Source: a virus (Duplodnaviria > Heunggongvirae > Uroviricota > Caudoviricetes). Taken from it: a DNA stretch of 10,038 nucleotides. A program made the translations under genes and the position numbers. Within the stretch, counting starts at the first letter, position 1; every line of letters begins with the position of its first letter. The notes below the pieces were generated by a model. That model was not told the DNA's origin. It saw only the letters and a list, made by a program, of their open reading frames with translations, and searched no databases. The stretch is from the IMG/VR virus record IMGVR_UViG_2541047698_000009. One strand, written 5' to 3'. Below, piece after piece: positions 1 through 10,038 of this stretch.

Positions 1-372
1 TTCCATTTTGCGACCGGAGGATTTACGGGAACCGGCGGCAAATATGAACCTGCGGGGATTGTTCATCGCGGGGAGTTTGTCTTCACGAAGGAGGCGACCA
101 GCCGGATTGGTGTCGGCAATCTGTACCGCCTGATGCGGGGCTATGCGGAAGGTGGTTATGTCGGCGGTGCCGGAAGTCCGGCGCAGATGCGGCGGGCGGA
201 AGGCATTAATTTTAATCAGAACAATCACGTGGTGATTCAGAACGACGGCCCCAACGGGCGGGCAGGGCCGCAGCTGATGAAAGCGGTGTATGAGATGGCC
301 CGCAAGGGGGCACAGGATGAACTCCGGCTGCAGTTGCGTGATGGCGGTATGTTATCAGGGAGCGGTGGATGA
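1..372 (+). CDS. H: Tail tape measure protein, C-terminal 123 codons (5' end outside window)
   Basis: Frame 1 is open from position 1 to TGA at 370-372. Translation ...GGFTGTGGKYEPAGIVHRGEFVFTKEATSRIGVGNLYRLMRGY...NQNNHVVIQNDG... matches the lambda gpH C-terminus as I recall it. The stop overlaps the next start (ATGA at 369-372), as at the lambda H/M junction. Confidence 0.9.
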   Translation, partial: FHFATGGFTGTGGKYEPAGIVHRGEFVFTKEATSRIGVGNLYRLMRGYAEGGYVGGAGSPAQMRRAEGINFNQNNHVVIQNDGPNGRAGPQLMKAVYEMARKGAQDELRLQLRDGGMLSGSGG

Positions 373-698
373 AAACCTTTCGCTGGAAAGTGAAGCCGGA
401 TATGGAGGTGAACTCGCAGCCATCGGTGCGTGAAGTGCGTTTTGGTTACGGGTACTCACAGCGTATGGCGGCAGGGCTGAATGCTGACCTGAAAACATAC
501 AGGGTGACGCTTTCCGTGACCCGGGAGGAGGCCCGGCATCTGGAAGCGTTCCTGGCAGAGCACGGTGGCTGGAAGGCATTTTTGTGGAAGCCACCCTATG
601 CATACCGGCAGATAAAGGTGACCTGTGCCGGGTGGTCTGCGCGGGTCGGGATGTTGCGCGTTGAGTTCAGCGCGGAGTTTAAGCAGGTGGTGAACTGA
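369..698 (+). CDS. M: Tail tip assembly protein M
   Basis: 109-aa ORF, same length as lambda gpM, beginning MKTFRWKVKPDMEVNSQPS. Start overlaps the H stop (ATGA) and stop overlaps the L start (TGATG at 696-700). Confidence 0.93.
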   Translation: MKTFRWKVKPDMEVNSQPSVREVRFGYGYSQRMAAGLNADLKTYRVTLSVTREEARHLEAFLAEHGGWKAFLWKPPYAYRQIKVTCAGWSARVGMLRVEFSAEFKQVVN

Positions 699-1396
699 TG
701 CAGGATATTCGCGAAGAAAGTCTGAACGAGTCGGTTAAGTCAGAGCAGTCACCGCGGGTGGTACTCTGGGAAATCGACCTGACGGTGCAGGGCGGTGAGC
801 GGTATTTTTTCTGCAATGAGCTGAATGAAAAAGGGGAGCCGGTGACCTGGCAGGGGCGTGAATATCAGGCGTACCCGATTGAGGGGAGTGGCTTTGAGAT
901 GAACGGGAAGGGCAGCAGTGCCAGACCATCGCTGACGGTGTCCAATCTGTTTGGTCTGGTCACCGGGATGGCGGAAGACCTGCAGAGTCTGGTGGGGGCC
1001 ACGGTGGTCCGCCGCCGGGTGTATGCCCGTTTTCTGGATGCGGTGAATTTCGTTGCGGGCAATCCGGAGGCGGACCCGGAGCAGGAGCTGAGTGACCGCT
1101 GGGTGGTGGAGCAGATGTCGCAGCTGACAGCCATGACGGCCTCGTTTGTGCTGGCCACACCGACCGAGACGGACGGGGCGCTGTTTCCCGGTCGTATCAT
1201 GCTGGCGAACACCTGTATGTGGACCTACCGCTCTGATGAGTGTGGTTACACGGGCGGGGCTGTGGCGGATGAGTTCGATAAACCCACCACGGATATCCGT
1301 AAGGACAGATGCAGCAAGTGCATGCGCGGGTGTGAACTGCGCAGGAATGTCGGCAATTTTGGCGGTTTCCTTTCCATTAATAAACTTTCGCAGTAA
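698..1396 (+). CDS. L: Tail tip protein L
   Basis: 232-aa ORF, same length as lambda gpL, beginning MQDIREESLNESVKSEQSPRVVLWEIDLT. The C-terminus carries a cysteine cluster (NTCMW, DECGY, DRCSKCMRGCE) consistent with the Fe-S cluster reported for gpL. Confidence 0.93.
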   Translation: MQDIREESLNESVKSEQSPRVVLWEIDLTVQGGERYFFCNELNEKGEPVTWQGREYQAYPIEGSGFEMNGKGSSARPSLTVSNLFGLVTGMAEDLQSLVGATVVRRRVYARFLDAVNFVAGNPEADPEQELSDRWVVEQMSQLTAMTASFVLATPTETDGALFPGRIMLANTCMWTYRSDECGYTGGAVADEFDKPTTDIRKDRCSKCMRGCELRRNVGNFGGFLSINKLSQ

Positions 1397-1406
1397 ATCC
1401 CGGTTT

Positions 1407-2150
1407 ATGACACAGACTGAATCAGCGATTCTGGCGCATGCCCGGCGGTGTGCGCCTGCGGAGTCGTGCGGCTTCGTGATAAGCACGCCGGAGGGGGAGC
1501 GGTATATCCCTTGTGTGAATATTTCCGCGGAGCCGGAGGCGTATTTTCGTATCGCACCGGAAGACTGGCTGCGGGCAGAGATGCAGGGGGAGATTGTGGC
1601 ACTGGTCCACAGTCATCCCGGTGGGCTGCCCTGGCTGAGCGAGGCTGACCGGCGGCTGCAGATAAAAAGCGCACTGCCCTGGTGGCTGGTCTGCCGGGGT
1701 GACATTCACAAATTCCGCTGTGTGCCACATCTGACGGGACGGCGCTTTGAGCACGGGGTGACGGACTGTTACACGCTGTTCCGGGATGCTTATCATCTGG
1801 CGGGGACTGAAATGCCGGATTTTCATCGCGAGGATGACTGGTGGCGCAACGGCCAGAACCTGTACCTGGACAACCTGGCGGAAAACGGCTTTTGCCGGGT
1901 GTCTCCGTCCTCTGCACAGGCAGGCGATGTGCTGCTGTGCTGCTTTGGTTCATCGGTGCCGAATCATGCCGCCGTTTACTGTGGTGACGGCGAGCTGCTG
2001 CACCATATTCCTGAACAACTGAGTAAACGGGAGAGGTATTCCGAAAAATGGCAACGACGAACGCATTCTGTCTGGCGTCACCGCCACTGGCACGCATCCG
2101 CCTTTACGGGGATTTACAACGATTTGGCCGCCGCCTCAGCCTGTATGTGA
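1407..2150 (+). CDS. K: Tail tip assembly protein K (JAB/MPN + NlpC/P60 domains)
   Basis: ATG at 1407 lies 10 nt after the L stop. The 247-aa product has a JAMM-type motif HSHPGGLPWLSEAD (HxHx7Sx2D) and NlpC/P60-like Cys/His (VTDCYTLF, PNHAAVY). The ORF-track start at 1146 is an in-frame upstream extension inside L and is rejected. The exact start is uncertain; I recall lambda K being annotated shorter, from an internal ATG. Confidence 0.85.
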   Translation: MTQTESAILAHARRCAPAESCGFVISTPEGERYIPCVNISAEPEAYFRIAPEDWLRAEMQGEIVALVHSHPGGLPWLSEADRRLQIKSALPWWLVCRGDIHKFRCVPHLTGRRFEHGVTDCYTLFRDAYHLAGTEMPDFHREDDWWRNGQNLYLDNLAENGFCRVSPSSAQAGDVLLCCFGSSVPNHAAVYCGDGELLHHIPEQLSKRERYSEKWQRRTHSVWRHRHWHASAFTGIYNDLAAASACM

Positions 2151-2728
2151 ACACGGCAGCGGAAGCCATTCGCGCCCTGTCGATGCAGATGCCGGGCTTT
2201 CGCCGTCAGATGAACGAAGGCTGGTACCAGATACGTATTGCCGGTGATGACACGGCACCGGAGGCGGTGTACGCCCGTCTTCACGAACAGCTGGGTGAGG
2301 GAACGGTCATCCACATTGTGCCGCGACTGGCCGGGGCCGGAAAGGGTGGACTGCAGATTGTGCTGGGGGCGGCAGCCATCGTGGGCTCTTTCTTCACGGC
2401 CGGTGCCTCGATGGTGTTATGGGGTACAGCCCTGAGTGCCGGCGGTTTTTCTGCCACCACGATGCTGTTTTCACTGGGGGCCAGCATGATACTGGGCGGT
2501 GTGGCCCAGATGCTGGCCCCGAAGGCAAAAACACCGGATTACCGCGCAACGGATAACGGCAGACAGAACACGTACTTTTCCTCACTGGATAACATGATTG
2601 CCCAGGGGAACCCGATGCCGGTGCCTTACGGGGAAATGCTGGTTGGCTCCCGCCGTATATCCCAGGACATCAGCACCCGTGATGAAGGCGGGGGCGGAAA
2701 GGTCGTGGTTATCGGGCGGCAGGGGTAA
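2048..2728 (+). CDS. I: Tail tip assembly protein I
   Basis: 226-aa ORF beginning MATTNAFCLASPPLARIRLYGDLQRFGRR, with a Gly/Ala-rich hydrophobic C-terminal half as in lambda gpI. It overlaps the 3' end of K by 103 nt in another frame, as K/I do in lambda. Confidence 0.88.
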   Translation: MATTNAFCLASPPLARIRLYGDLQRFGRRLSLYVNTAAEAIRALSMQMPGFRRQMNEGWYQIRIAGDDTAPEAVYARLHEQLGEGTVIHIVPRLAGAGKGGLQIVLGAAAIVGSFFTAGASMVLWGTALSAGGFSATTMLFSLGASMILGGVAQMLAPKAKTPDYRATDNGRQNTYFSSLDNMIAQGNPMPVPYGEMLVGSRRISQDISTRDEGGGGKVVVIGRQG

Positions 2729-2774
2729 AAAGAATAAAAAAATCCCGCAGTGATCGCGGACAGGAACTGCGGGA
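2729..2774 (-). terminator. Intrinsic terminator, minus-strand orientation only
   Basis: Perfect 9-bp stem 2743-2751 (TCCCGCAGT) / 2766-2774 (ACTGCGGGA) with a 14-nt loop. On the minus strand it is followed by UUUUUUUAUUCUUU (complement of 2729-2742). On the + strand there is no U-tract after the stem. Confidence 0.6.
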
Positions 2775-2832
2775 GAGTTACGAAGATTAAGTGTAAGGAA
2801 TTATTCTTATATCACGACAAAAAAATTAACGC
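2736..2832 (-). ncRNA. Candidate small non-coding RNA (moron) between I and J; ends approximate
   Basis: Lies between a near-consensus minus-strand promoter (2839-2866) and the minus-strand terminator (2729-2774). No ATG and no ORF longer than 2-3 codons on that strand within the interval. U-rich 5' part and a CU-rich stretch before the terminator stem. Confidence 0.35.
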
Positions 2833-2838
2833 AGAGAA

Positions 2839-2866
2839 ATTATACGCGCCACAGTCAGTTTGTGAA
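2839..2866 (-). promoter_or_regulatory. Putative sigma70 promoter, reads leftward on minus strand
   Basis: Minus-strand reading: -35 TTCACA (complement of 2861-2866, 5/6 to TTGACA), 16-nt spacer, -10 TATAAT (complement of 2839-2844, 6/6). A/T-rich block upstream (2867-2890). Predicted start near 2832. Confidence 0.4.
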
Positions 2867-2930
2867 AATGTGAAGATATTCAGAATTTTTATGCCATTAC
2901 CGGTTTTAACCAACAGGATTATCGGTGGGC

Positions 2931-2974
2931 ATGAAAGAAAACCCCGGTATCTGCTGATACCGGGGTTTCTCTTT
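2931..2974. terminator. Bidirectional intrinsic-terminator-like hairpin
   Basis: Perfect 13-bp stem 2939-2951 (AAACCCCGGTATC) / 2956-2968 (GATACCGGGGTTT) with 4-nt loop TGCT. Followed by TTTCTCTTT on the + strand and by TTTTCTTTC on the minus strand. Confidence 0.5.
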
Positions 2975-3071
2975 AGCATGGCAGAAATGTGTTTCATGCT
3001 TTTCGGGCGAAGGATATCCGACTTCTGTACGGAATGGCAAGTGGCGGTTAATTTATTCAGGGGAAGGCTGT

Positions 3072-6000
3072 ATGGGAAAAGGTGGCGGTAAGGCACACAC
3101 GCCTCGTGAGGCGAAGGATAATCTCAAATCCACGCAGATGATGAGTGTGATTGATGCGATTGGTGAGGGACCGATAGAAGGTCCGGTGAAGGGACAGCAG
3201 AGTATTCTGGTGAACAAAACCCCGCTGACGGACACGGACGGTAATCCCGTGATACACGGTGTGACTGCGGTCTGGCGTGCCGGGGAGCAGGAGCAGACAC
3301 CACCGGAAGGCTTTGAGTCCTCCGGAGCTGAAACCGGACTGGGCGTGGAAGTGACGAAGGCAAAACCGGTGACGCGCACCATTACGTCCGCGAACATTGA
3401 CCGCCTGCGGGTTACCTTCGGGGTGCAGTCACTGGTGCAGACCACGTCAAAGGGCGACCGTAATCCTTCCTCTGTCCGGATTCTGATTCAGTTACAGCGT
3501 AATGGCCGCTGGGTGACGGAAAAGGATGTCACCATTAACGGCAAGACCACCTCGCAGTTCCTGGCCTCGGTGATTCTGGATAATCTGCCTCCCCGGCCCT
3601 TTAACATCCGGATGGTCAGGGAGACGGCGGACAGCACCACGGACCAGCTGCAGAATAAGACGCTGTGGTCGTCATACACCGAAATCATCGATGTGAAACA
3701 GTGCTACCCGAACACGGCCATTGTGGGGCTGCAGGTGGATGCGGAGCAGTTCGGCGGCCAGCAGATGACGGTGAACTACCATATCCGCGGTCGCATCATC
3801 CAGGTGCCGTCAAACTATGACCCGGAAAAACGCACGTACAGTGGTATCTGGGACGGCAGCCTGAAACCGGCATACAGCAACAACCCGGCCTGGTGTCTGT
3901 GGGACATGCTGACTCACCCGCGCTACGGCATGGGAAAACGTCTGGGGGCGGCGGATGTGGACAAGTGGGCGCTGTATGCCATCGGGCAGTACTGCGACCA
4001 GACGGTCCCGGATGGTTTCGGGGGGACCGAGCCGCGGATGACCTTTAATGCGTACCTGGCACAACAGCGTAAGGCGTGGGACGTTCTCAGTGATTTCTGC
4101 TCTGCGATGCGCTGTATGCCGGTATGGAACGGCCAGACGCTGACGTTCGTTCAGGACCGTCCGTCGGATGTGGTGTGGCCGTACACCAACAGCGATGTGG
4201 TGGTGGATGATAACGGCGTGGGTTTCCGCTACAGCTTCAGTGCCCTGAAGGACCGGCACACGGCAGTGGAGGTGAATTACACCGACCCGCAGAACGGCTG
4301 GCAGACCTCCACGGAACTGGTGGAAGACCCGGAAGCCATACTGCGCTACGGACGCAACCTGCTGAAGATGGACGCGTTCGGCTGTACCAGCCGCGGTCAG
4401 GCCCACCGTGCCGGACTGTGGGTGATAAAGACCGAACTGCTGGAAACGCAGACGGTGGATTTCACGCTCGGGTCTCAGGGGCTGCGGCACACACCCGGTG
4501 ACATCATTGAAATCTGTGATAACGACTATGCCGGGACCCTGACCGGCGGACGTGTCCTGTCCATTGATGCTGCCACCCGCACCCTGACGCTGGACCGTGA
4601 AGTGACACTTCCGGAGACCGGTGCCGCCACGGTGAACCTGATTAACGGCAGTGGTAAGCCGGTGAGTGTGGACATCACCGAACACCCCGCGCCGGACCGG
4701 ATACAGGTCAGTACCCTGCCTGATGGTGTGGAGACATACGGGGTGTGGGGACTCTCCCTGCCGTCACTGCGCCGTCGCCTGTTCCGCTGTGTCTCCGTCC
4801 GGGAAAACACGGACGGCACCTTTGCCATCACGGCGGTGCAGCACGTACCGGAAAAAGAAGCCATTGTGGATAACGGGGCCAGCTTTGAGCCGCAGTCAGG
4901 CAGCCTGAACAGCGTTATCCCACCGGCAGTGCAGCACCTGACGGTGGAGGTGAGTGCAGCTGACGGTCAGTATCTGGCACAGGCGAAATGGGACACGCCG
5001 CGGGTGGTGAAGGGTGTGCGCTTCAGTCTGCGTCTGACCAGCGGAAGCGGAGAAGACAGCCGTCTGGTGAGCACCGCCATCACCGCAGACACGGAGCACC
5101 GTTTCAGTGGTCTGCCGCTGGGGGAATACACCCTGACGGTGCGGGCCATTAACAGCTACGGCCAGCAGGGCGAACCTGCGACCACCACCTTCCGGATTAA
5201 CGCGCCTGCAAAACCCGCCACCATTGAGCTGACGCCGGGGTATTTTCAGATAACGGCGGTACCGGTGCTGGCGGTGTATGACCCGACGGTGCAGTTTGAG
5301 TTCTGGTTTTCGGAAAAACGCATCACGAACACGGCACAGGTGGAAAAATCTGCCCGTTATCTGGGGACCGGCAGTCAGTGGACTGTCCAGGGCGATCGGA
5401 TTAAGCCGGGGATGGATTTCTGGTTTTATGTGCGCAGTGTCAACCTGGTGGGCAAGTCTGCATTTGTGGAAGCCAGCGGGCAGGCCAGCAATGATGCAAA
5501 AGGGTATCTGGAATTTTTCCGTGGTCTGATAGATGAGACGCTTCTGGGCCAGGCACTGAAAGAGCGCATTGATGCTTCAGCGCTGCGTACGGAGGTCACG
5601 CAACTGGAAGAAGACATCCGTCAGCGGATGGACACGGATATCGCAGAAGTGACCCGGAAAATCGGGGAGGCGGAAAACAGCCTCACGCAGCTGGTTGCGA
5701 AAAAGAATGAGGACCAGACACTGGCCATCGCGCAGGTGAGCCAGAAAGTGGACCGGGTGAGCAGTGAAATCTCACAGACTGTCAGCCAGGGGCAGTCAGA
5801 AAATGCCCGACAGATAGCACAGGTCCGCCAGTACGTGGATAAAAAAGGGAGTGAAATTACCTCGACCACGGATAAAAAACTGGGTGACCAGGCCGTGACC
5901 ATACAGCAAATCCAGCGGGTTCAGTCAGACACGCGCAATGAGCTGAATGCCATGTATATGCTGAAGGTGCAGAAAACAAAAAACGGTATTCCCTATGTGG

Positions 6001-6764
6001 CCGGGATTGGTGCGGGGATTGAGGATGTTGATGGTCAGACGCTGAGCAGTATTCTGCTGCAGGCGGACCGTATCGCGATGATTACCCCGGAGAATGGCAA
6101 CACCACGCCGCTGTTTGTGGCGCAGGGGAATCAGCTGTTCATGAACGACGTGTTCCTGAAGCGACTGTTTGCGGTGAGCATCACGTCATCCGGCAATCCT
6201 CCTACGTTTTCCCTGACGCCGGATGGCAGGCTGGCAGCCCGCAATGCGGATATCAGTGGAGCCATCACGGCGAATACCGGCACGCTCAATAATGTCACCA
6301 TTAACGAGAACTGTGTCATCAGAGGGAAACTGTCTGCAAACCAGATTGAAGGCGATCTCGTTAAAACAGTGGGTAAGGCTTTCCCCCGTGACTCCCGTGC
6401 ACCGGAGAGGTGGCCATCAGGGACCATTACCGTCAGGGTTTATGACGATCAGCCGTTTGACCGGCAAATTGTTATTCCGGCGGTGGCATTCAGCGGTGCC
6501 AGACATGAGCGGGAGAATAACGATATTTATTCGTCATGCCGCCTGATAGTACGGAAAAACGGTGCTGAAATTTATAACCGTACCGCGCTGGATAATACGC
6601 TGGTTTACAGTGGTGTTATTGATATGCCTGCTGGTCGCGGCCACATGACGCTGGAGTTTTCTGTATCAGCATGGTGGGTAAATGGCTGGTATCCCACAGC
6701 AAGTATCAGCGATTTGCTGGTTGTTGTGATGAAGAAAGCCACTGCAGGCATCACGATTAGCTGA
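3072..6764 (+). CDS. J: Host specificity protein J (central tail fibre / tail tip)
   Basis: 1230-aa ORF; N-terminus [39 protein letters not shown] and long internal stretches ([95 protein letters not shown]) match lambda gpJ as I recall it. RBS-like GGGGAAGG upstream of the ATG. Confidence 0.95.
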
Positions 6765-6783
6765 ATTTTATAACCCCAATACG

Positions 6784-6807
6784 GGCGCCAGAAATGGCGC
6801 CTTTTTT
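6784..6807 (+). terminator. Intrinsic terminator after J
   Basis: GC stem GGCGCC (6784-6789) / GGCGCC (6796-6801), 6-nt loop AGAAAT, followed by TTTTTT (6802-6807). Confidence 0.6.
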
Positions 6808-6831
6808 ATTGCAGAAAAGCGAGAGGTAATT

Positions 6832-7431
6832 ATGCGTAAATTATGTGCTGTTATTCTGTCCGCAGTAGTCTGGCTGGTTGCCGCTGGTACACCAGCGAGC
6901 GCAGCAGAGCATCAGTCCACACTAAGCGCCGGGTATCTTCAGACCCACACTGATATGCCAGGCAGCGATAATCTGAACGGGATTAACGTGAAATACCGTT
7001 ATGAGTTTACGGACGCGCTGGGGCTGATTACGTCCTTCAGTTATGCCAATGCTGAGGATGAGCAAAAAACGCACTACAGCGATACCCGCTGGCATGAAGA
7101 TTCCGTGCGTAACCGCTGGTTCAGCGTGATGGCGGGGCCATCTGTACGCGTGAATGAATGGTTCAGTGCTTATGCGATGGCAGGTGTGGCTTACAGCCGT
7201 GTGTCGACGTTCTCCGGGGATTATCTCCGCGTAACTGACAACAAGGGGAAAACGCACGATGTGCTGACCGGAAGTGATGACGATCGCCACAGCAACACGT
7301 CTCTGGCGTGGGGAGCTGGCGTGCAGTTTAACCCGACCGAATCCGTGACCATTGATATTGCTTATGAAGGTTCCGGTAGTGGCGACTGGCGAACGGATGC
7401 ATTTATTGTTGGTATCGGATACCGTTTCTGA
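6832..7431 (+). CDS. lom: Lom-like outer membrane beta-barrel protein (Ail/Lom/PagC family)
   Basis: 199-aa ORF with a signal peptide (MRKLCAVILSAVVWLVAAGTPASA then AEHQ). Conserved blocks GINVKYRYE, SVMAGP, SAYAMAGVA, DIAYEGSGSGDWRTD and terminal GIGYRF match lambda Lom as I recall it. RBS GAGAGG 6 nt upstream; sits directly after J as in lambda. Confidence 0.93.
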   Translation: MRKLCAVILSAVVWLVAAGTPASAAEHQSTLSAGYLQTHTDMPGSDNLNGINVKYRYEFTDALGLITSFSYANAEDEQKTHYSDTRWHEDSVRNRWFSVMAGPSVRVNEWFSAYAMAGVAYSRVSTFSGDYLRVTDNKGKTHDVLTGSDDDRHSNTSLAWGAGVQFNPTESVTIDIAYEGSGSGDWRTDAFIVGIGYRF

Positions 7432-7536
7432 CAACAGACGCCGATTTATCTTCTGTAAATATTGTTATGATACGCAGGTTCATCCGCCTTATGGGGTGAA
7501 CTGCGTTTGAGGAAACGTAAAGTTACACTGTCCTGA

Positions 7537-7568
7537 AGCCCGTGGCGTCACTGCTGCGGGCTTTTTTT
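7537..7568 (+). terminator. Intrinsic terminator after lom
   Basis: Stem AGCCCG (7537-7542) / CGGGCT (7556-7561) with a 13-nt loop, followed by TTTTTTT (7562-7568). Confidence 0.55.
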
Positions 7569-7582
7569 ATTGGTGGAAAAGT

Positions 7583-9055
7583 ATGACAGTAAAAATTTCT
7601 GGCGTGCTTAAAGATGGCACAGGAAAACCAGTACAGAACTGCACCATTGTGCTGAAGGCCAGACGGACCAGCAGCACGGTGGTGGTGAACACGGTGGCCT
7701 CTGAAAATCCGGATGAAGCCGGGCGTTACAGCATGGATGTTGAGTATGGCCAGTACAGCGTCACCCTGCTGGTTGAAGATTTTCCGCCTTCACATGCCGG
7801 GACCATTACCGTCTATGAAGGTTCCAGACCAGGTACGCTGAATGATTTTCTCGGCGCCATGACGGAGGATGATGTTCGTCCGGAGGCACTGCGCCGTTTT
7901 GAGCTGATGGTGAATGAAGTGGCACGTCATGCCGGAGCGTCATCACAGAGTGCAGCGGCGGCAAAGAAATCCGAAACGGCAGCAGCCTCATCGAAGAATG
8001 CGGCGAAAACCTCAGAAACGAATGCAGCTAACAGCGCACAGGCGGCAGCGGCCTCGCAGACTGCATCGGCAAACTCCGCGACAGCAGCCAAAAAATCAGA
8101 AACCAGCGCGAAAAATAGCGAGACAGCCACAAAGGCCAGCGAAAAAAACGCAAAATCCAGCCAGACGGCAGCGAAAACCAGTGAGACGAATGCCAAAGAC
8201 AGTGAAGCCAACGCAAAGGTGAGCGAAACAGCGGCGGCGAACTCGGCGAAAGCATCGGCAGCAAGCCAGACGGCAGCAAAAGCAAGTGAAGATGCTGCCA
8301 GAGAATACGCAAACCAGACAGCAGAGCCGTACAGATATGTTTTACAGCCGCTGCCGGATGTGTGGATACCCTTTAATGATTCGCTGGATATGATTACGGG
8401 CTATTCTCCGGGTTATAAAAAAGTGAAGATTGGTGATAATGTGGTTCAGGTTGCCAGTGATAAACAGGTTAATTTCAGTCGCGCATCAACGGCAACATAT
8501 ATCAACAAATCTGGCGAACTGAAAACGGCGGAAATTAATGAGCCACGATTTGAGTGTGATGGCCTGCTTATTGAGGGGCAAAGAACGAACTTCTTCCCGA
8601 ACAGTACAGACCCTTCGAAGTGGAATAAGTCAACTTCACTGGACGTTACAGAAACAGGCACAGATAGTTTCGGGTTTAATTATGGCCGGTTTGTCGTACA
8701 GGATTCGATTGTTGGTACAAGTAAAGCGCATACCATTATCGGACTGTATTCGAGTGCCGGAGGGGTTGATACTTCAGGGGACGAAAAGCATGTAACTATA
8801 TCCTGTCGGGTAAAAAGTGAAGTTGATAATATCGCCGTTCGTATTTTATTTGAACATTATGATGGGGAGGTAAGGACATCAATAGGAGCAGCAAACCTGA
8901 ACCTTACCACCCGCATAATTAGCAAGACAGGTCAGACAAGCCGTGTTACAGCAAGGTCTGTTAAGGATGATGCAACTGGCTGGATATTTTTTGAGGCTAC
9001 ATTAAAAGCAGATACAACAGAAAATACGGTTGGTGGTTTTGTCCAGTATTCGTAA
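7583..9055 (+). CDS. stf: Side tail fibre protein (Stf-like), probably 3'-truncated by IS insertion
   Basis: N-terminus MTVKISGVLKDGTGKPVQNCTIVLKARRTSSTVVVNTVASENPDEAGRYSMDVEYGQYSV matches lambda Stf (orf-401) as I recall it, followed by Ala/Ser/Thr/Lys-rich degenerate repeats typical of fibre shafts. RBS GGTGGA upstream. The stop TAA (9053-9055) lies inside the sequence GTAAGCG that I take to be the IS66-family terminus. Confidence 0.8.
   Translation: MTVKISGVLKDGTGKPVQNCTIVLKARRTSSTVVVNTVASENPDEAGRYSMDVEYGQYSVTLLVEDFPPSHAGTITVYEGSRPGTLNDFLGAMTEDDVRPEALRRFELMVNEVARHAGASSQSAAAAKKSETAAASSKNAAKTSETNAANSAQAAAASQTASANSATAAKKSETSAKNSETATKASEKNAKSSQTAAKTSETNAKDSEANAKVSETAAANSAKASAASQTAAKASEDAAREYANQTAEPYRYVLQPLPDVWIPFNDSLDMITGYSPGYKKVKIGDNVVQVASDKQVNFSRASTATYINKSGELKTAEINEPRFECDGLLIEGQRTNFFPNSTDPSKWNKSTSLDVTETGTDSFGFNYGRFVVQDSIVGTSKAHTIIGLYSSAGGVDTSGDEKHVTISCRVKSEVDNIAVRILFEHYDGEVRTSIGAANLNLTTRIISKTGQTSRVTARSVKDDATGWIFFEATLKADTTENTVGGFVQYS
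7952..8300 (+). repeat. Degenerate tandem repeats encoding the Ala/Ser/Thr/Lys-rich Stf shaft
   Basis: Recurring nucleotide units of the form AAA(A/T)C(C/A)GA(A/G)AC(G/C)...GCAGC, giving peptide repeats AAKKSETAAASS / AAKTSETNAANS / AAKKSETSAKNS / AAKTSETNAKDS / AKVSETAAANS. They generate the spurious overlapping ORFs 7914-8222 (+) and 7927-8211 (-). Confidence 0.6.
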
Positions 9056-9136
9056 GCGTAAAGCCAATGCCGTCTGTAACACCTGCTCCTTGCAGACTAA
9101 ATTAGAGCTCCTTCTAAATTAGACGGAGTTCTATTG

Positions 9137-9571
9137 ATGGATAAACCTACAGACTGGCGCTCCGGAACCCGCCGGATATTTTCTAATGAATTTAAACTTC
9201 ATATGGTTGAACTGGCTTCGAAACCAAATGCCAATGTTGCACAACTGGCCCGGGAACATGGCGTTGATAACAACCTGATTTTTAAATGGCTACGCCTCTG
9301 GCAAAGAGAAGGACGTATTTCTCGTAGAATGCCTCCAACTATTGTAGGCCCTACAGTATCACAATCTTTTCCGGCCTCTCCGACTCTGGTTCCAGTGGAA
9401 CTTATCGACACCCCGCGCTGTGCTACAGATGCTCCTGCTCCGGAGGCATTATCAGTTGCTTGTGCAGCTTCCTGCCATGTGGAATTCCATTACGGTAAAA
9501 TGATGCTGGAAAATCCTTCACCAGAGCTGCTCACGGTGTTGATCCGTGAGCTGACCGGGAGGGGACGATGA
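9137..9571 (+). CDS. tnpA: IS66-family accessory protein (orf1/TnpA-like, HTH)
   Basis: 144-aa ORF from ATG 9137 (the ORF-track start at 9134 is a TTG one codon upstream); RBS GGAG at 9125-9128. Sequence MDKPTDWRSGTRRIFSNEFKLHMVELASKPNANVAQLAREHGVDNNLIFKWLRLW is typical of IS66 orf1 proteins. Confidence 0.82.
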   Translation: MDKPTDWRSGTRRIFSNEFKLHMVELASKPNANVAQLAREHGVDNNLIFKWLRLWQREGRISRRMPPTIVGPTVSQSFPASPTLVPVELIDTPRCATDAPAPEALSVACAASCHVEFHYGKMMLENPSPELLTVLIRELTGRGR

Positions 9572-9918
9572 TTTCACTCCCATCAGGTACCCGTATCTGG
9601 CTCGTTGCCGGCGTTACTGATATGCGTAAATCCTTCAACGGTCTGGGGGAGCAGATACAGCATGTGCTGGATGATAACCCCTTCTCCGGTCACCTGTTTA
9701 TCTTCCGTGGCCGACGGGGAGACACGATTAAAATCCTGTGGGCTGATGCTGATGGTCTGTGCCTGTTCACCAAACGCCTTGAGGAAGGTCAGTTTATCTG
9801 GCCTGCGGTGCGTGACGGTAAGATATCCATTACCCGCTCGCAACTGGCAATGCTCCTCGATAAGCTGGACTGGCGTCAGCCAAAAACATCCCGCCTTAAC
9901 GCACTGACAATGTTGTAA
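9568..9918 (+). CDS. tnpB: IS66-family accessory protein TnpB (orf2)
   Basis: 116-aa ORF overlapping orf1 by ATGA. Sequence MISLPSGTRIWLVAGVTDMRKSFNGLGEQIQ...LFIFRGRRGDTIKILWADADGLCLFTKRLEEGQFIWP is characteristic of IS66 TnpB. Confidence 0.85.
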   Translation: MISLPSGTRIWLVAGVTDMRKSFNGLGEQIQHVLDDNPFSGHLFIFRGRRGDTIKILWADADGLCLFTKRLEEGQFIWPAVRDGKISITRSQLAMLLDKLDWRQPKTSRLNALTML

Positions 9919-9948
9919 AAAACTCCTGACCGCATTATAAAAACGGCC

Positions 9949-10038
9949 ATGAGTCAGAAATACCTCATTCGCATCGCTGAGCTGGAAAGGCTGCTCTCTG
10001 AGCAGGCTGAAGCCCTCCGTCAGAAAGACCAGCAACTG
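9949..10038 (+). CDS. tnpC: IS66-family transposase (orf3/TnpC), N-terminal 30 codons only
   Basis: ATG at 9949, 30 nt after the TnpB stop. MSQKYLIRIAELERLLSEQAEALRQKDQQL is the leucine-zipper-like N-terminus typical of IS66 transposases. Open to the window end. Confidence 0.7.
   Translation, partial: MSQKYLIRIAELERLLSEQAEALRQKDQQL

Follow-up and report, generated by a model that had tools for sequence, protein, structure and literature searches.

A predicted small RNA gene between prophage tail genes I and J is, by sequence, a strongly diverged allele of pasB

A promoter-to-terminator module lies opposite the late operon in the I-J interval

Between two tail genes of its late operon, the window (the whole 10,038-nucleotide stretch of phage DNA analysed here) carries a compact set of elements on the minus strand, which an initial annotation made from the sequence had singled out as a candidate small RNA (sRNA) gene. 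That annotation had taken the neighbours to be tail genes I and J, and both assignments were confirmed by Pfam (Lambda_tail_I and the FNIII-A domain of GpJ) and by RefSeq records for CFT073. The features of the interval are listed below.

2147..2728, plus strand: tail assembly gene I (Pfam Lambda_tail_I at 2147-2725; RefSeq annotation of identical CFT073 DNA)
2736..2742, minus strand: U7 tail, the transcript 3′ end as in published PasB and an expected Hfq proximal-face site
2743..2774, minus strand: terminator hairpin read from the sequence, a 9-bp GC-rich stem UCCCGCAGU (2774-2766) / ACUGCGGGA (2751-2743) with a 14-nt loop
2774..2800, minus strand: UUCCUUACACUUAAUCUUCGUAACUCU, the predicted pairing (seed) zone, left single-stranded by the consensus fold and homologous to PasB nt 32-65
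2800..2808, minus strand: AAGAAUAAU, three consecutive A-R-N triplets at RNA nt 25-33, a possible Hfq distal-face site; an A-rich A-R-N run lies at the aligned position in diverged alleles
2736..2832, minus strand: predicted primary transcript of 97 nt, its 5′ end set by promoter geometry and its 3′ end by the last U of U7
2844-2839, minus strand: -10 hexamer TATAAT, 16 nt from the -35 hexamer, identical in E2348/69 pasB
2866-2861, minus strand: -35 hexamer TTCACA, identical in nearly all alleles
2867..2892, minus strand: A/T-rich block preceding the -35 hexamer (…CATAAAAATTCTGAATATC), shared by alleles with otherwise different flanks
2930..2980, no strand assigned: very stable hairpin by fold energy, between the sRNA promoter and J, with a 13-bp core (2939-2951/2956-2968)
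3072..6764, plus strand: tail tip gene J (Pfam FNIII-A_GpJ at the gene start; RefSeq gpJ on identical CFT073 DNA)

The -35 hexamer, the 16-nt spacer and the perfect TATAAT were recovered at the positions first proposed, and in a consensus scan TTCACA-16-TATAAT ranked first among the promoters of the whole window, with 11 of 12 matches. The A/T-rich block upstream is, judged by its sequence, a possible UP element. The 9-bp GC-rich stem and its U-tract were also found as described, with the promoter ~95 nt upstream of the hairpin and the -10 box about 65 nt from the terminator stem. The U-tract had been said to end right at the I stop codon; it actually ends 7 nt from it (stop 2726-2728), and beyond U7 (2742-2736) the minus strand continues as AUUCUUUUU.

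In a chance test of 400 first-order Markov simulations, matched to the window in size and composition and scanned on both strands, promoters with at least 11 of 12 matches arose at a mean of 0.037 per simulation. Such a promoter followed by a strict terminator within 40-250 nt occurred in 0 of the 400 simulations, against exactly one occurrence in the real window. The promoter-plus-terminator module at 2866-2736 (minus strand) is real, far beyond chance.

As had been noted initially, the interval holds no ATG and its longest reading frames run to 2-3 codons; two mechanical open reading frames that overlap it, 2750-3088 (plus strand) and 2815-3096 (minus strand), match no Pfam family. Moreover, the I-J gap varies between alleles (343, 240 and 234 nt) by differences that are not multiples of 3, and a reading frame is not kept. 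The possibility that the segment is a remnant of a protein-coding gene, which the initial annotation had raised against its own proposal, was rejected on these two grounds.

The single-sequence minimum free energy fold of the window RNA contains weak 5′ pairing only, and in a consensus fold of nine alleles (RNAalifold) everything except the terminator is unpaired. RNAalifold gave no covariation support for the stem; its 7-bp core is invariant in every allele, and because the stem never varies no covariation is possible, so that the evidence for the structure is conservation and folding energy. The 9-bp stem and U7 together form a Rho-independent terminator with a U-tail of at least 6 nt, as in sRNAs of the Hfq class. 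The A-R-N run AAGAAUAAU is a possible distal-face site for Hfq, although it is weak evidence on its own.

The locus is a homologue of pasB of EPEC E2348/69

Hfq RIL-seq has uncovered five accessory-genome sRNAs in EPEC E2348/69, among them PasB (Pearl Mizrahi et al., 2021, PMC8550237). PasB is an 83-nt RNA encoded at NC_011601.1 1466343-1466261, minus strand, in prophage PP6 (Table S6 of Pearl Mizrahi et al., 2021, PMC8550237). In the E2348/69 genome the tail assembly gene ends at 1466255 and gpJ starts at 1466496, and the window candidate likewise occupies the I-J slot on the strand opposite to the late operon. The promoter regions of the two loci are identical at 56 of 61 positions, with the same hexamers and spacer length; the first six transcribed bases are the same, the last 25 nt are identical, and the published PasB Northern probe AATCCCGCAGTGATCGCGGAGCT matches window 2741-2760 at 20 of its 23 positions.

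A covariance model was built from nine E2348-like (published-type) PasB alleles, with window-type sequences left out. Its positions 1-98 align end to end on window 2832-2736 (minus strand) with a score of 58.2 bits (E ~1e-12), the next-best match in the window having an E-value of 0.86. One end of the alignment falls on the start expected from the -10 box, the other on the final U of the tail. By these sequence comparisons the window locus is a homologue of pasB of EPEC E2348/69, and an unannotated, strongly diverged allele of it. The homology, in position, strand, promoter and terminator, supports the initial proposal of an ORF-less, Hfq-type sRNA gene on the minus strand.

Rfam 15 at gathering thresholds had no match anywhere in the window (AgvB, AsxR, Esr41, STnc100, IsrG, DicF and IpeX included), and at permissive E-values the stretch 2650-3100 drew only sub-threshold, terminator-driven matches. 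Of the 1669 complete E. coli genomes with the 401-bp I-J stretch, none has a RefSeq feature at the locus. No paper was retrieved by sequence strings of the window allele or the shared terminator, and a search of the UPEC Hfq/sRNA literature found nothing describing the window locus. The initial annotation could not tell a known sRNA from a new one; the kind of element and the family (PasB) are already known, while the particular allele appears to be undescribed and unannotated.

Expression, Hfq dependence and RNA partners are established elsewhere, for the E2348/69 allele only. PasB is detected on Northern blots and its stability depends on Hfq, with a change in Δhfq of log2 -6.8 under activating and -2.4 under non-activating conditions; it is more abundant under the latter and, with its 37 partners, is 15th in the number of RIL-seq interactions (PMC8550237). 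Within the RIL-seq rows considered here, PasB is always RNA2 of the chimera, as expected for an sRNA, and its partners in those rows include, by number of chimeras, E2348C_2648 (71), the napF leader (70), map (67), yhhX (57), hflX (55) and fabR (50), and further bfpB, caiF, the tolC leader and rplX (PMC8550237). No common target motif is reported for PasB, which is absent from Table S7, and the EHEC homologues given in Table S6 are for PasA and PasD, with none for PasB (PMC8550237). A preprint predicts the PasB seed ‘just upstream of the terminator’ and describes PasB variants as differing by few nucleotides only (Zhu, Shabalina & Storz, 2026, doi 10.64898/2026.05.13.724894).

The published 5′ end of PasB lies 15 nt downstream of the promoter-predicted start. 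Because that end, taken from RNA-seq coverage, corresponds to ~2817 in the window, the mature window RNA may be ~82 nt long.

The window allele is strongly diverged and about as common as the published type

Over its whole length the window RNA is 74% identical to E2348/69 PasB (77/104 aligned columns). The body taken alone reaches 67%, and the pairing zone that immediately precedes the terminator ~65% (CCUUACACUUAAUCUUCGUAACUCU in the window allele, CCUUCACAUUGAUCUUCAUUUGUCUGUC in PasB); the terminator loop is 5 nt longer than that of PasB. The published survey was defined by blastn with the 83-nt E2348/69 query, a word size of 28 and a query coverage above 75%. Run against the window, blastn with these criteria (word size 28) returned no match, and at a word size of 11 it found the 25-nt terminator match only, for 30% coverage.

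Genomes were counted with the 72-nt body, without the shared terminator, across 5426 complete E. coli genomes. The window-type body was present in 800 of them (~15%), at 985 places and in up to 5 copies, and 614 of the 800 carrier genomes had it at 99% identity or above; the E2348-like (published-type) body was present in 887. At least one genome, Ecol_AZ146, has both. The window allele occurs mainly in strains other than PasB carriers, CFT073, S88, IAI39 and ATCC 25922 included. Recent spread of the phages, and not selection, may account for its near-identity in hundreds of genomes. Among 120 IMG/VR loci anchored on the shared terminator, ~52 were window-type, ~52 E2348-like, 12 of a shorter type and 3 chimeric or degenerate. 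Deposited phages also carry the window-type allele, at 97.6% identity in PhiR5_1 and at 94.9% in Stx1a- and Stx2c-converting phages.

The allele was found unchanged in Escherichia albertii NBRC 107761, on a 1.4-kb contig (L229) of a draft genome. The preprint reports PasA as the only Pas sRNA of E. albertii, from a survey of complete genomes only (doi 10.64898/2026.05.13.724894). From the failure of the published search criteria to retrieve the window allele, and from its presence in this species, we infer that it lay outside the published PasB set.

A gapped terminator pattern run on GTDB representatives matched mostly chance terminators in unrelated phyla, the real matches being E. albertii and one probable contaminant contig. 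The latter, L240 (NZ_JBHTEB010000006.1, a 3.4-kb contig of a ‘Streptomyces flavalbus’ assembly), holds at ~2110-2275 a complete chimeric allele that joins a window-like seed, CTCCTTACACTTAATCTTCG, to an E2348-like 3′ part, behind a promoter with a 15-nt spacer. The contig almost certainly entered that assembly as contaminating DNA of an enterobacterial phage.

Alleles of the family share fixed ends and exchange their middle parts

We collected an independent sample of 80 loci, anchored on the I protein and not on the RNA. The promoter and terminator patterns were both present in 69 of the 80, and 9 of the remaining 11 were inspected and turned out to be recognisable diverged or truncated copies; among these the promoter was replaced by unrelated DNA in 4 loci and the hexamers were degraded in several. 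Degraded or replaced promoters thus occur in a minority of related loci (L046/L188, L198/199/202 and L203-207), which indicates that the gene can decay.

Across 39 distinct sequences, the A/T-rich block, the -35 and -10 hexamers, the 5′ GCGUUA, the U-run, AAUCUU, the 7-bp stem CCCGCAG/CUGCGGG and the U-tail are fixed. The variable parts are the A-rich stretch, the segment from UCCUU to AAUCUU, the segment from AAUCUUC to the stem, and the loop, which differs in both length and sequence around the invariant 7-bp core. Within the pairing zone, AAUCUU alone is invariant among the alleles collected and UCC is present in most, and the remainder is the most variable part of the family. An A-R-N triplet run lies at the same aligned place in all alleles (AAGAAUAAU in the window, AGUAACAAAAACAAC in PasB).

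Upstream flanks of the types …GGTAATGGCAT…, …CATGACGGAAT…, …CATGACTGAAT… and …CATCACTGAAT… occur with both window-type and E2348-type bodies (alignment of L003-L214), and alleles that are themselves internally chimeric include L066 and L074, in addition to L240. This mixing of flanks and bodies, together with the chimeric alleles, indicates that recombination shuffles the parts, leaving a mosaic at the scale of tens of bases.

The IMG/VR loci L203-L207, downstream of gene I, keep a window-type body and terminator with loop changes (CCGUGAGC), but unrelated DNA stands in place of the promoter and all that precedes it, and gene I has a different end (…GCATAA). They seem to be copies that were truncated or rearranged.

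The predicted pairing zone of PasB is changed in the window allele

Twelve RIL-seq target sites were taken from the E2348/69 genome and scored in 16-nt sliding windows against shuffled-target controls; unrestricted RNAduplex on whole target regions had given over-extended, uninformative duplexes, and the 16-nt windows were used instead. The RIL-seq read clusters lie mostly on start codons (yijD, caiF, tolC, gshA, ydbJ, napF, yrdD and RS14200). The means over the 12 sites were as follows.

PasB (E2348/69): mean ΔG -16.9 kcal/mol, mean z -1.78
PasB-2: mean ΔG -14.6 kcal/mol, mean z -0.62
Short T3 type: mean ΔG -14.0 kcal/mol, mean z -0.19
Window allele: mean ΔG -11.3 kcal/mol, mean z +0.09

PasB is predicted to pair mainly through nt 32-65 (ACAACUCCUUCACAUUGAUCUUCAUUUGUCUGUC). 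Its predicted duplex with the napF leader is perfect over 16 bp (-23.6 kcal/mol, z -6.4), and ~10 nt of continuous complementarity is found at yijD and caiF, and at tolC too, there in the unrestricted RNAduplex output. The single C27A change of PasB-2 takes the napF duplex from -23.6 to -17.2 kcal/mol. For the window allele, predicted pairing with the 12 PasB sites was no better than with shuffled targets, and since pairing is at chance level the function of PasB is not directly transferable to it; as far as predictions go, it does not have the same seed and targets as PasB. The modelling thus indicates that the PasB pairing zone is real, that its targets are translation start regions, and that the zone is changed in the window allele. 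The early suggestion that a CU-rich stretch of the RNA could pair with Shine-Dalgarno regions fits these results, in that the homologous zone of PasB is predicted to pair with sites that lie mostly at start codons.

A trans target within the window’s own late mRNA was also considered and rejected, the best site (-22.5 kcal/mol) being equal to the shuffled-seed mean (-22.1 kcal/mol).

In the RIL-seq data, the reads assigned to fabR map to the start of yijD (4492374) and those assigned to E2348C_2648 to the start of the next hypothetical gene (2725687) (L123, L127). The genes regulated at these two sites may be mis-assigned in the published table.

The window element is probably a trans-acting sRNA on a PasB chassis

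We consider it probable that the window element is an Hfq-dependent, trans-acting sRNA built on the PasB chassis, with a regulon different from that of PasB or only partly overlapping it. In a lysogen, host RNA polymerase with sigma-70 would start at ~2832 on the minus strand and stop at the hairpin and U7 at 2736, giving a non-coding RNA of ~97 nt that is possibly trimmed to ~82 nt. By homology with PasB, Hfq would bind and stabilise this RNA through the U-tail, and possibly through the A-R-N run as well, and the CU-rich, unstructured zone next to the terminator on its 5′ side would base-pair in trans, mainly with ribosome-binding sites and start codons. The promoter, 5′ end, U-run, AAUCUU core and terminator are shared with PasB; the pairing zone has been rewritten, and for this reason the mRNAs under the control of the window allele most likely form a different set, or one that overlaps only in part. 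The sequence features of the window allele, its homology, its distribution and its divergence are established here; its expression, Hfq binding, trans-regulation and altered target set are proposals drawn from the comparison with PasB.

That the window allele instead has the same function as PasB, its differences being neutral drift and the same mRNAs being reached through the short cores UCCUU and AAUCUUC, seems unlikely. The two alleles do have the scaffold, promoter, terminator and both cores in common, and many PasB sites hold GAAG/GAAGG-type motifs complementary to those cores; against this, the 12-site means for the window allele (z +0.09, -11.3 kcal/mol) contrast with those of PasB (z -1.78, -16.9 kcal/mol), its substitutions break the long duplexes with napF, yijD, caiF and tolC, and even the C27A change of PasB-2 weakens the napF duplex, from -23.6 to -17.2 kcal/mol. 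A main role in cis, in which the RNA would act as an antisense to the I-J late tail mRNA and modulate its processing, its stability or the expression of J during lytic growth, we judge very unlikely. In its favour, the gene is completely enclosed by the late operon in antisense orientation, its RNA would match the I-J intercistronic mRNA with perfect complementarity, and a plus-strand terminator-like hairpin is always found with it upstream of J. Against it, the RNA 2832-2736 overlaps neither the I coding sequence nor the ribosome-binding site of J (which starts at 3072). PasB is also plentiful in lysogens, where it has dozens of trans partners on Hfq, and the RIL-seq rows considered here contain no late-operon partner of PasB.

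A sponge or anti-sRNA that sequesters a core sRNA or Hfq, in the manner of AgvB and AsxR of EHEC prophages, would share with the window element its prophage origin, conserved 3′ part, variable 5′ and middle parts and A-R-N run. We regard this as highly improbable, given that PasB partners are almost all mRNAs, with one partner from an sRNA region (the intergenic region adjacent to pasA, 19 chimeras) in the rows considered, that a gcvB-pasB pair is absent from the gcvB block of the RIL-seq table, and that Rfam gave no match to AgvB or AsxR. We would give equally little credence to a non-functional hitchhiker, a decaying pasB copy carried along by a successful tail module: promoters are lost or degraded in some related loci, there is no covariation, and the identity level of the allele equals that of the surrounding phage DNA, but here the promoter matches at 11 of 12 positions and the terminator is intact, and it is mostly the body that has diverged, with the promoter, 5′ end, AAUCUU core, stem and U-tail remaining fixed. 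The allele is moreover joined to at least 3 different upstream flanks and contributes to chimeric alleles, which argues that it has persisted through recombination.

Beyond the preferred reading of a trans-acting sRNA with its own regulon, we tentatively entertain a broader possibility, namely that the I-J slot holds an allelic series in which a fixed chassis (promoter, 5′ end, U-run, AAUCUU core, terminator and U-tail) carries a recombining, rewritten seed, each allele giving its lysogen a different Hfq-dependent regulon. The forms in such a series would be the window type, PasB, PasB-2, the short T3 type, the L212 and L198 types and the chimeras. If this is so, the window allele would be a regulator of host genes in CFT073, S88, IAI39 and similar (extraintestinal pathogenic) strains, one overlooked by annotation and by the published PasB survey alike.

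PasB is among the most connected accessory-genome sRNAs of EPEC, yet it is absent from Rfam and from RefSeq annotation. The pasB locus exists in a second, equally common form (800 vs 887 of 5426 complete genomes), which escaped the published distribution study and whose presumed seed is different; surveys of PasB presence and absence across pathotypes are therefore incomplete. CFT073 and ATCC 25922 carry this putative Hfq-type regulator. The family offers a natural experiment in how prophage sRNAs may change targets while keeping their expression and Hfq-binding modules. For specialists this is a useful refinement and no surprise.

Relation to other prophage elements

The closest known relatives, PasB and PasB-2, share with the window allele the I-J slot, the strand, the -35 and -10 hexamers with their spacer, the first 6 nt, the U-run, the AAUCUU core, the stem and U7. 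They differ from it in the pairing zone, which is rewritten in the window allele, and the RIL-seq sites of PasB are not among its predicted partners. PasA, PasA-2 and PasC are likewise prophage sRNA alleles with a conserved 3′ end and divergence elsewhere (doi 10.64898/2026.05.13.724894), but they are unrelated in sequence and lie near the Q and lysis genes of their prophages. In PasA, moreover, the seed is reported to be conserved and the 5′ part to diverge, whereas the divergence of the window allele includes the presumed seed.

AgvB and AsxR, prophage sRNAs bound by Hfq, end in a Rho-independent terminator and contain A-R-N motifs and a variable domain that determines specificity (Tree et al., 2014, PMC4104026), a description that the window allele would match if, as predicted, it binds Hfq. 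They have no sequence or Rfam relationship to it, and they mimic the targets of core sRNAs (PMC4104026), whereas the partners of PasB are mostly mRNAs.

As an autonomous transcription unit between two genes of a late operon, predicted to be expressed from the prophage, the window element resembles a phage moron. Morons are reported to consist of a promoter of their own, a gene and a terminator set between late genes, lambda lom and bor being examples (concept of Juhala, Hendrix et al., 2000). Unlike them, the window element has as its cargo a non-coding RNA, oriented opposite to the operon.

Other elements around the locus

The hairpin at 2930..2980 belongs to the intergenic insert. It folds at -32.2 kcal/mol on the plus and -28.7 kcal/mol on the minus strand (z -5.4 and -5.7) and is flanked on either side by T-rich runs; in its place, E2348/69 and other short-flank loci have a different hairpin with a plus-strand U-tail. 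A second, small plus-strand hairpin follows it (AGCATG 2975-2980 / CATGCT 2995-3000), and a promoter-like site with 9 of 12 matches at 3040-3011 (minus strand) could in principle drive a minus-strand RNA of ~70 nt ending at the 2930-2980 hairpin. The region 2930-3040 may therefore be a terminator against read-through into J unless Q-antiterminated, an insulator of the sRNA promoter, or another small transcript.

In CFT073 (NC_004431.1 1364141-1364483), the RefSeq locus tags skip from C_RS06865 (gene I) to C_RS06875 (gpJ), a jump that suggests that a feature was formerly annotated in the intergenic region and later withdrawn. Further downstream in the window, strong terminator-like hairpins on the plus strand lie at 6783-6802, right after the end of J (6764), and at 7535-7564, after an Ail/Lom-family gene (6832-7431); hairpins placed around that gene in this way form the classic moron-like lom layout.

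Follow-up and report, generated by a model that had tools for sequence, protein, structure and literature searches.

The stretch of viral DNA analysed here (the window, 10,038 nucleotides) contains a 343-bp spacer (2729..3071) bounded on the left by tail assembly gene I (2048..2728, plus strand; Pfam PF06805 Lambda_tail_I, E 3e-16) and on the right by tail tip gene J (3072..6764, plus strand), which matches six gpJ/tail-tip Pfam families along its full length and, below threshold, an additional Y_Y_Y family. The spacer equals NC_004431.1 (CFT073) 1364141-1364483, where the stretch identical to gene I is annotated 'tail assembly protein' and J is annotated gpJ; RefSeq holds no annotated feature in the I-J gap, CFT073 NC_004431.1 included. 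These Pfam-supported genes confirm the 343-bp gap that the initial annotation had placed between an I stop at 2728 and a J start at 3072, and its figure of about 60 bp for lambda was correct, as 60 bp separate the end of lambda I at 15444 from the start of J at 15505.

The spacer is also richer in AT than its flanks, as had been remarked, with a GC content of 0.42 overall and 0.385-0.40 in 200-bp windows over the island, compared with 0.56-0.63 (about 0.58) on either side. Both perfect hairpins described at the outset were recovered, as inverted repeats of 9 bp (2743-2751/2766-2774) and 13 bp (2939-2951/2956-2968). The promoter-like hexamers mentioned in that description are likewise present, and a consensus scan places those of the island exclusively on the minus strand, with three promoter-like sites in 1 kb against 0.7 expected from shuffled sequence; a promoter scan found no plus-strand promoter that would make a short plus-strand RNA ended by the spacer terminator. 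Rfam returned nothing meaningful for the whole window at the gathering score or for 2600-3200 by E-value (best matches of 15-20 bits against cut-offs of 39-315), and a full-text literature search for the hairpin and terminator sequences gave no match.

Morons, as defined by Juhala et al. 2000 (cited in PMC4104026), are autonomous cargo units within a lambdoid late operon, and the island had been read as one such unit. The spacer is extra DNA between genes that are adjacent in related phages, its GC content deviates, and consensus scans and folding indicate a promoter and a terminator of its own. The moron reading stands for the left 164 bp, which have their own promoter and terminator and are homologous to the expressed gene pasB; it does not stand for the island as one insertion, since there are two modules, of which the right 179 bp appear to replace the ancestral spacer. 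The minus strand and the small-RNA nature of the unit are additions to the initial annotation. The I-J junction measures 60 bp in lambda, 86-90 bp in Enterobacter, Rahnella and Pantoea relatives, and 234-343 bp in the window and related E. coli prophages. A long homologous I-J spacer in most lambdoid phages, named beforehand as the observation that would speak against an insertion, is the rule in E. coli lambdoid prophages with the same I type, but because spacers outside this group are short, the island is still an insertion.

A predicted sRNA gene in the left module

The left module (2729..2892, minus strand) has the anatomy of a pasB-family sRNA locus, comprising terminator, RNA body, promoter and upstream regulatory block. 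Our reference was pasB of EPEC E2348/69 (NC_011601 1466343..1466261, minus strand, 83 nt), which lies between E2348C_1436 (I) and E2348C_1437 (J). The two loci align end to end at 80.6% identity over about 160 bp, an alignment with 2729-2892 that covers terminator, body, promoter and upstream block, and the published PasB northern probe matches window 2741-2760 at 20 of 23 positions. Mapping the coordinates of NC_011601 1466343..1466261 onto the window predicts an sRNA of 82-97 nt (2736..2832, minus strand) with its 3′ end at 2736, the end of U7. Its 5′ end would lie at 2832 (97 nt) if transcription starts 7 nt past TATAAT, or near 2817 (82 nt) by homology with the published 83-nt PasB. The predicted fold of the RNA leaves most of the body unpaired and forms a terminator hairpin. 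This intrinsic terminator (2736..2774, minus strand) has 9-bp arms at 2774..2766 and 2751..2743 followed by U7 at 2742..2736, supplying the terminator hairpin expected of PasB/EcOnc22-24 family members, and its 7-bp core (CCCGCAG/CUGCGGG) and U-run are invariant in 13 diverse alleles. Covariation support was not obtained for the sRNA fold, the sole consensus helix of which never varies. Two motifs are conserved in the body, UUCCUU/CUCCUU and UAAUCUUC, the former being complementary to Shine-Dalgarno sequences.

On the same strand, and in the correct order relative to the terminator, lies a predicted sigma-70 promoter (model A; 2839..2866, minus strand) of the form TTCACA-16-TATAAT, which with 11 of 12 matches is the best in the scan. 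Its -10 element is kept in 33 of 33 allele variants as TATAAT, AATAAT, TATCAT or GATAAA, and the -35 region varies. An alternative -10 hexamer, TAATTT (model B; 2823..2828, minus strand), would give a start near 2815-2817, in agreement with the published 5′ end; this TANNNT hexamer falls within an invariant GCGTTA block and is conserved in all allele variants. We infer that TAATTT may be a working -10 element, as the weaker alternative of the two. The strong TATAAT predicts 97 nt; for other alleles, lengths of about 83-85 nt have been reported by two laboratories.

Upstream lies a CRP-like site, AAATGTGAAGATATTCAGAATT (2866..2887), with the core TGTGA-N6-TCAGA at 2869-2884. Compared with the 22-bp CRP consensus AAATGTGA-N6-TCACATTT, it has two mismatches among the 16 specified positions and is the single match in the 10-kb window, where 0.04 would be expected by chance. 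Both half-sites are kept in 32 of 33 variants, with a single-base change in the remaining one, and the spacing from the site to the -10 element is fixed in 32 of 33; the N6 spacer varies, as does the -35 region. Counted from the TATAAT-derived start (2832), the site is centred at -44.5; if transcription starts at 2817-2815, the centre lies at -59.5 to -61.5. Standard activating centres for CRP are -41.5 (class II) and -61.5, -71.5 and so on (class I). The position -44.5 is thus a non-standard activating one, and class I (about -60) fits the weaker -10 alone. The conservation of the site suggests that cAMP-CRP may activate the sRNA promoter. Spot 42 is repressed by cAMP-CRP. PasB reaches a higher level in LB overnight culture than in DMEM, opposite to Spot 42 (PMC8550237).

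PasB is encoded by prophage PP6 of EPEC E2348/69 (Pearl Mizrahi et al. 2021, PMC8550237) and is further treated by Zhu, Shabalina and Storz 2026 (bioRxiv 10.64898/2026.05.13.724894). It gives a northern band at the predicted size and is Hfq-dependent in its stability, with log2 fold changes of -6.8 and -2.4 under two conditions in an hfq deletion, and in E2348/69 pasB reaches a BaseMean of 482-1082 versus 5-15 for I and J (PMC8550237). EcOnc22, EcOnc23 and EcOnc24 are Hfq-bound RNAs of EHEC O157:H7 Sakai (Tree et al. 2014, PMC4104026, Table S2), and EcOnc22 gives a northern band of about 85 nt and loses stability when hfq is missing (PMC4104026). Sakai prophages Sp15, Sp14 and Sp11, respectively, carry the three in their I-J gaps, and the RNA peaks, once shifted by about +137 bp, sit on the pasB-like RNA body. 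It is because of this Sakai coordinate shift, inferred here and checked on AsxR and AgvB, that EcOnc22-24 are assigned to PasB, and the EHEC RNAs can be united with the EPEC RNA PasB. The EcOnc22-PasB link is absent from Table S6 of PMC8550237 and from bioRxiv 10.64898/2026.05.13.724894, each in its accessible part.

The window carries what we call the CFT073-type allele, whose RNA body is the same as published PasB at 64 of 83 positions and is connected with it by intermediate alleles. The published PasB survey required a BLASTN match at word size 28 with query coverage >75%. With the published PasB query, BLAST does not match the CFT073-type allele at word size 28, and at word size 11 it covers only 30% of the query; the allele would therefore go uncounted, a failure that reflects the search rule and not a lack of homology. 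By homology, the left-module product would be a divergent allele, CFT073 type, of the PasB/EcOnc22 family, and by the same kinship with PasB and EcOnc22-24 the window allele is probably expressed as an Hfq-dependent RNA; functional equivalence of the window allele and PasB is assumed.

The left module is widespread, occurring in 1,847 of 5,426 complete E. coli genomes (68-100% identity, up to nine copies) and in all 80 of the 80 closest viral contigs, and the whole 343-bp island is found at an identity of at least 99% in 633 records. Among the 193 copies sampled the CFT073-type allele is the commonest (75 copies), with carriers that include CFT073, S88 and ATCC 25922. The 33 allele variants have in common the terminator, a 5′ GCGUUA, AAUCUUC, the -10 element and the CRP-like half-sites; left-module alleles are 156-164 bp long with indels that are not multiples of three, and conservation of the island equals or exceeds that of the coding flanks. 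Insertion of the left module is old and widespread, not private to one phage.

The right module and its 13-bp hairpin

The right module (R-a; 2893..3071, 179 bp) forms the enlarged I-J spacer. It is at least 99% identical in 1,442 of 1,451 E. coli records, and it remains identical at 179 of 179 positions in loci that diverge by up to 4-7% in the flanking I and J sequences and by up to 16% in the left module; other prophages carry unrelated modules of 69-85 bp in its place. This near-invariance could reflect recent spread by recombination instead of selection. Within the module lies the 13-bp perfect hairpin AAACCCCGGTATC-TGCT-GATACCGGGGTTT (2939..2968), which is followed by a U-rich tail on either strand (plus, UUUCUCUUU; minus, UUUUCUUUC) and folds stably in either direction (-29.9 kcal/mol plus, -28.7 kcal/mol minus; z about -6.5). 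One T short of the T-run rule on each strand, it is unlisted by our terminator scan. A plus-strand GC hairpin followed by a T-run is present in every other I-J spacer examined, lambda included, and the 13-bp hairpin is its counterpart by position; plus-strand terminators also follow J and lom. The 13-bp hairpin is a probable bidirectional terminator. The ribosome-binding site of J, GGGGAAGG (3060..3067, plus strand), lies 4 nt before the ATG at 3072.

Other origins proposed for these elements were tried and rejected. The hairpin is not a mobile repeat, as CCCCGGTATC-N4-GATACCGGGG occurs in 120 viral stretches of which 113 are the same I-J module, the remaining seven being unrelated terminators with different flanks; the right module has no similarity to a sodC cassette or to lambda's spacer, of which it might have been a relic.

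The right module might also encode a second minus-strand sRNA of about 75 nt (about 3004 to 2930), in tandem with the first, a possibility that we hold to be unlikely while granting it an appreciable minority chance. The candidate unit (2930..3040, minus strand) would comprise promoter-like TTGCCA-18-TATCCT (3040..3011) upstream of the very stable hairpin with its UUUUCUUUC tail, a start near 3004 and an end near 2930; its fold reaches -31.9 kcal/mol (z -6.8), and the module is near-invariant in about 1,440 genomes whose flanks vary. However, this promoter matches the consensus at 9 of 12 positions, near the shuffled-sequence level, and the plus-strand-only terminator of all other I-J spacers already accounts for the hairpin. 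Natural variants moreover lack the hairpin (L070) or have adjoining indels (L084), and no published RNA mapping to the right module was found. A little more doubtful again is a broader proposal, under which the I-J junction would be a catabolite-controlled locus of two RNA genes, where a CRP-activated pasB allele with its own targets in extraintestinal E. coli is accompanied by a second antisense RNA of about 75 nt or another constrained element. If true, each of the two RNAs would be a full complement of the late mRNA immediately ahead of J; they could gate tail-tip synthesis and might in turn be erased by late transcription on induction.

Proposed function of the island

We favour, with a probability of about 0.8, the reading that the island is a lambdoid-prophage pasB locus joined to a variant of the ancestral I-J spacer. 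The left module would be a small, AT-rich, self-contained gene just past the I stop, opposing the late operon. RNA polymerase would start at the sigma-70 promoter, using TATAAT at 2844..2839 or possibly TAATTT at 2828..2823 as its -10 element, and leftward transcription would run to the hairpin 2774..2743 and U7 and cease 8 nt short of the I stop. The product of about 82-97 nt would join an unstructured body to a terminator/poly-U tail of the Hfq-binding type. Homology with PasB and EcOnc22-24 suggests that the lysogen produces this sRNA, that Hfq stabilises it and that it pairs in trans with presumed host and prophage mRNA targets; because the body of the window allele is divergent, its target set is probably other than that of PasB. 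Through the conserved upstream site, cAMP-CRP may activate the promoter. The left module would then be a moron expressed from the repressed prophage, as is its E2348/69 homologue. The right module would occupy the place of lambda's 60-bp spacer and supply the J ribosome-binding site, and its hairpin could act as a terminator in either direction: plus-strand transcription that is not antiterminated would halt there, ahead of J, with Q-modified polymerase reading through.

The antisense geometry of the locus would also suit an sRNA that acts mainly in cis, pairing with the late mRNA between I and J to lower J or trigger cleavage under repression and, conversely, being titrated or destroyed by late transcription after induction. 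The late-operon mRNA contains, between I and J, the perfect complement of the sRNA. In every prophage examined the sRNA gene lies antisense, at 8 nt from the I stop, and position and orientation are kept despite divergence of the RNA body. By contrast, RIL-seq of the E2348/69 homologue gives 37 partners (Table S5, PMC8550237), and all Pas sRNAs target both core and accessory genome (PMC8550237). Tail mRNAs are also almost absent in lysogens, and sodC shares the site and orientation, so that orientation may reflect only tolerance of insertion. We consider mainly cis action improbable.

Still less credit is due to the idea that the window allele is a decaying or silent pasB copy and the island merely a conserved recombination joint between tail-gene modules. 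A promoterless remnant does exist in the 851-bp sodC-bearing gap type, but the window's promoter matches at 11 of 12 positions and its terminator and U7 are intact; the 633 records at 99% identity or more, the top rank of the allele (75 of 193) and island conservation no lower than that of the flanks argue further against decay. We regard it as very unlikely that the island codes for a small protein, whether from its long open frames or from a shorter one: the frames that the initial annotation noted across it (113 aa, plus strand, 2750-3091; 94 aa, minus strand, 2812-3096) do exist, but they have no Pfam match, start without a Shine-Dalgarno sequence as had been observed, cross both hairpins, change length or frame or break in L084, L070, L001 and L041, and would have to accommodate left-module indels that are not multiples of three.

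The favoured reading, a pasB locus joined to a spacer variant, places an RNA gene in a third of complete E. coli genomes that is yet absent from RefSeq annotation and Rfam. Much-used extraintestinal and reference strains (CFT073, S88, ATCC 25922) carry an allele that the published survey would have missed, and the family is therefore larger, and its seed region more varied, than reported. The conserved CRP-like site offers a simple idea of when prophages turn on this sRNA regulator. Already known are the expression, size and Hfq dependence of PasB and EcOnc22-24; what appears new here is the CFT073-type allele of a known prophage sRNA and a CRP-like site upstream of every allele examined. Our own results concern anatomy, homology, distribution and conservation, and those on expression, size and Hfq dependence come from the literature on other alleles.

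The I-J junction and known prophage systems

The I-J junction is a recurrent cargo slot beside a conserved plus-strand terminator hairpin. Lambda represents the junction without an sRNA gene: its 60-bp spacer, one third of the right module in length, has a plus-strand hairpin AAACCGCC-TGCG-GGCGGTTT followed by TGTCATTT and then the J ribosome-binding site, a layout that matches the right module, whereas its sequence has no similarity to the island. At the same junction other E. coli prophages carry sodC in antisense orientation (L058, L065; PF00080, E 8e-32) and Enterobacter a lipoprotein-like ORF. The sodC moron resembles the left module in its position, its antisense orientation and its own terminator, but differs in that its cargo of about 530 bp is protein-coding; in some loci it lies beside an intact pasB locus, and in others it has taken the place of the pasB promoter.

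Several published RNAs were considered as the island RNA and rejected. HnrS, a multicopy EHEC prophage sRNA that was a candidate on account of its copy number, equals EcOnc10-12, at another site, and not EcOnc22-24; sRNA-17 of E. coli K1 maps elsewhere, to an intergenic stretch of >1 kb; and EcOnc33 and EcOnc54 of Sakai prophage Sp6 lie outside any I-J gap. Rfam families RF02702, RF02703 and RF02676 have no match in the window. AgvB, AsxR and HnrS are nonetheless comparable in kind, being short Hfq-dependent EHEC sRNAs with their own promoter and intrinsic terminator (PMC4104026; PMC13502914) and morons in lambdoid late regions, but they lie downstream of pR′ and the lysis region and are unrelated in sequence.

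The closest relatives of the predicted sRNA are EcOnc22-24 and PasB. EcOnc22-24 likewise lie antisense in the I-J gap and have the terminator core and promoter layout in common with the window allele, differing in yet another RNA-body allele (variant v7). PasB occupies the same antisense I-J slot with an identical terminator core and U7 and a homologous promoter and upstream block; in contrast, the 5′ two-thirds of the window allele's RNA body is largely rewritten, and E2348/69 carries another right module, of 75 bp.

Layout of the gap between tail genes I and J

Open reading frame (ORF) calls and Pfam matches define the window as a lambda-like tail region containing tail assembly gene I (2048–2728, plus strand; Pfam Lambda_tail_I), the gpJ gene J (3072–6764, plus strand; full-length match to gpJ domain families) and Lom (6832–7431). 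The initial annotation interpreted the space between I and J as a moron-type insertion, and this reading is essentially right and the finding real. The bounding ORFs I and J leave a gap of 343 bp (2729–3071), and the lambda spacer, given there as about 60 bp, is indeed 60 bp (I end 15444, J start 15505). GC content is 0.385–0.40 in 200-bp windows across the island and 0.42 over the entire gap, compared with 0.56–0.63 on either side, confirming its AT-richness. Both perfect hairpins are present as inverted repeats (2743–2751/2766–2774 and 2939–2951/2956–2968), as are the promoter-like hexamers, on the minus strand only, with 3 promoter-like sites per 1 kb versus 0.7 expected. Elsewhere in the window, AT skew reaches 0.74–0.76 (A far exceeding T) at 8001–8300, within a tail-fibre ORF (7583–9055), and GC content drops to 0.42–0.45 from about 8300 on, which suggests a module boundary inside the fibre gene.

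On the minus strand, elements in the left half of the island follow the order of a complete gene. A promoter, TTCACA-16-TATAAT (2866..2839), matches at 11/12 positions and is the best of the promoter-like sites; it is followed by an RNA body of about 60–75 nt, a terminator hairpin with perfectly paired arms (2774..2766 and 2751..2743) and a run of seven U (2742..2736) that stops 8 nt short of the I stop codon. The predicted RNA fold is a mostly open body plus the terminator hairpin.

The pasB family and its alleles

Searching the literature pointed to the Pas small RNAs (sRNAs) of EPEC. PasB is an 83-nt RNA from the minus strand of prophage PP6 in E2348/69 (NC_011601.1 1466343..1466261), between E2348C_1436 and E2348C_1437 (Table S6, PMC8550237), and in the genome its flanks are tail assembly protein I (end 1466255) and gpJ (start 1466496). 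The PasB northern probe AATCCCGCAGTGATCGCGGAGCT (Table S6, PMC8550237) matches window 2741–2760 at 20/23 positions, and window 2729–2892, the left module, aligns with the E2348/69 gap at 80.6% identity across terminator, RNA body, promoter and promoter-upstream block, placing the PasB 3′ end at 2736 and its annotated 5′ end at about 2817. The island is thus the locus of a known prophage sRNA family. PasB is northern-confirmed and Hfq-dependent, with log2 fold changes of −6.8 and −2.4 upon hfq deletion in two conditions, and has a BaseMean of 482–1082 versus 5–15 for I and J (PMC8550237). Because its read counts greatly exceed the I and J values, pasB is transcribed independently of these genes in the lysogen. 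A preprint by Zhu, Shabalina and Storz (bioRxiv 10.64898/2026.05.13.724894) describes PasB as lying inside a phage structural-gene operon and as common among extraintestinal isolates.

The same family accounts for three Hfq-bound RNAs of EHEC O157:H7 Sakai. EcOnc22 (prophage Sp15) gives a northern signal of about 85 nt, is destabilized without hfq and has homologues EcOnc23 (Sp14) and EcOnc24 (Sp11) (PMC4104026, Table S2). In the current Sakai record, the coordinates of all three fall within 240-bp J/I gaps, antisense to the tail operon, with uncorrected peaks 22–84 nt from the J start, off the pasB-like body. The 2014 tables use an older Sakai genome version, and AsxR and AgvB, located by the sequences that PMC4104026 gives for them, lie 136–143 bp further along in the current one. 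Judged by these two RNAs, the 2014 coordinates are about 137 bp below NC_002695.2 at 1.27 and 1.94 Mb, and EcOnc mapping needs correcting. Because the shift moves the peaks onto the pasB-like body, at 160–220 nt from the J start, we conclude that EcOnc22–24 and PasB are alleles of one family, an assignment that uses the shift inferred from AsxR and AgvB. No statement of this link appears in Table S6 of PMC8550237 or in the accessible part of the preprint.

Among 5,426 complete E. coli genomes, 1,662 carry the whole island, with 100% identity for CFT073, S88, ATCC 25922, ST648 and many more; none of the matching E. coli records annotates it. In CFT073 (6001–6343 of the extracted locus), RefSeq locus tags skip from C_RS06865 (I) to C_RS06875 (J), presumably marking a gap feature once tagged and afterwards withdrawn. 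The left module by itself is present in 1,847 of these complete genomes, in up to 9 copies and at 68–100% identity. Gaps were taken from 80 viral contigs whose I proteins are near-identical, and from further loci. They comprise 39 distinct I–J gaps, and 193 left-module copies fall into 33 distinct forms; 75 of the copies are the window's allele, the commonest in the sample. Essentially all alleles share the terminator core CCCGCAG/CUGCGGG with its U-run, an RNA 5′ end GCGUUA leading into a U-run, a CUCCUU/UUCCUU motif, the −10 hexamer and the promoter-upstream block. They also share AAUCUUC, immediately before the terminator, which is where the preprint too locates the likely seed (10.64898/2026.05.13.724894). 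The remaining RNA body varies freely, as does the −35 region. No compensatory base-pair change was found among the alleles, because the only shared helix never varies; sRNA structure is therefore supported through conservation, not covariation.

The window's allele and PasB are identical at 64/83 positions. BLASTN with PasB against the window gives no match at word size 28, and at word size 11 recovers only the 25-nt terminator, 30% of the query. The preprint's survey required word size 28 and coverage >75% (10.64898/2026.05.13.724894), and so would have left out this allele. Its "PasB-2", with a change at position 27, corresponds to our left-module variant v1, which also adjoins the same right module; this pairing probably makes up the bulk of 950 records at 90–95% identity in the whole-island search. 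Two short contigs with the pasB locus, L084 (NZ_JBHTEB010000006.1) and L086 (NZ_FWPT01000051.1), and one with sodC and a promoterless pasB remnant, L092 (SFGJ01000116.1), come from assemblies labelled Streptomyces flavalbus, Parendozoicomonas haliclonae and Clostridiales MAG; their I proteins are 91–98% identical to that of the window's E. coli prophage, and they are almost certainly E. coli contamination.

We infer every statement on the function of the window's allele from homologues and sequence features. The RNA could act in cis as an antisense of the late mRNA, which could coexist with action in trans. Since the promoter is near-consensus, the terminator is intact and the island is more conserved than its coding flanks, a silent or decaying pasB copy is unlikely. 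Protein coding is very unlikely, as there is no family match, the frames cross both hairpins and are not kept among variants, and indels between alleles are not multiples of three.

A predicted CRP-like control site

A CRP-like site, AAATGTGAAGATATTCAGAATT (2866–2887), makes up the promoter-upstream block, with mismatches at 2/16 specified positions of the consensus AAATGTGA-N6-TCACATTT. It is the sole such match in the 10-kb window, where 0.04 are expected (at least one match in 7/200 shuffles). Its half-sites are unchanged in 32/33 variants, the remaining one having a single-base change (TCTGA to TATGA), and its distance to the −10 is identical in 32/33 and 1 nt off in one. By contrast, the 6-bp spacer and the −35 region are variable across the 33 variants; half-sites that stay constant around a variable spacer are what one expects where a dimeric regulator binds. 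A start 7 nt past TATAAT would put the centre of the site at −44.5, an unusual position for CRP. For a start at 2817–2815, the published PasB 5′ end, which would use a conserved TANNNT hexamer (2828..2823), the centre is at −59.5 to −61.5. Spot 42 is repressed by cAMP–CRP. Overnight LB cultures contain more PasB than DMEM cultures, and Spot 42 shows the opposite in the same data (PMC8550237), a contrast that would fit CRP activation at the predicted site. The accessible part of the preprint (10.64898/2026.05.13.724894) contains no discussion of promoters or CRP.

The right module and the junction as a cargo slot

A separate right module of 179 bp (2893–3071) is paired with left modules 100%, 87–88% or 84% identical to the window's. 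It is identical at 179/179 positions in most such loci, with small indels in L084, and their flanks differ by ≤4% over the final 300 bp of I and by ≤7% over the opening 300 bp of J. The collection of E. coli genomes yields 1,451 records, of which 1,442 show ≥99% identity, and it contains no diverged relatives. With a single allele, selection and a recent recombination sweep are indistinguishable, and either may explain this invariance.

Other prophages carry unrelated modules of 69–85 bp at this position, all with a plus-strand hairpin CAGGCAYCC...GGRTGCCTG followed by TTGTTTTT. The 13-bp hairpin (2939–2968) is, by position, the counterpart of this common feature, because all other I–J spacers examined have a plus-strand hairpin and T-run. 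It is unusually strong (about −29 kcal/mol), with U-rich tails in both directions; among natural variants, locus L070 lacks it and L084 has indels beside it. About 90 bp separate it from the J ribosome-binding site (3060–3067, plus strand) at the right end of the module. A weak minus-strand promoter-like site within this interval (3040..3011; 9/12 matches) could, with the hairpin, yield a candidate RNA of about 75 nt, of whose production no sign was found. Strong intrinsic terminators also lie directly 3′ of J and lom (6783–6802 and 7535–7564, plus strand), with stems of 8 and 13 bp each followed by TTTTTATT, and flank lom in the manner of a moron. They are consistent with a terminator-tolerant late operon read by antiterminated polymerase.

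The junction also holds other cargo. Gaps of 851 and 903 bp contain an antisense sodC (Cu,Zn superoxide dismutase, PF00080, E = 8e-32), which adjoins an intact pasB locus in some gaps and replaces the pasB promoter in others. The 851-bp gaps (L065, L067 and L092) retain the pasB body and terminator (first ~106 nt) and have the promoter and CRP-like block swapped for the sodC cassette, so that what remains of pasB has no promoter and lies downstream of sodC, on the strand that sodC uses. A lipoprotein-like ORF on the plus strand, with a terminator of its own, occupies the junction in Enterobacter and Pseudocitrobacter. In Enterobacter wuhouensis and Pseudocitrobacter faecalis, a 662–666 bp gap after the I homologue encodes 181–185 aa with a lipoprotein-like signal (LxxC) and no Pfam match. 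Because sodC and the lipoprotein-like ORF occupy the same junction, the moron reading is supported.

Lambda (60 bp) and relatives in Enterobacter, Rahnella and Pantoea (86–90 bp) have spacers with a plus-strand GC hairpin and then a T-run; in lambda (NC_001416 15445–15504) the hairpin, AAACCGCC-TGCG-GGCGGTTT with TGTCATTT after it, is terminator-like and lies on the late-operon strand. Because the island belongs to a known prophage sRNA family, its kind is not new. What this analysis adds is the merging of EcOnc22–24 with PasB, an allele recognized here as divergent, unannotated and very common, a CRP-like site predicted to control the promoter, and the division of the island into two modules, of which the near-invariant right one is only partly accounted for in function.

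Follow-up and report, generated by a model that had tools for sequence, protein, structure and literature searches.

The tip attachment protein J encoded in the window, a stretch of 10,038 nucleotides from a lambda-like prophage, ends in an Ig-like receptor-binding domain (RBD) that is strongly diverged from that of lambda. The explanation that accounts best for the data, and that we consider probable, is that of a recombinationally exchanged RBD allele, most likely binding OmpC rather than LamB. The RBD would represent a homologous, allelic cassette of the '1A2 / VT1-Sakai (Sp15)' class, joined by recombination to a lambda-like J body.

Gene J and Its Genomic Context

The window covers the tail-tip end of the prophage with the genes M (369-698), L (698-1396), K, I (2048-2728), J, lom and stf (7583-9055), and the synteny M-L-K-I-J-lom-stf matches that of lambda, CFT073, phage 21 and VT1-Sakai. 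A CFT073 prophage adjoining potB shares 98% DNA identity with window positions 1-9051. J as a whole and its parts upstream of the RBD are as follows:

3072-6764 (+): gene J, tip attachment protein or central tail fibre, an intact reading frame of 1230 aa (open reading frame list and translation)
5583-5885 (+): expansion of about 100 aa compared to lambda, aa ~838-938, at the position of the lambda alpha-helical shaft (MAFFT)
J aa 944-1071: Pfam domain Phage_Tail_Tip
5961-6320 (+): central straight fibre and neck, lambda-like with 55-77% aa identity, ending in NADISG...NENC (sliding identity)

The full Pfam architecture, consisting of FNIII-A_GpJ, Phage-tail_3, Ig_J, Ig_J_second, Phage_Tail_Tip and Ig_GpJ_C, was identified in J with six of six domains above the curated cut-offs. 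J is collinear with lambda J (NC_001416), with 58% identity end to end (BLASTP). By its domain architecture, collinearity and synteny, J is a lambda-type tip attachment protein.

The expansion at 5583-5885 is located between FNIII-2 and the straight fibre, where the domain names for the lambda shaft and fibre regions are those of PMC11101478, and has a high content of Q, E, K, S and T. In the MAFFT alignment, lambda is gapped opposite the expansion and phage 21 has a shorter gap there, with no true BLASTP alignment in this part. The long form is common to PhiR49_2 and CFT073, phage 21 has an intermediate length, and nothing matching is present in VT1-Sakai. No tandem DNA repeat was identified that accounts for the expansion. 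Given the additional ~100 aa, the central fibre would be longer than that of lambda.

The spacer between I and J (2729-3071) comprises 343 bp with a GC content of 0.42-0.46; the corresponding spacers of lambda and VT1-Sakai measure 60 bp and 240 bp, respectively. An open reading frame in the window spacer, at 2750-3091 with a GTG start and 113 codons, overlaps the start of J and has no Pfam or PHROG match. For phi330, a hypothetical protein is annotated at the equivalent position.

Divergence and Composition of the J C-Terminus

Over the last 150 aa, J and lambda J share 63 of 148 aligned residues (43% identity, BLASTP). In sliding windows of 40 aa, the identity to lambda J is mostly 60-95% over aa 1-800 (about 75-80%), and 30-52% over aa 1079-1230. 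The first-pass annotation had described the last ~125 codons of J as diverged from lambda with scattered anchors, which was borne out by the alignment: FPR, WPSGT, FDRQIV and DMPAGRG are all conserved between both proteins. In the structural model described below, these anchors would correspond to framework and top-loop elements of the RBD.

The same annotation had noted that the 3' end of J is more AT-rich than the rest of the gene. Indeed, the GC content of 6380-6764 is 0.509, compared to 0.581 in the rest of J (chi-square p = 0.008). A sliding-window analysis revealed that GC is not uniform across J; 3.4% of all 385-nt windows of the gene are as low as 6380-6764, the minimum window begins at 6288, and a second, smaller dip is present at ~5470-5960. 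The shift is also visible at third codon positions, with a GC3 of 0.516 for 6380-6764 and 0.70 for the rest of J. A single GC3 change-point was placed by maximum likelihood at codon 1083 (nt 6321), with 0.705 before and 0.503 after it, and a likelihood ratio as high as the observed one did not occur in 300 permutations. The divergent, low-GC C-terminus of J is thus confirmed as real and non-random.

On the DNA level, the last blastn match to lambda before the RBD extends from 6069 to 6314 with 73.8% identity; the similarity stops at 6314 and resumes only at 7304, inside lom. The block without lambda DNA similarity, 6315-7303, therefore takes in most of lom (its 5' three-quarters). The last motif shared with lambda, NADISG, lies at ~6246-6260, and the Pfam RBD begins at nt 6369. 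This gives the following boundary:

6315-6321 (+): module boundary, defined by the end of lambda DNA similarity and the GC3 change-point

The diverged region had originally been given as 6380-6764. The peptide quoted for it is found there, but the diverged block starts ~60-125 nt further upstream.

Low GC was considered as proof of a recent foreign origin and rejected. In the last 385 nt of J, GC is 0.504 in VT1-Sakai and 0.475 in phage 21, with a smaller drop in lambda (0.551), while the first 2.5 kb of J have a GC of 0.58-0.60 in each of these genes. The downstream genes of the window are equally GC-low, with 0.53 for lom and 0.49 for stf. Since the drop is common to the RBD classes of J and to the downstream genes, it provides no evidence of a recent swap in this phage, and it indicates where the GC-rich structural arm generally ends. 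When AT-richness and divergence had been taken together as pointers to a swap, the compositional shift itself was correctly recognized, but the argument from GC is weak, the same shift being present in VT1-Sakai and phage 21.

No Rfam match was found in the window, and promoter-like sites in the region occur at chance level only. Two open reading frames in other frames, 6131-6427 (minus) and 6223-6546 (plus), lie inside the strongly conserved J reading frame.

The Receptor-Binding Domain and Its Predicted Loops

The domain and the loops predicted for it are as follows:

6369-6761 (+), aa 1100-1230: Ig-like receptor-binding domain, 1A2 / VT1-Sakai class (Pfam PF12421 Ig_GpJ_C)
6378-6419 (+), aa 1103-1116: L1, predicted receptor-facing loop (secondary structure of the model, strand alternation, alignments)
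6501-6524 (+), aa 1144-1151: L2, predicted receptor-facing hairpin RHERENND (strand alternation, alignments)
6585-6599 (+), aa 1172-1176: L3, putative receptor-facing loop ALDNT (strand alternation in the AlphaFold2 model)
6675-6701 (+), aa 1202-1210: L4, predicted receptor-facing loop WVNGWYPTA (strand alternation, alignments)

PF12421 Ig_GpJ_C, described as 'C-terminal receptor binding domain', was matched with 130.8 bits compared to a cut-off of 26.2, over profile positions 1-135 of 135. In a phmmer search of the PDB, the best matches were A8 gpJ (9wca/9wcb, E = 1e-76) and lambda gpJ (8xcj, E = 4e-56; 8xck and 8iyk, E about 1e-55). An AlphaFold2 monomer model of J residues 1031-1230, built on 21 homologues, predicted an eight-stranded beta-sandwich with a pLDDT of roughly 85-97 over most of the RBD and a dip to 78 around L4. 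The top four Foldseek matches of the model were 9wca (closed A8 gpJ), 8xcj (lambda gpJ-LamB), 9wcb (A8 gpJ with EDL933 OmpC) and 8xck, with E about 1e-20. Because the Pfam domain and the fold are the same as those of lambda, replacement by a non-homologous RBD was ruled out.

The orientation of the loops, with L1-L4 at the distal side, was deduced from strand alternation in the model, not from coordinates. The predicted positions agree with the AlphaFold3 model of phi330 with OmpC (PMC12502783) and with those of the four lambda bottom loops (PMC11101478). In phi330, the loop T918-Y921, equivalent to L1, was described as short, the hairpin E953-S962, equivalent to L2, was modelled pointing into the OmpC barrel, and the hairpin A1015-P1020, equivalent to L4, was modelled touching the OmpC rim (PMC12502783). 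L1 of the window has a lambda-like length and is 4 aa longer than in A8, phi330 and phage 21, whereas the L2 hairpin is 5 aa shorter than in A8/phi330. Of the neck residues, 63% are identical to lambda, and the value falls to 48% for the framework and 25% for predicted L1-L4, so that the divergence from lambda is concentrated in the loops that are predicted to be distal.

Relatives and Class of the Receptor-Binding Domain

For comparison with other J proteins, a C-terminal module of 172 aa was used, spanning aa 1059-1230 from the ADISG motif. It is 100% identical to J of the CFT073 potB prophage, 97% to phage PhiR49_2 and 91% to VT1-Sakai (Sp15) J with zero gaps (94%, or 123/131, in the Ig domain alone). 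The identity is 68% to the LamB user phage 21, 65% to the OmpC binder A8 and 47% to the LamB user lambda. For the OmpC binder gpJ '1A2', 89% identity with zero gaps was obtained, with a sequence that had been taken from the supplementary PDF accompanying Brödel et al. and was OCR-damaged, eight codons being ambiguous and a few more damaged. Owing to the OCR indels and a DNA identity of only 64% between 1A2 and the window, where nearly every difference falls on a third codon position, the 1A2 protein was rebuilt codon by codon on the window frame. Where 1A2 could be read, 99% of its residues agree with VT1-Sakai J.

Fifteen substitutions distinguish the module from VT1-Sakai/1A2, seven in the neck (aa 1064-1084) and eight in the Ig domain. 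Six of these eight are located in or beside L2 (R1144K, R1147K, N1149H, N1150T) and L4 (W1202L, G1205N), while L1 and L3 are identical to those of 1A2. By part, the identity to VT1-Sakai is 83% in the predicted loops, 98% in the framework and 82% in the neck. The differing positions in L2 and L4 are the most variable ones among close database homologues.

Near-identity, the lack of indels and equal loop lengths place the RBD in the 1A2 / VT1-Sakai class. With 43-47% identity overall, 25% identity in the predicted loops and no blastn similarity after 6314, it falls by sequence outside the lambda-type, LamB-binding class. It likewise falls outside the A8 / phi330 class, in which the loop architecture differs, with a short L1 and a long L2.

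Of 5426 complete E. coli genomes, 3420 gave a match of at least 80% identity in a megablast search with 6250-6764, and a match of 99% or more was obtained for 191 genome records. The RBD class is also found in many long-tailed Stx1a and Stx2a phages. The window allele is associated with extraintestinal pathogenic E. coli (ExPEC; CFT073, IAI39 and others), and 1A2 is STEC-derived. The exact allele is not new, since CFT073 and many other genomes already carry it under the annotation gpJ. In the literature searched, no paper was found on the PhiR49_2 / ECOR13 phages, with their 97% identical RBD, or on the A8 gpJ-OmpC structure.

J of VT1-Sakai (AP000400, 981-4453) is annotated as two overlapping truncated coding sequences ('truncated protein by a mutation'). 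By this annotation, the O157 Sakai source prophage of the RBD class is defective in J.

Modularity and Recombination Joints

J of PhiR49_2 is 97-100% identical to the window from ~residue 700 on (~500 aa), and its N-terminal ~700 aa show only lambda-like identity. By blastn, the DNA of VT1-Sakai matches 3073-5519 at 90% and 6054-7421 at 88%, with nothing matching 5520-6053. Among database proteins, P0041 and P0066 combine a window-type neck with a phage-21-type RBD, and P0009, P0031 and P0033 have a swap of L4 only or of the second half of the RBD. These mosaics indicate recombination at more than one joint in J. The view that the C-terminus is a swapped specificity module, put forward in the first-pass annotation, is supported by the Ig_GpJ_C domain at aa 1100-1230 and by the mosaic relatives PhiR49_2, VT1-Sakai, P0041 and P0066. 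Crossover would have taken place at conserved flanks, with NADISG...NENC upstream and the C-terminal end of J together with lom downstream. Both flanks, NADISG... and the conserved stretch downstream, are nearly invariant and are plausible crossover sites.

Genes Downstream of J

The following features were identified between J and stf:

6783-6812 (+): terminator-like hairpin with T-run between J and lom (scan: 8-bp stem, 6 GC pairs)
6832-7431 (+): lom, Ail/Lom outer-membrane protein (Pfam Ail_Lom, E = 5e-128)

The hairpin, a strong one, consists of GGGCGCC-AGAA-ATGGCGCC, followed by the tail TTTTTATT, and the annotation of phage 21 has a terminator at this position. With a terminator-like hairpin between J and lom, lom may be expressed apart from the late tail operon. 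Lom of the window shares 43% aa identity with lambda Lom. The pair of J RBD and lom shares 88% DNA identity with VT1-Sakai, and both may tend to be exchanged together.

The similarity to CFT073 ends at 9051, inside stf, which encodes 490 aa in the window compared to 687 aa in CFT073. Two transposase open reading frames follow in the remainder of the window (9052-10038), at 9134-9571 and 9568-9918, which match PHROG transposase families with E = 1e-51 and 2e-67. Thus, stf appears to be truncated by an insertion sequence. With a truncated stf, J would be the sole adsorption device, as in lambda PaPa.

The Receptor of the Window J

The receptors of several J proteins have been determined experimentally. 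Brödel et al. (Nature 2024) replaced the C-terminus of lambda gpJ from residue 964 with natural variants (PMC11338833). For the A8 and 1A2 chimeras, delivery to MG1655 lamB ompC deletion strains was obtained only when OmpC was supplied; A8 accepts the OmpC proteins of MG1655 and EDL933, whereas 1A2 accepts OmpC from EDL933, not from MG1655. With A8, 1A2 or both, delivery was efficient to 21 of 23 OmpC variants, and 1A2 is active on the majority of these 23 (PMC11338833). In a follow-up preprint, 1A2 was used as an OmpC binder against O157 (10.1101/2025.02.28.640725). The RBD of phi330 is 99% identical to that of A8, and phi330 was shown not to plate on hosts lacking ompC unless the gene was restored by complementation (PMC12502783). 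The native receptor of phage 21 is LamB; OmpC is gained in addition through a single J substitution immediately ahead of the RBD, I1025T, and OmpF through additional changes (PMC11336670). A preprint on genome-based prediction of phage receptors treats GpJ of the Drexlerviridae type, with the lambda RBD explicitly excluded (10.64898/2026.04.02.716166).

The position equivalent to the I1025T site, aa 1096 of the window J (nt ~6357-6359), is Leu (GDLVKTVG) in the window and in the 1A2/VT1-Sakai class, and Ile in lambda, phage 21 and A8.

When the C-terminus was aligned to J proteins of known receptor, the nearest tested relative was 1A2, and high identity to lambda, which would have spoken against a swapped module, was not found (47%). 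Since 1A2 binds OmpC, OmpC is the most likely receptor of the window RBD. The suggestion in the first-pass annotation that the receptor is probably one other than LamB is consistent with the similarity of the module to VT1-Sakai J and to the OmpC-using 1A2. By analogy to lambda and A8 gpJ, the four distal-face loops (L1-L4) of each protomer would insert into a trimeric outer-membrane porin. Binding of the porin would then open the RBD trimer, and by this the opening of the tail tip would be triggered. In lambda, L1-L4 are the four bottom loops of an Ig-like domain and insert into the LamB trimer; the RBD bottoms spread, the tops narrow, the straight fibre twists, the helical shaft flips and the tail tip opens (PMC11101478). 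For the window J, we infer OmpC as receptor, the assignment of the loops to top or bottom and the trigger mechanism alike.

Receptor choice is labile in this J family. Phage 21 is 68% identical to the window and 83% to the OmpC binder A8, and uses LamB. In the module, phage 21 is only 53% identical to lambda and is nevertheless a LamB user, so that divergence alone is no proof of a receptor change. The window RBD could accordingly still use LamB, and would then have diverged by allelic drift or in an arms race over an unchanged receptor; fold and framework are common to all classes. However, 1A2 is a much closer relative (89%; 91-94% through VT1-Sakai) that works without LamB and needs OmpC, and the lengths of L1 and L2 in the window match 1A2, not phage 21. 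We regard continued use of LamB as distinctly improbable. Still less credit is given to the idea that the region is a decaying remnant without current function in a defective prophage. It would fit with the cut of the downstream stf by an insertion sequence at about 9051 and with the J of VT1-Sakai, itself split by mutation. Against this, J is an intact open reading frame of 1230 codons, its module is identical to that of CFT073 and present in 191 genome records at 99% or more DNA match, and lambda PaPa is fully infective without side fibres (PMC12617516).

A further qualification concerns the six differences in or beside the predicted contact loops L2 and L4, which count against a straight transfer of the receptor of 1A2. 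By these substitutions, the window RBD might recognize OmpC with an allele spectrum unlike that of 1A2, or might bind a different general porin, for example OmpF. In favour of this, the substitutions are gathered in predicted contact loops, which are also the most variable ones among close homologues, 1A2 itself discriminates between OmpC alleles (EDL933 yes, MG1655 no), and few steps take phage 21 and lambda to OmpF or OmpC. However, L1 and L3 are identical to those of 1A2 and the framework is 98% identical, and we consider this alternative unlikely as a separate explanation. It refines the reading of the RBD as an exchanged, OmpC-binding allele and does not contradict it. A shifted preference for OmpC alleles would be the most likely consequence of the L2 and L4 substitutions compared to 1A2. 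That the six substitutions retarget the ExPEC allele to a different set of OmpC alleles or to another porin is a minor but appreciable possibility.

Significance

The C-terminus of J is the textbook host-range cassette of lambdoid phages, and its class has already been used experimentally as an OmpC binder. With a well-known kind of cassette and the exact allele present in annotated genomes, the region is an already known, ordinary feature. Among the J RBD variants carried by E. coli prophages, the allele ranks with the most frequent. Since it is common and differs from 1A2 mainly in the predicted loops, it is a sensible candidate to widen the coverage of OmpC alleles by lambda-based particles. 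If the retargeting by L2 and L4 holds true, the allele would be a ready-made RBD, already validated in nature, with which to equip vectors for delivery to extraintestinal pathogenic E. coli. The region further illustrates clearly that a change of receptor cannot be predicted from divergence from lambda J by itself, as phage 21 keeps LamB.

Comparison to Known J Proteins

The RBD of lambda gpJ in complex with LamB (8XCJ/8XCK; PMC11101478) has the same Pfam domain, Ig-like fold, position at the tip of a trimeric fibre and framework motifs as the window RBD, and L1 and L2 have the same lengths. It differs in the predicted contact loops, which are 25% identical, and binds LamB.

1A2 (PMC11338833) is in essence the J C-terminus of VT1-Sakai / Sp15 (AP000400). 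The window RBD is of the same class and has the same swap point (lambda residue 964, NADISG). Between these two relatives, the use of OmpC has been demonstrated for 1A2 only.

Phage 21 J (OL657228; PMC11336670) has the same architecture as the window J, including an expansion of the helical shaft of intermediate length. It differs from the window by its native receptor LamB, by A8-like loops and by Ile at position 1025, where the window has Leu.

The RBD of A8 / phi330 (9WCA/9WCB; PMC11338833, PMC12502783), for which a complex with OmpC has been solved, is the best Foldseek and phmmer match to the window RBD, with which it shares 65-66% identity. It belongs to another class with a different L4 sequence, and A8 accepts the OmpC of K-12, whereas 1A2 does not. 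Its C-terminal 20 residues are nearly identical to those of the window.

Follow-up and report, generated by a model that had tools for sequence, protein, structure and literature searches.

In phage lambda, the side tail fibers accelerate adsorption 10-30-fold, do not affect plaque number and are non-essential, and the stf frameshift of the laboratory strain blocks their synthesis and assembly (PMC12617516). Insertion sequences (IS) of the IS66 family carry inverted repeats that begin with GTAAGCG (PMC12888890), and insertion of ISEc43 into ORF S023 of SGI1-B-Ec1 generates an 8-bp direct repeat (PMC6531882). Here, we analyzed a stretch of 10,038 nucleotides, in the following referred to as the window, from a lambda-type prophage of E. 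coli HVH 25. Its right part very likely reflects the transposition of an ISEc43-type element into codon 490 of stf as a simple insertion, with the left inverted repeat (IRL) placed beside the proximal part of the gene.

As in lambda PaPa, stf is located after J and lom, encodes a homologous collar, and only an N-terminal fragment is translated. However, the lesion in lambda PaPa is a 1-bp frameshift, whereas the lesion in HVH 25 is an IS insertion. Moreover, this Stf departs from that of lambda in its distal half, which contains an NF048003 domain and lacks a T4 gp37-like tip, and two small ORFs of unknown function are found downstream of this stf family at the place where lambda has tfa. The element shares its terminus, the gene order tnpA-tnpB-tnpC and all of the 987 bp visible here with ISEc43-type insertions such as those in SGI1-B-Ec1, plasmid p1LS4 and O104:H4 chromosomes. 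It differs from other ISEc43 copies in its target, stf nt 1462-1469, which was occupied in none of the other genomes, phage records, IMG/VR contigs and metagenomes searched, and in that only its left end is visible. Taken together, the locus is a routine case of an IS insertion that pseudogenizes an accessory prophage tail gene, and neither the element nor the gene family is new. The present analysis adds the assignment of the IS to the ISEc43 type, the intradomain position of the cut, and the finding that a scaffold gap closes the window, beyond which lies a second, intact stf that probably belongs to another prophage.

Source contig and tail module

Scaffold KE699054.1 in the 2013 draft genome of E. 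coli HVH 25 (4-5851939; GCA_000456365.1) contains the window as its nt 1-10038. A run of 10 Ns follows at positions 10039-10048, and thus the window represents an entire contig, the end of which falls within the IS. The truncated Stf protein has an exact-sequence match in one assembly only, that of E. coli HVH 25.

Gene predictions and their Pfam families delineate a lambda-type tail module 5′ of stf (1..7431, + strand), which comprises, all on the same strand, the 3′-end of the tape-measure gene (1-372), M (369-698), L (698-1396), K (1407-2150), I (2147-2728), J (3072-6764) and lom (6832-7431). When compared with relatives, the genes from M to lom are of full length, and gene order and lengths match those of CFT073, SCU-172, AR_0013 and WP4-S17-ESBL-08. 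Between I and J, 344 nt without annotation (2729-3071) are conserved among related prophages and include a 113-aa ORF starting with GTG (2750-3091) that yielded no PHROG match.

The stf gene and its domains

The truncated stf ORF (7583..9055, + strand) starts with ATG and consists of 490 codons and an IS-borne stop; in GenBank it is recorded as EQN83766.1, hypothetical protein G701_05343. The stf-derived DNA extends over positions 7583..9051 (+ strand), equivalent to nt 1-1469 of a 2,064-nt gene, and is 99.66% identical to the intact stf of CFT073 (2,064 nt, 687 aa, WP_000216560.1), with 5 mismatches in 1,469 nt. Among complete E. coli genomes, the best matches extend over nt 1-1469 of stf and no further, with 99.7% identity.

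Several features identify the gene as a lambda-type stf. It directly follows J and lom, and its product carries the N-terminal collar/tail-attachment domain (PF08400, aa 1-131, E 7e-68). Moreover, aa 1-94 match the collar domain of Ur-lambda Stf (PDB 9E7M/9MGH, E 2.4e-47), so that the parallel drawn in the preliminary description to laboratory lambda with its stf frameshift (PMC12617516) is apt. The homolog of phage PhiR49_2 is annotated as 'side tail fiber protein Stf'. CFT073 and two phages, Lambda_ev243 and PhiR49_2, encode intact homologs with lengths of 687-689 aa, and in each case the same pair of small ORFs comes next. These two ORFs (92 and 97 aa) belong to PHROGs of unknown function, and tfa is represented by fragments only, located further downstream.

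The distal part of the intact protein is of a different kind. A domain of the GTA head-spike-fiber type (NF048003) spans aa 329-530 (E 1e-18; window 8567-9051; positions 4985-5590 of locus L001), and the head spike fiber of RcGTA from Rhodobacter capsulatus (6TB9) matches intact Stf weakly (E 0.0056). The last 157 aa of the intact homolog have no family match, and neither a lambda-like distal tip nor a downstream Tfa chaperone gene was found there. This module is also attached to a different N-terminus in a fiber of an M1/5 prophage. The shaft of Stf (window 7930-8330, aa ~117-250) is a low-complexity repeat region rich in Ala, Ser, Thr and Lys, and its repeats cause spurious weak matches to DnaX and adenylate kinase models.

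The ISEc43-type element

Positions 9052..10038 (+ strand) comprise the left 987 bp (39%) of an ISEc43-type IS66-family element, an IS that is common in E. coli, and are 100% identical to the copies of p1LS4 and O104:H4. The matching transposase is called 'IS66-like element ISEc43 family' by PGAP, and some near-identical copies are labeled ISEc47. The left terminal inverted repeat (9052..9075, + strand) contains the perfect core GTAAGCGT and matches the reference right end in 16 of 24 nt; IRL and the right inverted repeat (IRR), the latter taken from reference copies, share a perfect core of 8 nt. The three-ORF organization of IS66 is present, with an HTH gene, an IS66 Orf2 gene and the start of a transposase gene. 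The tnpA gene (9137..9571, + strand; 144 aa; PF01527, E 1.9e-10) has the length and position of the reference WP_001309734.1, its matches to NF047595 and NF038385 being below the cut-offs of these models. It is followed by the accessory gene tnpB (9568..9918, + strand; 116 aa; PF05717, E 3e-36; NF033819, E 6e-35) and by the first 30 codons of tnpC, encoding the DDE transposase, which is cut by the end of the contig (9949..10038, + strand). These 30 codons are identical to those of the reference copy L002 and begin at the same offset; the complete TnpC of that copy (537 aa) matches PF03050, PF13005, PF13007 and PF13817 (DDE_Tnp_IS66, zf-IS66, LZ_Tnp_IS66) as well as NF033517.

The termini of the element were defined with reference copies. 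Nine of the ten copies fetched have the exact left end, the exception being mismatched there (L007). Among these nine, the NCTC9112 copy (L014) is without the exact right end, and one insertion is represented by two loci from sister strains, so that the number of distinct full-length sites is seven. In the reference copies, the full element comprises 2,541 bp, starts with GTAAGCGT and ends with ACGCTTAC. At six of the seven distinct sites perfect 8-bp direct repeats adjoin the element, one directly before GTAAGCGT and one directly after ACGCTTAC; at the remaining site (L010), which lies among other IS fragments, the flanks do not match. The duplications read GACCATTC, ACCATTTC, GTATAACT, CATAATCT, GAGTGTTA and ACTTATTT and have an A+T-rich 3′ half, as does CAGTATTC next to the element in the window. 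BLAST matches of the window to other ISEc43 copies extend 3-12 nt beyond the IS end, into 9040-9051 (L002, L003, L008, L009, L011, L012), because the target sites are alike, with an A+T-rich 3′ half that often ends in ATTC, TTTC or TATT. This likeness hints at a target preference of ISEc43.

The junction between stf and the IS

The homology to CFT073 stf ends at nt 1469, corresponding to window position 9051, and the break lies between 9051 and 9052. Up to this point both sequences contain CAGTATTC, which is followed by GTAAGCG in the window and by TCCGGAT in CFT073; past the break, the window continues with GTAAGCGTAAAG and CFT073 with TCCGGATACAGG. The target site CAGTATTC (9044..9051, + strand) abuts the IS terminus and would be the left copy of the expected 8-bp duplication.

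The preliminary description had placed the left end of an IS66-family element at this site and had proposed that the element supplies the stop codon of stf. Both claims hold. The frame stays open from 7583 until the TAA at 9053..9055 (+ strand) inside GTAAGCG, this TAA consists of bases 2-4 of the IS, and the duplications flanking the reference copies fix the left terminus at the G in position 9052. Likewise, the uninterrupted gene was rightly expected to continue, as it does for 197 more codons in CFT073, Lambda_ev243 and PhiR49_2. The reference termini and the homologs exclude the alternative that the IS starts after 9055, at the second GTAA, and that intact genes share this TAA as their stop.

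The last codon, TCG (Ser490, 9050-9052), is composed of two stf bases and the first base of the IS. The immediate stop is a 1-in-3 coincidence of frame, as in the other two frames 17 or 23 IS-encoded codons would precede a stop. GTAAGCG occurs once in the window, at 9052-9058, with 0.9 occurrences expected by chance; the bare 7-mer is not significant, and its meaning is set by the comparison with intact stf and the reference ISEc43. The junction is almost certainly genuine, because the breakpoint coincides to the base with an independently defined IS terminus and because no shared sequence is available there to make a chimeric join. Scans of the junction region with Rfam and for promoters, terminators and repeats revealed nothing relevant. 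A second CAGTATTC is present at 6047-6054 inside J; with 0.23 occurrences expected per window, it is attributable to chance and unrelated to the IS.

Truncation of Stf and its probable consequences

The product is cut at residue 490 of 687, which removes 197 residues. Since NF048003 spans aa 329-530, the cut at aa 490 is intradomain: the 490-aa product retains the N-terminal collar and the Ala/Ser/Thr/Lys-rich shaft and loses the last ~40 residues of the spike-fiber domain together with the whole distal C-terminal region of 157 aa. The truncated protein no longer scores against NF048003. Distal fiber domains are normally needed for trimerization and receptor binding, and the truncated Stf would for this reason be unable to form a functional receptor-binding fiber; the side fibers of the phage are likely to be non-functional or absent.

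If the insertion is simple, a second copy of CAGTATTC and the distal 595 nt of stf should lie 2.5 kb downstream, and the right junction should read ...ACGCTTAC-CAGTATTC-TCCGGATACAGG, that is ...CCGTTGACGCTTAC-CAGTATTC-TCCGGATACAGGG. The two small ORFs 3′ of stf, moved 2.5 kb further away, would be uncoupled from late transcription. Since the fibers of lambda affect the speed of adsorption and not plaque number, slower adsorption is to be expected here rather than a loss of viability. If the prophage is inducible, its particles would be devoid of functional side fibers and would adsorb by J alone, more slowly, as laboratory lambda does, possibly with a narrower host interaction, and would still be viable. 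The locus would thereby provide another example, beside lambda PaPa, of the erosion of accessory tail genes in prophages, in this case driven by an IS.

The second stf copy and the assignment of the junction

Beyond the 10-N gap the scaffold contains a second stf (stf2; scaffold 10049-12068, locus L004), which starts at stf nt 45, continues past the insertion site without interruption and ends at its natural stop. Hence, HVH 25 retains at least one intact stf paralog. On its 3′ side, stf2 is followed by the same two small ORFs and then by zinT, msrQP, hiuH and hprRS. It is 98.4% identical to the window copy (stf1), with all 23 differences located upstream of nt 1175.

The two contigs resemble different types of prophages. 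The J-lom-stf region of the window is 98.8% identical to the potB prophage of CFT073 and 98.6% identical to the trp-adjacent prophage of AR_0013, and it is 95.9% identical to the prophage of SCU-172, with a break in the lom-stf spacer. The DNA of stf2, in turn, is 99.6% identical to the zinT-adjacent prophage of SCU-172. The contigs therefore look like parts of two prophages, and the 10-N join is probably repeat-driven, linking two different prophages.

This raises the question of whether the junction itself has been assigned to the right copy. No difference separates stf1 from stf2 in the last 295 nt before the junction, and it is therefore the phasing by the assembler that places the IS in the J-lom-stf copy. 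It is conceivable, although rather improbable, that a real stf::IS junction belonging to another stf paralog or prophage was joined to the window copy, the link past the gap being a repeat artifact. At least three HVH 25 genes share the 3′ module, namely stf1, stf2 and a fiber gene of the M1/5 type, and the stretches over which stf1 equals stf2 (nt 418-1156 and 1175-1469) are longer than short reads. Moreover, the J protein of the window, searched for as an exact sequence, was found in HVH 25 and in no other assembly, and the tail genes of the window are of the potB/trp type (98.1-98.8%), whereas the DNA past the gap is of the zinT type (99.6%, SCU-172). However, three variants specific for stf1 (nt 1157, 1161 and 1174) share a contig with the junction and are no more than 312 nt away from it, which argues for the assignment to stf1. 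Mis-phasing would in any case not alter the finding that one stf copy of HVH 25 is truncated by ISEc43 at this very base.

Simple insertion and its alternatives

In an alternative to the simple insertion, the DNA to the right of the IS may have been replaced, either by recombination among copies of ISEc43 or by an adjacent deletion or inversion that the IS mediated, such that the left junction is genuine while the distal part of stf, the two small ORFs and the end of the prophage were deleted or moved. We regard such a rearrangement as distinctly unlikely. The right end of the IS lies beyond the contig, which stops at IS nt 987, and the reference site without matching flanks (L010, one of seven) shows that such events happen; six of the seven distinct reference sites are, on the other hand, simple insertions with duplications.

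Searches for the sequences in question gave the following results. None of the 5,426 complete RefSeq E. coli genomes covers at least 80% of the left-junction query, and the left junction was likewise found in no GTDB representative, nor in IMG/VR, the INPHARED phages or the JGI metagenomes, so that the junction is present in no other genome searched. The predicted right junction (ACGCTTAC-CAGTATTC-TCCGG...) was found neither in the fetched loci nor in GTDB representatives or JGI metagenomes. For the distal remnant, gene callers give a 192-aa ORF starting from Met496, of which four variants were subjected to exact look-up; contig look-ups of three variants yielded none in HVH 25. Both the uniqueness of the junction and the lack of a distal remnant of the window copy in HVH 25 would fit a rearrangement. 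The missing remnant is, however, expected for a simple insertion as well, since assembly would fail for a short fragment between repeats, and only exact guessed sequences were covered by the look-up.

Other disrupted alleles of this stf family bear on the same question. They were compared at the loci L016, L022, L024/L028, L026, L031, L043 and L030, a sample chosen via look-up of remnant ORFs and thus uninformative on rates. Insertions were found of IS600 at stf nt ~654-666 in AR_0013, of an IS21-family element at nt 864-870 (L022), and of IS3-family elements at nt 1134-1140 (L031), nt 1223-1226 in WP4-S17-ESBL-08, nt 1290-1295 (L043) and nt 1332-1337 (L024 and L028). The genomes with disrupted alleles include UMEA 3172-1 (IS3 family) and GCA_964043865.1 (IS21 family). 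In addition, the L030 allele has a 178-nt internal deletion in stf. Like the window copy, the other IS-split alleles belong to the same gene family, occupy the same place in the prophage and leave an N-terminal ORF with PF08400; they differ in the IS family and in the position relative to nt 1469, and in that both halves of the gene are located on one contig. In all six, both stf halves flank the IS, which argues against a rearrangement and makes a simple insertion the default expectation in HVH 25.

These alleles show that disruption of this stf family is commonplace. It is a long shot, and put forward as such, that the recurrent independent inactivation of stf in E. coli lysogens (by seven IS at seven positions, that of HVH 25 included, and by a deletion) reflects selection against side-fiber production and not neutral decay. 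Such selection might arise if rapid adsorption carried a cost where populations are dense or structured, or if expression of the fibers harmed the lysogen. As an alternative long shot, an IS-mediated fusion of two prophages may be hidden to the right of the IS in HVH 25.

Finally, one may take the TAA at 9053-9055 for the regular stop of a naturally short stf allele, with the IS just downstream or at the gene end. This notion has as its one argument the coincidence of a stop codon with the junction, and it is refuted with near certainty by the CFT073 alignment and the reference IS termini, given that this TAA lies inside the IS, that GTAAGCGTAA follows unrelated flanks in every reference copy, and that all homologs read through the site for 197 more codons.

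Annotation of the locus and a third fiber gene

In light of the preferred reading, a simple insertion of ISEc43 into stf1, EQN83766.1 (G701_05343) would be better labeled as an IS-truncated side-tail-fiber pseudogene, and the 10-N join in KE699054.1 should not be taken as real adjacency. Since the junction was found in none of the other database sequences searched, it could be used to mark the strain HVH 25.

A homolog search with aa 491-687 retrieved a 108-aa protein of HVH 25 (P0017), encoded at the end of scaffold KE699042.1. It was a candidate for the missing 3′-end of stf, as its contig starts 51 nt before the first stf2 difference. This candidate was rejected, because the same sequence in M1/5 ends a different fiber gene of 598 aa, which is part of a dgcM/zntB prophage with unrelated tail genes and shares with stf only its 3′ 1,326 nt, at 88%. 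At the end of KE699042.1 (locus L006, 1-2200), the 3′-end of this third fiber gene and an 88-aa ORF are joined at nt 767/768 directly to a prophage integrase. In M1/5 these two pieces are located at opposite ends of one prophage of ~54 kb between dgcM and zntB, and the arrangement in HVH 25 is therefore an attP-like junction, formed by either a circular or a tandem prophage.
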